NCBI GenBank assembly: GCA_001661245.1
Contig: KV454016.1
Coordinates: 928,268-992,267, forward strand
Reading direction: 5' to 3'
Length of the DNA: 64,000 nucleotides
Source: Pachysolen tannophilus NRRL Y-2460
Lineage: Eukaryota
Shown here: piece by piece, positions 1 to 64,000 of the stretch
Layout of the letters: the number at the start of each line of letters is the position of its first letter
How positions within the stretch are numbered: position 1 is the stretch's first letter
The notes under the pieces: generated by a model
The model's database searches: none
What the model was told of the DNA's origin: nothing
What the model saw: only the letters and a program-made list of their open reading frames with translations
Program-made: the position numbers and the translations under genes

Positions 1-220
1 GATAGTGGTAATTTTTCATTCGTTGTTGATATTGGGTTTAAATAATTAAATATCCTTCTTCTTTAATAATAATTTTAAGCAAAACCCCAAATCTGGAAAT
101 TCAAGTCCCCCTATTAATATTAAACAAAAAAAAATAGGAAAAACAATATTATAATTTTTTTATATAAATATAGATCTATATATTTATGAACAAGAATAGA
201 TTATCCTTTGTTCAGAGAGA

Positions 221-3200
221 ATGAATTCAGCAGAGGCAAAGGCAAAGTTTAAAAATCATTTTTATAAATTAGGTGAAAAAAGAGATATTCCTGTTAGAGA
301 GAATAAATATTGGGAAATTTTTTGGGAAAAGCCTAGATCAGTTGATGATATTTTTGAATTAATAACTGTAAATGATATTAGATCCGTTAGTAATTCTAAA
401 AACTTTATTAGACTATTAAGAATAGTTTCTTTAAAGTTTATTAGTTTGGCTTCAGAGAAAAGAGATTTGGATACTTTACAAGTTTTAAATTGTTGTCGTA
501 TACTTACAAGGTTATTCCCATTTTTATATGAAAACTTGGAATTATCTAAAATTGAAAAAGATATTTTTTGGTCAGTTAATGGGAGTACAGATTCAAATAT
601 AAATACAGAAGTTCTTGATGAAACTAATAATAGAGTAGGATCAAGTAATTCAGCCACTATTGGATCAGCCACTTCTGCTAGTTCATTTTCTAATGAAGAT
701 TATGATAGAGCAAGTGTTGATGCAAATACAAATTTTGATAATATTCATAATGCATTGGAAACACAATCAACAAAAGCTCAAGTGCATGTATCAGATAATA
801 ATTTACCATTAGGAGCTCAATTAGTTACAACTTGTGTTAATTTATTATTTACAAAAAATTTTACAATTTCAAGTACAACAAATAAGACAACTAATGGAAT
901 TGATTTTACAATTTGGGAACCTGGTATTGGATTAAATGAAAAATATTCAACCCCTAAATTAGAAATCGATTGTAATAGATTAGAAATTTTAAAATTATTA
1001 ATAACTTTATGTTCTCAATGTCTTTATTTTACTCCAAATAACGTCATTGAAAAAGGTTCAAGATATTTAACAGTATTAGTTACATCTACTCCAAAACTTC
1101 ATATATTAACCTTGTTATCATCTTTAATCAATTTGACATGTCGAATTGGCCGTCCAGCTAATGAAAATGGTTTGGAATTCAATAATAATTCTTTGAATCA
1201 ATTAAGAGAATTAATGATAACTAATGCAATTGATTTATTAACTTTAATGATTGTCTATCCAATACCGAAACATGATATTGATTTTTTAAATAAAACAGGA
1301 ATATTAAATGGTAGACCATATAATTTAGTAAGGTTTTATTTTGGTAAATTACACAAAGAAAATGAATTAAATTTTTTGTTAACAAACCTCATTGCAATTT
1401 TGAAAAAACCTTTAATTGAAATTTCTACAAATGAAACTTCTTCATCGTTATCATCGTTAATAAAATCTAAAACATCTACTGCAGAACCTTCTGTATGGGG
1501 TACAGAAATAGTTATGTTATTATGGGAATTATACCAATGCAATAAAAGATTTAAAATATATTTAATAGACAATTCTGGACCAGAATTAATGATAATATTA
1601 TTGTACTACATAGCATTAAACAGAAACAGTGCAATGCATAAAAATTTCGTTAGAGTCTGTCTTTATTTTTCACTCTATCTTTCAAGTGATCCGCTAATAT
1701 TAGCAAAACTATTATGTCCGTTTTCAAATCAATTATATTTACAATTACCTCAATCATTTAAGATTAGCCCAAATCCAGTTACATTCAGAGATTTTATTGT
1801 TGTGAAGATATGTCAATTGTTGATCGTTGATAAGATCAATATTTTAACACCTACATTAACTGAATTACTATATAACTTAATTCCGATTGCGGGTTTATTG
1901 GAACCTACTAATGGTAGTGGTAATATCAATGGTAATAGTAACGTATCCTCACCAAATGATACAAATCAAATGCAAAATAGAAGACTGTCGAAAGTTGATG
2001 AAACTTCAGATATCAACAAATCTTACAAGACACCGGGTTCTGGACTATCTTATTCTGCATGTACCTCTATAACACAATTGGTTGTTAAATACAGTACTCA
2101 CTCATTTTTATCCGAAAATTCATCAAATCCAGATTTTCTAGCATTAATAATAAGAGCAATCTGTCAAGCCATTTGCAGACACCCAAAGCAATCAAGAACC
2201 TTAATTTATATTATCACCAAGAATGCAAGACACTATCAAAATATTAAAACTACCATCGATAATTTAGATAACTTACAGGCCAATACTACTAGTGATTATA
2301 CTACCACAAGTGAAAGCAGTTCATTTAAAAGTATTGCAGGAGGACCTAGTACTAATGAAACGCAAGAAGTAGAAAATGGTGGGGTTCAAAATGATGATGG
2401 ATCGAATGATCCAATGACAAACTCAAATACTGAAAAACATGAAACGAATAATGATGGCGGGTTAAATACGTTAGATGAGGATGAAGAGGATTGTTCTGAG
2501 ATTGATGACTCTTTATTGAGACCGAAACTTCCGATTGGAATGTCAACAAAGTTTAAAGGAAAATTACCGGTTAATGCTCCTTTGGAAAGAACTTGGACTG
2601 GATCTTCTGCATTAAGAATTGTATTGAAGTCTATTGAATCTGTTAAAAAGTTGATACCCGAATTTTCAAACACTTCTATTTCCGTAGATACAATAGAGTT
2701 ATTAAATAAGATTGAAAATTTGGAAGGATTGACTGAAGTCATTAGAACTGTTCCAAAAAATGAGTTTTATTTAAAACCTTTAGAGCAATTAAAATTCACA
2801 TGGTCAAATATTTCATTAGGGTGGTACGAGAGTGTACTTTGGGGGTGCATTTATAACAGTAATGAAAATGTTAATAACAATCATAGAAAATTGATAAATA
2901 TAAACACATCTTTCCAAAGTTTTTCTTCTAAGGTGTCATCTGATTGGGGGTTTGGTTCTTGGTCAAATTCTGAACAAGAGCTATTGGACATTGTTAGTAA
3001 ATCGTCAGCGCATGTAAATATCTGGGCAGGAACAAATATAAAATTGTTTAGAATATTGGTCAACTTAAACAGAGCGAACAATCTAATGCAGCCAATAACA
3101 GATTCCCTTATCAGAAGATTCAGCGATTTCAGAATTAATAACCGTTCAAATGGCCAGCAGTACCCACAACAAGTTGACAGAGATAGCAAGGGCCTCAACT

Positions 3201-3448
3201 CAAGACAAAACAGTACGACAAGTGTATCTTCTTTACCGTCTACACCGATTTTACAACAACAGCCACAGCATCAGGATGCTGTTTTTGGTAATGGATTTAA
3301 CGAGCAAATGCCGTTAAAAGTAACGCCAAGAAATTCGTATCACAGAGTATCAGTCAGCAGTGTTAATTCTCCAAAAAATACAACGAGAAATCCAAGTGTT
3401 GTATCGACACCGCAGAGTATTTCTCCAAGAAATTCAATATCTACTTGA
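221..3448 (+). CDS. ECM30: Hid1/Ecm30-family protein (1075 aa)
   Basis: Long ORF with Hid1-type motifs (LNCCRILTRLFPFLYE, IWEPGIG, NRLEILKLLITLCS, WYESVLWG, IWAGTNIKLF). It lies near TSR2/CNA1, as in S. cerevisiae (YLR436C/435W/433C). Confidence 0.85.
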   Translation: MNSAEAKAKFKNHFYKLGEKRDIPVRENKYWEIFWEKPRSVDDIFELITVNDIRSVSNSKNFIRLLRIVSLKFISLASEKRDLDTLQVLNCCRILTRLFPFLYENLELSKIEKDIFWSVNGSTDSNINTEVLDETNNRVGSSNSATIGSATSASSFSNEDYDRASVDANTNFDNIHNALETQSTKAQVHVSDNNLPLGAQLVTTCVNLLFTKNFTISSTTNKTTNGIDFTIWEPGIGLNEKYSTPKLEIDCNRLEILKLLITLCSQCLYFTPNNVIEKGSRYLTVLVTSTPKLHILTLLSSLINLTCRIGRPANENGLEFNNNSLNQLRELMITNAIDLLTLMIVYPIPKHDIDFLNKTGILNGRPYNLVRFYFGKLHKENELNFLLTNLIAILKKPLIEISTNETSSSLSSLIKSKTSTAEPSVWGTEIVMLLWELYQCNKRFKIYLIDNSGPELMIILLYYIALNRNSAMHKNFVRVCLYFSLYLSSDPLILAKLLCPFSNQLYLQLPQSFKISPNPVTFRDFIVVKICQLLIVDKINILTPTLTELLYNLIPIAGLLEPTNGSGNINGNSNVSSPNDTNQMQNRRLSKVDETSDINKSYKTPGSGLSYSACTSITQLVVKYSTHSFLSENSSNPDFLALIIRAICQAICRHPKQSRTLIYIITKNARHYQNIKTTIDNLDNLQANTTSDYTTTSESSSFKSIAGGPSTNETQEVENGGVQNDDGSNDPMTNSNTEKHETNNDGGLNTLDEDEEDCSEIDDSLLRPKLPIGMSTKFKGKLPVNAPLERTWTGSSALRIVLKSIESVKKLIPEFSNTSISVDTIELLNKIENLEGLTEVIRTVPKNEFYLKPLEQLKFTWSNISLGWYESVLWGCIYNSNENVNNNHRKLININTSFQSFSSKVSSDWGFGSWSNSEQELLDIVSKSSAHVNIWAGTNIKLFRILVNLNRANNLMQPITDSLIRRFSDFRINNRSNGQQYPQQVDRDSKGLNSRQNSTTSVSSLPSTPILQQQPQHQDAVFGNGFNEQMPLKVTPRNSYHRVSVSSVNSPKNTTRNPSVVSTPQSISPRNSIST

Positions 3449-4259
3449 AGGGCACATATGAAGTATAATAAGTGATAAAAGAGGTTTGAAAGATATTATA
3501 GCTTCAGATTTGTGAAAATATTTGCAGATTAAAGAATAACATCTACTACAGAACAAAATTCAAATTTGATCTGCAAACCTTTCTTTTTTTTTTTTTTTTT
3601 TATTTTGGTTTACTTTTTATTACAAGAGTTTCATTAGTAAAGTTAAAAAGCTTAAAGCAAAAAAGAGACTCAGCTTTAGTGACTACAATTAATCTTGGCC
3701 ATTAATTTAGATTTCACTTGCTCTGTTTTGAGCATATAAATGATATGGAATATATTATTTAATATGGTTTACAAACCAATATCGTTTCAGCCGCATGCAC
3801 GATTATGCATGCAAGAAAGACAAAAAATTCAAAAAATTCAAATCTTTCAATTCGAATACTTTGAAATCTTTAATACAAAAGATAGTTCGAATTCAATATT
3901 AAAACCATTAAAATCAATGAAATGATTATATATATATATATATGTATAAAGATATGTAAGTTTCGAAATGGAAAAAATTAAGAAGAAGAAGAAGAAAAAA
4001 AAAATACTTGAAAACAGTAAAACTTTTTCTTTTTATAAACAAGAAGCAACAAGGAAAATTAAAATGAACTCAACTCGCCGAATAGATTATGACGCTCTTC
4101 TATAATCTTTTTTAACTTTTAATTTTGTTGAACCAATTTGTGAATCGACATTTATATTTATTGAAATAAAACTTATTATCTTATTTATTGTCATTATTAC
4201 AGTTATCTTGAATTTATCTTGAATAGTTCTAAACGAACTAAAAAACATTTTCAGGGAAA

Positions 4260-5042
4260 ATGTTTTTATTTGCTTTTGGTGTAGCAGTTCTAATAGTGAG
4301 TGAAGTATGGGCTTATCCAATTAACAACAATATCACTTCTGATGTTATTACAATTAGTAAAAATGACAATATTTTCAATTATAATGGTTTTACGTATATT
4401 CAAGAAACAAATGAGGTTTGCGGCAAAGAGACATTTCTGTTTAATATTTCCGAACTAATTGATAAAGAGTCATTGCTATCTGCTTTAGGTAATGAAACAT
4501 TTATGGAAGCAGACGCAGATTTTTTATCGAGCATAGATACCAAGTATTGTGTAAGGCTTTTGAATAAACCTCAAAAAATTGTGAAAACAGACTTGAGTGC
4601 ACCAATTAGTTTATGTTTAAATTCAGAATTTGGCGATGGTGGTTCTATTGGTAAGTCAGTTAGTGTTTCCGTTTCTGTGGGAGGAGATTTGAGTTTTTCT
4701 ATGCATGAGTCCGCAATGCAAGCAATCACAATGACCTGGTCGATTTCTGCTAGTATTTCAAAAGCTTTCAAACTAGTTTATTCTTGTACTGCACCTGCTG
4801 GTGAAGTGGCACAATTGTGGGCTACACCTGTTGGTGGTGAGGTTGATTTTGAAACAAGGAAATATTATCAACTAAGACATGGTGGGAAAAGGCATTTCGT
4901 TAGTGATTGGACCAAGGTGAAGAATTATCATTTCCCAGTAAACGAATTTTCTCCAAGACTTGCTTGTAAGAGTGGACCAGCCACAAATTGTGAGCTTCCT
5001 CAAACAACAAACTTTGTATTTAAAAATAGCATTGAGAATTAA
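4260..5042 (+). CDS. Secreted Cys-containing protein of unknown function (260 aa)
   Basis: N-terminal hydrophobic signal peptide ending VWA|YP, several N-glycosylation sequons, 6 Cys and an alternating Ser/hydrophobic stretch. Confidence 0.75.
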   Translation: MFLFAFGVAVLIVSEVWAYPINNNITSDVITISKNDNIFNYNGFTYIQETNEVCGKETFLFNISELIDKESLLSALGNETFMEADADFLSSIDTKYCVRLLNKPQKIVKTDLSAPISLCLNSEFGDGGSIGKSVSVSVSVGGDLSFSMHESAMQAITMTWSISASISKAFKLVYSCTAPAGEVAQLWATPVGGEVDFETRKYYQLRHGGKRHFVSDWTKVKNYHFPVNEFSPRLACKSGPATNCELPQTTNFVFKNSIEN

Positions 5043-5373
5043 ACAAAAATTTCGTTAAATTAATATTATTTTATCACTTTCTTTCTATTACATTTTTACA
5101 ATTTTCAATTTTCAATTTTTAATATTTTTTATTCTTGAGCTGATAACAATACTTATATAATATAATACATATATGAAACCTATGGAAAAATCACTTTTTC
5201 ACCAAAAAAAAAAAAAAAAGCAAAAAAAAAAGAAGCAAAAAAAGAAAAGAAAAGAAACCGAAGTTTATAATAGTAAGCAATATGTCCTTAGAGCTTCAAA
5301 AGAGAGTTTCTAGAGAGTTTCAAGGGCAACTATTAATTTATTTATATTTTTTTTATCATTAATTATACATGTT

Positions 5374-5859
5374 CTATGTCCTCTTATCCCTTCTTCCTTT
5401 CTTCTGTACTAGTTGGAACCCATCGTCATCAATTATTGGAGCATTTCTTGCCTGGTGATCATGATCATCATCAAGATCCATTTCAACATCATCATGGAGT
5501 GTTTGCTCTTCTTCATCTTCGGCACTCTCATCACTATCATCGGGATTTTCAGGATCCTCTTGTATCTGAACCTGATAATGTGAACTTTCTTTTTTCTTCT
5601 GTCTTTCAAGCCATTTAGCGTACATACCATCTACTGTTTCAAATTGGCCCTGTGAAATTTCTTTATAAATTTTTAAAATTAAAACTGCCAATGGTAACGC
5701 ACTATCATCTTCAACTTGAACGTCAAACTCATCTTGCATAGCATATAACATCGTCTCTTCTATCAACTGGACATCAACAATTTTTTGCTCAAACAACTCA
5801 ACCACTATGGCAGTGATCCAATCTCTCTTATCTGCAGATTGAGGTCCTCCCCATTGGTT
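5374..5859 (-). CDS. TSR2: TSR2 (Rps26 escortin / pre-rRNA processing), C-terminal 161 codons; N-terminus displaced by inversion
   Basis: The minus frame reads NQWGGPQSADKRDWITAIVVELF...AMQDEFDVQVEDDSA...IDDDGFQLVQKKGRR, i.e. the Tsr2 WGG domain and acidic tail. There is no proper start on this strand. Confidence 0.93.
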   Translation of the reverse strand, partial: NQWGGPQSADKRDWITAIVVELFEQKIVDVQLIEETMLYAMQDEFDVQVEDDSALPLAVLILKIYKEISQGQFETVDGMYAKWLERQKKKESSHYQVQIQEDPENPDDSDESAEDEEEQTLHDDVEMDLDDDHDHQARNAPIIDDDGFQLVQKKGRRDKRT

Positions 5860-5903
5860 ATCTGTTCTGAATTCTGAGTGGCTCTATCTTTTGAACCAGA
5901 CAT
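5860..5903 (-). CDS. CNA1: Displaced first 14 2/3 codons of calcineurin A (MSGSKDRATQNSEQ-AT)
   Basis: ATG at 5903. Joining to +6430 gives ...[14 protein letters not shown] in frame, resembling the recalled S. cerevisiae Cmp2 start (RNTEQINAAIKIIENK). Confidence 0.85.
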
Positions 5904-6209
5904 CCTTCACTAAATATCACACACTAGACGTTATGTTCGTTCTCTCTACTGAACATCAAAAAAAAAAAAAAAAAAAATAACACCAATAGCAACACTAACA
6001 CCAAGCAGATCAAGATAGAAGATATATACTTATCTATATCTATCTATATCTATCAATATACAGATTTATAATACCCAGATAAAAATAATTAATACCTGTT
6101 TTCTCGTTATCTTCACCTTCTCCTTCCTGTTATTGCTCCAGGGCTTATAAAATAGAGAAAGTCTGTTGAGTTTTCCACGCACGACAAATGTTTTTGTCCC
6201 ATTTTTCAG

Positions 6210-6220
6210 AAAATTTTTCA
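6210..6220. promoter_or_regulatory. RRPE element upstream of the TSR2 ATG
   Basis: AAAATTTTTCA (= TGAAAAATTTT) about 65 bp before ATG 6283, typical of ribosome-biogenesis genes. Confidence 0.6.
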
Positions 6221-6282
6221 CTTTTTATAATTCATGAGGTTGAAGATTAGTTGGATTATAAGTTGTTTGTTGTTGGTTCGTG

Positions 6283-6429
6283 ATGAGTTCTATTGATGTG
6301 ACTGAGTTTGTGGAAGCAGGTAAGGATCAGGTTTCGCTTTTTTTCTCTGATTTGAAGCAACAGTCCAAGTTTGAGCTTGGGGTTTCGATGTGCATTTACC
6401 AATGGGATGCTTTAGAAATTGCAGTTCAA
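6283..6429 (+). CDS. TSR2: Displaced N-terminal 49 codons of TSR2
   Basis: The + strand reads [49 protein letters not shown] and then TGA. FELGVSM..Y.WDAL..AV is the Tsr2 N-terminal motif that directly precedes NQWGG. Confidence 0.93.
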
Positions 6430-8203
6430 TGATAATGCTTTAAAAAAAATAAAAAATAAGCAAGCATTTGCATCAACTAGGGATTATTCGATTTTTGTTA
6501 CCGAAGATGGGGAAGAAGTGTCTACTAAAGAGCGAATTGTAAAGACTGTTCCACCTGTGGCATCTAAGAAACCTAGTGAAGAAGAAGTTTTTGATTCAAA
6601 AACAGGTTTACCTAGACATGAATTTTTAAAAGAGCATTTTATTCTTGAAGGAAGATTACAGGAAGATCATGTTGTTAGGATCTTAGATATGGCAAGAGAT
6701 GTTTTAGCTAAGGAACCGAATTTATTAGATGTTCCTTCACCTGTAACTATATGTGGTGATATTCATGGACAATATTATGATTTGATGAAATTATTTGAAG
6801 TTGGTGGACACCCAACTAATACTTCATATTTGTTCTTGGGAGATTATGTGGATAGGGGTTCATTTTCAATTGAATGTTTACTTTATCTTTATTCGTTGAA
6901 GTTAAATTATCCAAATACTTTTTGGATGTTAAGAGGAAATCATGAATGTAAACATCTTACTGATTATTTTACTTTCAAGATGGAATGTCTTCATAAGTAT
7001 TCGATGAAAACATATAAAGCTGCTTTAGGAAGTTTTAATGCATTGCCGTTGGCTGCGATAATGAATAATCAATTTTTCTGTGTTCATGGTGGAATATCAC
7101 CAGAATTGAAAAGTTTGGATGATGTTAGAAATTTGAATAGATTTAAAGAACCTCCAACAAGAGGTTTAATGTGTGATTTATTATGGGCAGATCCAATTGA
7201 ATCTTATGATGAAGATGACGTTGATTCATTATTTTTACCAAACTCCGTTAGAGGATGTTCTTATGCTTTTACATATAAGGCCTCTTGTTCTTTCTTACAA
7301 AGAACTGGATTGCTTTCGATAATAAGAGCCCACGAAGCTCAGGATGCTGGATATAGAATGTATAAAAGAACCAAGACAATGGGGTTCCCTTCGTTATTAA
7401 CAATGTTCTCTGCTCCAAATTATCTTGATAGTTATAACAACAAAGCAGCAGTGTTAATATACGAAAATAACGTTATGAATATAAGGCAATTTAACGCTTC
7501 CCCACATCCATATTGGCTTCCAAATTTTATGGATGTGTTTACTTGGTCTTTACCTTTTGTTGGTGAAAAAGTTGTGGATATGTTGGTATCTATATTGAAT
7601 ATCTGTACACAAAAAGAACTTGATGAAGAAACTCCTTTAGCAAAAGAACCAGCAAACTCATTTGATGAAATATCTGTTGAATCGAATATAAATTCCAATA
7701 ATAATGGAACTGCAACTACAACAACAGCTGGCACGGAAACTACAGGATCTGCAACAGGTAGTTTTGATTTGAGCAAATTTATACTGTCTACAGGTAATTC
7801 TTCAGCAACTTCATCACTGGGATCCCAAATTAAAGATTCTGATTCTCTTGAACTGAAAAGAAATGTATTACGTAATAAGATCATGGCTATTGGAAGAGTT
7901 AGTAGAATGTATCAATTATTAAGAGAAGAAAGTGAAAAAGTTGAAAAATTAAGATCTTTAAGTGGTGGAAGAGTTTTACCAAAGGGAGTATTATTAAGTG
8001 GCTCTGACGGATTATCAAAGAAAATATCATCGTTTGATGAAGCTAGAAAACAAGATTTGAAAAATGAAGCATTACCACCAACTAGGGAAACTATAGAAAG
8101 AGAAAAGCAAGAAATGGAAGATGAAATTAAAAGAAGAGTTGCTGAACGGGTTAAAAGGGATGAAGGTCTTCAAAAATTGGCAAGAAGATTGTCTGATCGT
8201 TGA
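6430..8203 (+). CDS. CNA1: Calcineurin catalytic A subunit (PP2B; CNA1/CMP2 orthologue), body of gene
   Basis: PPP motifs GDIHGQ, GDYVDRG and RGNHE, the SAPNYLD loop, CnB-binding [12 protein letters not shown], calmodulin-binding [15 protein letters not shown] and autoinhibitory [17 protein letters not shown]. The true start lies inside the inverted segment. Confidence 0.97.
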
Positions 8204-8528
8204 TACCAACTTGTTTCTTTCAGTTTAACAAACAGATACTCTCGATATATATAGTATATTTATATAAATTATTATTCTACCAATTATCAATTTTACTTTA
8301 CATTTAATTTATTCACTGATAATAACAGTTCAAAACTTTAACGATATAACATCGTCTTTTTATTTTTGTAATATTATCATCATCATCATCATCATCATCT
8401 TCGTAATTCGTCAAGTGTACTAATATCAGAGGTTGAAAAATTTCTCAGCACGACTTTACATTTTTGTAATATCAAGACTTTACCATCTAATTTGAAACTA
8501 ATTTGTGGACTGAGCAAGAAGGTTATCA

Positions 8529-9446
8529 ATGTCGAGGAGTTCTTCTAGACTTGTGCTTTCTAGGCCTTCAATTTCTAATACTGAAGTAATCTCTGGGAAT
8601 GAGAATTTGAGTTCAGTAGAGTTTTCTGTTGGGGAACATTCAATATTGTACGCTGGTCATGACGGTATAATGATAAAAGATGATCACCAAAGGAATTTCA
8701 GGAAATTAATTTCTACTTTCATATCAGAATCTAAGGAAGAAGATTTTAGTGATGCTGAATTATATGTGTTGAACACAAGTTTTATAATTTGGTTAAATGA
8801 ACTTGCGAAAGGAATAGAATTTCCGTATCAAAATTTGATATTACATGCTTTACAAAAGGACGACGTTGGCAAGACATGGTTATATTTACAAATATCTTCT
8901 GATACTAACCTTGATGATAATGAGGAGGGGGATCTAGGAAATACAATTGAGCTTTCATTAGCTATTTGTGGAGAGGAAAAAACTAGAGAAAGAACTAGCA
9001 ATCCATTGTTAGAACAGGTAAATTCCAATTATAGAGATAATAATAAAGTGCTTGAGAACATTTACGAATCATTGACTACTTGCACATCATTTCATCTTGA
9101 TCCTGATTCTGAAGATGAAGAACAACAACAAGCAGTTGGAGGGCCAATTTTCATACTGCCAGATCAAAATTCTCCTACAAATGACGATGACGATGGAGAT
9201 GAGGATAACGATAACGATGAAGTTGTGCTGACAACTAATGAGAATAAAAGTGAGGATGATTTGACTGATGCCAGAGTTAATCATACATATCAAGAAACGA
9301 ATGAACATGAAAGTGCTACACTGACAGTAGATGTTGATTTGGTTTCCAGTAGTGGTGCAAGAACAAGAAAGGAAACAGAAAAGAAAAGAGAAAGCGTAAC
9401 GAATGGAAACGGTAAAGCAACGAGAAAGATTAGAAAATTGGAGTGA
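8529..9446 (+). CDS. LOT5: Lot5 / pICln (Voldacs) family protein
   Basis: LYVLNTSFIIW...GIEFPYQNLILHAL...LYLQ motif and acidic tail. Adjacent to SPE1, as in S. cerevisiae (YKL183W/YKL184W). Confidence 0.85.
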   Translation: MSRSSSRLVLSRPSISNTEVISGNENLSSVEFSVGEHSILYAGHDGIMIKDDHQRNFRKLISTFISESKEEDFSDAELYVLNTSFIIWLNELAKGIEFPYQNLILHALQKDDVGKTWLYLQISSDTNLDDNEEGDLGNTIELSLAICGEEKTRERTSNPLLEQVNSNYRDNNKVLENIYESLTTCTSFHLDPDSEDEEQQQAVGGPIFILPDQNSPTNDDDDGDEDNDNDEVVLTTNENKSEDDLTDARVNHTYQETNEHESATLTVDVDLVSSSGARTRKETEKKRESVTNGNGKATRKIRKLE

Positions 9447-9805
9447 TCTCAGTAGAGATCTCAGCAGACAAACACTTTGAAACCGTTAAAAAACCTTTAT
9501 TTTTTATTTCTTTTCTCTTTTTTCTTTTTAATATATATTAATGTACTATTTTTATTATAAATCTAAAGAAACAAACAAACCATGAAAAGCAAAAAGCAAA
9601 AAGAATATCAAATAACACATCAGAAACATTTAGCAAAGCAAAAAATACTAAAACTTTTCCTCTCTAAACGTTGGCATAGATTAATCGCAAAGCAATAGTG
9701 AAATAAATCTAACCAAGAAAAGCAAAAACAAAAAAAAAAAAAGAAAAAGCAAACAGAATAAATCTATATAATTTTTAAAAAATTTTTTAAAACGGATGGG
9801 AAATA

Positions 9806-11467
9806 CTATTCGCTGCAAACATACTTGACACTAGCGGTCTGTGTAAAACCGTTAAATGAAGTAGAAGCCACTGAAGTATAGGCACCTATATTATCGAAAA
9901 ACATCCAATCACCGACATTGAGGAGATGTGATAAATAAGTTTTTTCACTGATACAATCCAAACCATCACAGGTTGGACCCCATATAGAAGCTGGATATCT
10001 TTTTGTAAGTGAATTTTCATATTCCTTGTAGTACAAAAATTCTCCATCTCTAGTTAAGATTCTTGCAACTGGTTTTTGATGATCATATAATATACAATTC
10101 AAGTTACCATATAAACCGTCATTAAGGTACAACATAACAGCTTTCTCGGTATTTTCCTTTTCATTTGTAATTCCTTGAAACTCTTCTTTAGGTTTTCCTG
10201 AAGCATCAGTACCTCTTCTAGCAATGATGTGACATGCTAGGGTAAAAGCTGATGAGACCATATACCTTCCAGGTTCTGCAATGATTTTCAAATTTGGATA
10301 TAAATTTTCTGGGAAATTTTCATCCAATGATTCATTTGCAACTGATGAAGATTCTTCAAAAGTTTCCAAAGTAAAACCTCCTCCAATATCCAAGATATTC
10401 ATATCAATACCCAAGTGCGATTTGGCATATACAAATAACTCTTTTGAGTCCTTGATTGCCTGACGAAGAGAGTCCAAGTCACTAAAACCAGATCCCACAT
10501 GGAAAGCTACACCAACTAAATTCAAATCCAAACTCTTGCATAATTTCATTAACTCGACTGAAGTTTCAAAATTTCTTGATCCAAACTTTATTGATAACGG
10601 ACATTGAGCCATTTGATCATTTGTAGCAATTCTTAATAATAATTTGCAATTAGGATGTAATTTTTTAATTTTATATAATTCGTCAAAATTATCAAAAGTG
10701 GTTAAATTGACATCAACTTGTTTACTATATCTAATAAAAGAATTTGATTTGCAAGGGTTTGCATAAACAATTTTTTCTGGAGATATACCCATTTTCAAAA
10801 TTTTATCAATTTCACCTTTTGAAGCACAATCAAAATTACATCCTAATTTATCCAATAAAGTTAAAACTTTTGAATCATTATTGCATTTAATTGCGTAAAA
10901 AGGTTGGACTCTTGGTAATTTTAATTTCCAATTTCTATAAAGTCTGACAACTTCACCTAAATCACAAACAAAAAATGAATCTTCTTCACCAGCCAAACAC
11001 TCATTAGGGTCAATTTCCATAATGTGATTCTTCAATTCTTCACCAACAGCTAATCTCGAACGTCTTTTTGAATTCTGATCAAATATTTCACCTGAACTAA
11101 AGTTAGCAAAAGCAGATGAGAAAGAAGTCTCATTATTGGCAATTCCAGAAGTAGAAGAAGCAGATGAATCTGACAACATCATTGTTCTAGCGATCAAGGA
11201 GTCCAGAGAAAAAGTGCTCAAATTGGAAGAGACTGGAGTTAATGGTTGTTGTTGCTGTGGTTGCTGTGGTTGCTGTGGCAGTTGCTGACTTTGATCCAGA
11301 CCCAATTCAAGCTCACAAGACTCAAACTTGTCTTCAGTTGTGTTATTAGCAGCACGCAAAACATTAAACGGAGCTTTTGAGGAACTAGAAGTTCCAATAA
11401 ATCTTGAAGAATGCATATTAGAAACAATTGATCTGTATTGACTTAAAATTGAACGATTAGTAAACAT
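9806..11467 (-). CDS. SPE1: Ornithine decarboxylase with about 95-aa N-terminal extension
   Basis: PFYAIKCN (PLP lysine), FDCASKGEI, FHVGSG, LDIGGGF, AEPGRY, WGPTCDGLD, GAYT. Confidence 0.97.
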   Translation of the reverse strand: MFTNRSILSQYRSIVSNMHSSRFIGTSSSSKAPFNVLRAANNTTEDKFESCELELGLDQSQQLPQQPQQPQQQQPLTPVSSNLSTFSLDSLIARTMMLSDSSASSTSGIANNETSFSSAFANFSSGEIFDQNSKRRSRLAVGEELKNHIMEIDPNECLAGEEDSFFVCDLGEVVRLYRNWKLKLPRVQPFYAIKCNNDSKVLTLLDKLGCNFDCASKGEIDKILKMGISPEKIVYANPCKSNSFIRYSKQVDVNLTTFDNFDELYKIKKLHPNCKLLLRIATNDQMAQCPLSIKFGSRNFETSVELMKLCKSLDLNLVGVAFHVGSGFSDLDSLRQAIKDSKELFVYAKSHLGIDMNILDIGGGFTLETFEESSSVANESLDENFPENLYPNLKIIAEPGRYMVSSAFTLACHIIARRGTDASGKPKEEFQGITNEKENTEKAVMLYLNDGLYGNLNCILYDHQKPVARILTRDGEFLYYKEYENSLTKRYPASIWGPTCDGLDCISEKTYLSHLLNVGDWMFFDNIGAYTSVASTSFNGFTQTASVKYVCSE

Positions 11468-11761
11468 TTATACCTTCTATCTTCAATTGTTGAAAAAGAT
11501 AAAAAGCAAAAATAAGAAGAAGAAAAAAAAAAACTAAACTATGATGTTCCGTTTTTCTTTCAAACTAATTAGTTGACAATAACTCCAACTTTTTAAGTCT
11601 CAATTCTTAAAATTCAAATGAAAAATAGAAAAAAGTTAACAAAACTTTCCCCGTTAAAATAAAAACACACACACTGTTTGGTATCAATTAAAATTCTCCA
11701 ACAAATCTCAGAAAATAGCTAGAATGTTGATGTCGATGATGGTGGCAATTGATCAATATCT

Positions 11762-11782
11762 TTAATCGAAATACAACTTCAT
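11762..11782 (-). promoter_or_regulatory. Candidate uORF (MKLYFD*) in the long SPE1 leader
   Basis: ATG AAG TTG TAT TTC GAT TAA on the minus strand, about 300 nt upstream of the SPE1 ATG and downstream of a TATAAA near 11960. Confidence 0.35.
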
Positions 11783-12016
11783 GCGGCAGCTCTCGTCTTA
11801 TAATTCCTTTCTTTACAATCAACTAAAAAAAATTTTTTTTTCTTTTTTTAATTCCTTCAATTCCAAAAGTATTTTGGATTCTTACTTTACTAAAGTCAAA
11901 TCTACTAATACTATCAGTTTCGAAACCTCAAAGATTATTTTAAAATCTGAATCAAGTATTTATAAAAGTATTTAAAGTAATACAAAATGTTAAAGTTTCA
12001 AATATATTTTTAGGAA

Positions 12017-12070
12017 CTCATCTGAATTTTTCACCCGGCAAGAAAAAAAAAATTTTTCATGAAAAATTTT
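12017..12070. promoter_or_regulatory. PAC core plus palindromic double RRPE upstream of SPE1
   Basis: CTCATC (GATGAG) at 12017-12022 and AAAATTTTTCATGAAAAATTTT at 12049-12070. Confidence 0.55.
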
Positions 12071-12596
12071 TTAGTGCAAAAATTTGTAGCAAACAAAATG
12101 TGAGCAATTGGATGGATATTTTACAAAGTAATGAGTAAAGAAAGAGTAAATGAGGTTGATTAGAAGTATATAATTTATGTTTTTCAAATCTATAGCAATT
12201 TTTTCAAACTGGTGTAGTTGACAGTTTTTTTCTTTTTGCTTTCTTTTAGTTGTCTTTTAAGTTGATGGACTAATAGATGAAAAAGTAATTTACTTTGTAG
12301 TATCTCTATTTTAAATGCGCAATAGCAAAACTTTATCTTTTGAGATGGTCAAAGTTGGTTTCCATTTCAAGTTATATGATTGTCTTTGCGTATTAATGTG
12401 ATTAACGCGAGTTAGCAATTGTAATATACCTTGAAAAAAAAAAGAAAGATTTCTCAAAAAACTCAAAAAAGAAAAATGCTTGCACCAAACTTGTTAATGT
12501 CAATGATGTGCTGAAAGTGGATATGCATGAGCTAATGAGGAACTTATCATACCGTACGATTTCATTCAAATCCAAATTACAAAGTGGGAAATCTTC

Positions 12597-12659
12597 AAAA
12601 TGTGTTACAAATGTTTGCATTGTAATGGAGAAGTCGAATTAAGTGAGGATTTCAAATGA
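12597..12659 (+). CDS. ASH1: Displaced C-terminus of Ash1 (KMCYKCLHCNGEVELSEDFK*)
   Basis: The + frame encodes the terminal Y-x-C-L-x-C-x-x-x-V-E motif that Ash1 proteins carry and that the minus-strand ORF lacks. It is followed by T-rich, 3'UTR-like sequence. Confidence 0.85.
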   Translation, partial: KMCYKCLHCNGEVELSEDFK

Positions 12660-13325
12660 TTCTCCAAAAGATTACATTTTGCCATTTCGTTTTTTTTTTC
12701 TATTTTTTCTTTATCCTTTTTATTATTTTTATTTCTATTATGAATAATGATGATGGGACTGTATTTAATTTAATTTTTGGATGGATTTTTTATTACAATA
12801 TTTTTTTTTTTAACTTTTTATTTTCATTTCATTTTAGTCCTTTTCTTTTTCCTTTTTTTTACTATTTATTTGTTTTAATCTTCATTTATTGATTTTTTTG
12901 TATTCTATATAATCAACTACACTAATAATTACCATAATATATAAATTACCATTTTAAAAACCCCATTCATTAAACAAGTTGAACAAGTTGAATAAGTTAT
13001 TTATCTAAGTTATCAAAAAATGCTTTACTATGCATTATCATGCATGCGGCTCCAAATATTCATTTAGATGGGCAAAATTTTACAAACATTTTAATAAGAT
13101 TAACGAAACATCATAGCCCCACCTTGGTCTTAAATATTGAGTTATTTAAAGGGTTCAGCTTTAGAGAAACTAGCCGAACAAACTTGGTAATAGTCATGGT
13201 CTCATGCAGAGAGATTGTAGGAGAGTGATTTGTAAGAGGAGGCCGTGATAAAGGTAGTAAAAGTGGTAAAAGTGGTAGAGGTGAGGGTGGGGGTCATAAT
13301 AATTACAAAGATGATGGTTTCACAG
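12597..13325. other. About 0.73-kb inverted segment carrying the ASH1 3' end (breakpoints approximate, +/- about 10 nt)
   Basis: Re-inversion joins ...DKDGS(NF) to (KM)CYKCLHCNGEVE in frame and places the T-rich 3' UTR behind the stop. Confidence 0.82.
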
Positions 13326-15134
13326 AAAATTTGATCCATCTTTATCCCATACTTTCACAGTGCCTCTACTTTTCATCAATGTCCATTCACCTTTCAGTGG
13401 AATTCTTAAACAATTTTCATTAAGACAATGGGCACCTGTTTTCTTATAACGTAAACCACAAGAGTTACACAATTGTCCAGCAGTTACTAACCATGAAGGT
13501 CTCCAACATGGAGAATGAATCGATTTACATGAGATACAAGATCTAATGTTTTGATGACGTGGTGATCTTGGGGATTTCTTTGGTCCTGAAATTGCTGATG
13601 TTGGCGAGGTAATTGTTGTTGTTGATCCATTTACCGCTCCTGTTGGCGAAGAGACAACAGAAGATGATACATTTATATTTAATGAAGGAGGTGAAAGTAT
13701 CTTTGTAGTTGGAGTTGCTAATGAAGTAGTGGAAGTTGTGGTCGTATGAACAAAGGTGCGTAATTGTGGTGGTTTTGGTTTAGTAGATGTACTATTTGTC
13801 TTTATTTTATCGTTATTCATATTTGAAATTACTTGCAAAGGCAAATCTGTAGTAGTTGATGATGACGATAAAATTGATGATAAATGGAGTAATTGACGTT
13901 TCTTATTTGCATCCAGTGTAATATTTTTACCTCCTTTAGTAACTTTATTTATATTATAAGATGGTATAATAACATTAGTACTTTCATCACCAGAATCATT
14001 ATTATTCACATAACTTGTAAATCCTTTTGCAAAAACATGATCGTATTGTTTTAAATTCAATTCCTTATTGTATAAATGTGTATTGTTATTCAACAATGTA
14101 ATATCTTTTAAATATCCCGATGATTGATAAGTATAATTATTTTCAAATGGAAAATTAATTAATGATGAAATTTTCATTTTATCTTTATTTCTTAATTTAT
14201 TATCAACATATTCTGTAAGTTTTGCCAGTCTTGTAGAATTTTTCAATTTATTTGAAATCGAATCTGTAAATTTTACTGAATTAATATTTTTAATTTCATT
14301 ATTCTTCAAATGTTTACAATATTCTTTAAAACTTGAATATGCTTGTGGATCTTCAGCTTTAATTAAAATTTCAATCCTTTGTTTCCATTCATCATGATAA
14401 CTTGTTTCACAATCACTATCACGGCGATTCAAATGACCTAACTCATTATGGTCAATAAAAGAATTAGAGAAAGAAGTATCCGGGTATAATTTAGACGAAT
14501 CTTTCAAAGGTATGCTTATTTCATTTTCAGTAAAAATTTGAGCAATTGGTGAACTCAAGACATTTTTTTCATTTGTAGCAGCATTAGTTGATTGAGGTAC
14601 AAATGATGAAGACAATGATGGTGCAACATAATTAGAATCTGATGGAACTGGTGTTATCAGTTTATTACTCTTCAAGGCCACAGGCGATGGAGAAAATGAT
14701 TTGGATCTATCTTCTATTAATATTGCAGATGATCTTAATGGCGATAACAATTTAAAATCAGAACCAATTATAAAGCTGGTATTATTTGAATTTGTTGGTA
14801 ATTCATAAGGTGGGGATGGTGGTGCTGTCCTTGCTCTTTTAAAGCTGCCAGTGGTATATGATACATTTCCATCTGCGTCCGAATCATCATCAACATCTAA
14901 ATCCAATCTTCTTTTTTTAGCAGTTAAAAAATCTTTAGCACTAAACATTATCTCTGAAGATGATTGATCTGGTGTATTCAATGCATTAGTAGAATCTACT
15001 GTCAAATTCATCCCTGGTCTTGGACAATATTTAGAAGTTTGTCTTGCTAAACGATCAGCAGGATCACTATGAGACCTAGCATGGTTATTATTACCGTTAC
15101 TGTTATCCAAATGGTTAATCGCAACAATATTCAT
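13320..15134 (-). CDS. ASH1: Ash1 GATA-type zinc-finger transcription factor (truncated as assembled)
   Basis: [18 protein letters not shown]...[21 protein letters not shown]...GEW is the Ash1 finger. It lies between SPE1 and MTR2, as YKL185W does in S. cerevisiae. Confidence 0.92.
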
Positions 15135-16396
15135 TATCTTTTCAAAATCTTTAATACCTCTCTCACAAATAACCTTTAAACTAATTTGGTCCTTATTTGC
15201 GTAGTAACTTGGGTAATCAATATGTCCCCAAAATAAACAAAGAAATTTAATAACGTTAAATTAAAACTTAAAAAAAAAAATAAAAAAAAAAGTTAAAACA
15301 CACACGCACAAAATTATTGTTATTGTTGTATGTAAGTATTAATTTTGTTCTTTGAAACCAGTAAATACCTTTTGCTTTTTTTGGTAACGAATGGAATAAA
15401 CAATTAATTGCAAATATTTGTATATAAATATATCAATATATATATGTATAAATATATATATATATATTTATATGTATATTTATATTTTCTTTTTTTCCTG
15501 TATACAAGGTATGTATGTATATATTAAAAATGATTTGATAATTTGATCTTATTGTTTAGGGAAAAGCAAATAAAAAGAAATTAATTTTAAAAGTATAGTT
15601 TCAAACTTTAAACAACCCTAATCTGGAAAAAAACAAAAAAAACAAAAAAAATAAAAAATGTTAAGTAGTACTAAACGAATGAATGACAATCAGAGTTGAG
15701 CAACAAAGAGATACGAAAAAAAAAGAGAGAGAATAGATAGATCAATAAATGAGGTTTTATCTTTTACTTATATAGGATATGTCAACACAAAGTTAGATCA
15801 GGAGGCAAGTCAATACAATAAACCATCCTTCTCCATCTTTCACTTTTCTTAATTCATGGCAGAACTTTACCTGCTAGATGAAATGCATAGATTCAGTCGA
15901 ATCAAGGGCTGGACGCTGTACATTTACGGAAAAAGTTGAATAAACTATTATAAAAATTATACATCTTACCAATAAATAAGCAAGGTTACCCGTCTTTGGT
16001 TTCCCAAAACGGCACTGACCCAAAAGCAGGGCAGATCTAAAGTTTAAACTTAGTCCCCAAATCCAAATTAGGACGCATTGTTTTGCGCGCAATTTTTTTT
16101 TCTTTGTCAATAAAATTTGACCCAAAATGTGCGCATGTGTCCTGCTAATTGTGTGCTCTTGCAGCAACAGGCGTGTTTGTTTCCTTTGTTTGTGTTTTCT
16201 TAATTTTTTTCTTTTTTAATACTGTTGAAAAGATGCCCTGTCAAATAAAATTTCCAGTTAAAGAATAACAAGTGTAAATTTGATTCAATATACAAGAAAA
16301 AGACTATAATTAAAAAAAAAGATGATAATGATGATCATACTCTAGAGTACGTACCATATCATAAAACTAACAGATAACAAATTGCTATTTATCTTT

Positions 16397-16440
16397 CACA
16401 CACACACACACACACACACACTCTCTCTCTCTCTCTCTCT
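16397..16440. repeat. Compound microsatellite (CA)12(CT)10
   Basis: Read directly from the sequence. Confidence 0.95.
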
Positions 16441-16500
16441 ATTTTTGGCTTTGACTTTGGCTTTTTTTTAATATTTAAAGTTTGAACAGCCAAAGCCAAA

Positions 16501-16576
16501 CTTCCTAATTCGGAAACTATCTGTTTTTGTCAATTTTTGTCAATTTTTCCCACCTCTTCCTTACCGAATTAGGAAG
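16501..16576. promoter_or_regulatory. Pair of inverted Mcm1 (CArG/ECB-like) sites
   Basis: CTTCCTAATTCGGAAA (16501-16516) and TTACCGAATTAGGAAG (16561-16576). They share CTTCCTAATTCGG in opposite orientation and match TTACCnAATTnGGWAA. Confidence 0.65.
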
Positions 16577-16757
16577 GAGGCAAGAGAAGTCTTTCTTTGC
16601 AGACAATAATTCTTATGGAAAGGCTGGTACAAAATATTTAACAAATACTATTATTTTAATTTTGATTCAGATCAAGAGATCAAAACTGGAAAACCGTTAA
16701 CCCTGAAGAAGCGAGAGAAAAAAAAAGAAAGAAGAAGAACAATAGTAATTAATAATA

Positions 16758-17390
16758 ATGTCTGCAGCAAGTGATCCGAGTAAGTTTGAATCAAGTTTGA
16801 AAAGAAAAAAAAATTTTTCTTTTTTTTGTATAGTATAGTATAGTATAGTATACTAACATCACAATATAGCGAGTAACGTTGAACCATTTTTGAAAAAAAT
16901 TATATCGACTTTGGATAATCAATTCATAACGTCTCCGAGTCAGTACCAAAATAATGTGCAATTGTTTAAGGCATCGATCTTGCCTCAGTTGAAACAGCAG
17001 TCTGCTGTGATTATCAATGGGTCCCCATATGCTTCCAAGACGCAATTGCAAGAGATCTGGTCAAATTTACCAATATCACAACATCAACTAACATCTTATG
17101 ATACTCATCTTATACCTGGATCCGGTACATTTATCATTAGTTGTAGTTTAAAAGTGAGGTTTGATGAAAGTGGGAAGACAAGATTAGGTGAAAGTGCAGA
17201 ATTAGTACAGAATAATAGTCATACAGGTAATACAAATGTTCTGGTAGTAAAATTATGGAGTAGTTGGTACGGGGTGAATTTGAATTTAGTCGTTGATGAG
17301 ATAATAAGTAGTAACACAGATGTTGAATCGATTAATTCTTTTAATTATAGATTTACTTATAAGCCAGAAAATTCAATTATCAGTTTATAG
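16758..17390 (+). CDS. MTR2: mRNA export factor Mtr2 (180 aa); exons 16758-16779 and 16870-17390
   Basis: Intron 16780-16869 (GTAAGT...TACTAAC 16851...TAG) gives MSAASDPTSNVEPFLKKIISTLD. NTF2-like motifs HQLTSYDTHLIPG, KVRFDESG and SFNYRFTYKP. Confidence 0.92.
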
Positions 17391-17823
17391 GTATGATACA
17401 AAACTGAAACTAAAATAAAAATTTTTTTCTTTTTTTACTTTCTTTAAATCATTCAATTCGGATATTTCTATAACGAAAGATCAAGAGATATAGCTAAAAT
17501 ATGAAACACACGTATATGTATAATAATAATAGTAATAATAATAATAATAAAAAGAAGAGAACAAAACTCCAAATAAAACTCAACAATAAAAAAAAAAATA
17601 TATATATCTAAAAAAAAGGAAATCCATTCAAATGCTAAGGAACAAGTATGACAAGATCAACAATTCACAATTTGTATTGACTTGTCTTTTTCTTTTCCAT
17701 TCTATTCAGTAAAAAAAAAAAATATAAAAAATCCACAACTATTCATTCAAAATAATAAAAACATGCTTTTCTAAAAATCCATTCATCTATCCATCAATCT
17801 ATTCATTCTTTTTTCCCCTTTTT

Positions 17824-18720
17824 TTAATATCTTTTAATCATTGGGACTTCTTCATCTTCATATCTCCTCATTGGCCTTGAACAGCATGAGAAACGTGTAG
17901 GTTCTGTTGAGAAGCAACATGAACTGAACAGCCATAATACTGATGCTATTAAACTTGATGCACATGCAGCCCAATAAAAACCTAGATATTCTGGTGAAAG
18001 GTGAGCTTCAATACCATAAGTTGAAACGTATTTATCCAATTCTTTCTTAATATAGAGATACATTCCTGTTGATGCACCACAAGCCAAGATAAATGATATA
18101 AATGATATGAAGGACAAAAGGGCAACAAAACATGAAAATCCTCTTGAACAAATTGTTGGTATAGTTAATATCATTACCAAAAATGTCAATACAATACCAA
18201 TTATTGTACATACAAAAATTAATTTTGATAAAATTTTTGCAACTTTAACATATGATTCAACATTACTTGGTAAATCTATATCTGAAACATCAGTAACTAC
18301 TGAATCAATTTCTGAAGTAACTGAAGATATATCTGTTAAATTCAATTCACTACTAATTAATTCTGTAACATTGAAAACATACATCAGTTTTGGAGTTGAA
18401 CAATATGTAAAATTAACATTCCCAGTATCATATGATTGTAAAGTTGTTCCATTTTTTAAATCTCCTTTACAATACCCCCACATTCCTATTGTATAAACAT
18501 CAGAAAGTCCAATATCTGTATCTGAAATACCAGAATCAGTAGTTAAATTTGCCAATAACAGAGGAACTTCAACTTCTGAAAAATCAAGATCTATTAAAAA
18601 AATATTAGTTAAAAAACTATTATTACGAGCAGAACCAGCACATGAAAAACATGATAATACCAAGGCAACAACAGAGAAAAATGTTGGGAAAAGAACAAAA
18701 CAAAAACGGAAACAACCCAT
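17824..18720 (-). CDS. SUR7/PalI (claudin-like) 4-TM protein, Pun1-like
   Basis: N-terminal TM, GLSDVYTIGMWGYC claudin-type motif, three further TMs and a Cys-rich C-tail. Confidence 0.85.
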   Translation of the reverse strand: MGCFRFCFVLFPTFFSVVALVLSCFSCAGSARNNSFLTNIFLIDLDFSEVEVPLLLANLTTDSGISDTDIGLSDVYTIGMWGYCKGDLKNGTTLQSYDTGNVNFTYCSTPKLMYVFNVTELISSELNLTDISSVTSEIDSVVTDVSDIDLPSNVESYVKVAKILSKLIFVCTIIGIVLTFLVMILTIPTICSRGFSCFVALLSFISFISFILACGASTGMYLYIKKELDKYVSTYGIEAHLSPEYLGFYWAACASSLIASVLWLFSSCCFSTEPTRFSCCSRPMRRYEDEEVPMIKRY

Positions 18721-19254
18721 CTCCTTGTTTTAAGTCAAAAAATTATAAAAATAAAAAAATCGTAACAAAATAAATAACTTTTATGCAAAGAAATTAACAA
18801 CAAATTCTTTCCTTTTCAATATTAAATTCTTATTTATATATATATGAAATATAAATAAATCAGATCAAAAACACCAACTTGTTGACAGATCAAGAATAAT
18901 AATGAAAATAAATATTAAATTAAAATAATCACCATCCTTTCTATTTATAACTCATCATCATTTTATTAAAATTTCCAGACATGGCATATTTTATGCATGT
19001 AATTTTTTTTTTTAATGAAATAGATCATTTAAAAGAAGGCTGGACTTTTTACATTTTAAAACTATTTTTAATATTTTAAAAAGAAAATTTAGGAAATTAA
19101 AGATTATATCATTATATCATATAATGAATAGATCAGATTAAGAAAAGGGGCATTTATTGTCCTTAATTTTTAAAAAAAGTTTTCCTTCTTTTTAATCTCC
19201 TTTTTTTTTTTATGCTTTTTTAATTATTAATTATTAAATTTTACTTTAGTAAAA

Positions 19255-21663
19255 TTAAACAACTCTATATAATAATATTAAAAGAAGCCACCCAACAATA
19301 GTGGATAAAAGGTTAAACCAAAGAAGATAAGCTCCCCATCCAAAACGAACTATAGCAATTCCAGTATTATGACCAACTATAGAAAGCTTATAGATATATT
19401 CGAATTCAGTAGCAGATATTAAAAAGCAAAGAACTAAAACTGTAAATTCAAAAATTAATAAAATACCTAAATGTTTTTTCAAATTTTTACTGGTATTGAA
19501 AAATTTTAAATTACTAAAACAATTCAGTAAAAATAAGATTGTCATATAAATTGAATTAAAAATTGAAATTCCAAATTGTACAAGGGTAAGCATTGGTAAT
19601 ATGACTCCAATTTTATTTAATAATCTTGCTTGATTTAATAATTGTAAAGTTGCTCTATTCGAATTAGAATTATCATTTCTAATTTCATTAGCAGAGGCAA
19701 AGTTTGATAATCCAACTTGATAAGCCACTGCAAAAGAATCACCCATATCTCCATAATTTTCTTGTTTTGAAATTTTTGCCAATTGTATACCAGCATCTCT
19801 AATTAATGTTGATAATATATCTAAACCATTATGACTTTTACTACAAAAAGTAGCACCATTTAAAAGATTTTCTCGACAATAACCTAAAAAATTTAAATTA
19901 TAAATATTCTCAACAGAAAATGTATCAATTGTATTTAAATAATCATCAGAAGTTAAATAATTTCCTTGATTACCCAAGATAATTTTTTTCTTATTCAGAT
20001 TATTATTCATACTTATTTCTAAATCTCCATTGGAATTTTGTATTGGTGTTCCTAAATCAATAGCAATATAAGAAACAACTTTTAATAAATCTCTTGCAGA
20101 TGATAATGCAGCTTCAGCTTCTGATGATGAATCATCTAATTGAACTGTTAATTGTGGGAAACAAAATCCATTACTTGAACGACATGTAGGAGCAAAAATC
20201 AGTAATTTTAAAGGAATTAAATATAATACTAATAATAATAAAAAACTGATAAAAAAAAATTTCTTACCACTTTTTTTCTTCTTTTTAGAAATCTCCATCT
20301 TCAGAAGTTGAGCTTGTATTTCTGAACCTTCCAATTTATCATTAAGATAAGAATTTGAATCCTTAACATTACTCATTCCAATATTACTTGCTGCTGAAAC
20401 AAATGGAGACAGTAAAGTAGTTAAAGCCGTTGGTGTTGGTGTACTTTTTTCACTTTTACCAAAAGCACTTGTTGGTGAATTCTTAGTTATTTGTAACTTT
20501 TCTAAAGAAGGATTGAGAAGATTGTTGTTACTGTTAATGGTCTTTGCAGACCAACTGTTATTTCTATGAGCTCTTCCAAAAATACTAGACTGTCTTGGAT
20601 CAAACCCTTCTTGGAATGCTCCTCCTCCTCCTCCTCCTCCAGCTCCTACTGCTCCACCATTTACTGCTCCACCACCATTGATATTAATGACAGTACCACC
20701 AACTCCGCCAGCACCACCGGCACCAGCAGCGCCAGTATCACTAGCACCACTGCCATCATCATAATCTTCATTGTTATTATTCAGATTATTTCCAAGGTTC
20801 ATATTGCCATTATTATATATGGATCTAAACCTTGATTTTGCTAATAACGACACAGGTTTTTGAAATGGATTTGGTGTATTCAGAAAACTATCTGGTGAAT
20901 TCTTGGAAGAATTATAAAAATTTTGGGTAGGTAATCTGTTAAGTATATTTGAATTGAAAAAAGGTGAATCGCTTCGATTAGGACTATCTCCAACAATTAA
21001 ACCTGAATAATTCAAATAATCTCTGTTAAAATCACCAAATTCATTTGATGAAGGATCAGAATCAACCACTTTATTAATATATTTATCATCACTACTATTA
21101 GTGTTCACCTTATTAGGAATTCCATTGTCATTAGTGTTGGAATTCAGAGATAACAGATTATTTGACAAATTTGAAGAAGGTGTGTTTTCCTGTTGGTAAG
21201 GAAAAGATCTTTGATTTTTCAAATTTGATTTTGGTCCATCATCTTGAATCCTATCAGCTCTACCTTCTGGATGTGTTAAAGCAGACATATATGTAGTCCT
21301 ATAATCTGAAATTGCTGGTGAACCAGTTGTAGCAGTTTCAATATCCCCTTTATTATCTTCAGAATACTCCGGAGGAGATGAAGCTGAACTTGCTGCTATT
21401 TTTGATAAGGGGGATAATTCATCTAATTTATATTGTGATCCTAAATTATTATTACCACCATTACTGTTCTTGCGACTGTGGATATTATTATTATGATATT
21501 TACTGCGATTGTTTAGGCCAATTCCAAAATCTTCTTCCACTAGCTCATTTATGGTACCTCGTCTTTGATGCTTCAAGATATTATTTGCAAACCCATTTTT
21601 ATTATTTCCTGATTGCGAATTAAAAGGGTTATAGTCTTCTCCTGGTTTTATATAGTTGAACAT
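19255..21663 (-). CDS. SMA2: Spore membrane assembly protein Sma2 with about 455-aa low-complexity N-terminal extension
   Basis: The C-terminal part (TCRSSNGFCFPQLTV...SARDLLKVVSYIAIDLG...IDTF...LNFLGYC) matches recalled Sma2. Syntenic with ORC1/TEM1 (YML066C/065W/064C). Confidence 0.85.
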   Translation of the reverse strand: MFNYIKPGEDYNPFNSQSGNNKNGFANNILKHQRRGTINELVEEDFGIGLNNRSKYHNNNIHSRKNSNGGNNNLGSQYKLDELSPLSKIAASSASSPPEYSEDNKGDIETATTGSPAISDYRTTYMSALTHPEGRADRIQDDGPKSNLKNQRSFPYQQENTPSSNLSNNLLSLNSNTNDNGIPNKVNTNSSDDKYINKVVDSDPSSNEFGDFNRDYLNYSGLIVGDSPNRSDSPFFNSNILNRLPTQNFYNSSKNSPDSFLNTPNPFQKPVSLLAKSRFRSIYNNGNMNLGNNLNNNNEDYDDGSGASDTGAAGAGGAGGVGGTVININGGGAVNGGAVGAGGGGGGGAFQEGFDPRQSSIFGRAHRNNSWSAKTINSNNNLLNPSLEKLQITKNSPTSAFGKSEKSTPTPTALTTLLSPFVSAASNIGMSNVKDSNSYLNDKLEGSEIQAQLLKMEISKKKKKSGKKFFFISFLLLLVLYLIPLKLLIFAPTCRSSNGFCFPQLTVQLDDSSSEAEAALSSARDLLKVVSYIAIDLGTPIQNSNGDLEISMNNNLNKKKIILGNQGNYLTSDDYLNTIDTFSVENIYNLNFLGYCRENLLNGATFCSKSHNGLDILSTLIRDAGIQLAKISKQENYGDMGDSFAVAYQVGLSNFASANEIRNDNSNSNRATLQLLNQARLLNKIGVILPMLTLVQFGISIFNSIYMTILFLLNCFSNLKFFNTSKNLKKHLGILLIFEFTVLVLCFLISATEFEYIYKLSIVGHNTGIAIVRFGWGAYLLWFNLLSTIVGWLLLILLYRVV

Positions 21664-22013
21664 TTTTATTTTAAAAGTAAACTCTTAAGAGAATTATCGT
21701 TATTTGTCAGCTAAGAATTATTCAGTTACAAAGACTATGCCTGTACTGGAACATACTATTCTTCCTTTTTGCTTCAGGTGTCTTATATTTGCTGAAACTA
21801 AACTAAGGTGATAAAACTCAAAAGAAAAAAAAAAATTAAAAAACAAAGAAAAAAACAACACAAGTTAGCAAGATAAAAACTTAGCAACCAAGTAATGGTA
21901 TTTTTTAATACAAAATCAGCAGAAATATTAAAAGAAAATAAAACTAAAAATGCCCTAACCCATATTTCTTTTTTTCGATTCACCTATAACTCCTTGAATA
22001 CCTCTACTTTTGC

Positions 22014-22034
22014 ATTTGTGGAATCAACACAAAA
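22014..22034. promoter_or_regulatory. Two opposed Ndt80 middle-sporulation-element cores upstream of SMA2
   Basis: ATTTGTG (22014-22020) and CACAAAA (22028-22034) match CRCAAAW. SMA2 is a mid-sporulation gene in S. cerevisiae. Confidence 0.5.
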
Positions 22035-22152
22035 GTTTTATTAACGATGCTTTAAATAATTGAGCCGCGTGCGTGAAAAGTATGTATGAATATGTATGGA
22101 AGAAAAAAAAAACTAAAAAATAATAATAATACCATAATTGGTAATTGGAGAG

Positions 22153-23775
22153 CTATTGAGGTTGAGGACTTTTAAAGATACTGTTATCTCTATGCATCAC
22201 GAACTTGTGGTCTTCGGTTAAAAATACATCTCCTGTTATGTAGTCATTTTCGTTAAACCTCAATAGAGCTCTATCTCTTTTGATATGGTCACTGTTATAT
22301 CTTGAATTTGATTTTTTACTGTGTCGACTACCGCTGCCAAATATGGAACCACCATTTGCGGTACTACTTCTACTTATAAAATTATCCTTTCTGTTGCTTC
22401 CAGCACCACTACCACTCCTTGGAATTATTGAGTCTTTACGTCTATAGTCAGCAGACAGGAGTGGATCTGAGCTAAATGTGTTATTAGTGTACGATTTTTT
22501 AATAGTTGCCCCTTCATCTTTTTGTAGTATATCTTTTGAAGCTGATGGAGAGTCTAGTAATTGTTCTCCTGTAATGTATTTGCTATTTTTATTTATATCG
22601 TTATCATCATCAAAGAAATCGTGATAGTGATTGGTTTCGTATACTTCTTCAATGGGTGAATCTTCCAGGCCGTAATCATCAAAAATATTAACTTTTTGAA
22701 CTTCTGCTTCTTTTTTATAGTTATCGGCATAATAACGTTCAGGATGCATTGTGGTACCGATGTAATCATCATCTCCATCAAAGCTATCATTCGGATCAAT
22801 TGTCTTATTAGGTGTACCACACCATATTGGAATACCCCAAAGAGACGCGTTAATAAGAGCTATAACAACTTCAAACCATGCAAGAGTGAACCAAGCAGTT
22901 CCAAAATGAGAAGATATACCAAAATTTCCTAGTTCACTTTTAACATCCGCTCTAATGTCTGATGAAAGAGTAGTCATTATCGAAATAGCTATTGCTACTG
23001 TGAAAAATGTAACTGTTGATAAAATTGCCAATATTTGTCTTATAGCTATCGGAGCTCGATTATCATCTTTATAATATCCCCTTGAACCATACATAAATAG
23101 GGCTAAAATCATAATACAAAATTGCGTTACAGAGGCAAAATATAACAATCTTGGTGTTGTTTTTGTCCATTCTCTTCTTCTGTCCAATTTTGCTAAATAT
23201 GTAGGATCTGGAACATAATCATCATCGCTAGATAAACTACTTATGGAACTATCATCATAAGCATATGCTAATATAATATCTAATCCAACTGTTTTCAATT
23301 CTCCCCTATAATCAAATACATAATTTGTATCCCGACCAGTACAATATTCGGTATTTGCAGTCTTATCAGGCGTTGAATCTTCACCTGTTAAATTATAATT
23401 ACCAAAACACCAATTATAAATATTGGATTTAATATATTGTGGACAATTTTGAACTTGTTCCTCGGTATAACTTGATAATAAATCGATTTCTGATGCCGTT
23501 AAACCAGGACCATAATCTTCTGATAATGAGTGGGTATTAGAATCAACATGATTTCGCAACACATCAAATAACCCATCAGCAACATCCACATGAAAAAAAT
23601 CCAACCTATTAACATATAATCCTTTCTTCTGGAGAGTTCCTCCCAATATTATTATTGTAAATATTACAACCAACAAACTGGTTGCTAATCTGGTAATAAG
23701 TAATGCTCTCGCCCTAGTCGTTAAATTTAAAAAAGGTTTTGATAATATAAACGTTATCTGACCTATTTGAACCAT
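22153..23775 (-). CDS. ECM7: Ecm7, claudin-superfamily regulator of high-affinity Ca2+ influx
   Basis: The N-terminus KPFLNLT...RLATSLL...LYVNRLD..ADGLFDVLR matches recalled Ecm7. Divergent from ORC1/SIR3, as YLR443W is. Confidence 0.88.
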   Translation of the reverse strand: MVQIGQITFILSKPFLNLTTRARALLITRLATSLLVVIFTIIILGGTLQKKGLYVNRLDFFHVDVADGLFDVLRNHVDSNTHSLSEDYGPGLTASEIDLLSSYTEEQVQNCPQYIKSNIYNWCFGNYNLTGEDSTPDKTANTEYCTGRDTNYVFDYRGELKTVGLDIILAYAYDDSSISSLSSDDDYVPDPTYLAKLDRRREWTKTTPRLLYFASVTQFCIMILALFMYGSRGYYKDDNRAPIAIRQILAILSTVTFFTVAIAISIMTTLSSDIRADVKSELGNFGISSHFGTAWFTLAWFEVVIALINASLWGIPIWCGTPNKTIDPNDSFDGDDDYIGTTMHPERYYADNYKKEAEVQKVNIFDDYGLEDSPIEEVYETNHYHDFFDDDNDINKNSKYITGEQLLDSPSASKDILQKDEGATIKKSYTNNTFSSDPLLSADYRRKDSIIPRSGSGAGSNRKDNFISRSSTANGGSIFGSGSRHSKKSNSRYNSDHIKRDRALLRFNENDYITGDVFLTEDHKFVMHRDNSIFKSPQPQ

Positions 23776-24055
23776 CTTTACTTTAAAATAACTATGAAAC
23801 CATTATTAGAACAGGCAATAACCCGCTCAATAACTTATAATATCGTCGTTGACTTGTTTATTTGTCAAGTTTTATTGAATTGTCTTTTTAATTTATTTCT
23901 TTTTTTAAATTTTTATATTTTTATATTTTTCTATCTTTTTCTTTTTTCCCTTATAATTTTAAGAAAATGAAGTAAATATATAAATAATAAGTAGATCTAT
24001 ATAAAAATACATTGAAATACATTGGAATTCGCCCATTTCAATCGAGGTAGGAAGG

Positions 24056-26380
24056 ATGTCTAAGAGCCAGAATCAGTTTAAAGGATGGCAATATATCTTG
24101 GATCTGCCGGAGACCAAAGAGGGAGGAGAACGAAGAGCGTTGAGGCGTAATGCGGAAGATGTGAAGTTGATTTTGAAAAGAGATGAAGATGGTCTTGAAT
24201 TGAAAAATGGTGATTGTATATTGGTGAACCAGGAGAATGATGTTCCAGATATAGCTTATATTAAGGAGATACGATTTGGGACGGATGATTTTCTTGAGAT
24301 TAGAATCATGTGGTTTATTAGAATAAAAGATGTTGAGATTGAAGATTTAGCAAAATATGGTGAATCTAAAGATCTGATAAATGGAAATGAAGTTTTCATA
24401 ACGGCGGTTCAGGATAAGGTTTACATTGATGAGATTATTGACAAATGTAAGGTATTGTCGTTGAATGATTTTAACTCTATAACTATTGATGAATCAAATA
24501 TGGATAACACTTTTGTATGTAAAAGAGCGTGTGATGGTCCAGCTGAAGTATTTACTGAGATTATAGATTGGCTGGATTTACATGGTAAATCTATAACCAA
24601 TTCCGATGAATTTTTACAAATCATAAGGCTGATGACAGTTGCTCCTACTTTGAAAATAAGAGCTTCTTCGTCATTGAAGCAACAGAAACAGAAAAAAGCT
24701 GAACCAGTTAAACAAAAAGCTGAAAAGGGAAAACAGGAAACGGGTAATTCAAAAATTATCACCGTGTATCAAAGTGATTCAGAAAATGATAATTCAGAAA
24801 ATGATGTTGATGATGATGATGAGGAAGAAGAGGAGGAATTTTATTCGGGAGATGAATCTGATTTGGATTTTAAAAAAACCAAAAAAATAAAACCTTCAAC
24901 AAAATCTTTAACCAAAAAAACAAGGAAAACGCCTTGGAGGAAGAAGAATAGGAAAACCCCTAAAACTAAGAGAATTACTAGTACTACTGATCTTCCAAGT
25001 TTACCTAAAAGAAGATTGAATTTAAATTTCAGTAGTGACGAAGATGATGAAAGCCATGCTGATGATAATAAACGATTATTTAAAAAGGCTAAAAGAAGAT
25101 TACATTTGAGCACGCGACTAAACTCACTTCCATGTCGCGAGAATGAATTCAAAGAAATTTATACGAACCTAGAAGAAGCTATTAATTCAGAAGTTGGAAC
25201 TTGTATATATATCAGTGGTACACCTGGCACTGGGAAGACTGCAACTGTGCGTGAAGTTGTTAAGCAATTAGCTAATGAGTATAATGACAACGGAGATGAG
25301 AATGATGATGATGATGATAAGTTTGATTATTTAGAAATTAACGGCTTAAAATTATTGACGCCGCTGTCTGCATATGAAGTCTTATGGGAAAAGATTTCTG
25401 GACAAAGAATATCAGCTGTAAATGCAGCTTTGTTGTTGGAAGATTATTTCCAGAAAAATGGGAAAAATAGAAAACCTTTAGTCATATTAATGGATGAATT
25501 GGATCAGATTGTTACTAGAAATCAAGCTGTTATGTATAATTTTTTCAATTGGCCTAGCTATTCTACATCAAAACTTGTGGTAATTGCAGTTGCAAATACG
25601 ATGGATTTACCTGAAAGAATGTTATCTAATAAGATATCTAGTAGATTAGGTTTAACAAGAATTCAGTTTCCAGGTTATAATTTCAAAGAATTAACAACAA
25701 TTATTACCCATAGGTTGCAAAATTTAGAGAAATTAAACCAGGGAAAATTGATTATCAGACAAGATGCAATTGAAATAGCTGCACGTAAAGTTGCTAGTGT
25801 GAGTGGTGATGCAAGAAGGGCCTTAACGATATGTCGACGGGCTGTTGAGCTTGCAGAATGGAATTATTATAATGAAAGGAAAAAAGCACAAGATGAAGAA
25901 GATGAAGAAGAAGATAAACGTGTTTATACAGTTCAAATTCAGCACATTATGAAGGCTGTTAACGAAACAACGAATTCACCAATTGCTCAATATTTGAATG
26001 CACTTTCAACAGTTTCTAAGGTATTTTTGATTTGTTTGCTATTGAGAAAGAAAAGATCAGGATTACTGGAAAATTCTATGGGTGATGTTATAGATGAGAT
26101 TAATAATAATTTGATAAGGTTACAAAGTAATTCGAAGTTAAATAAAGATTTGAAACTGAATAACTTAGATCTTGTTAGATTGTTTTTTGGTAAAGATGGG
26201 AAGGATTTAAGGATTCAAGGTTTCAATTTTGTTGTTCAAGAATTAGTTGAAAGTGGTATATTGTTACAACAAAATGTGAGAGCAGAAAGATTAGGTCTTT
26301 TAAAGTTGAATATTAGTGATGATGAAGTTGTTAATGTTTTCAAAAAAGATGATTATTTAAAAGGATTACTTATTTTTTGA
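24056..26380 (+). CDS. ORC1: Origin recognition complex subunit 1
   Basis: N-terminal BAH domain and AAA+ motifs LPCRENEF, ISGTPGTGKT, LMDELD, VANTMDLPER, SGDARRAL. Confidence 0.97.
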   Translation: MSKSQNQFKGWQYILDLPETKEGGERRALRRNAEDVKLILKRDEDGLELKNGDCILVNQENDVPDIAYIKEIRFGTDDFLEIRIMWFIRIKDVEIEDLAKYGESKDLINGNEVFITAVQDKVYIDEIIDKCKVLSLNDFNSITIDESNMDNTFVCKRACDGPAEVFTEIIDWLDLHGKSITNSDEFLQIIRLMTVAPTLKIRASSSLKQQKQKKAEPVKQKAEKGKQETGNSKIITVYQSDSENDNSENDVDDDDEEEEEEFYSGDESDLDFKKTKKIKPSTKSLTKKTRKTPWRKKNRKTPKTKRITSTTDLPSLPKRRLNLNFSSDEDDESHADDNKRLFKKAKRRLHLSTRLNSLPCRENEFKEIYTNLEEAINSEVGTCIYISGTPGTGKTATVREVVKQLANEYNDNGDENDDDDDKFDYLEINGLKLLTPLSAYEVLWEKISGQRISAVNAALLLEDYFQKNGKNRKPLVILMDELDQIVTRNQAVMYNFFNWPSYSTSKLVVIAVANTMDLPERMLSNKISSRLGLTRIQFPGYNFKELTTIITHRLQNLEKLNQGKLIIRQDAIEIAARKVASVSGDARRALTICRRAVELAEWNYYNERKKAQDEEDEEEDKRVYTVQIQHIMKAVNETTNSPIAQYLNALSTVSKVFLICLLLRKKRSGLLENSMGDVIDEINNNLIRLQSNSKLNKDLKLNNLDLVRLFFGKDGKDLRIQGFNFVVQELVESGILLQQNVRAERLGLLKLNISDDEVVNVFKKDDYLKGLLIF

Positions 26381-26571
26381 AAATTTTGATTATAAAAATA
26401 AAGAAATAAAATAAAATAAAATAAAAGAAACTATAGACGTAATATATCTCCCTCCACATGACCAATAATAATAATAAAAAAATAGAATAAAATAGTACAG
26501 ACAACAGCAAATGAACAAAAAAAAAAAAAAATAAAGTGTAATGCAAAACACTATATGAGTAGAGGAAAAAG

Positions 26572-27312
26572 CTAGTTTTCTTGATAGACCAATATTGGTT
26601 CACCCATATTTGTTATTTCAGGTATATTTAATTTCAAATCAAAAGCTTTACTCAAGATAATTTTAAAAATTTTTTGTACATTTATAGAATGACTTGTTGA
26701 ACAAAAAATCAAAGAACTTTTCATCAGTTTTGCAAATTTTTTCAGTTGACCTGTAATTTCATCTTGATCTTCAACTGAAAGTTCTATAAATTCATCATAT
26801 TTCGTCCCAACTAAAAATGGAATTGCAGTTTTATTAAAACCTCTTGCCTGTCTATACCATTCTTTTATAGAATTTAAAGTTGATTTTCTTGTTAAATCAA
26901 ATAAAAATAGTATAGCAACAGCATCTGATGAAACTAAAGGAAGCATATTTACAAATTCTCTTTGTCCACCAAGATCCCATAATGAGAATGTAATCTCTGT
27001 ACTTCTTATATTTATTGTCTTTTCCATAAAATTCACACCTAGAGTTTGAACATAATCTTCGTCAAAACAGCCTTCCACGTATTTAACCATAAGTGAAGTC
27101 TTTCCCACTTGCGCGTCCCCAATAAGACCGATCTTCAATGCAACTTGATTTTTAGATTCTTGTTGGTTCTGGTGCTGGTGCAGCAGCAGCAGCTGCTGCT
27201 GCTGATTTTGGTGTTGGTTCTGGATCTGACTCTGGTGCTGATGTTGACGGCGGGCACCGCTATTACTGCTATGACCGAGCAATTCATTAGGTGGTTGAGT
27301 CTGGGTTTCCAT
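26572..27312 (-). CDS. TEM1: Mitotic exit network GTPase Tem1/Spg1
   Basis: [48 protein letters not shown]. Confidence 0.97.
27181..27204. repeat. Perfect 24-bp palindrome (CAG)4(CTG)4 within TEM1
   Basis: CAGCAGCAGCAGCTGCTGCTGCTG read directly. Confidence 0.95.
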
Positions 27313-27757
27313 AATTATTGTTTGCCTTGTCTATGTATAAAAAAATAAAAAAAACAACACACACACACACACACACTTTTACTTTTTTTTCTTTCAAGCC
27401 CAGCCCAGCCCAGCAACAACTTATAAAGCAAAATAAAGCAAACACAAAAAACAAAAGCAACAAGTTCAAAGTATATTTATACCAATTCAGTCGTCACCAA
27501 TTATATTAATTGTTAAACTTCTTTTCTCTCTTATTTAAAGTGATTTTCTAGTTATTGAAGAAAATATTTAGTTTTATTATTAGTATTCGTGAAGAGACAG
27601 AAAATGTAAACAAAACTTCGCACACGACTTTTTTAGGGGCTTTTTCTATTGTTTGACTTCCGCATTAAGTTATACTCCCAGATTGGAGAAAGATTACTGT
27701 TTCAATGCATTTTAACTTTTGGACACACTACCTTTGCTTTTGATTTTTTTTTGTTTT

Positions 27758-27798
27758 TTAGGGCTATTACGCCTAAGTTTTATATACATCCGCACACC
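27758..27798. promoter_or_regulatory. Tbf1-like dyad and adjacent Rap1-like box in the RPS1/TEM1 promoter
   Basis: TTAGGGCTATTACGCCTAA (27758-27776) and ACATCCGCACACC (27786-27798). Confidence 0.55.
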
Positions 27799-28322
27799 TC
27801 CAGTGTTTCCCTTTATGGAAAGCGCAGTCACTCATTCATTTTTTTTTATTTTTTTTTTATTTTTTGCTAGACTTGAAAAAAAAATGTGATAAATGACAGA
27901 CTACTAATACACAATTAGTATACGGGCAAAAATAAGTATCATACCCAAGAGTAATGGGATGTCCTAGCAAAGTTTTTTTCTCGATTTCTATGACTTACAG
28001 CACAACAAAAGCTTTATTGTGTACTATGAGTACTGGTGAATCTGGGATTTTTCACTTGTTCAAGAGCTCACACGACTTTTTTTGTTATTTTTTTTTTTTT
28101 TTTTTTTAAATTTTTCATTTTTTCAATTTTTCAATTTTTCAATTTTTCAATTTTTCATCGAGTTTGTAGTAGAGAGAATAGTACTATTGTCTGTCTAACT
28201 TTCTTGTAAACTTTTTTAAAAATTTTTTTTTTTTTGAATAAAAAAATTTTTTTTTTAATCTTTTTGTTCATTTGTTTCCTTTAGTATTTTGTTGAAAGAG
28301 ATAAAGTAAAAGTACATTAACC

Positions 28323-29093
28323 ATGGCTGTCGGTAAGAACAAGAGACTTTCCAAGGGTAAGAAAGGTATTAAGAAGAGAGTTGTAGACCCTTTTACTAGA
28401 AAAGATTGGTTTGATATTAAGGCTCCATCAACTTTTGAAAATAGAAATGTTGGTAAGACTTTAATCAACAGATCCACTGGTTTAAAAAATGCTGCTGATG
28501 GTTTAAAAGGTCGTATTGTTGAAGTTTGTTTAGCTGACTTACAAGGTTCTGAAGATCATTCTTATAAAAAAATTAAATTAAGAGTTGATGAAGTTCAAGG
28601 TAAAAATTTATTAACTAATTTCCATGGATTTGATTTTACTTCAGATAAAATAAGATCTTTAGTTAGAAAATGGCAATCATTAGTTGAATGTAATGTTACT
28701 GTTAAAACTTCTGATGATTACGTTTTAAGAGTTTTCGCTATTGCTTTTACTAAAAGACAAAGTAATCAAGTTAAAAAAACTACTTATGCTCAAACTTCTC
28801 AATTACGTTCAATTAGAAAGAAGATGACTGAAATTATGCAAAGAGAAGTTTCAAATTCAACTTTAGCTCAGTTAACTACTAAATTAATTCCAGAAGTTAT
28901 TGGTCGTGAAATGGAAAAGGCTACTCAATCAATTTATCCTTTACAAAATGTTCACATTAGAAAAGTTAAATTATTAAAACAACCAAAATTCGATTTAGGT
29001 TCATTATTAGCTTTACATGGTGAAGGTTCTAGTGAAGAAAAGGGTAAAAAAGTTTCAACTGGTTTTAAAGACGTTGTTTTAGAAACTGTTTAA
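28323..29093 (+). CDS. RPS1: 40S ribosomal protein eS1
   Basis: [15 protein letters not shown]... is nearly identical to fungal Rps1, with strong codon bias. Confidence 0.99.
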
Positions 29094-29431
29094 ATAGCTA
29101 GAAAACAAACACTATAAAATAAAATAAAATAAAAATATAGAATAATTAATAAAATATCATATAATTTTCTTTATATATACATATATATATATAAAAAAAC
29201 AAAAGTTTACTTCTATTTCTTTTTGTTTTCTCTTTTAAAAGATTAGATTGAAATTTTAATAAAATAAAAAATAAAAAAATTTTGTATATTTATTAACAAA
29301 AATACAAAAGTAAACATAACTTTAAGAAACTATTTTTTCATCTTGTTATGTTAATTTTAACTTATTATATTAAAAAAGAGTAAAGAAAGAAAAAAAAAAC
29401 AACAGCAAAAGCAACTATTTTAATTTATCTT

Positions 29432-31807
29432 TTAATTGTGTAAACGTTTTTCATAGGAGTACAAATTATGAACACCACCTTCGAATTGAGCAGAAGGAGT
29501 TCTGAATTCAAATCTAATCTCTCCATTACCAACACTTTCTCTTAAATCGTCTAAAGATCTAACACCAATATCTTGACAAGAATGTTGTAAACCATTGTAA
29601 AGATAAGGAATGAATTTTGTGATTGAACCTTTATCAATAACTGATCCAGAGACACCTTGAGCCACAAGAACTTTATCACCTTCAGAAAAATATCTTGAAG
29701 TTGACGCATTAGCATTTGTTGAGGTTTGTTGCATTGCTTCAATAGAACCCATACCTCTATAAGTTTTCAATCTTTTACCCTCACTAAAGAAATATTCACC
29801 TGGAGATTCAGTAGTACCAGCAAGCATACCACCCATCATACATGTTGAAGCACCTAAAGCTAAAGCCTTAACCATGTGACCAATGTTTTGAATACCACCA
29901 TCAGCCATACATGGAACTCCAAATTTGGAAGCAAACTCACAAACGTTATAAACAGCAGTACCTTGAGGTCTACCACACGCCATAACTTCTTGGGTAATAC
30001 AAATAGAACCAGAACCCATACCAATTCTTAAACCATCGACACCTGCCTCAATCAATGATGCAGTTTGTTCTCTAGTAACAACATTACCACCAATAACTTG
30101 TAAATCTGGGAAGGTAGCCTTAATCCATTTAACAATCGAGATTTGGAAAATAGAATTACCCTGAGAAGAATCGACTACTACAACATCTAAACCAGCATCT
30201 ACTAATTTAATTAATCTTTCTTTATCTTGTTCAAGAGTACCAATAGCAGCACCACAAAGTAATTGTTTTGATTGGAAAGATTTTGAAGCATTTGGATAAT
30301 CAAAATTTTTTTGTAAATCTGTTCTTGATAATAAAGAAACAAGGTTACCTTGTTTATCAACAATTGGTAATTTACCCTTTTTAGATTTAGTTAAAATTTC
30401 ATTACCATTGGTCAAATCAATACCATGTTCAGCAGTGACAAGATCAGTGGTCATAACTTCCGAAACTTTGGATTCACTGTTGTCATGGAATTGAATATCT
30501 CTTGATGTGACAATACCAACCAATTTACCACCAATTTTACCAGTTTCTAAAACAATTATATATATGTTAGTAATCAATCAGCCAATTAATTTTTTTTTTT
30601 TTNTTTTTCGTTGGTAANNNNNNNNNNNNNNNNNNNNNNNNNNNNNNNNNNNNNNNNNNNNNNNNNNNNNNNNNNNNNNNNNNNNNNNNNNNNNNNNNNN
30701 NNNNNNNNNNNNNNNNNNNNNNNNNNNNNNNNNNNNNNNNNNNNNNNNNNNNNNNNNNNNNNNNNNNNNNNNNNNNNNNNNNNNNNNNNNNNNNNNNNNN
30801 NNNNNNNNNNNNNNNNNNNNNNNNNNNNNNNNNNNNNNNNNNNNNNNNNNNNNNNNNNNNNNNNNNNNNNNNNNNNNNNNNNNNNNNNNNNNNNNNNNNN
30901 NNNNNNNNNNNNNNNNNNNNNNNNNNNNNNNNNNNNNNNNNNNNNNNNNNNNNNNNNNNNNNNNNNNNNNNNNNNNNNNNNNNNNNNNNNNNNNNNNNNN
31001 NNNNNNNNNNNNNNNNNNNNNNNNNNNNNNNNNNNNNNNNNNNNNNNNNNNNNNNNNNNNNNNNNNNNNNNNNNNNNNNNNNNNNNNNNNNNNNNNNNNN
31101 NTTTTTTTTTTTTTTGGGGAAAAAAAAAAAAAAAAAAAAAAAAAGGAAAAAAGTTATCTCATCTCATGTTTCTTTGTCATATAAAATCAGTTAAAAAGTT
31201 TCTCCACAAGATCGTTTGATCGCAATCGGTAGAACGAAAGTTATATATTTAAAAAAAATTGATCATCATTTCATAAACAACTAGAAACATGCAGATGACC
31301 AAAAGAAAAAAAAAAAAATTTTGTATTTTGAATTAACTTACCAGTCACTGGAAATGATGTAAACCCGAATTTTTGACCCATCAGTTTTACTTCCCCAACA
31401 GTTGCATCTGGACCAATGACAACAGGGTCATTAATAAACCCATTTTCATATTTTTTAACCTGTCTGACCATTTCTGCTTGTTCATCAGGAGTACAATTAT
31501 GATGAATAATACCGATACCACCCAACAATGCCATGTGGATGGCCATTGTTGATTCTGTAACAGTATCCATTGGTGAGGAAACAAATGGAGTTTTCAAAGT
31601 GATTTTCTTGGTCAATTTAGATTCCAAAGATACTTGCGAAGCAGGAAAATTAATCTTACCTGGTAATACCAAGAAATCATTGTATGTAAGACCACCTCTA
31701 GTCTTGGAGTCCATCAAACTCCTAACATCCAAACCATCTTTTTCCAGATATTCAGAAAGAAATTGGGTAGCCTTTGAGCAATTATTTGAATAATCCACTG
31801 GAGACAT
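29432..31807 (-). CDS. IMD4: IMP dehydrogenase (526 aa); exons 31807-31342 and 30546-29432
   Basis: Intron 31341-30547 (GTAAGT...TACTAAC...TAG) joins [15 protein letters not shown] in frame. Catalytic [12 protein letters not shown]. Hosts snR54, like S. cerevisiae IMD4. Confidence 0.96.
30618..31101. other. Assembly gap (484 N) inside the IMPDH intron
   Basis: Run of N flanked by homopolymers. Confidence 1.
31183..31273 (-). ncRNA. SNR54: Box C/D snoRNA snR54 orthologue (18S rRNA Am974 guide)
   Basis: Minus strand: box C ATGATGA (31269-31263), guide TAACTTTCGTTCT complementary to 18S AGAACGAAAGTTA, D' CCGA, then GATCAAACGATCTTGT and box D CTGA (31190-31187). Intronic location in IMPDH. Confidence 0.92.
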
Positions 31808-31926
31808 TGTTTGATACCACTAACTTAAGATTGAAAAAAAAAAAAAATTTTTAAAATAAAACTTTTTTTTTGGTCAAATTAAATAGAATTACGAAATCAG
31901 AATGAAAGTGAATTAAGCAACGTTAA

Positions 31927-31981
31927 TGAGTCAAAGGAAACCAAGAAAAAAAAAAGAGAAGAAGAAGAAGAAAAGAAAAGG

Positions 31982-32012
<31 letters not shown>

Positions 32013-32209
32013 GAAAGAAAGAAAGAAAGGTTGGTTTACTAAAGATGAGCTATGAAACTAATTTTTGTCTCACAGCTATTACTGTATCAGGAAAAGGTGA
32101 AAAATTTTTTTTGTACTACAAAAACTATTTAGTAATTAAAATTATTACATACAGAACTAAAGAAAAAAATAAGACTTCTTACATTAGTAAAGATTATGAT
32201 TTAGAGTCA
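31927..32209. promoter_or_regulatory. IMPDH promoter motifs: Bas1/Gcn4-type TGACTC x2, PAC, RRPE
   Basis: TGAGTCA 31927-31933, GATGAGC 32044-32050, TGAAAAATTTT 32098-32108, GAGTCA 32204-32209. Confidence 0.5.
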
Positions 32210-32848
32210 AGTTATAAATTTTAATTCTTTTTTATGGGAAAACTCAAGTAATATAGTGAGAAATATACACTGAAGAATGGATTATCTATGGGGTTTGTTA
32301 CTTTTATATGGCTTATAATTGTTTAAGATTCTTCATGTTTTCCTAACCTTTACGTCTCTTTCCTGATTAAGTAATAGCATATTCCGCCATTTGGGAGAAG
32401 GTTTTTTTTTTAATTTTTGAAATTAAATCTACCGTGTCAATATAGTTTGGTTTAGTCTTTAATGCACTACTGTTGTATTTTTTTCAAAACAAACTGGGGC
32501 TATTTGTTCTGTTTTCTTTTTTTTTGCTATTTCGTGCCATTAACGTTAAAAATAAAATGACAGATAAAAAAAAATAAAGTAAATATTTATTAAAATTTTG
32601 GTTTTTCTTTTCCAATTTTCCGCCGTTGTGCCGCCTATCTTTCCGCCTTTCTTTATGGGGGGTTTTCTTAATTTTTCTGCCCCCGAAACGACTTTTTTTC
32701 TTGCGTTTTAATTTTTTTTTTTGGCGTTTCACTAACTAATAAAGTCTTCCCGTTTCTTGTTTACAAAAAATATAATAATAATAATAATAATAATACTAAT
32801 ATTATTATTATTATATCTTCTTATTATTATCAGTTGTTAGTCAATCAG

Positions 32849-32948
32849 ATGATTAACACAACATCAGCGTCGTCCATTCGTCGCAAGCGGTCTCGAATAC
32901 AAAGAGAGGGGATAAACAAAGAGGGTGGATTGATTGGTGGTAGTAGTA

Positions 32949-32998
<50 letters not shown>

Positions 32999-35900
32999 GT
33001 TAGCGCCGATGGTAGCGCCGATGGTATTAGTAATGATAATGATAGTGCCGATGTGTCAACAGGCTCTGAGAAGGAAAATAAGGTGCGTGGCTTGTCTCCG
33101 TCCAAGGTTTCGGCGGTGCTTAATGGCAGGAATTTGTTAGCGCCAATAGATGGAAATGCTAGGGTAAGCGCTCAGATTATTAATACTGCTTCCAATTCTC
33201 CAGTAAAGCCTTCTCAGATTTTACAACTGAGACCAGAAGTTTTAGGATTTGAACCAGTTCAAATTAAAATGTCTCCTACTAAAAAACGCATATTGAATAA
33301 CGTTTCATTTTTAAAAGATGATGATGCTAGAGCAGGCAGAGGAATAAATGGTGATCTTCGAGATGCTCTTTCTTCCCCATCTGAGGATAATTTTAAACAA
33401 CAACAAGAACCAAGGTTGGTCATTTCAAAATTGGTTTTAACAAATTTTAAATCTTATGCTGGGGAACAAATAATTGGTCCTTTTAATCCATCATTCAGTG
33501 CAGTTGTAGGACCAAATGGTAGTGGGAAGTCAAATGTCATTGATTCAATGTTATTTGTATTTGGTTTTAGAGCTGCAAAGATGAGACAGGCAAAATTATC
33601 TGAGTTGATTCATAATTCCGAAACTTACCCAGATTTAACTTTTTGTTCAGTAGATATTCATTTCCATCATGTTATTGATAATTCTGAAGATAATTCTACT
33701 TCAATTGTTCCAAACTCTGAATTAATCATTTCTAGAAAAGCTTTTAAAAATAATTCATCCACATATCATATAAATGGCAAGACTAGTAATTATTCGGATG
33801 TTACACAGATGTTAAGAGAACAAGGTATCGATTTGGATCATAAAAGATTTTTAATTTTACAAGGTGAAGTTGAAAGTATTGCTCAAATGAAACCAAAAGC
33901 TGAAAGAGAAAATGATGATGGACTCTTGGAATATTTAGAAGATATTATTGGAACCTCGGATTATAAACCCAAGATTGAAGAATGCCTTGCAGCAATGGAT
34001 GAATTGAATGAAGTATGTGTAGAGAAAAAGACAAGATTTGATTTGGTATCAAAGGAAAAAGAATCATTAGAAACGAAAAAAAATGAAGCAATAAATTTTT
34101 TATCTAAAGAAAAACTTTACCTTGAAAAAAAATCTATTATTCATCAATATGATATGTTACAAGATAAAGAAAAATTACAAGAAACTACTAAATTAGCAAA
34201 TGAGTTAAAAGATCAGTTACAACAAGAAAAGACTGAGACCTCTGAGTTTGAAAATGAATTAAAACAATTAACAAAAGATCATTTTTCTTTGAAACAAATT
34301 GTTGATGATTTAATCCAAGAAATTAAAAATTTATCTATAAAACAAAAACAAATTGATCGAGAAAAAATATCATTTGAAGAAAAATTGAAACATTTAGATA
34401 ATAAGAAGAAAAAAGCAGAAAAAGTTTTGAATCATACTCAACAACTGTTGAATGAAAATGAATTCAAATTAAATCAACATCAGGAAGAACAACAAAAAGT
34501 TGAAGAACAGTTAGTAACTCTTTCTGAAGAATATAACGTTGAAAGAGAAATTTTAGAAAAACTTAGGTCTGAATTATCGGATAAAACTTCTGATATTTCT
34601 AAAGAAATTGAAAAATTAAAAGAAAAATTGCAACCATGGAATGATAAGTTAAATTCTAAAAATGGTGAAATAGAAATAGTGAAATCTAAAATTGAAATGT
34701 TTAAGAAAAATCAAATGGAATTAGTTAACGAGATTGGAACATTAAAGGAAAAACTTGTTAAAATTATGGATACTGGTAAAGCCAAAGAAGAAAATCGTAG
34801 CTTGAAGAAAAAAGAACTTGCCCATGTTATTGAACAAATAGAATTAGGAACTGAAGAAGTTCAAAATGCAAAGGTTAAATTAAACGAAATGAAATCTAAA
34901 TTATCAAATGCAAGACAAACAACAATGGATGCAAGAGCTTCATTGACTACTAGTCAAAACAAAAGTAAAGTTCTCACTGGATTAATGAGATTGCAAAAAT
35001 CTGGTAGAGTTGATGGTTTCTATGGTAGATTGGGCGATTTAGGTACAATTGATGATAGATACGATGTTGCCATATCTACAGCTTGTCCCCTGTTGGATAA
35101 TATGGTTGTTGAAACTGTTGAAGTTGCTCAACAGTGTATTGAATATTTAAGGAAAAATAATTTAGGGTTTGGTCGTTTCATTGTATTAACAAAATTAAGA
35201 AAATTTAATTTGAATAAGATTACTACTCCAAAAAATGTTCCTCGATTATTTGATTTAATTAGACCTAAAAATGAAAAATTTTTACCAGCATTTTACAGTA
35301 TAATGATGGATACTTTAGTTGCTAGAGATATGAATGAAGCCAGAAGTGTTGCTTATGGTCAAAGAAGATGGAGAGTAGTTACTTTGGATGGTAATTTAAT
35401 TGATACTTCAGGTACTTTATCCGGTGGTGGTAATTATGTCAGCAGAGGAGCAATGAAGTCAAGTTCATCGGCAAATTCTGAATTTTCCGAAGATGATGTT
35501 CTGGAGCTTGAGAAAGATTTGAACGAAAGAGAAAAAAAATTTCAACTTGCTTCAAATACATTTTTTGAAATGGAAAATGCTTTAAATATTTTAAGAGATA
35601 AGAAACCTGAAATTGAAACCAAGATTTCAACTTTACAGTTAGATATAGAATCTTTATCTGAAGAATTACAACATACGAAGAAACTTTATAAAGATTTGAT
35701 AAAGGAAAAAGAGAACAATGAGAATTCTGATGAGCTGAATCGTGAGTTGAAAAAGGAAGAAGAAAACTTGAAGAAATTAATGAAAGAATATGATGATTTA
35801 AAAGCTCTGTCAAACGAAACACAAAATGAAATTGATTCTTTACAGGAAAAGATTATGGAAATTGGTGGTGTTCAATTAAGAATTCAGAATTCCAAAGTTG

Positions 35901-37162
35901 ATTCTATTAAATCAAAAATTGAAATTATTAACAATAAAAAATCTCACGATGTCATTTTAATTAAAAAATTACAAAGTGAATTCAAAAGATTTAATATGAC
36001 AATTAAACAAAATGAAGCTGAAGTTCAAAATTGTGATCTGGAAATTACACAACTCAAGAAAAATTTTGAAGAGAAATTATCAAACGTTGAAAATTTTGAA
36101 TCTACAATTAATGATTTACAAGATAAGAAAGATGAACATTTAGAAAATTTAGAAAAAATTAAAGAAGAATTGGATAATAAAACGAAAAAGATTAATGATT
36201 TCAAATCTAAAGAAATTGAAATTGTGAATAAATTAGAAAAATGTGAATCTATTATTAAACATTGTAATAAAAATATTTTAATAGTTCAAGAGGAGTTCAA
36301 ATCGATTGAAAATAGAAACGTTGAAAAATTAATGGGTTGGTTAGATTTAAATAATGAAGATGATAAAAAATTATTACAAAAATTATCACAAGATGATATT
36401 ATACGTGAGCTTTCTTTAGATGAATTGAGAGAAGTCAATATAGAAGAAGTTGAAAACCAAATGAACAATTTAGATAAGGAATTATCTGAGATTTCTATTG
36501 ATATAGAGGATATTTTATCTGAATATTCTAAAAGATATGTTGAATTTGAATCTAGAAAAGTTGAATTAAATTCATCGATTTTTAAAAGAGATGAAATAAA
36601 AACCACTTTTGAAAATTTGAAAAGGAAAAGATTGGATGAATTTATGGAAGGCTTCAACCAAATATCAATGACTTTAAAAGAAATGTATCAAATGATCACC
36701 ATGGGAGGTAATGCAGAGTTGGAATTGGTGGATTCCTTGGATCCATTCAGCGAAGGAATTTTGTTTTCTGTTATGCCCCCAAAGAAATCCTGGAAAAATA
36801 TATCAAATCTTTCTGGTGGTGAAAAGACATTAAGTTCTTTAGCTCTTGTCTTTGCATTACACAAATATAAACCAACCCCATTATATGTTATGGATGAAAT
36901 CGATGCAGCGTTGGATTTCAGAAATGTCAGTATCGTTGCCAATTATATCAAGGAACGTACAAGGAATGCTCAGTTCGTGGTAATCTCTTTAAGAAATAAC
37001 ATGTTTGAATTGGCAAAACAGTTGGTCGGTATTTACAAAGTTAATAATATGACCAGAAGTATATCATTGCAGAATAAAGATTTATTACTGGAAGAGGCCA
37101 GAAATGAAGGTGATGCCAATGGTGGTGTCAACGGTGGCGCTAACGGAATGGGTGGTCCGTGA
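32849..37162 (+). CDS. SMC4: Condensin subunit Smc4
   Basis: NFKSYAG, GPNGSGKSNVIDS, hinge GFYGRLGDLG, LSGGEKTLSSLAL, YVMDEIDAALD. First ATG at 32849. Confidence 0.98.
32951..32995 (+). repeat. (AAT)15 coding microsatellite (poly-Asn in Smc4 N-terminus)
   Basis: Read directly from the sequence. Confidence 0.9.
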
Positions 37163-37311
37163 AAGGAAAAAGCTGCTTAAGCTTCTTGAGCTTCTTAAGC
37201 TTTCTTTTTTGCTTTGTCGTTATTATCGGAATGTACTTTAGTTTAGATTACTTGTTTTTGTATATTATTATTATTTTTCTAATGAATCAAACTTTACTAT
37301 TAAGGAAAACG

Positions 37312-37317
37312 ACGCGT
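37312..37317. promoter_or_regulatory. MCB element upstream of POB3
   Basis: ACGCGT about 245 bp before the ATG, next to a poly-A tract. Confidence 0.45.
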
Positions 37318-37443
37318 AAAAAAATTAAAAAAAAAAAAAAAAAAAAAATTAGAAAAAAAATGGTCGTGTGTGTAAATACAGGAAAGGTGAATGGCAAAAA
37401 TGGGTCAATGAAGTTGGTGGTAACGACGACGACAATAACAAAG

Positions 37444-37482
<39 letters not shown>

Positions 37483-37558
37483 GCTTGTTTTTTTATTTTT
37501 TTTCTTTTGGTGTTTTATTAGTTATTGTTGATCTGTGGATTTTTTTTGCAGTTGAATC

Positions 37559-39214
37559 ATGTCAGCAGATACTGTTGAATACGAAAGAATTTACTTAAAT
37601 CAATCAAAGAGTCATGGTAGAACACGTTTTGCAGATTCTGGTTTAGGTTGGAGACCAAATGCAAATGCTGGTGGTTCTGTTTCTGATAAAACTTTTTTAT
37701 TGCCAGCTAATGAGATATCCTCTGCTCATTGGAGTCGTGCTGCTAGAGGGTATGAGCTAAGAGTTTATACTAAAAATAGAGGAGTTGTGATGTTGGATGG
37801 TTTTGATCAAAATGATTTTAATTCATTGAAAAATACTATTTCAAAATTTTTCCATAATGTAGTTTTAGAACATAAGGAACATTCTTTAAGAGGATGGAAT
37901 TGGGGTAAGACAGATTTAGCAAGAACAGAATTAACTTTTAATATTAATAATAGACCTGTTTTCGAAATTCCTTATAGTGAGATTAATAATTCTAATTTAA
38001 CTGGTAAAACAGAGGTTTCAATTGAATTAAATACTAATGATAATTCATCTTCCAATGTTGCTAGACCAGCAGATATTGATGAATTGGTTGAAGTTAGATT
38101 TTATATTCCTGGAACTGTACCAAAGGAAGATGAAGATGTTGCTGAAGCAGAAGATGAAGGTGAAGGTGAAGGTGAAGGTGAAGAAAAACAATTGGCAGGT
38201 GTATTTTACGATCAATTGAAAGAAAAAGCTGATATTGGACAAGTTGCTGGTGAAGCAATTGTTTCATTTTCCGAAATACTTTTCTTGACACCAAGAGGCC
38301 GTTACGATATCGTGATGTATCCTGATTCTTTAAGATTAAGAGGAAGAACATATGATTATAAACTTCAATATAAGCAAATTGAAAGAATATTTTCATTACC
38401 AAAACCTGATGATATTCATCATTTACTCATATTACAAATTGATCCACCATTAAGACAAGGACAAACTAGATATCCATTCTTGGTAATGCAATTTTTAAAA
38501 GATGAAGAAACAGAAGTAGAATTAAATTTGGAAGATGATGAATTTAAAGAGAAATATGCTGATAAGTTACAGAAAAGTTATGATCAAGAAACTTATAAAG
38601 TTATTAGCCAATGTCTCAGGGGATTGACTGAACGTAGAGTTATTATTCCAGGTAGCTTCCAATCCAGATATGGACAGCCAGGTATTCCTTGTTCCCTAAA
38701 GGCCAATGAAGGTTACTTATACTTGTTAGAAAGATGCTTTTTATTTGCCACTAAACCAACAATTTATATCCCATTTTCAGATGTTTCAAGTGTTACTATG
38801 TCTCGTACTGGTACATCAACAACTGCGTCTCGTACTTTTGACCTTGAAGTTAAAATTCGTGGTGGAGAAGGATCTCACATCTTTGCCAACATTGAAAAAG
38901 AAGAACAAGTATCAATACAAAGTTTCTGTAAAGAGAAAGGTATCAAAATTAAAGATGACGAGAAGGAACTGCAACAAAGAATGGCAGCCGCTTTGGCTGA
39001 AGACATGTTGGACGACGATGATGATGATTCCGAAGATGCCGATGTCCGTGGTTCTGCAGAAGAAGATGAAGAAAGTGTTGATGAAGACTTTGACGACAGT
39101 GGCAGCAGCGATGTTGCTGAAGAATACGATTCGGATGCCGCAAGTAATACTGATGCAGAAATGGATGATGCCAGTGGCGATGAAGGACCACCATCAAAGA
39201 AGGCTAAAAAATAA
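37559..39214 (+). CDS. POB3: FACT complex subunit Pob3 (SSRP1)
   Basis: HSLRGWNWGKTDL, LTPRGRYDI, DPPLRQGQTRYPFLV and an acidic tail ending in the NLS PPSKKAKK. Confidence 0.98.
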   Translation: MSADTVEYERIYLNQSKSHGRTRFADSGLGWRPNANAGGSVSDKTFLLPANEISSAHWSRAARGYELRVYTKNRGVVMLDGFDQNDFNSLKNTISKFFHNVVLEHKEHSLRGWNWGKTDLARTELTFNINNRPVFEIPYSEINNSNLTGKTEVSIELNTNDNSSSNVARPADIDELVEVRFYIPGTVPKEDEDVAEAEDEGEGEGEGEEKQLAGVFYDQLKEKADIGQVAGEAIVSFSEILFLTPRGRYDIVMYPDSLRLRGRTYDYKLQYKQIERIFSLPKPDDIHHLLILQIDPPLRQGQTRYPFLVMQFLKDEETEVELNLEDDEFKEKYADKLQKSYDQETYKVISQCLRGLTERRVIIPGSFQSRYGQPGIPCSLKANEGYLYLLERCFLFATKPTIYIPFSDVSSVTMSRTGTSTTASRTFDLEVKIRGGEGSHIFANIEKEEQVSIQSFCKEKGIKIKDDEKELQQRMAAALAEDMLDDDDDDSEDADVRGSAEEDEESVDEDFDDSGSSDVAEEYDSDAASNTDAEMDDASGDEGPPSKKAKK

Positions 39215-39628
39215 ATAGTAAGCAACCGTAATATCTTTTCTTCTTTGCTTTCTTTTTTCTTCCTTTCTTTCTTTCTTTATCATAAGTTGGTATATATCCA
39301 TGTATTTTAATTTTTTACCTCTTTTATTTTCATTTCTGTAAGTGTTTTTCTTTATCACCATCGCTACTGTACATATTCTTGCATAATCAGATCTTGTGCG
39401 GCTTCTAAGGTAAATAAAAATAGAAAATGTTTCAAACATGTTTACTCTTTGAGAGATAACCTATCAGTTGCGCCCATATTTGTTTTAAAGAGAAGCAAAG
39501 CCTATGGAAGCTCTGATTTTGCAGTAAAATCAAGTTTAAGAATATAAAAAGGTTAAGGAAAGTCACTCTTTCACCTTTTTGGTTTTATAGGAATAAAAAA
39601 GTACTTTGAATTAAACAAAATTCTAATT

Positions 39629-41497
39629 ATGGTTAAAACTTCTGTAATGGAAAACATGAAAAATGAGCAACTTTCAAAAACCAAACGGAAAAGACAATCT
39701 CTTAATTTAAGAACAAAACATTTGAGCTTACTTTTTGATGGGAATGAAACCAAAGATTTTTCAAAGGTTTCTAAATTTGAATTTCCCAGTTCGACAAAAA
39801 AAACACTCAGGAGGCGTACAAACTTTAATCGTGGTCCAATATTGACACCTTCATTTTCAAAATTTTTTTCCCTGGAGAATGAAGTCAGTCCAATAACTCT
39901 GAAAGGAATGACTTCTCCTATAAAAAATGATGAAAAGACAAATTTAGCAGAATATCTAAAAGGTGAGGGCACATATTCTTATTATACGTCTGAACCGAAA
40001 AATGCAGAAACGTCAAATCAAATTAGAATAGAAGATAATGGGGAGATTTCAACTTACAACCAAGATGATAGAATTTTTGATAGCTTGTACGAGCAATTAA
40101 ATTATCCTTTAACTGAAAATGACCAAACTTTAATTAATATAACAATAAATGAAATGGAAAAAATGTTGAAACCAAAAATTTCAGCTTTATTGAAGAGTTA
40201 CAAGAACCGTGGTTTTTTCAAACGTGATGTAGAGAGTAAAGAAAATGATATTAATGAAAATTATGATAAAGACATAGAGTTAGTTTTTCGTGATGCTAAC
40301 GAAAAATTAACTTCTACATTAGTGAATGAATTTTGCTCTGAAGGGTTAGAAGAAGACAGTAATTTGTTTTCGGAAAATGATAGGTCTACACTCTCTACAA
40401 ATGCAAAAAATGATTTCAAAAAAAAACATAACAATTCTATAGGTTCTGAACGCTTTCTCAATCTGTCTGACAATAGTGAGCTGCAAACAATTTCTGAAGT
40501 TCCACCATATATTTTCAATGCTATTTGTGAAGAAATAGAAAAGGATGCTATAAATTCTTTGGAAAAAGAAAATGAATCAAGTATTCAGTCTTCTGCAGTT
40601 GACTTGCAGACAAGCATAAGCCACAACCCCAGCGGCGTCAAATATTCAACTCGTCCAGTTTTAAATAAAAATGATATGGAGTTGGATTGGCATTTCAGAA
40701 ACGGACTATTAGATTATTTGAAAAGCGACAAAGCTAAAATCCCAGGAAAAAGCAGTGCTGAAGGTAATACGAAAGATGAAAGAGTTTTGAGCAAGAAAAA
40801 CAAATATAATTCTTCAAATATGGAAAAAAATTCTGTTACAGATTTTGAACTTATAGCAGAAGAACATCTTTACGAAATTGAAGGTTATACTTCTTCTTTA
40901 AATAAATTCAGTAACTACTCAAGAGAAAAAGATCATAGATTTATTGAACATTTGACAACTTTAGAGTTACAAAAACTTTTAGGACTTTTCACAAAAGAAC
41001 AGAAATTAACGAAAAAACAAAACAAAGTTCTTCAGATTATTTCAACTTTTGAAAGAACCAGTATCAAGTATGGAAAGCATATGAATTATAATTCCAACTT
41101 TCCTAAAAATAAGAAAAAAGATTCTTTTGCAAAAAATTATAACGAAAAATATTTCGATCATAAAGTTCCTGAATCTTTCTATAAGAGGATTAAAGATATG
41201 ACACTTGGCGAACTGATAGAAAATTTGAAGTTTGAATTGAACTTTAGAGGAGCAAATTTTGAAGAACTAGGACGAAGAGGATTTTTCCAAAATTACTATA
41301 AGAATGATCCTTTATTCAAAGAGAAATTTATTGAAAGTTGTTTTAAGCTGCGGGAACGAGATCTAAATCCACTAAAAATGAAAGGTAATCAATCGGATAG
41401 TGATGTAAGTTCTGAAAATACAAAATCCATTGTAAAACCTGACTTTAATCAGGACAAAAGTAAAAAAAGGTTAAGTGGTATATTTAGTAAAACTTGA
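39629..41497 (+). CDS. Hypothetical hydrophilic protein (622 aa), no recognised domain
   Basis: 1.87-kb uninterrupted ORF in AT-rich DNA, K/E/N/S-rich. Confidence 0.75.
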   Translation: MVKTSVMENMKNEQLSKTKRKRQSLNLRTKHLSLLFDGNETKDFSKVSKFEFPSSTKKTLRRRTNFNRGPILTPSFSKFFSLENEVSPITLKGMTSPIKNDEKTNLAEYLKGEGTYSYYTSEPKNAETSNQIRIEDNGEISTYNQDDRIFDSLYEQLNYPLTENDQTLINITINEMEKMLKPKISALLKSYKNRGFFKRDVESKENDINENYDKDIELVFRDANEKLTSTLVNEFCSEGLEEDSNLFSENDRSTLSTNAKNDFKKKHNNSIGSERFLNLSDNSELQTISEVPPYIFNAICEEIEKDAINSLEKENESSIQSSAVDLQTSISHNPSGVKYSTRPVLNKNDMELDWHFRNGLLDYLKSDKAKIPGKSSAEGNTKDERVLSKKNKYNSSNMEKNSVTDFELIAEEHLYEIEGYTSSLNKFSNYSREKDHRFIEHLTTLELQKLLGLFTKEQKLTKKQNKVLQIISTFERTSIKYGKHMNYNSNFPKNKKKDSFAKNYNEKYFDHKVPESFYKRIKDMTLGELIENLKFELNFRGANFEELGRRGFFQNYYKNDPLFKEKFIESCFKLRERDLNPLKMKGNQSDSDVSSENTKSIVKPDFNQDKSKKRLSGIFSKT

Positions 41498-42059
41498 AAG
41501 AAATCTAAATTCTAACAATTTATCTATATTTTGAAGTCTACTTCGTTGATATAGAACGCTTGTCAATAATCAATAATCACTTCACCACGTAATACGAGTT
41601 TCAACTAAAAAAATTCAACTATTTAAGAAAAGAGACATCTGTTTTCGGCTACGAAAGCAGATGTTCGAATACATGTACTTATACCTATATACTCTCATCT
41701 AAATAAACTATAAATTAAATTTTTGATACTAATTGTAAATTTGAAGCTGAAGGCTACAAGTCTTGTGTTGAATTTCAATTCAATCTACAGTAATGTTATG
41801 AACATCACTTGGAAGCTATGACTCTTGGTAAAAATCCTTAATGCCTCGATATGCTTCTGAATTCAAAAATAATAAGATTCCAAACTTCTATAATCATTAA
41901 TAATACATGTTTGTAATCAACTCTAGATAGCAATGCTGTAATGCCCAAAAATAATACAAGAGAATAAAAGATGAACAAAAAAAAAAAAAAAAACAGAAAA
42001 ATAAAACACAACATGACAAAAGACAAATAGTTAGCAGCCTAAAATTAAAATTAACATCT

Positions 42060-44495
42060 CTAAACAAATCTACTTTTTTGGGACAACGGAGCAACAAGAT
42101 CTGTAGCCCTCTTGAGCATATTTTCAATTCTACCTTTCAAAACACCAGAACCACATTCTACAGTCAAATTAAAAATATCAACTTTTGCCTCATGTTTACC
42201 AATCTTTATAGTAGCAATATTCTGATTTTCACCATCATCTTCGTTATCGAACAAGCTCAAAGAATCACCGAATTGGGCACGTAATAATATTTTTATTCTT
42301 TTGATTCTTGTCTGTATTGAGGAATCTGCTAAAGATAATGGAAAGTCAAGCACTTGTAATAACTGACTGTCCTCCACTTCTTTTTTCACTATTCCATTTG
42401 TGGCAGTTTCTTCATCTTTAATTTTTGGTTCATCCTCAGACTCAGACTCCGCTTTCACATGGTTTTCTGTGTGGTCCAGTTTGTTATCATGTTCGTGTGC
42501 GTGATGACCACTACATTGTTTTGAAGATATTTTCACAGAAGCAGGTGAAGAATCAACACTTAATAAAATTGCAATAACCGAATCGGCAATTGTATCATTA
42601 ACCATACTACTCGTCCATTGTACTGTACATAAGTCAGTCTCTAGAGTAATGTTTATACAGTTCATGACTTCAATAGTAAATTCTTCTGGTTCGTCAATCT
42701 TAATATCGATAAAACCAAACATTTGGCTTAAATGCCAAAAAATCAAGTCTCTACCAGCGCAACATCTAATAGTCTGTCTTTCTTTAACAATACAGGTACT
42801 TAACCCTGAATATTCTCTCAAGTCTTCAATTTTTAATAAATTTAAATCAAAATTTTTCTGAACCAAGACACCCGAGATCAATTGCTTTTCCTTAATAGGA
42901 TCAATACTTTCCACTATTTGTCCCATTGCTTTTGCAATTTTAATACCTTTGAAAGAAAGTTTTAAATCATCACAGTTTCTTGGGTTATAAACTTTGACTT
43001 CGTTTTCCGTATTTTTTAATTTTTGATACTTTGATAGTAATGCCGATTTCAAACGACCCATTGGATTTGATTCACCATGAACCAATATAATTGATTTAGG
43101 GTTTACCAATTCGATAAATTTAGAATTTTGTTCATAGTCAACGTGAGCAGCAAAGGAAATTTCAGTAATACCCAGTCTTCTAGGTATCATTATATCTGGA
43201 TTATTGAATGACGGTATTTGGGCAGGCTCCATTAACAATTGTTTTGCCATTGTACCTTCAATAGAGTAACCAGTTAAAATCACAGCATTTCTTTCATCAG
43301 GGGCCCATCTTTCTAGCAATTCTCTTGAAACACCATTTTGTAACATACCAGGAGCTGCTAACACAATGCATGGATTTAAATCGTCAAATTTATCTAAATT
43401 TCTTATACTTTTAATATATTTAAATTGGAAAGGATTTGAATTTGAATCTCTAAATTTTTTTCTAATACTTTCATTCATCATATTTATATAAGTTTGATAA
43501 ACCGCCATACATTTTCTTGCTAAAGAAGATGCGTAATATATATTAATGTCCTCAAGATCTTCATTATTTTTCCAATACTCATCCAATATCAATAATAATT
43601 CTTGTGCTCTACCTAATGCAAATACTGGTAATAAGCATCTACCTCCTCTTAATAAAGTTGAATGTATTAAATTTGTAAATTTTGTTTCTTTTTCAATTCT
43701 ATTTTCATGAGTTGCAGTACCAAAAGTAGATTCAGTGATTAATATATCTGGTCTTGTTAATGGAACTTCAGCTATATTTAAATGTCTATCTTCTTCACGT
43801 GAATAATCTCCAGTGAATAATACTTTAATTCCACCAATTTCAATGAAAAACATTGCAGCACCCAATACATGACCTGCGTGATAAGCTGTGAATCTTATAC
43901 CATCAATTTCTACTGTAGAATGATAATCAATAGTTTCAATTTTATCAAATGATGCAGCCAAATCATCATCTGTATATAATGTCCCAGAATTCACAGTTCC
44001 GCTACTGTCATCACCAATCATAGTAACTCTAACAAAATCGTTTAATAACCATCTATAGATGGCTTTTGTAGGGTGAGTCATAAACACTCTTCCTTTGAAA
44101 TTTGTATGTTGCATAACAAACGGCAACGAAGCAGCATGATCCAAATGGAAATGACTAATCAAAAGTATATCCACTGTTGACAAATCAAATTCATCATAAA
44201 AAGGTAATGAAGATAATCCAGAATATCCTGGATGAACACCTGCATCCAACATAACCGTTTTCCCCTTGAATTGGATTATATGACAAGACCTCCCAACTTC
44301 ATTCCCTCCACCCAAACAAAAGAATCGAAACTGCTCTGTTTCACCAGACTGCTTTCAGGCAAAAAAAAAAAAAACACATAGTTCAATATTCAAGTTAGTA
44401 AATTCAATTCAATAAAAATAAATATATATATTTATATGAAAACCTCTTTTTAATTAAATACATACAGTACCATTGTCTGTTTTCTTACTTGACAT
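42060..44495 (-). CDS. YSH1: CPSF73 endoribonuclease Ysh1 (about 772 aa); exons 44495-44466 and 44348-42060
   Basis: [31 protein letters not shown]. Intron 44465-44349 GTATGT...TACTAAC...(AAG)CAG, phase 0. Confidence 0.95.
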
Positions 44496-44799
44496 GATTC
44501 GTAAAATATCAAACCTAACAGCAAGCAACAATCCACACAATCCACTTCTCTTCTAGATTAAGATATATAATTAAATATATTTCAATTTTATCAATATAAT
44601 TTTGACTGTTATTTGGTTTTTTTGAAGGTTTTTTTATTTATTTTTTTTATTTTTTTTTTTTGCTATATAATAATTATGAAAAATTACGACCAACAAATTT
44701 TTATCAAAAGTTGTTAATAAATAAATTGAAATTGGTTTTAATCAAATAATCATTGCATCGGGATAATCGAGGAGATTATATTGATAGAGATAATAGGAG

Positions 44800-45179
44800 A
44801 TGACGGAGAAGTCAGTTTACGAGCCGTTTAGTTTGATCAAGTTATCGTTGGATGAACAGGTGTATATTAAGTTGAGAGGTGCAAGAGAAATGGTTGGTAA
44901 ATTACTTGTAAGTATGAAATTATATTGAAATATGGAAGTTTTAAGGTTTTAATTGAATTAAGGAGTAAAGCAAAAAAATAGAAGAAGAAAAAAAAAGAGA
45001 GACTAACTTTGTTATTATAGGGTTATGATTCACATTGCAATATGGTATTGAGTGATGCTACAGAGACAATTTTTGTTGTAGATGAAGAAAATTCAGAGCC
45101 AAAGACAATAACTAAAAAATCAGAGACAATATTTATTAGAGGAGATTCTGTTATTCTTGTTAGTAATGCTCAGGATTAG
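44800..45179 (+). CDS. LSM3: Lsm3 (88 aa); exons 44800-44907 and 45021-45179; absent from ORF track
   Basis: MTEKSVYEPFSLIKLSLDEQVYIKLRGAREMVGKLL | GYDSHCNMVLSDATETI...IFIRGDSVILVS (Sm1/Sm2 motifs). Intron GTAAGT...GACTAAC...TAG. Confidence 0.95.
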
Positions 45180-45369
45180 GATTAAAATCAGTTTCATTAG
45201 CTTGTACGATTAGAAAGAAATATTTGAAGTTTAAAGTTTTTCATTATGACTGACACCAGGTCAGTCAGTTAGTTAGTTAGGTTCTCTTATGTTGAGACAT
45301 AAATATATATGTATTATCAAATTGGCAAAGGAAAAGAAAAAAAAAATAAATAAAAACTTTAAAAGAACT

Positions 45370-45792
45370 TCAAACAAGTTTGAAAAACTCTGGTTTTTGC
45401 TCTGTGTAATATTCTAATGTAGGATACAACTCTTTTGTTAATGGTCCATCTAGTAAAGCTGTACGAACATAATACAGATCCGATGCAAATGAAGTAGTTA
45501 TTGCATAGATTGTACTTCCACAAGTGGAACAGAAAAATCTATCCTTTGGATTTCCACTTTCTGTATCATAAGATCTAAATTTCTTTAAAGAATTATCACC
45601 TTCAATCAATTTGAAGTTATTCTGATTCCAAACAGACATATAATGGCCAACGGAACTGGAAGCCTTACGACAATGCTTACAATAACATATCAAAGACACT
45701 GAAGGTGGACCTGCCACTTCAAATTTAATTGCTTCACATAAACAAGAACCTCTTCTGGTAATTGACGAGTCCTGCGAATTTGTAATACTCAT
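45370..45792 (-). CDS. GFA / CENP-V family zinc protein (140 aa)
   Basis: GSCLCEAIKF...CYCKHCRK...RFFCSTCGS cysteine pattern. Confidence 0.9.
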   Translation of the reverse strand: MSITNSQDSSITRRGSCLCEAIKFEVAGPPSVSLICYCKHCRKASSSVGHYMSVWNQNNFKLIEGDNSLKKFRSYDTESGNPKDRFFCSTCGSTIYAITTSFASDLYYVRTALLDGPLTKELYPTLEYYTEQKPEFFKLV

Positions 45793-45796
45793 TTCA

Positions 45797-45896
45797 CTTT
45801 GAATAATTCAAGTATTAATGTTAGTTTAAAAGGCTGCACACATTTTTTGAAAATTTTTATTCTGTTTTTCCTGCAGAAATACATACAAAAACTTAC
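45797..45896 (-). other. Probable 5'-UTR intron of the GFA gene
   Basis: Donors GTAAGT (45896) and GTATGT (45886), branch AACTAAC (45826-45820), and acceptor AAG ending 4 nt before the ATG. Confidence 0.55.
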
Positions 45897-46141
45897 AACA
45901 AAAATAAATAAATATAATAAATAAAAAATTGAATTGAATTAAATAAAACAATTATTATGAAATTAGTAGGATATAGATAATAACTTTTTGTTTTAAAAAC
46001 GTTTTTTTATTTTTAATTTTTTTTTTTTTTCTCTAAAATAAAAAGGAAATGGAATTAAAATGGAGTTAAAATTAAATTAAAATTGACTGCTTTTTTTTTT
46101 TTTATTTTTTTTTATTTCTTTTTGTGTGTGTCTGTTTCGAA

Positions 46142-49100
46142 TTAAATTGAATTCCGCCTTTGATTGATTCTCTTATGACGTTCTTTATGTTTTTTATTAG
46201 CACCTTTAACCTCAGGCATGGTACCATTGTCTTCAAACTCTTTGAAAATGGAGTTACCAAAACTGGCTCCAACACGATAAATCTCTTCAAATTTACCAAA
46301 ATCCAATGTAGCATAGTTTTCAATAGGTGGTCTCAAATATATAACTCCTCTAGTTCTCTTGGCCTTTTCCAATGCATTAACAGATGATACATATGCTAAT
46401 CTCATTTGAATTTCAGCCATACTAGGAACATTAGCATGATTAGAAAATGGATTCCATCTATTAAATAAAACCCAAGCACCACTTAAAGAATCTCCATATG
46501 TCATTGGTGATCTATCATCAACAGATCCAACATCAACAGCAAAAATAATACTGGCCCCACGATTCTTCATCTCTTCAACAGGTAAATTATCTATATACCC
46601 ACCATCTAAAAGCATAGAACCATTGTCAGTTAACGGTGGAAGAATACCTGCTAACGTCATTGAAGCACGAACATATCTCCATGCATAACCAGAAGAATGT
46701 ATTTCCATAACAGAGTTGGTTATATTCGTTGAATTTGCATAAAATTTAAGCCAGAAATCTTCAATTCTTGAATCTCCAAATGCTTTCCATATACCTCTAT
46801 TAAATTCATGACCAGTAACATATGAAGTTACCGGATAAGTTAAATCTGATAACAGTCTCCAAACTGAAGAAACTCTTCCAGCAAATCTTTTGGTCCTACC
46901 ATAAATTGGTAACAAGTCATAATCTTTAGCATACAATCCACCAACAAAGGAACCCATGGATGTTCCACCTATCATGTCCACAGGAATACCATGATCTTCC
47001 AACGCTTTTATGATACCAATATGGCTTAATCCACGTGAACCTCCTCCACCCAATACCAACCCAACTGCATTACCAGATAATATTCTAGCTAACCTCAAGA
47101 AATCAGATTTATGGCTTTGAATAGGTTGATAATATTTTTGTTGAGAATACAAGTGTTGGAAATCTGGTAAAATCTTCAACAAATCATCCTTGATAATATT
47201 CCCAACCCTCGATTTAATATTAGCAATTTTGGTTTGAGAGGATTGTATCATTTTGCTGGATCTTAAGGTTAACGGTAATACATTGTTAGATTCAGCTGCA
47301 ACTTTGCTGATAATATTTTTCCTAACATCCATTTGAACATGATGATGGGAATGAACCCAGATTCTGCTTTTCAACCATTTATTTGTTGAGCCAGGTTCTA
47401 CATATCTGGTAGGATGCAACAATATTAACTCAGTTCTAGCAGTTGTTCTCATTTTAACTAATAATCTCTCATAATCACCAATATCTGGGCTTAAAGTAGC
47501 ATCTGCAACTAATAAAATACAGTCACCTTGTGAAATAGCAGTATGAGTCCATGTTGAACTAACAGGGGTATCAGTGACATAAACCACAGTTTGATACTTT
47601 TCTTCTAACTCAGCAAAAAACCCAGATTGCTTCAACTTTGCCATTTTATCGAAAGCATGCTTACCCAAATGATTTAACGTGGAAGCTTGATTCAAAGATA
47701 TAACAGACCTACCACATGCTTTAAATGCTAGAACTAGTTTTGAAGCGAACTCGGCAACAGGCACACCATGTGTCACAGGTAATATGGTGATAGTCCTATA
47801 ATCTGTTGAACCCTTATAATTACCAGAATTATAAGTTGATGGTAAAGCAGAAATCGTCGGATTTTTATAACTCGAATTATTTGAATCACTGGATTCATTA
47901 ATTTGTTGCATTCTTTCAGCAACAATCCTTGAAACTTTAATCATAATCGATGGTTTGCTCATTGCTAAAATCTCAAACAAAGTTCTTGGAATTCTTGCAG
48001 TTTCCGAATCTCTAACGGCAACCATTGTTGAAGGTCTTAAAGAAGCAGTCAAGACCTCAACTTCCCCTAAAGATTCACCTTGGCCATTTTCTGAAAGCAC
48101 AGTAATACAATTCTCTTTCTCTTCAGAAAGAGATGAAGAACTTTGTCTCCTATCATTTGAATTGTTAATATCGTCTCCACTATCAGGACTTGATTCTAGA
48201 AGCGATCTAAATCTTCCATTCAATACAATATAAATGCCATTAGCAGGATCTCCTTGTTTATATAAGATATCACCAGCCTGTGATTGTACCCATTCTAGAG
48301 CAAAATCTATTAATAAAATTTCCTTATCTAACAATGGTAAAATATTTCTGGCAACTAAAAGTTGAACAACATAGTATTTGTCCATGAAGTTATCTAAAAC
48401 TTCTTTTGGTATAAAACCAACATAGCTATTTGTATGTGCTTTAACCGTAACAAAAGATCTATAGCCCACAACTGAACCCAAATAACCTGCAACTCCTCCA
48501 GGCTTAATCGTATATAGTTGTTTTTTAACAATCTTCCCGTTGCTAATCTGAGATTTATGAGTTACATCTAATAAGCCATCAACAACATAGTATAATCCAG
48601 AAGTACGTTGATTTTCCTCAATAATAGTTGTATCTTTTTTAATGAACATGATCTGTAACTTATTTGCAAGCTCTTTGACCAAATTCTCAAAATCCAAAGG
48701 TTTTGCCTTTAGAGATGACTTATTTGTTGTAGACAGCATATCATCTTCGGATGTTGTTAAGTTAGTACCTGCTGTATTTCTGAGTGCAGCATTAAAACTA
48801 GAATGTAATTTTGGATTAGAATTCAATGAAAGAGATCTTCTCTTGTAATATAAATTATTTAGATTTGTATAACTAGTATTGTTGATTTCACCCAAAAATG
48901 GGCTACTAATTTCACTAAAACTTGTAGATGCTCTTGAGGAAAAAGAAGAAGTCGATTCTCTACTGATACCTAAAATTTTGAAAATACTTTCAATTAATGC
49001 GATTCTTAAAGAACCGTCTTCTGTTTCTTCATCTGCAGAAAAAGTTCTATTTGCAACTTCATTATGAGCTGTATCAACATTATTAACAGACTGGTAAGAA

Positions 49101-50806
49101 ATTTCCTTTCTGGATAAGGGTACATTTGATAATAAATCACCTGGATTTGAGCTATTTCTTGATTCTAAAACGACATGCCTTGAAAGGCCCTTTTTGGAAT
49201 TAGCTAAATTATTTGATCTGTTAAATTTTTTCCTAGAAAGTGTTTTAGCGGGAAATGAAATAATTTCATCACTGCTATCGTCGCTATCTAGTGATGTAGT
49301 GTTTGTCTTTGATATTGTTCTAAAACTTTGTTCACTGCTTCTATTAAGTGAATTATTTCTGCTAGAATTGACTGATTTTAGGCCTCTTCCAACTCTACCA
49401 TTTTCTTGATGATTTAAAGAAGCAGAGGTAGTAGGTGTCAGAACCGATAAAGACGAAATATTATTTTGGGCCATATATTCATTTACTCTTTGAATGACAC
49501 CATCATGTAAATAAGAAGGTAATTCATATCGAGCTTGATTATTTAAATTAATTTCTGTTTGAAAGATTTCCTTTGTCAAGCCAAGATAATTATTTGCTGT
49601 TTGAAAAGTGACTCTATATAATCTTGTTAGAATCATTTGTACTATATGAGATGCTGATCTTGGATATTTTTCTACTAATCTTCTAAAAGCTTCAGCTGGT
49701 ATTATAGCTATAGTTGAATCTGATTTCGCTCGGGCCACCAATTGTGGAGGTAAAACAGGAGTTGAAATTTTTTCCTGTTCATTTTGATCAGTTAAATTTT
49801 CTTGTTTCCTTTCTGCTTGGTTATCATCATCGGTAGAAGTTGAAGTAAAAGGTGGTGTTCGATCATCCAATTTAAAATTATTTAAAGATGAATGAGAAGA
49901 ATGTCCTTGATAATTGGGCAAAGTAACATCTGGTGGAATTAATTGATCTTTTGAATTTTCAAATAATTTTTTTGGAGAAAGTTCTTGTGTAGATTGTTTT
50001 TCATTAATTGGTTCACCATTATCTCCTAAAAATAATTTTAATAAACTAACCATTGAAGATAAAGTATTACCACTTTTAATAACCGTTAATAATTGATATT
50101 TTGCACCATCCAAATAAAAATTTTCAGAATCTAATAATTGACTATTATCGAAATCATCATCATCAGGTTTATCATCTGAACCAATTACTTTGGAATAAAC
50201 AGGTACATTTCCTTCAACTACTATTGAAAAACCTTTGCTATCATCCAAGGAAAATAACTCACCTGCTTCCAATTTTTGAGTACTCATATTTTTAGTTAAT
50301 TCATGAAATACATTTTTTTCAAGGTAACCAAATATTTTAATAGCTGATAAAAATTCATCCAAAAAATTTGGGAATCTTGAACTCTTATTCCCCAGATCTC
50401 TTGATTCCAAAAATACATCCAACTTCGGCGCTTGTCTTTGAGGTTCCAGAGGCAACCTCGAATAAACAGTCAAATACCTATACCGTACAAAGGTAAACAC
50501 AATACCAGCTATTACCATCATTATTATTAACAACGATTGAAACGACAACGTAATTTGAAAATTCAATTTTAAAATAGATATCAAAAAATTCGGAATAAAA
50601 GTGAGTACTTTACCAACAACCTTGAAAAACAACCAAGTCGTAAACCAAACTATAGTCGATATTATAGAAGATTCCCTTGTTGGTCTTTCTTCCAATATAG
50701 TCGATATAACCGTTACTATAACACCACTACTACTAGAACCATCTGATAATATACAACCGCCATCACCAACAGCGGTCACCAGCACATCAGCGCTTGACAT
50801 ATCCAT
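46142..50806 (-). CDS. NTE1: Neuropathy-target-esterase-like lysophospholipase Nte1
   Basis: N-terminal TM (VRYRYLTVYSRLP), cNMP-binding repeats, patatin GGGGSRG, GTSMG and DGG. First ATG at 50806. Confidence 0.97.
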   Translation of the reverse strand: MDMSSADVLVTAVGDGGCILSDGSSSSGVIVTVISTILEERPTRESSIISTIVWFTTWLFFKVVGKVLTFIPNFLISILKLNFQITLSFQSLLIIMMVIAGIVFTFVRYRYLTVYSRLPLEPQRQAPKLDVFLESRDLGNKSSRFPNFLDEFLSAIKIFGYLEKNVFHELTKNMSTQKLEAGELFSLDDSKGFSIVVEGNVPVYSKVIGSDDKPDDDDFDNSQLLDSENFYLDGAKYQLLTVIKSGNTLSSMVSLLKLFLGDNGEPINEKQSTQELSPKKLFENSKDQLIPPDVTLPNYQGHSSHSSLNNFKLDDRTPPFTSTSTDDDNQAERKQENLTDQNEQEKISTPVLPPQLVARAKSDSTIAIIPAEAFRRLVEKYPRSASHIVQMILTRLYRVTFQTANNYLGLTKEIFQTEINLNNQARYELPSYLHDGVIQRVNEYMAQNNISSLSVLTPTTSASLNHQENGRVGRGLKSVNSSRNNSLNRSSEQSFRTISKTNTTSLDSDDSSDEIISFPAKTLSRKKFNRSNNLANSKKGLSRHVVLESRNSSNPGDLLSNVPLSRKEISYQSVNNVDTAHNEVANRTFSADEETEDGSLRIALIESIFKILGISRESTSSFSSRASTSFSEISSPFLGEINNTSYTNLNNLYYKRRSLSLNSNPKLHSSFNAALRNTAGTNLTTSEDDMLSTTNKSSLKAKPLDFENLVKELANKLQIMFIKKDTTIIEENQRTSGLYYVVDGLLDVTHKSQISNGKIVKKQLYTIKPGGVAGYLGSVVGYRSFVTVKAHTNSYVGFIPKEVLDNFMDKYYVVQLLVARNILPLLDKEILLIDFALEWVQSQAGDILYKQGDPANGIYIVLNGRFRSLLESSPDSGDDINNSNDRRQSSSSLSEEKENCITVLSENGQGESLGEVEVLTASLRPSTMVAVRDSETARIPRTLFEILAMSKPSIMIKVSRIVAERMQQINESSDSNNSSYKNPTISALPSTYNSGNYKGSTDYRTITILPVTHGVPVAEFASKLVLAFKACGRSVISLNQASTLNHLGKHAFDKMAKLKQSGFFAELEEKYQTVVYVTDTPVSSTWTHTAISQGDCILLVADATLSPDIGDYERLLVKMRTTARTELILLHPTRYVEPGSTNKWLKSRIWVHSHHHVQMDVRKNIISKVAAESNNVLPLTLRSSKMIQSSQTKIANIKSRVGNIIKDDLLKILPDFQHLYSQQKYYQPIQSHKSDFLRLARILSGNAVGLVLGGGGSRGLSHIGIIKALEDHGIPVDMIGGTSMGSFVGGLYAKDYDLLPIYGRTKRFAGRVSSVWRLLSDLTYPVTSYVTGHEFNRGIWKAFGDSRIEDFWLKFYANSTNITNSVMEIHSSGYAWRYVRASMTLAGILPPLTDNGSMLLDGGYIDNLPVEEMKNRGASIIFAVDVGSVDDRSPMTYGDSLSGAWVLFNRWNPFSNHANVPSMAEIQMRLAYVSSVNALEKAKRTRGVIYLRPPIENYATLDFGKFEEIYRVGASFGNSIFKEFEDNGTMPEVKGANKKHKERHKRINQRRNSI

Positions 50807-51089
50807 TGTCAAAAAAGAAGGAAAAAAAGCACCTATTACTCCTTCTCCAATTATCAGCTCTGATCAACAATTATCAATACCACTTATTAGTTTTATCAAC
50901 TTCATTTAAAATACAACAATTCAAATGTTGTAATTTCTGAAAACGTTTTGATATTTTGAAGACGACTGTTGTTTTGCGATGTGGTGAAAAATTTTTTTTT
51001 CTTTTGTAAGGGCAAAAAGATGATTATCATCTTGATATTGATGTGAAAGAAAGGTCTTAAGAAGAGAAAAGGAAGGCTTTAAAAGGAGG

Positions 51090-53069
51090 ATGATAAAGAG
51101 GGTTAGGTTTAGTGTACCCAGTTCCTTTTTGTGTTTGGAGATTAGGGGACGAGGGCGAGGGAATGTGGTTTCTACAGAGGTGCTTGAATTTTCAAGAAAT
51201 TATTCTAATTCTAGATCTGGTATTAAAGAGAATGGGTTAAAATACCGGAAGAAAGATGTTTATGGGAGGTTAAAGGCCTTGGTGAGGTCTGAATTGGATA
51301 TGAATTTGAAGGCCAAACCAAAGTTTGTTGATGGGAGAAATAAGATCAAATTGAAATATGATCCAACGTTGGATGGGAATTTTACAGATTTTGGAATTGA
51401 TAAGTTTAAAATTTTTAGTGGGTTTGAAAAAAATTTCAAGAATTTGGTGAAACCAACTCCATCTCAACGTCGTATCTTGTCTGTACTTAATTCAAAGATA
51501 TCATGTGTGAACCAGAATAAACAAGGAACAGGTAACTCTTTTGCCTTAGTGTTGTATGCTTTAAGCCTTGAAGGTTTACATGGAGAAGTATCTTCATTAA
51601 TTATAGTTCAAAATGAATTGTTAGTAAAACAGTATAAAGAAATTTTTGATAAATTCTTACAAAATTACCCAAAGGATAAAGATAATAAAGTACAATATTT
51701 ATATAGATCAGATGAAATGGTAGAATTGGAACAAGAAACTTTATTAAGCAAAATAACTCCTCATATATTGGTATCAACTCCACATAGATTATTGGATATT
51801 ATTTGTAAACATCCAGATGATCCAAATTATATCCATTTGAAAACATTGAAATTTTTAGCTTGTGATGATGCTGATACTTTACTTATAGATCATGGTAAAA
51901 AAATTAATAAAAAAAGAGCAACTGAAATCTTAATAGACTATATAAATGATTTAAGAGAAAAAGTTGTTAATAATCCACCATTGCAATACTGTTTCATGTC
52001 CTCTGTTGATATCACAGATAAAGTTATGAGATTGGTTACAGATAAAAAATGGGCAGCAGATAGACCAATCTTACCTATTGGAATACCTTCTTTAAAGTCA
52101 TATCGTTTTGAGCCAGCAAAGAGATTACCAAATTATATTTCAATAAGTCCCATACTAGTAACATCAAGTAAAAATCATCAAGAAAGGATAAAGTTTTTTG
52201 ATCTCAAGACAAGTGATTTGCTGAATAATCTTGAATCCATAAAGAAAATTAGGTCACCAGTAGGAAAAGAATTCGATGAAAATTACAAACGTTATAGAGT
52301 AAAGAATAGAGGAAAACTTCCTAAAATTTTATTGGATTCTTTACCACAATTTTTAGAGAATTCCAATTCAAAGTCAGAAAAACTGTTACTAATAGTACCT
52401 GAAAATGTTTCAAGTTTGAAAATCTCCAATTATTTGAAAGAGAAATTTGATATTTTTGCTGAACCAATTAATCAATTAGAATTTTCTAAATTATCAAACC
52501 TTTTTGTTAGCACTGATATGGAAACTCAATTTTCGCTGTTAAACCCTCAATTTGTAATTGCCACTTCACTGCAAGTAGCAGGCTTGACCCTTCCTGGATT
52601 GAAGAAAATAGTCTGTCTTGGAATTGATAGTGTGGTAGATTCAAGTTCTCTAGTTCTCTTAGGTGGTAGGTTTAGGTTGAACGAAAATGGATTGATAAAT
52701 GATGAGCACTACAATACAACTGACAAACTCAGATCTATAGAGGGAGAAGCAAATATTTCTTTACTTTATCCAAAATCTGCATTTTCCATTATTGAACGTT
52801 ATGCATTTGAAAGAATAATTTTAAAATCAGGAATTATAAAAATTCATCCACTAATGAATGAATTTGAACCTACAGATTTAAGTACCTACAAAGAGTTATT
52901 TGAAGAAGATGGTGATATTTTTGAAAAATTACAACAAAAATTTGAAGAAAATATGAAAATAGAAGAAAATAAATACGATTTATTTTCTTTTAGAAATGAA
53001 AAAGGAGGAAAGATCAAATCGCAGGGTCCTAGCAATGTTTCAGGTATTTTACCTGAAGAAAATGAATAA
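51090..53069 (+). CDS. Degenerate DEAD-box/SF2 helicase-like protein, possibly mitochondrial
   Basis: Q motif KPTPSQ, motif I GTGNS, Ib STPHRLLD, II DDAD, V/VI remnants, and an Arg-rich N-terminus. Confidence 0.7.
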   Translation: MIKRVRFSVPSSFLCLEIRGRGRGNVVSTEVLEFSRNYSNSRSGIKENGLKYRKKDVYGRLKALVRSELDMNLKAKPKFVDGRNKIKLKYDPTLDGNFTDFGIDKFKIFSGFEKNFKNLVKPTPSQRRILSVLNSKISCVNQNKQGTGNSFALVLYALSLEGLHGEVSSLIIVQNELLVKQYKEIFDKFLQNYPKDKDNKVQYLYRSDEMVELEQETLLSKITPHILVSTPHRLLDIICKHPDDPNYIHLKTLKFLACDDADTLLIDHGKKINKKRATEILIDYINDLREKVVNNPPLQYCFMSSVDITDKVMRLVTDKKWAADRPILPIGIPSLKSYRFEPAKRLPNYISISPILVTSSKNHQERIKFFDLKTSDLLNNLESIKKIRSPVGKEFDENYKRYRVKNRGKLPKILLDSLPQFLENSNSKSEKLLLIVPENVSSLKISNYLKEKFDIFAEPINQLEFSKLSNLFVSTDMETQFSLLNPQFVIATSLQVAGLTLPGLKKIVCLGIDSVVDSSSLVLLGGRFRLNENGLINDEHYNTTDKLRSIEGEANISLLYPKSAFSIIERYAFERIILKSGIIKIHPLMNEFEPTDLSTYKELFEEDGDIFEKLQQKFEENMKIEENKYDLFSFRNEKGGKIKSQGPSNVSGILPEENE

Positions 53070-53507
53070 TCATAATGTACGTCTTGTAAATTAGCTTGTA
53101 TATAAATAAATGAATTATAAAATAGCACTATCTAGTTAATGTACAATTAAACCTTAATTATATCAATAGTTTAAAAGAATAGATTAAGTTTTATTAAATG
53201 ACAATTTATTAAGAAAAATATTACCACGTATTTTTTTATAAATAAATCCAACTAACGGAAAAACAACTAAAATAATAAAACGCAAATTAAAATACAAAAA
53301 AAAAAAAAAAGTATAAGAAGGACAAAACAGTTTGTTCCATAAATTTCCCACTTCAAAGATGAAAAAAAATGAGTTCTGTCATATGACAGTATTGATATTA
53401 AATAAAGGGATATAGCCGAATATAGCTAAAGTGAAAAAAAAAAAAAATTCAAGACAACGTAACGGAAGGGACAAATCAGACAAAATAAAAGAAAGCAAAA
53501 TCTAAAA

Positions 53508-56500
53508 TCATGAAGATTCGTATTGTTCCCAATTATCTAAAATAGCTTTGATTTTATCAGATTTAGTCAAATTATAAACATCTTCAAAGTATTCTTTTGT
53601 GATAGCAAATGTTTTAGCGGTTAAATTAGGAATATATTTACCAATCAAGTTGGCAGGTTTGACAGCAGATCTTGGGATCTTTTTGACCAAGAATCTTTGG
53701 AATGGCTTGACACCAGATCTCAAATATGATGAATGGAATGGAACAGAAATACCCTTCAATGGAATACAAGCAAATCCTCTTTCCAACTCAATTGGTTGAG
53801 GTTTAGCTGATGATTTTTTGCTGACCTCGTCAACAATTTCACTTAAATGTTCCGCGACTTTCTCAACAGACATCATCTCTTGTAATTTGACAATATCAAT
53901 TTTTTGTAATTTGAAGACATTCAATACATTTGTTAATGTATCCAATGCTCTCAAATCACCGGCAGTAACATATTGAGTATTTTCAACGTTGTAGTTAACA
54001 ATTTCTAATAACCATTCAGTTTGTTTTGCTATATGCTCAACAACAAATCTCAATGCGGCATCATTAAATGTTGGTGAAATTCTTGATGGATTGACTGCAC
54101 ACATACCATAGTTAGACCTACCCAATTCATCTCTTGGGACAGCAACTTGCATAGTCATACCACGGTAGAAGACAACATCAACTAATGATTCAATAGGCAT
54201 AACATCACCTAAGGAAGCCAAAGCCGAATACTCACCTAAAGAATGTCCAGCAAACATTGACTCTGCAGGAACCAATCCTTTAGATTTCATATCTTCAAAT
54301 GACGCTTTTTCCATTAATGTTAAAGCAGGTTGAGTGAATTGAGTTGCAGATAACAAACCAGTTGGCGATACAAAAGTGTATGATGTGGTCTCATCAGTAA
54401 TTTCTTTAAAAATCTTTTCGGATTTCAATTCACCATCGGCTGCAATTGTTTCGAACATCATGCTCTTATAGTTTTCTCTTATAGCGCGACCTTTGGCACC
54501 ACCGAAATGAATTGTCAATTCGTTTGGATTATTAGTGACAATATCAATGATCGAGAAACCGTAGTTGTTGATAAAGTGTTGGTCTGCTTTATCCCAAACT
54601 TCACGAGCAACATCTGAGCTATTATATAAGTCCATACCCATACCTTGCTCTTGCGAACCTTGTCCAGTAAAAACAAACGTAGAAACTGGTTGTTCAATTT
54701 CGGCTTCACCAATGAGGACACTTTCTGCTGTTTCAACCTTCTTAGTTACGATTTTTACAATCTTTCTACCGTTGATCATACCAACATGTTCCAACTTAGT
54801 TTCCAATAAGTCGTTTGGTAAAACCATTCCGACAAATTCAGCCTTGAAAGCACGTACCCTGTGTGAAATGTTATTAGCGGCAAACTGCTCAACTAATGCT
54901 CTGACAGCAGCTGAGGAGTACATACCATGAGTGATGGTACCCGGTAAATTAGCATAAGCTGCAAATACTCTAGATACATGAATTGGATTGTAATCACCAG
55001 ATACAGCAGCATATGGTTCATTGGTAATTGGTGCTTTTGAAGATAATTCATGACTAGCAGAAATCGGAATAGCATTTTCAAAACTAATTGGCTGTTCTAT
55101 TGTGGAACCATTTCTAGTCAAATAGCCCATAACTGGATTACCGTGAGATTCACCAGCTTCGTAAACGATTTCACCAATTTGCTTAATTTCCTTTGAAGGT
55201 AATTCCAATAAGACTTGACCGGTAGTTTTAACGGACGAGAAAATAGTCTGGTTCTTGAAAGTGACAAAAGATTTACATCTGAAATTCAATGTTTGATTAA
55301 GTAAATCGACTTCTTCATCCAAATGAAACCATTCTTTAGATCTTAAGACTGCCACTTCTCTTTCAGATTTTAAAATAACTTGGTATGGTGTTTCAGTTGT
55401 CTTTTGGAATGAGTCTTCAAAATCTTCATACTTTCCACGGTAGAAGAACTGCGAGGTGACCTCCATTACTGGCTTTCCAGATCTAAGAATAACACCTAAA
55501 ACTTCAACCATCTTACCCGTTTCCTGGTTGATAACAGCCTTTATCTCGGCAAATGAACTGACTTTATCTCCAGCTTTCAAAGGAGAAGCACCCGGAATGA
55601 TTCTGTAACCATTTGATAAGTGAACTAATTTTAACAAATCACCATCAACATTCTTCGGGAAGATAGCTTTCATAATGGCCTTCCAACCAATGACAATTGC
55701 AAAATCCATTGGAGCTAAAGTTTCCTTACCTTCTCTTGGAACAAAGTCTTCACAGGAATTACCAATAGCATGTGTAAATTCAGTGATTGCTTGCTGAGTG
55801 ATTTCAATTTCACCACCTTCAATAGGTTTCATAACATCAATGTCTAATTCGACTGGAACAGAGCTACCAAACCAAAGCTTCCAATAGAATTCTTTAATTC
55901 TATCATTTCTATTATCCATGATTTCCAAAATTGGTGCAAAACCATCGGAAGGCTTGTAGTTGTACAATAATTCCAAAGAGATTGGCTTACCGTCGGCAGT
56001 TCTATGTTCAATCAAATCAAATTTGATTTGAGTAGAATCAATCGTCTTGATTGATATAACAGGCCTGAGTGAACCTTGTAATGGTTCTAAAGCAGTAATA
56101 ACTGTCTTTAATGGATCACTTGGATGTGAAATTTCAACAACCAAGTCTTTAGTTGGTGCCAATGTTGAGTGTACTGGATTAGGGACAAAATTGTGACCTT
56201 GAACTAATCTTTCTGCAGTCATCAAAGCGCTTCTCCAACTCATTTCTTTACCAGCCAACAAGTTGAACCATTCTGAAGATTCTGGTACATTAGATCCAAT
56301 AGTGTATGTAACTTTATCTTTAGAGTCCTCAATTGAAACTCCTGGGATTGATGAAACAGGAGTAATTGGAGCACCACCAAAGTATTCAACAACTGGAATA
56401 GCAGATTGATCACCGTTGTAGAATTCTTCAAGTAATTTATTAATGTGACCGTTGTGAATAGAATCCAAGATTTCCTTAATTGGCTCATCAACTTTGTTGG

Positions 56501-59500
56501 TAAACTGAGCAGCAACTGGACCATGCAAAATACATGTTCTTTGAACGTCTTCATCAACAACAGCCTCCAAATCTTCAGATTGCCATAAAGAATCCTTTTT
56601 GAAATAAACCTCAAATCTTTCATCCAAAACTGGAACAAAAGGAACCGGTTTTTGAACTGGATTTTGACAGCATAACAAGAAAAATTCACAATCTTGAGCG
56701 TTAACCAATTGCTTCTTTGCTTCAGGATATTTATCCAAGACTGCTTTAAGGGCTTCATCTGGATTTTCCAATTGAGCAAAACTTTGAATAATTGCTTCTG
56801 ATTCAGGTTTCTCAGTAAATCTTTCTTCAACTCTTCTCAATAAAGTTCCAGTTAAGTTTCTCAAAGAAACATCAATCCAACGTTTTGATTTTCTTATATA
56901 CATCAACTCAACTAATCTTTCGCAAAGTTCTTGGTAAGTCATTTCATCCAAGTCACAAGGACCATTAGCATTCTTACCAAACCATGGTTTTTGAAAATCA
57001 GAATTCAATTTTTCAATAATGTATGCTCTTTTCTTTTTCAAAGCCTCTAATAATTTATTCTTTGGTAAGTTGAAGATAGTGTCATCTAATTCCTTCCATA
57101 ATTTAACACCACGAGTAGCAATTTTATGGATTGGTTCACCCATTTCAGATCTAACTGTAATAATTCCACCAGTTGGCTTCTTATAAGTTTGTTCCCATTT
57201 AGAATCTGGAACACCAGAACACTCTGCAATAGCTTTCTTTGCATTTGGTGAAGTACAAGCCTCCAAAGCAACCATTACTCTGGAACCAAATAAGACACCA
57301 TCAAATGGCATTTCTGGATAGTTGAACTTTGTTGCCCAACTACCAGTCAAGTAAGGATATGTATCTTCTGCAGAACCAAAACCGGAACCTGCAATCAAAA
57401 TGATATTTGGACATCTTCTAATCTTAGAATACATTTGTAAGATTGGTTGATGGAAATCTTCAAATGAGTGGTGACCACCACCTCTTCCACCAGTCCATTG
57501 AAGTACAATAGGGAAGTTTGGATGAGCTTTAGCAATGGTGATACATTGGCTAATAGCATCGACAGAACCTGGTTTCAATCCTAAATGGGTCAATCCCAAA
57601 GTTTCGATATATTCGGTTGCAACTTCTAAAGAAGGAACACCAGCACCAATCGACATCGATTGAATAGGTAAACCTTTACTTCTCATTTCCTTAATTAAAG
57701 GAATACCCCATTGTAACATTCTTGGATTAACATAGATTAAATTTAAACCAATACCAGCACCTGGGGCAATTTTTGAAACAACATTTTGCAAAGCGGCTTC
57801 CATACCTGGAGCATGGAAATAACCACCACCAGCTAACTCAATGTGATAACCAGCGTTAATTGTTGCAGCAACAAAATCTGGGCTAACTGTGGTAGGAGTC
57901 ATACCTGGAACCATTAATGGAGCTTTACCTAATAATCTAGAGAATTTTGTATCAACATATACTTTTCCGGCTTTAGTTTTAACCAATTTTGGTTTAAATT
58001 CAGTTAACCAATTTGGAGAATATCTTACCGATTCGGAAGTTAAATCAAAAATTTCTTGCTTATAACCAAATTCTGAATCTTCTGGTTCTGTATCTAAGAC
58101 ACCAGCAATAATGACTCTTACACCGGTACCATCTTTATTTCTATGTGTTAATGCTCCAAGACCGGATGCACCACCCGGACCAAAATCCAACAAATGTGTT
58201 GATTTAAATTGAGTAGCTGCTTCCCAGTTAACAGGTAATTGGGTAATACATTCAACTAATCTTGCAGCAATTGAACCTTGGTAATCTTTTAAATTTTTAC
58301 CGTCACAAGTATCAAAGACAGGAATTTTTAAATCCGATGATTTAAACTCTAAACCAGAGGCTTGTAAATCGGCAATAATTTTATCTGTAGCTGGAGCTAA
58401 CAAATGTGAATGAAATGGAGATGAAATTGGTAAAAATCTATTTGAAAATTTCAATTTTCTTTCACTGAATGGAATTCTAGATTGATCCAAACCAGATGGA
58501 GCTTTTGCTTTTCTTAAAGTTAAATTTAAACCGTATAAAGATTGAGGTGGTCCTGTTACAACCAAATTTCTAGCACCATTAATTAAAGAAATGTCAATAT
58601 GTTTTTCTTTTGGTAAATGATGATTTGTTTCGTCAACAAATTTTTTCACTTGTTCATATGATAAATCTCTAATGGATAACATTGGAGAAGGTTTACCTTC
58701 AGAGTTTTCAGCTGAATCTTGCAAGACTGTAGGTGGTAATGAAGTTGTTGGATAAGTTTGTAAGCATCTTACTCCGATAAAGAACAACAATTCAACAGCT
58801 TGTAATGCCAAATTTTCAAATGATTCCCATGAATCAGCAGCAGCCACAACTACTGCAGTGACTAAACCTTGTGAATGACCTGTTGCACCAGCCAACAAGT
58901 TTCTTAAACGTCCTGGTGATATATCCAATACTTTACATGTGACAACGTAATGACAAAGTTGAATGACGCAAATTAAAGGGCATGAAACTGGAATAGAAAG
59001 TAAATAATCAACATCTGGAGTTTGTTCAGGGTTTTCTAACCAATTAACCAAATCCAATCCTTGGGTATAAACTCTATTAGTACCATTAGTAGTTTTAATT
59101 AATGATTGTAATCTTTCTTGTGCTTTTTCAATGAAATTTGAAACCAATCCATTATATACATTGTATAAATCTCTTAATTCTTCAAAATAATCATCTGTAT
59201 TACCTTGTCCACCAAAAATTGCATGTACAACAGCATCACGTTTTTCAACAGCTTTAAATAAAGCTGAATTAATTTTATCATTTGATTCATTAATTCCAAA
59301 TTGATCATTTAAAATCACTTTACCCAAATAATAATTTTTAATTAAATTTACTTTAATTTTATATAGTGTTGTTGGAAATCTATCATCTTCTAATAATTTA
59401 GCAGCATATGAATGAATATCTTCACCTTGTAAAAATTTTGCATCAAATTCATGGAAAAGCAAAGAAATAGCATCATTTTTTTCTTGTTTATCAATATTTG

Positions 59501-59705
59501 CTCTAGCAACATATCCTAAAAATTTAATTAATAATTCTGATTTTGAAGATGGTTCTTCATCACTAGCAAATCCTTCTGTTACCTCAGGAAGAGATTTACT
59601 AAACCCATATTTCAATTGTTGGTAAAAAATATAATTTTCTGTTGGAATCAATATTGAAGTTTCAATAGACCCATGATTTAATACCAAAGACCTTGGAGCT
59701 GACAT
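53508..59705 (-). CDS. FAS1: Fatty acid synthase beta subunit
   Basis: [37 protein letters not shown]; 2065 aa. Confidence 0.99.
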
Positions 59706-59709
59706 TTTC

Positions 59710-59801
59710 CTATAATAAAAAAAAAAAAAAAAAAGAAATAGTTAGTATATGACGATGATGAACGAACAAAAAAAAAAAAAAAAAAAAAAACAAAAACTTA
59801 C
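59710..59801 (-). other. 5'-UTR intron of FAS1 (92 nt)
   Basis: GTAAGT (59801) ... TACTAAC (59747-59741) ... poly-T ... TAG (59710), then GAAA-ATG. No ATG is visible in the adjacent upstream exon. Confidence 0.85.
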
Positions 59802-60780
59802 TATTATATCAAATGTAAATTAAAGGATATTATATTATATTATATTATTAGAACTTGGTAATTTGAGCGAATGGCTAATTGGTATATTAAAAATTTCTAT
59901 TATGATTTCTTAGCTCAAGTCAAATCAAGTCAATCAAACTGTGTAAAAAAAAAAATATAAATATAAATATATATATATATAAATATATTGGCAATGAAAA
60001 ATAAGGAATAACAAATTAATAAAATACGTGGTTTGAAAAAAATTAACTTGAAATAACTTATTGGAATTAGCGCCAATGATTTATATATTTATATAATAAA
60101 TACACAATTATTAATTATATATATATATATATATATATTTACAAATTTATATATAATATTTGATTATAATAATAACTATTAGTAGATCTTATAAAAAAAA
60201 AAATATATATATGAAAATTAATTAAGTAGTAAAAAAAAGCACAACAATCGAATTTTTCAATTTCCTAATTTAGCGCCAACGCCAAAGAGCAACAAACTAT
60301 TTACAAAATATTTTTAAAACCAATTTTGAAATTTTTTCTACCCAACAAAAGAAACCCAAATTTTTTTTTTTTTTGAGTTTTTTTGAGTTTTTTTGAGTTT
60401 TTTTTTTTGAGTTTTTAAAGTTTTTAAAGTTTTTAAAGTTTTTCTTACGTAAGGAATGGGTTTGCATTAGTGTATTGGGCACACTACCTAAGAACCGAAA
60501 AAAATATAAAAAAAAACCACCACCCCAGAGTTTGGGTGGAATTAAAAAAATAAAAAAATAAATCAATAAAAGGGGGGGCTGCAATGCCCGGAAGAAATAA
60601 ATATGAAAAAAAATTAAAAGAAGTAAACTTAACTGTACCTCCTACACCAAAAAAGGGAATGAAAGAGGGAAAAGAATCATGGTCGTTTCCCCAATGCAAA
60701 TATTTCTTTGTATCTCGCGCGCTACCTTTAATTTTACACTATCTTTTTTTTTTTTTTGTATTTTTGTATATTTGTATTTT

Positions 60781-61569
60781 TCACTCTATGATATGTATAG
60801 CCATATCACTAAAAGAGTTACCATACAATTGTTCATTATTTTGTATAAATTGTAATTTTGTACATTTTGTGAAAAAACAATCTTGATAATTGTAATTTAT
60901 AGTTGGTTCTATATGTACTAAATTTTTTTTCTTTAATTTTTTCTTTGAATGATAAATTTGGAAACCATTACTTTGTTTTTCTTGTTCATTATCTTTATTA
61001 TTTTGTATACAATTTTTCAATAAAGCAATATTGGGGTATTTTTCATATAATTCATAATCTGACCATTTATCATTATATATGGAAATATCATTTGTTAACA
61101 TGAATTTAGGTTTATCTTTAATCAAAATTTCTTCAATTAAGACAATAGGTGCATGTGGCATAAAATAAAAATCCAGAAAATTTGAATTTTTATCAATTTT
61201 AAATCCTAATTTTTCAATTAAAAATTTAGAATCTAAATTTGTGAAAATAGGATCAAATATTGAAATTTTTTCACCAGATAATTGGAAAAAATCAGCTAAT
61301 AATTTAAGATAACAAAGTTGATATAACGCTGCACTATCTTGTGAAATAGAACCAATAGTTAAACATCTTATATTGGTAATTTTTGGTTCAAATTTAATCT
61401 TATTCAATATTAAAATTGTCTCTTTATAAAAAAAACTATTAGCTAATAGCTCAAGTTTATCACAAAATTCAATATACAAACTATCAATATTTTTTGTAAC
61501 TGAACAATACTTTGAATTAGACTGTGACTGCCACTTTGATCTTCTAACTACTATAAATTCTTCTGACAT
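60781..61569 (-). CDS. BER1: SRR1-domain protein Ber1
   Basis: IRCLTIGS...ALYQL...IFDPIF...FYFMPHAP...SFSDMAIH motifs. Confidence 0.85.
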   Translation of the reverse strand: MSEEFIVVRRSKWQSQSNSKYCSVTKNIDSLYIEFCDKLELLANSFFYKETILILNKIKFEPKITNIRCLTIGSISQDSAALYQLCYLKLLADFFQLSGEKISIFDPIFTNLDSKFLIEKLGFKIDKNSNFLDFYFMPHAPIVLIEEILIKDKPKFMLTNDISIYNDKWSDYELYEKYPNIALLKNCIQNNKDNEQEKQSNGFQIYHSKKKLKKKNLVHIEPTINYNYQDCFFTKCTKLQFIQNNEQLYGNSFSDMAIHIIE

Positions 61570-62058
61570 CTACTAACCTCATTTAAAATATAATCATATA
61601 AATACTATTATTATGTATATTTAAGGGCGATTTATCTCTTCTTCTTTTTTAATATCAATTTTTCTCTTTTTCTCTTTTTCTCTCTTTCTTTTCTTAAAGG
61701 GCTTTTTGAACTTTTTTTTTATTTGAAAAAAAAAAAAAAATTTTTTAACTTTTTGTTACTATGGGTTTTTATGTAGCGAGCGGTATTATTCATTTTTTTC
61801 TTTCTTTCTTTTCTTTAATTTAATTTAATTAATTAATTTAATACTTTTATCTATTTTCTTTTTTCCTTTCTTTCTGGATAATTTTTTGGGTGTATGTTTA
61901 ATCATTATCGTCATTATTAGCATATATATTAATTACAAGTCAAAGTGTCTGCATCTGTTTTAAATAATATTGAAATTGAAACTTTCAAGTCCACTATTTT
62001 GAGGCCCACGACCCCAATCCCATTACTAAATTCATTATCATTTACAAATTCTAATCAA

Positions 62059-63452
62059 ATGAGAAAGTGTAAAGTATTTGTTGGTAATTCTCATCCTGAA
62101 TTGGGAAAATTGGTATGTGAGAGGTTAGGTATTGAACCTGCACCTTGTAGGTTGAAAAAATTTGCTAATGGGGAAACATCAGTTCAAATTGATGTTTCTG
62201 TGAGAGATGAAGATGTTTATATTATTCAAAGTAGTTCACCAGATATTAATGATCATATTATGGAACTTTTAATACTTATTAGTGCTTGTAAAGGTGGATC
62301 TGCTGCAAAAATTACAGCAGTAATTCCAATGTTTCCTTATTCTAAACAATCAAAAATGAAAAAACATAGAGGTGCTATAACTGCTAGAATGTTGGCAAAT
62401 TTATTAATTATGGCAGGGGCCGATCACGTGGTTTCGATGGATTTACATGCTTCTCAAATGCAAGGTTTTTTCTCAAAACCTGTTGATAATTTATATGGAG
62501 CACCAACTTTAGCAAAATGGTTGAAATTGAATTTACCAGATTATAAAAATGCAGTTGTTGTTTCTAAAAATCCAGGTGGAACAAAAAGAGTTACAGCTTT
62601 AGCAGATTCATTAAAGATAAATTTTGCTATGATTCATACTGATCGTAGAAGAGCAAAAGATGGTTATAAAATGAAAAAAATAGATTAAAATCTAATCAAC
62701 TGCAACAAAAAGTGGTGGTTGTAGATAATAAAGGAAGTTCAAAAACAGAAAATAGTGATGGTGAAGAAGAAGATGAAAATATTATTATAACAAATGAATT
62801 ACAAACTGCTAGAATTGTTAGAGGTCATGTTGTTGAAGATGATGATATCACTTTTGCTCCTTCACTGACTACATCTACAACTTCTTTAATTACTCATGGA
62901 ACTGATTCTGCATCAACATCAATTTCAGGAAATGGTATACATCCTTCAATACTGGGAAGAAAATTAAGTACAAATTTAAATGGTATTAGTTCAACAGATA
63001 TGTCAACTTTACATAATAGTAGCTCAAGTAATTTCCATGAATCAAATTCTGATGATGATGATGAACCAGATGTATTAGCTCAAGAAAAATTGATTACATT
63101 AGTTGGAGATGTTCAAAACAAACCAGCAATAATATTAGATGATATGGTTGATAAACCAACTTCTTTTATCTCTGCTGCAGAACATTTAAGATTAAACTGT
63201 GGTGCAAATGCAGTATATATCGTGGCTACTCATGGTGTATTTTCATCTGATTGTTTAGAGAGTTTGGAAAATTGTAAATTCATTGATAAAATTGTTGTTA
63301 CCAATACTTATCCTATTAGTAAAGAACAACGCGCAAAACTGAAAAAATTGGTTGTAATCGATGTTAGTCCAATTTTTGCAGAATGCATAAGAAGAGATCA
63401 TTTCGGAGAATCTATTAGTGTTTTGTTTAATTCATTAGCCGCCATTGAGTAA
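62059..63452 (+). CDS. PRS1: PRPP synthetase Prs1, interrupted by a 1-nt frameshift at about 62670-62686
   Basis: MRKCKVFVGNSHPELG...FAMIHTDRRR (to 62688) continues in the -1 frame through the NHR insert to LITLVGDV...IILDDMVD...AECIRRDHFGESISVLF. Near FAS1, as YKL181W/YKL182W are. Confidence 0.93.
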
Positions 63453-64000
63453 TTTTTAAATATTTACTTTTTGGAAAACGGAAACCGGCGGTGAATTGCA
63501 AGGCGTTTTTTTCTGTTTTTTTTTATTTTATTATTGTGGTTTTTCTTTTATTCTTGATTTTTCATTGTTTTGTTTTTGATTATTTTATTTGCTTTTCCTT
63601 CTGATCATATTTGCTTCAATTATTTTTCATTTTTTTTTTATTCATTTTTTTATTCACACTATTCATTCACCTTTGCCTTGCCTTTGCCTTTTATTCTGTT
63701 TTATATATATTTATATATATTTATTTAATCAACTTATCGGAAAGCGACAAGAAAAAGTCAATTAAAAGATGTCCACTCATATCTATTTATAAGAGAACTC
63801 AGGGAACTGATAAACATATATATATATATAATAACGTATATTCTTAATCGTTAACAGAAAAGCAAAAACCTTAAAAGTTCAATAAAAACAGGAAAACCAA
63901 AAAAAAAAAAAAAAAAAGTACAAAGCATAAACCTATAAACTTAACTTAATCTTTAGCTTGAGCCAATGGACTTGAAATATTGACAGCAGTAAACTTCTTT

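What the first reader, a model, noticed from the sequence alone, without database searches (positions are those of the whole stretch)
5860..6429. A blunt 570-bp inversion swaps the 5' ends of TSR2 and calcineurin A, breaking both genes
Seen: the first 49 codons of TSR2 lie on + (6283-6429) and run into TGA in front of the calcineurin body. The first 14 2/3 codons of calcineurin lie on - (5903-5860), out of frame in front of the TSR2 body. Flipping the segment gives ...EIAVQ|NQWGG... (210 aa) and ...NSEQI|DNALKK... (605 aa) with no bases lost or gained. I found no in-frame inverted repeat at the ends; the shared GATAA would create a stop. Known: TSR2 and CNA1 are a divergent pair in S. cerevisiae. 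Inference: this is a misoriented piece in the assembly (most likely, since neither gene shows decay), a very recent strain-specific inversion, or, speculatively, an invertible bidirectional-promoter switch that turns both genes on or off together.
Basis: partly seen in the sequence, partly recalled or inferred. Interest (0 to 1): 0.88.

Follow-up and report, generated by a model that had tools for sequence, protein, structure and literature searches.

The report
Misoriented 570-bp piece in a yeast assembly
A 570-base stretch between two back-to-back yeast genes is written backwards in the public genome record, so both genes look broken, but sequencing data from two samples of the yeast show them intact.

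Summary
In the window, 5860-6429 is inverted relative to the arrangement that makes TSR2 (210 aa) and calcineurin A (605 aa) whole. Pfam's TSR2 profile is cut exactly between positions 20 and 21 at the junction. The window is Pachysolen tannophilus NRRL Y-2460, going by the source name of the near-identical protein P0121. The inversion is in the deposited assembly: the public model PACTADRAFT_51273 equals 6283-6330 plus 6416-8200 read with CUG=Ala. It is a TSR2/calcineurin chimera with an invented intron. The sequencing data disagree with the record. In 4 of 4 public runs laid (2 samples, 2 studies; depth 15-191), one contig joins 5859 to 6429 and another joins 5860 to 6430, on opposite strands with no ambiguous letters. 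No listed contig piece crosses the window's own junctions. The reads therefore support only the gene-restoring orientation. There are no inverted repeats at the ends and no sign of a second orientation. Verdict: an error in the deposited sequence, not biology. It is worth a curation note and little else. How the error arose is not known.

The parts
5860..6429 (.). The 570-bp segment that is reverse-complemented in the deposited sequence relative to the sequencing data
   Evidence: joints 5859->6429 and 5860->6430, opposite strands, 'both' = 0, in 4 of 4 runs; flipping it restores both ORFs.
5377..5859 (-). TSR2 codons 50-210 (stop at 5376-5374). The body of the gene, left without start codon or promoter in the record.
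   Evidence: PF10273 profile 21-78, E 2e-17; 141 proteins with E <= 0.001; the best 120 are listed, all with PF10273 precomputed, and the source-named ones read TSR2 or pre-rRNA-processing protein (43-55% identity)..
6283..6429 (+). TSR2 codons 1-49, lying on the wrong strand in the record and running into TGA at 6430-6432
   Evidence: (PF10273 profile 1-20 on residues 30-49)..
5860..5903 (-). Calcineurin A start codon plus 14 2/3 codons, lying on the wrong strand in the record
   Evidence: the conserved N-terminal motif of yeast calcineurin A spans the junction with no gap column.
6430..8203 (+). Calcineurin A from the last base of codon 15 to codon 605, plus stop (8201-8203)
   Evidence: Metallophos, E 7e-40. 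(59-73% identity to calcineurin A of the other listed proteins, mostly yeasts; 99% to PACTADRAFT_51273).
5904..6282 (.). 379-bp intergenic region shared by the divergent pair (presumed bidirectional promoter). It holds an A20 run at 5958-5977.
   Evidence: the contigs of all four runs stop at 5948-6004.
6331..6415 (+). GT..AG 'intron' invented by the public gene model to link the TSR2 start to the calcineurin body
   Evidence: P0121 equals the table-26 translation of 6283-6330 + 6416-8200, letter for letter.

Best explanation
[quoted passage not shown] It is not a property of the yeast. In the organism, TSR2 (210 aa, the chaperone of ribosomal protein eS26) and the calcineurin catalytic subunit (605 aa) are an intact, divergently transcribed pair separated by 379 bp. 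In the record, the piece that carries both 5' ends and the shared promoter is written as its reverse complement. Automatic annotation then produced a TSR2/calcineurin chimera with an invented intron, and no full-length TSR2. Shown: the flip restores both genes exactly, the public model is built on the flipped sequence, and contigs of four runs carry only the restoring orientation. Inferred: the error arose in assembly or finishing. The step that made it is not identified.
For: (1): in 4 of 4 runs laid (X1, X2, X3 = one sample; X5 = a second sample and study), one contig reads 5266..5859 and then straight on into 6429..6005 on the other strand (depths 15/175/65/101). A second contig reads 5947..5860 and then 6430..7600 (depths 17/191/73/119). 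'Both' = 0, so the joints are exact. No listed piece crosses 5859|5860 or 6429|6430 as written. (2): the orientation in the contigs is the one that makes both proteins full-length and colinear with 119 of 119 and 106 of 119 homologs. (3): the public protein PACTADRAFT_51273 is exactly 6283-6330 + 6416-8200 under CUG=Ala, so the inversion is in the deposited assembly and was not introduced later. (4) Neither gene shows decay: there are no stops or frameshifts in either piece. (5) Both junctions are perfectly reciprocal, with no base lost or gained. That is what a sequence-handling flip gives and is uncommon for break-and-rejoin events (inference). (6) Tsr2-deficient S. cerevisiae is 'severely impaired in growth' (PMC4161973, passage seen), so a real break would be costly. 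(7) The assembly is a short-read scaffold-level draft with contig N50 in the 10^4 bin (PMC13232491, passages).
Against: The runs are held as Logan contigs, not raw reads. Contigs drop rare variants, so a minority of molecules in the window's orientation cannot be excluded. Only two samples and two studies are represented. X5 is flagged as a possible source of this DNA, and I do not know which read set the deposited assembly was built from. The cause of the error is unexplained: there is no repeat at the ends, and both false junctions lie inside stretches that every run assembles as unique contigs. An assembler does not normally cut and rejoin at such places. That leaves some room for a real rearrangement in the DNA preparation that was assembled.
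Confidence: 0.9

Rival explanations
1. A real, recent inversion that was private to the culture or DNA preparation used for the deposited assembly. It would have arisen from two double-strand breaks rejoined without loss, and would be absent from the samples behind runs X1-X5.
For: The false junctions lie in unique sequence, where assemblers rarely err. Both gene halves are undecayed, as expected for a very recent event. I could not establish which reads the assembly was built from.
Against: Four of 4 runs from 2 samples show only the other orientation, and one of them is flagged as a possible source of this DNA. The inversion would remove promoter and start codon from TSR2, whose loss severely impairs growth in S. 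cerevisiae (PMC4161973), and from calcineurin A. Exact reciprocity with zero bases lost or gained at both ends is unusual for end-joining (established knowledge, not tested here).
Confidence: 0.07
2. A reversible DNA switch. The promoter-bearing segment would flip in a fraction of cells, turning TSR2 and calcineurin A off together, and the assembly would have captured the 'off' state.
For: P. tannophilus does invert DNA in one known case, the 8-kb MAT region (PMC6692504, passages). Contigs cannot exclude a rare second orientation.
Against: The known yeast flip/flop regions are flanked by inverted repeats (2 kb in this species). Here the best inverted pairs around the segment are A/T-rich low-complexity runs, and the only match at the ends is 5 nt, offset from the breakpoints. 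The contigs run through both restoring joints without a break in all 4 runs, at depths up to 191. An 'off' state would also cut off the first 49 codons of a gene needed for normal growth.
Confidence: 0.02

Closest known systems
Local misorientation (inversion) errors in draft genome assemblies
   Same: The record disagrees with the sequencing data at two reciprocal junctions. Genes on both sides are intact once the piece is turned, and automatic annotation has papered over the break with a chimeric model.
   Different: Typical misorientations sit between scaffold gaps or inverted repeats. This one lies inside a contig, has blunt ends in unique sequence, and has no N and no repeat at its ends. 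The nearest N run is at 30603-31101. Its cause is therefore not explained.
Flip/flop mating-type switching of P. tannophilus, Ogataea polymorpha and Komagataella phaffii
   Same: A chromosomal segment that can exist in two orientations and changes which genes are expressed. It is known in this very species (PMC6692504, passages).
   Different: Those regions are 8 kb to 138 kb and are flanked by long inverted repeats (2 kb in P. tannophilus). Both orientations are found in cultures or strains, and no coding sequence is cut. Here there is no inverted repeat, only one orientation in the data, and two ORFs are cut.
The divergent TSR2-CNA1 gene pair of S. cerevisiae (YLR435W / YLR433C; names and arrangement recalled, not from a call)
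   Same: The restored arrangement is a head-to-head TSR2/calcineurin A pair. Linkage looks conserved. By my reading of the tables TSR2 hits and calcineurin hits share the same longest-contig length, 11 of them on contigs of 37 kb or less. Locus tags lie three apart in Debaryomyces fabryi and Australozyma saopauloensis.
   Different: Orientation in the relatives was not checked here. Equal contig lengths are only indirect evidence that the two genes share a contig.

Membership tests
TSR2 / WGG family (Pfam PF10273) | A match to the family profile over its whole length, including the invariant W-G-G motif | tested here: met
   profile 1-20 on the + piece and 21-78 on the - body (E 0.0073 and 2e-17), together 78 of 80 positions. 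W52, G53 and G54 are identical in 119 of 119 homologs. The match is whole only after the flip.
TSR2 / WGG family (Pfam PF10273) | Full-length colinearity with orthologues (about 200-210 aa) | tested here: met
   flipped protein 210 aa against a homolog median of 207 aa. There is no gap over residues 40-59 in 119 of 119 rows, and the homologs start at a median of 0 query residues from the query's first residue.
Calcineurin A (PP2B catalytic subunit) | Metallophosphatase catalytic domain and high identity to named calcineurin A proteins | tested here: met
   PF00149 profile 2-189 of 191, E 7e-40; 59-73% identity to the other listed proteins, mostly over 94-100% of the query, many of them named calcineurin A / PP2B catalytic subunit by their sources.
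Calcineurin A (PP2B catalytic subunit) | Calcineurin B-binding, calmodulin-binding and autoinhibitory segments in the C-terminal part | not tested
   The C-terminal 200 residues align with yeast homologs over the full length (coverage), but I did not map the individual segments.
Invertible DNA switch (yeast flip/flop regions, bacterial invertons) | Inverted repeats at the two ends of the invertible segment | tested here: not met
   (seed 6, minimum 8 nt, 5300-7000): the 25 longest of 213 pairs are A/T-rich low-complexity matches, and none has one arm at each breakpoint; there is only a 5-nt TTATC/GATAA pair, offset from the breakpoints. 'both' = 0 at each joint.
Invertible DNA switch (yeast flip/flop regions, bacterial invertons) | Both orientations present in one population | tested here: not met
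   one orientation only in the contigs of 4 of 4 runs. A rare second orientation cannot be seen in contigs, so the test is limited to majority forms.
Assembly misorientation | Sequencing data contradict the record at both junctions and agree with each other on the alternative | tested here: met
   joints 5859/6429 and 5860/6430 on opposite strands in 4 of 4 runs (2 samples, 2 studies). No listed piece crosses the record's junctions.
Assembly misorientation | An identifiable cause (gap, repeat or patch boundary) at the ends of the piece | tested here: not met
   there is no repeat and no N at 5859/5860 or 6429/6430. The assembly's contig and patch history is not available here.

The most novel reading that the evidence does not exclude
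The segment is a repeat-less invertible bidirectional promoter that flips in a small fraction of P. tannophilus cells, switching TSR2 and calcineurin A off together. On this reading the deposited assembly happened to fix the rare 'off' form. Contig-level data cannot exclude a minority orientation.
Probability: 0.02. Interest if true: 0.85.

Novelty: not a real feature. Interest (0 to 1): 0.1.

Why it matters
The biological importance is small, because the yeast has two ordinary, intact housekeeping genes. The value is curatorial. A reference genome that is widely used because of its CUG=Ala genetic code carries a local error, and that error yields a chimeric public protein record (PACTADRAFT_51273, 611 aa, with the first 16 residues of Tsr2 on a calcineurin body). 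No full-length TSR2 appeared among the hits; the only near-identical entry is the 161-aa body. Orthology tables, gene-presence surveys and N-terminal analyses that use this proteome would inherit both faults. The case also shows that a blunt inversion with no repeat at its ends can sit inside a contig of a draft assembly. More of them may exist elsewhere in this genome.

Tried and rejected
- No whole genome is held for this window, so I could not look for further inversions of this kind outside the 64 kb.
- No RNA holder was listed among the runs, so nothing can be said about transcripts.
- Earlier notes of this scan: nothing was on record for this genome or for the words searched.
- Riley et al. 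2016, the genome paper, is not held under the DOI or the PMC id I tried. The assembler and finishing steps are therefore unknown to me, and a search for 'AllPathsLG' together with Pachysolen listed no paper holding that term.
- Open frames as a test of the breakpoints: rejected as insufficient, because 71 of 361 nearby breakpoint pairs also keep both frames open.
- The 5-nt TTATC/GATAA pair as a recombination site: rejected. Flipping between these copies puts a stop into TSR2 (read), and the contig joints lie elsewhere with zero ambiguous letters.
- Other genes split onto opposite strands: Pfam on 28 other long stop-to-stop ORFs, chosen by hand from the 65 of at least 90 aa, showed none.
- Literature: 0 papers hold YLR435W with YLR433C and 0 hold Pachysolen with TSR2. 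Five hold Pachysolen with 'misassembl', 4 of them listed, and none concerns this locus to judge by title and abstract start.
- The independent CAHV01 assembly named in PMC4937558 is in no collection that I could search.

Full report
**What is in the sequence.**
- On the + strand, 6283-6429 encodes 49 residues and then meets TGA at 6430-6432.
- On the - strand, 5903-5860 holds an ATG and 14 2/3 codons, then reads on out of frame into a stop.
- The - strand from 5859 down to 5377 is an open frame of 161 residues with no start of its own.
- The + strand from 6431 to 8200 is an open frame of 590 residues.
- Reverse-complementing 5860-6429 in a script gives two complete ORFs of 210 and 605 residues, with no base gained or lost.

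**What the two genes are.**
- Pfam places profile positions 1-20 of PF10273 (TSR2/WGG) on residues 30-49 of the + piece, and positions 21-78 on residues 1-57 of the - body. The profile is cut exactly at the junction.
- The other body has a full Metallophos domain (E 7e-40). It is 59-73% identical to calcineurin A of the other listed proteins, mostly yeasts.
- I aligned the flipped proteins with the listed hits, leaving out the window's own entries P0001 and P0121.
- The flipped TSR2 shows no gap across residues 40-59 in 119 of 119 rows, and the W-G-G residues are invariant.
- The flipped calcineurin shows no gap across residues 6-25 in 106 of 119 rows.
- Neither alignment needs an inserted column at the junction, and the homologs begin at the same place as the flipped proteins (median offset 0).
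- Frames alone would not have fixed the breakpoints. Of 361 breakpoint pairs within 9 nt, 71 keep both frames open. The exact position rests on homology and on the contigs described below.

**Where the window comes from, and whether the inversion is in the public record.**
- The best calcineurin hit, P0121, is named by its sources as PACTADRAFT_51273 of Pachysolen tannophilus NRRL Y-2460. It sits on a contig of 1,128,252 bases.
- P0121 has 611 residues and begins with the first 16 residues of the TSR2 piece.
- A script showed that P0121 equals, letter for letter, the translation of 6283-6330 joined to 6416-8200 under table 26 (CUG=Ala). The skipped part, 6331-6415, has GT..AG ends.
- Such a model is possible only if the TSR2 start lies upstream of the calcineurin body on the same strand. 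The inversion is therefore in the deposited assembly, and the annotation pipeline bridged the break with an invented intron.
- CUG=Ala in this yeast is described in PMC4937558 (abstract in the listing; passages). Three CTG codons lie in the calcineurin body.
- The assembly is a scaffold-level draft of 12.6 Mb with contig N50 in the 10^4 bin (PMC13232491, passages).

**What the sequencing data say.**
- Five public runs hold 0.97 of the 527 sampled words of window 4000-9000. X1-X4 are one sample and study. X5 is a second sample and study, and is flagged as a possible source of this DNA. None is on record as RNA.
- I laid X1, X2, X3 and X5, all held as Logan contigs, on 4800-7600.
- In 4 of 4 runs a contig of about 1,130 bases reads 5266..5859 and then, without any letter between, 6429..6005 on the other strand (depths 15, 175, 65, 101).
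- In 4 of 4 runs a second contig reads 5947..5860 and then 6430..7600 (depths 17, 191, 73, 119).
- Both joints are reported as 'opposite strands' with 0 letters that fit either side.
- No listed piece crosses 5859|5860 or 6429|6430 as they stand in the window.
- The contigs end only at the low-complexity stretches 5193-5265 and 5948-6004. The second of these includes the A20 run at 5958-5977.
- This is the gene-restoring orientation.

**Explanation.** The best reading (about 0.9) is that the organism has an intact, divergent TSR2/calcineurin A pair with a 379-bp shared upstream region. On this reading the deposited sequence carries that region, plus both 5' coding ends, as its reverse complement. 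Several things support it:
- the contigs;
- the complete absence of decay in either gene;
- the perfect reciprocity of the two junctions;
- the cost that a real break would have, since Tsr2-deficient S. cerevisiae is 'severely impaired in growth but still viable' (PMC4161973, passage).

The cause is not explained. There is no N and no repeat at the ends, and both false junctions lie inside stretches that every run assembles as unique sequence. This is not where assemblers usually go wrong. A finishing or patching step that inserted a piece in the wrong orientation would fit the blunt ends, but that is conjecture. I could not read the genome paper.

**Rivals.**
- A real inversion private to the DNA that was assembled (about 0.07) would explain the odd position of the junctions. 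It is opposed by two samples showing the other orientation, one of them flagged as a possible source, and by the expected fitness cost.
- A reversible switch (about 0.02) is the most novel reading left open. This species does invert its 8-kb MAT region, but that region is flanked by 2-kb inverted repeats (PMC6692504, passages).
- At this locus the inverted-repeat search shows only A/T-rich low-complexity pairs among its 25 longest. The 5-nt TTATC/GATAA pair at the ends is offset from the true breakpoints. The contigs pass through the restoring joints unbroken at depths up to 191. Contigs cannot exclude a rare second form.

**Context.**
- Linkage of the two genes looks conserved. By my reading of the tables TSR2 hits and calcineurin hits share the same longest-contig length, 11 of them on contigs of 37 kb or less. 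Locus tags lie three apart in two named yeasts. That the pair is divergent in S. cerevisiae is recalled, not tested; no paper held both systematic names.
- Elsewhere in the window, Pfam on 28 other long ORFs showed no second gene split onto opposite strands.
- No paper in the library links Pachysolen with TSR2. None of the 4 listed of the 5 papers that hold Pachysolen and 'misassembl' concerns this locus, to judge by title and abstract start.

**Verdict.** The feature belongs to the database record, not to the yeast. Interest is low (0.1). Its value is as a correction to a reference genome and to two protein records.

Noticed in passing
window 6283-6330 + 6416-8200 (+): The public protein PACTADRAFT_51273 (P0121, 611 aa) is a chimera. 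It joins the first 16 codons of TSR2, through an invented GT..AG intron at 6331-6415, to the calcineurin A body. The only near-identical TSR2 entry in the protein collection is the 161-aa body without a start (P0001).
   Followed up: yes
window 29435-31819 (-), N at 30603 and 30618-31101: An IMP dehydrogenase gene is interrupted by the scaffold gap. 31819..31274 holds Pfam IMPDH profile 1-85 and 30577..29435 holds profile 82-345 plus a CBS domain. Part of the CBS region probably lies in the gap.
   Followed up: partly
window 61933-63449 (+): A ribose-phosphate pyrophosphokinase gene changes frame near 62670-62685. ORF 61933-62685 has Pribosyltran_N and Pribosyl_synth profile 1-40, and ORF 62670-63449 has Pribosyl_synth 56-183. 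This is either an intron or a frameshift error; I did not resolve it.
   Followed up: no
window 16857-17387 (+): The Mtr2 ORF (Pfam profile 3-163 of 164) has no in-frame ATG. The start codon probably lies in a short upstream exon.
   Followed up: no
window 8529-9446 (+); protein P0213: The gene downstream of calcineurin A has a Voldacs domain (PF03517). A Candida verbasci record of 842 aa (P0213) carries Metallophos plus PF03517, so the same two neighbours seem to be fused into one model there. This suggests conserved gene order and another annotation merge.
   Followed up: no
protein P0199: A 590-aa protein is 62% identical to this yeast calcineurin A over 97% of its length, yet one source names it 'MAG: serine/threonine-protein phosphatase 2B catalytic subunit [Asgard group archaeon]'. 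It looks like fungal contamination in a metagenome-assembled genome.
   Followed up: no

Follow-up and report, generated by a model that had tools for sequence, protein, structure and literature searches.

In the 64-kb window (the whole stretch of Pachysolen tannophilus DNA that was analysed) the ASH1-like gene ends abruptly on the - strand, and a short reading frame resembling the end of an Ash1 protein, complete with a stop codon, lies about 0.73 kb away on the + strand. Two questions are raised by this locus: whether the + strand piece is the missing C-terminal end of ASH1, detached by inversion of a short segment, and whether such an inversion is a property of the organism or of its assembled sequence.

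ASH1 and its detached C-terminal end

The sequence and the coordinates of both pieces were confirmed (Table 1). The best database matches of the - strand ORF are proteins annotated as ASH1 or "DNA-binding transcription repressor ASH1," and 40 of the 374 candidates had E <= 0.001. The GATA domain of Pfam (PF00320) was recognized in this ORF with E 1.9e-6 (27.8 bits versus a cut-off of 26.8), and its CISC...CNSC residues align to invariant columns of the orthologues. The TGA stop codon (13322..13320) directly follows a CTG codon. The deposited ASH1 protein, P0001, comprises 604 aa and ends with ...DGSNFA; it is thus already truncated, and the short form of ASH1 belongs to the deposited record and is not peculiar to the window. 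Alanine is present in P0001 at all five CTG codons, indicating that the annotation of the source used the CUG-Ala nuclear code of Pachysolen-type yeasts (NCBI table 26).

The + strand piece, KMCYKCLHCNGEVELSEDFK, occupies positions 12597-12656 and is followed by a stop codon (12657-12659) and then by a T-rich tract, with runs of ten T at 12690-12699 and eleven T at 12801-12811. The region 12660..12950 is devoid of any ORF with a Pfam hit, and searches for tRNA genes and Rfam families in 5000-17000 found none.

Table 1. Position, strand and main characteristics of the features at the two inverted segments (window coordinates)
Feature	Position	Strand	Characteristics
ASH1-like ORF	13320..15134	-	604 aa and stop; GATA-type finger, CLNENC pair; ends with ...DGSNF-CTG-TGA
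Detached final 20 codons of ASH1, KMCYKCLHCNGEVELSEDFK, and TGA stop	12597..12659	+	
T-rich tract following the detached stop, regarded as the native 3' UTR of ASH1	12660..12950	+	approximate extent, inferred
Segment inverted relative to all orthologues	12597..13325		729 bp, nominal limits; flipping gives a 623-aa ORF
Left breakpoint zone	12531..12603		+ frame open from 12531; homology starts at about 12597
Right breakpoint zone	13322..13334		from the spurious stop (13320-13322) to conserved DKDGS codons (about 13334)
Other inverted segment	5860..6429		570 bp
Detached first 49 codons of TSR2	6283..6429	+	Pfam WGG profile positions 1-20, E 0.007
TSR2 body without start	5374..5859	-	161 codons and stop; Pfam WGG profile positions 21-78, E 2e-17
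Calcineurin A start (ATG and first 14 codons, plus 2 nt), detached	5860..5903	-	from in-silico flip
Calcineurin A body	6430..8203	+	Pfam Metallophos, E 7e-40

For comparison with other Ash1 proteins, a set of orthologues was formed from the 39 of 41 other database proteins that fit a simple finger pattern, P0040 and the 85-aa fragment P0042 being excluded. The first-pass annotation had stated that the E3 localisation element of S. cerevisiae ASH1 spans the stop codon and 3' UTR, which holds, and that Ash1 proteins carry an additional CxxC at the C terminus, and this is the case: in all 39 orthologues examined, the C-x4-C pair is followed by a terminal C-x2-C located a few residues before the stop. 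The typical tail reads ...YKCLHC(D/G/E)GEVEV..., with variants CLFCN..., CIACGWRVEV, and CLECG.... Relatives naturally lacking the terminal CxxC, which would have spoken for a native short form, were not found among the 39 orthologues, none of which comes from a close relative. In an alignment of 36 proteins (without P0009, P0033, P0040, P0041, and P0042) eight cysteines are invariant, comprising four of the finger, two of the CLNxxC pair and two of the terminal CxxC. Like other members of this family in Saccharomycotina, the P. tannophilus protein contains the GATA finger, the invariant PCWRPSW... core and the CLNxxC pair, and the YKCLHCxGEVE motif is found on the detached piece; unlike them, as assembled it has its last 20 codons, stop codon and 3' flank on the opposite strand, at a distance of 0.73 kb. 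Thus, CLNENC is present in the assembled polypeptide, while the terminal CxxC is absent from it.

From the C-terminal domains of the 39 orthologues an 89-position profile HMM was constructed, with which all 3017 six-frame fragments of the window of at least 12 aa were searched. Just two fragments scored below E 1: the - strand ORF, aligned with positions 2-68 at E 4e-35, and the + strand fragment 12531-12656, aligned with positions 71-88 at E 0.003. The third best fragment had E 1.3. In a BLASTP comparison with P0002, the closest orthologue (56% identical across the C-terminal region), 13 of 17 residues of the + strand piece were identical to the last 17 residues of that protein (485-501), with E 3e-9. 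The detached tail retains both invariant cysteines (C490 and C493 in P0002 numbering), and its stop codon is at the usual place.

Upon reverse-complementing the interval 12597-13325 in silico, a single ORF of 623 aa was obtained. Its match to the profile extends from position 2 to 88 of 89 with 134.3 bits, as compared to positions 2-68 and 117.5 bits as assembled, and the terminal CxxC becomes part of one Ash1 polypeptide. Taken together, the profile, BLASTP and flip results uphold the structural reading proposed in the first-pass annotation: relative to every orthologue, ASH1 is cut off by the assembled inversion from its terminal CxxC, its stop codon and its 3'-flanking tract.

The AlphaFold2 model of P0002, obtained with the 36-sequence alignment, is mostly disordered, except for a block of residues 411-500 with pLDDT of 89-98. 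Two terminal strands of this block, 483-489 and 496-499, bracket the terminal CxxC. The confident modelling of the entire block, including these strands, suggests that the tail and the finger would form one compact domain. The four cysteines additional to those of the finger may bind a second zinc ion, as their invariance in 36 sequences suggests. In a Foldseek search against PDB no solved structure covering the extension was found: there were 0 matches with E <= 0.001, the rows returned being weak ones to GATA fingers.

Breakpoints and the second inverted segment

The breakpoints of the ASH1 segment had been placed in the first-pass annotation at 12591-12603 and 13323-13334. These intervals are reasonable. 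The right-hand one is consistent with the limits set by the spurious stop and the DKDGS codons; the left-hand breakpoint is less constrained than was proposed, since the open + strand frame extends back to 12531. Across the nominal positions 12597/13325 there are 0 complementary bases. The same value, 0, was obtained for the breakpoint pair of the other inverted segment described below.

The numbering of this inversion as a "second" one implied the existence of a first, and it was found at 5860-6429, 6.2 kb from the ASH1 segment, where it affects the genes TSR2 and calcineurin A. The detached 49-residue piece of TSR2 is identical to residues 1-49 of the orthologue P0044 at 27 of 49 positions (E 2e-17). 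The deposited TSR2 model, P0043, corresponds exactly to the 161-aa body, with its first residue at the breakpoint. The positions of the WGG profile matched on the + and - strands are exactly consecutive, so that no residue is lost or gained at the TSR2 join, and flipping of the segment results in a protein of 210 aa, equal to the length of P0044, the best orthologue. On the other side of the segment, the frame of calcineurin A as assembled is open from 6416, and contains no in-frame ATG before 6689. After flipping an in-frame ATG is gained, and the protein comprises 605 aa.

In the assembled sequence, two base-perfect flips, one of 570 bp and one of 729 bp, thus disrupt three conserved genes within 8 kb. 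On flipping, each of the three coding junctions that can be tested (those of ASH1, TSR2, and calcineurin A) rejoins in frame, restoring uninterrupted genes for proteins of 623, 210, and 605 aa at base resolution, as expected for mis-oriented segments. Exact rejoining of the frames on flipping back would likewise be seen after a clean inversion with two breaks in vivo.

Repeats at the junctions were also analysed. Inverted matches within 40 nt of the joins are at most 7 nt long at the ASH1 segment, a length reached by 46% of 1976 random pairs, and at most 9 nt at the TSR2 segment, reached by 5.7% of random pairs (random mean 6.6). The 25 longest of the 277 inverted repeats of the window include none at the junctions. 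A 10-nt direct repeat, AATTACAAAG, is present at 12575-12584 and 13301-13310, near the joins of the ASH1 segment, and the 9-nt inverted match CCCATTGGT is located at 5850-5858 and 6398-6406, near those of the TSR2 segment. The occurrence of AATTACAAAG and CCCATTGGT is probably due to chance, given the different orientations of the repeats at the two flips and the frequency of a 9-mer among random pairs. A 5-bp inverted microhomology, TTATC/GATAA, considered for the 5860-6429 flip, was ruled out by the lack of complementary bases at its breakpoints.

In a search for further flips, six-frame translation of the intergenic regions gave 149 fragments with 38 aa or more (177 candidates with 35 aa or more), and these 149 were screened with Pfam. 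No third flipped exon was revealed in these 149 fragments by this screen, in which only pieces with a Pfam signal are visible; apart from the TSR2 piece, there were only weak hits with E 0.002-0.05, below the cut-offs. Two other genes without an evident start, MTR2 (16760-17387, + strand) and a CPSF73/YSH1-like gene (42063-44510, - strand), were considered as possible products of inversion, and in both cases a short first exon followed by a canonical intron was found instead. These introns have the structure GTAAGT or GTATGT ... TACTAAC ... AG.

Origin of the inverted arrangement

The 729-bp segment 12597-13325 is probably mis-oriented in the draft assembly, the inversion thus being an artefact. 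During construction of the draft scaffold this segment, and likewise the 570-bp segment 5860-6429, would have been set in the wrong orientation, possibly by a short contig or a gap-closing patch being joined backwards. The ASH1 gene of the organism would then most likely be intact, with 623 codons and with ...DGSNF followed at once by the terminal CxxC, the stop codon and the T-rich 3' UTR, the truncated 604-aa model being a consequence of the mis-orientation. The existence of a second base-perfect flip, other draft defects in the window, the absence of inverted repeats and the intact state of the tail are indirect evidence that makes mis-orientation the more likely explanation. The draft defects comprise the Ns in the IMP dehydrogenase gene and the split phosphoribosyl-pyrophosphate synthetase (ribose-phosphate pyrophosphokinase) gene, both described below. 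The detached ASH1 piece shows no sign of decay, as both of its cysteines and the stop codon are kept. A reading of the inversion as a highly interesting event in the organism is left unsupported, since the second flip, the draft defects, the lack of flanking inverted repeats and the intact tail point to mis-assembly.

Contig-level mis-assemblies of this class are counted by assembly evaluators as "inversions." As in other draft genomes, a short internal segment is reverse-complemented, gene models break at the joins, and draft defects are found nearby. Inversion mis-assemblies usually occur at repeats or beside gaps, whereas the joins at ASH1 and TSR2 have neither repeats nor Ns. A mis-oriented contig inside a scaffold normally leaves gaps, and the absence of Ns at all four junctions counts against an artefact. 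Moreover, two exact, balanced flips are an uncommon assembler error. The lack of Ns and of repeats at the joins and the unusual type of error thus weigh against an artefact.

The main alternative, which we consider unlikely, is a real and recent two-break inversion in the sequenced strain, resulting in an Ash1 without its last 19 residues, including the terminal CxxC and the native 3' UTR, and with its function lost or weakened. It may have been one of two clustered micro-inversions produced by a single local rearrangement; the more specific proposal that both flips are real and were produced jointly, in the culture that was sequenced, by one clustered break-and-rejoin or template-switching event appears rather improbable. 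A real inversion has in its favour that this is the arrangement in the deposited sequence, which the gene models P0001 (604 aa) and P0043 (161 aa) follow, and that the segments are not flanked by Ns. Blunt joins without microhomology fit end-joining, and the intact tail would fit a very recent event. ASH1 is not known to be essential. However, the pair of inversions would also put TSR2 out of action and deprive calcineurin A of its start. Since growth of Tsr2-deficient Saccharomyces cerevisiae is reported to be severely impaired, although the cells are still viable (PMC4161973), real inversions would be costly. Two gene-breaking micro-inversions within 8 kb of a genome of about 12 Mb are very unlikely to occur by chance unless hundreds of them exist, which is more than a viable strain could carry, and the other assembly defects in the same window also speak against a real event. 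It is highly improbable that the two segments are parts of a programmed, reversible switch controlling whether ASH1, TSR2, and calcineurin A are on or off, an idea that rests on analogy. Some related yeasts switch mating type by inversion, and in the flip-flop mating-type loci of methylotrophic yeasts, as in bacterial invertons, the orientation of a segment decides whether a gene is whole, as it does here. Known invertible switches need flanking inverted repeats. A link to such systems could be seen in the reported role of ASH1 in regulating the switching of mating type in S. cerevisiae (PMC2169461). Unlike the segments of these switches, neither of the two is flanked by inverted repeats, the 7- and 9-nt matches being within the random range, which makes a programmed switch unlikely, and the Pfam hits of 40 long ORFs and 149 intergenic fragments of the window include no recombinase gene. 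The flip-flop regions of yeasts are also far larger than the 729-bp segment, and the "off" state would break housekeeping genes, a broken TSR2 being costly. Finally, the Ash1 of this lineage could naturally end at DGSNF without any inversion, the + strand match being a chance ORF. Lineage-specific loss of the tail is conceivable at the sequence identity of the best available orthologue, but the constancy of the terminal CxxC and of the eight cysteines in the orthologues argues against it, and a chance ORF is at odds with the gap in E between the + strand fragment and the next one, with its identity to the C terminus of P0002 and with its stop at the same place as in that protein, making this explanation exceedingly improbable.

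Searches of databases and sequencing runs were performed with the same locus. In five runs from two studies, the share of sampled words of region 12200-13800 that was present was 0.86-0.88; these shares do not discriminate between the orientations, because the words are strand-blind and only about 4% of them span a junction. No RNA run was found among the listed runs holding 12200-13800. A database search for an independent ASH1 of the same species at near lengths returned the P0001 protein of the window itself (99%), with the next match at 56%, and two hits to shorter ASH1 proteins both belonged to other species. For TSR2, the only same-species entry was likewise P0043 of the window, the remaining matches being at 55% or less. 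A metagenome scan with a 35-base stretch beside the ASH1 junction gave 0 matches.

If the arrangement is indeed an artefact of assembly, the deposited models of ASH1 (604 aa), TSR2 (161 aa) and calcineurin A (without a start before 6689) are wrong. The yeast concerned is the reference for the CUG-Ala genetic code, and two flips in 64 kb suggest that many more could be present in the assembly, so that comparative studies would record truncations and "gene losses" that do not exist. If, on the contrary, both flips were real, this would be a natural triple knock-out by clustered micro-inversions: a viable yeast with an Ash1 lacking half of its putative terminal zinc site and the native 3' UTR, a Tsr2 without its first 49 residues, and a calcineurin A without start codon. 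Such a case would be of moderate interest for the mechanisms of rearrangement and for life with a crippled Tsr2.

Other features of the window

The gene for IMP dehydrogenase (29435-31819, - strand) contains a single N at 30603 and a gap of 484 Ns at 30618-31101, flanked by runs of T13, T14, and A25. The presence of this gap indicates that the window originates from a gapped draft scaffold. In a published table, the sole P. tannophilus assembly is listed at scaffold level with a contig N50 in the 10^4 bin, an entry that does not necessarily correspond to the record of the window (PMC13232491); this listing, too, speaks for an artefact. Closure of gaps at homopolymers was considered as a cause of the two flips, and found to be unsupported, as the 75 runs of at least 9 nt are spread over the whole window.

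The ribose-phosphate pyrophosphokinase gene (61933-63449, + strand) is split into two frames overlapping at 62670-62685, at an A7 run. An unusual intron or a one-base frameshift, whether genuine or due to a sequencing error, could account for this split. A small + strand gene at 44800-45170, followed by GTAAGT, looks by eye like an Sm/LSm-type gene with an intron. The long intergenic region between ASH1 and MTR2 carries a microsatellite at 16398-16441, consisting of (CA)n followed by (CT)n.
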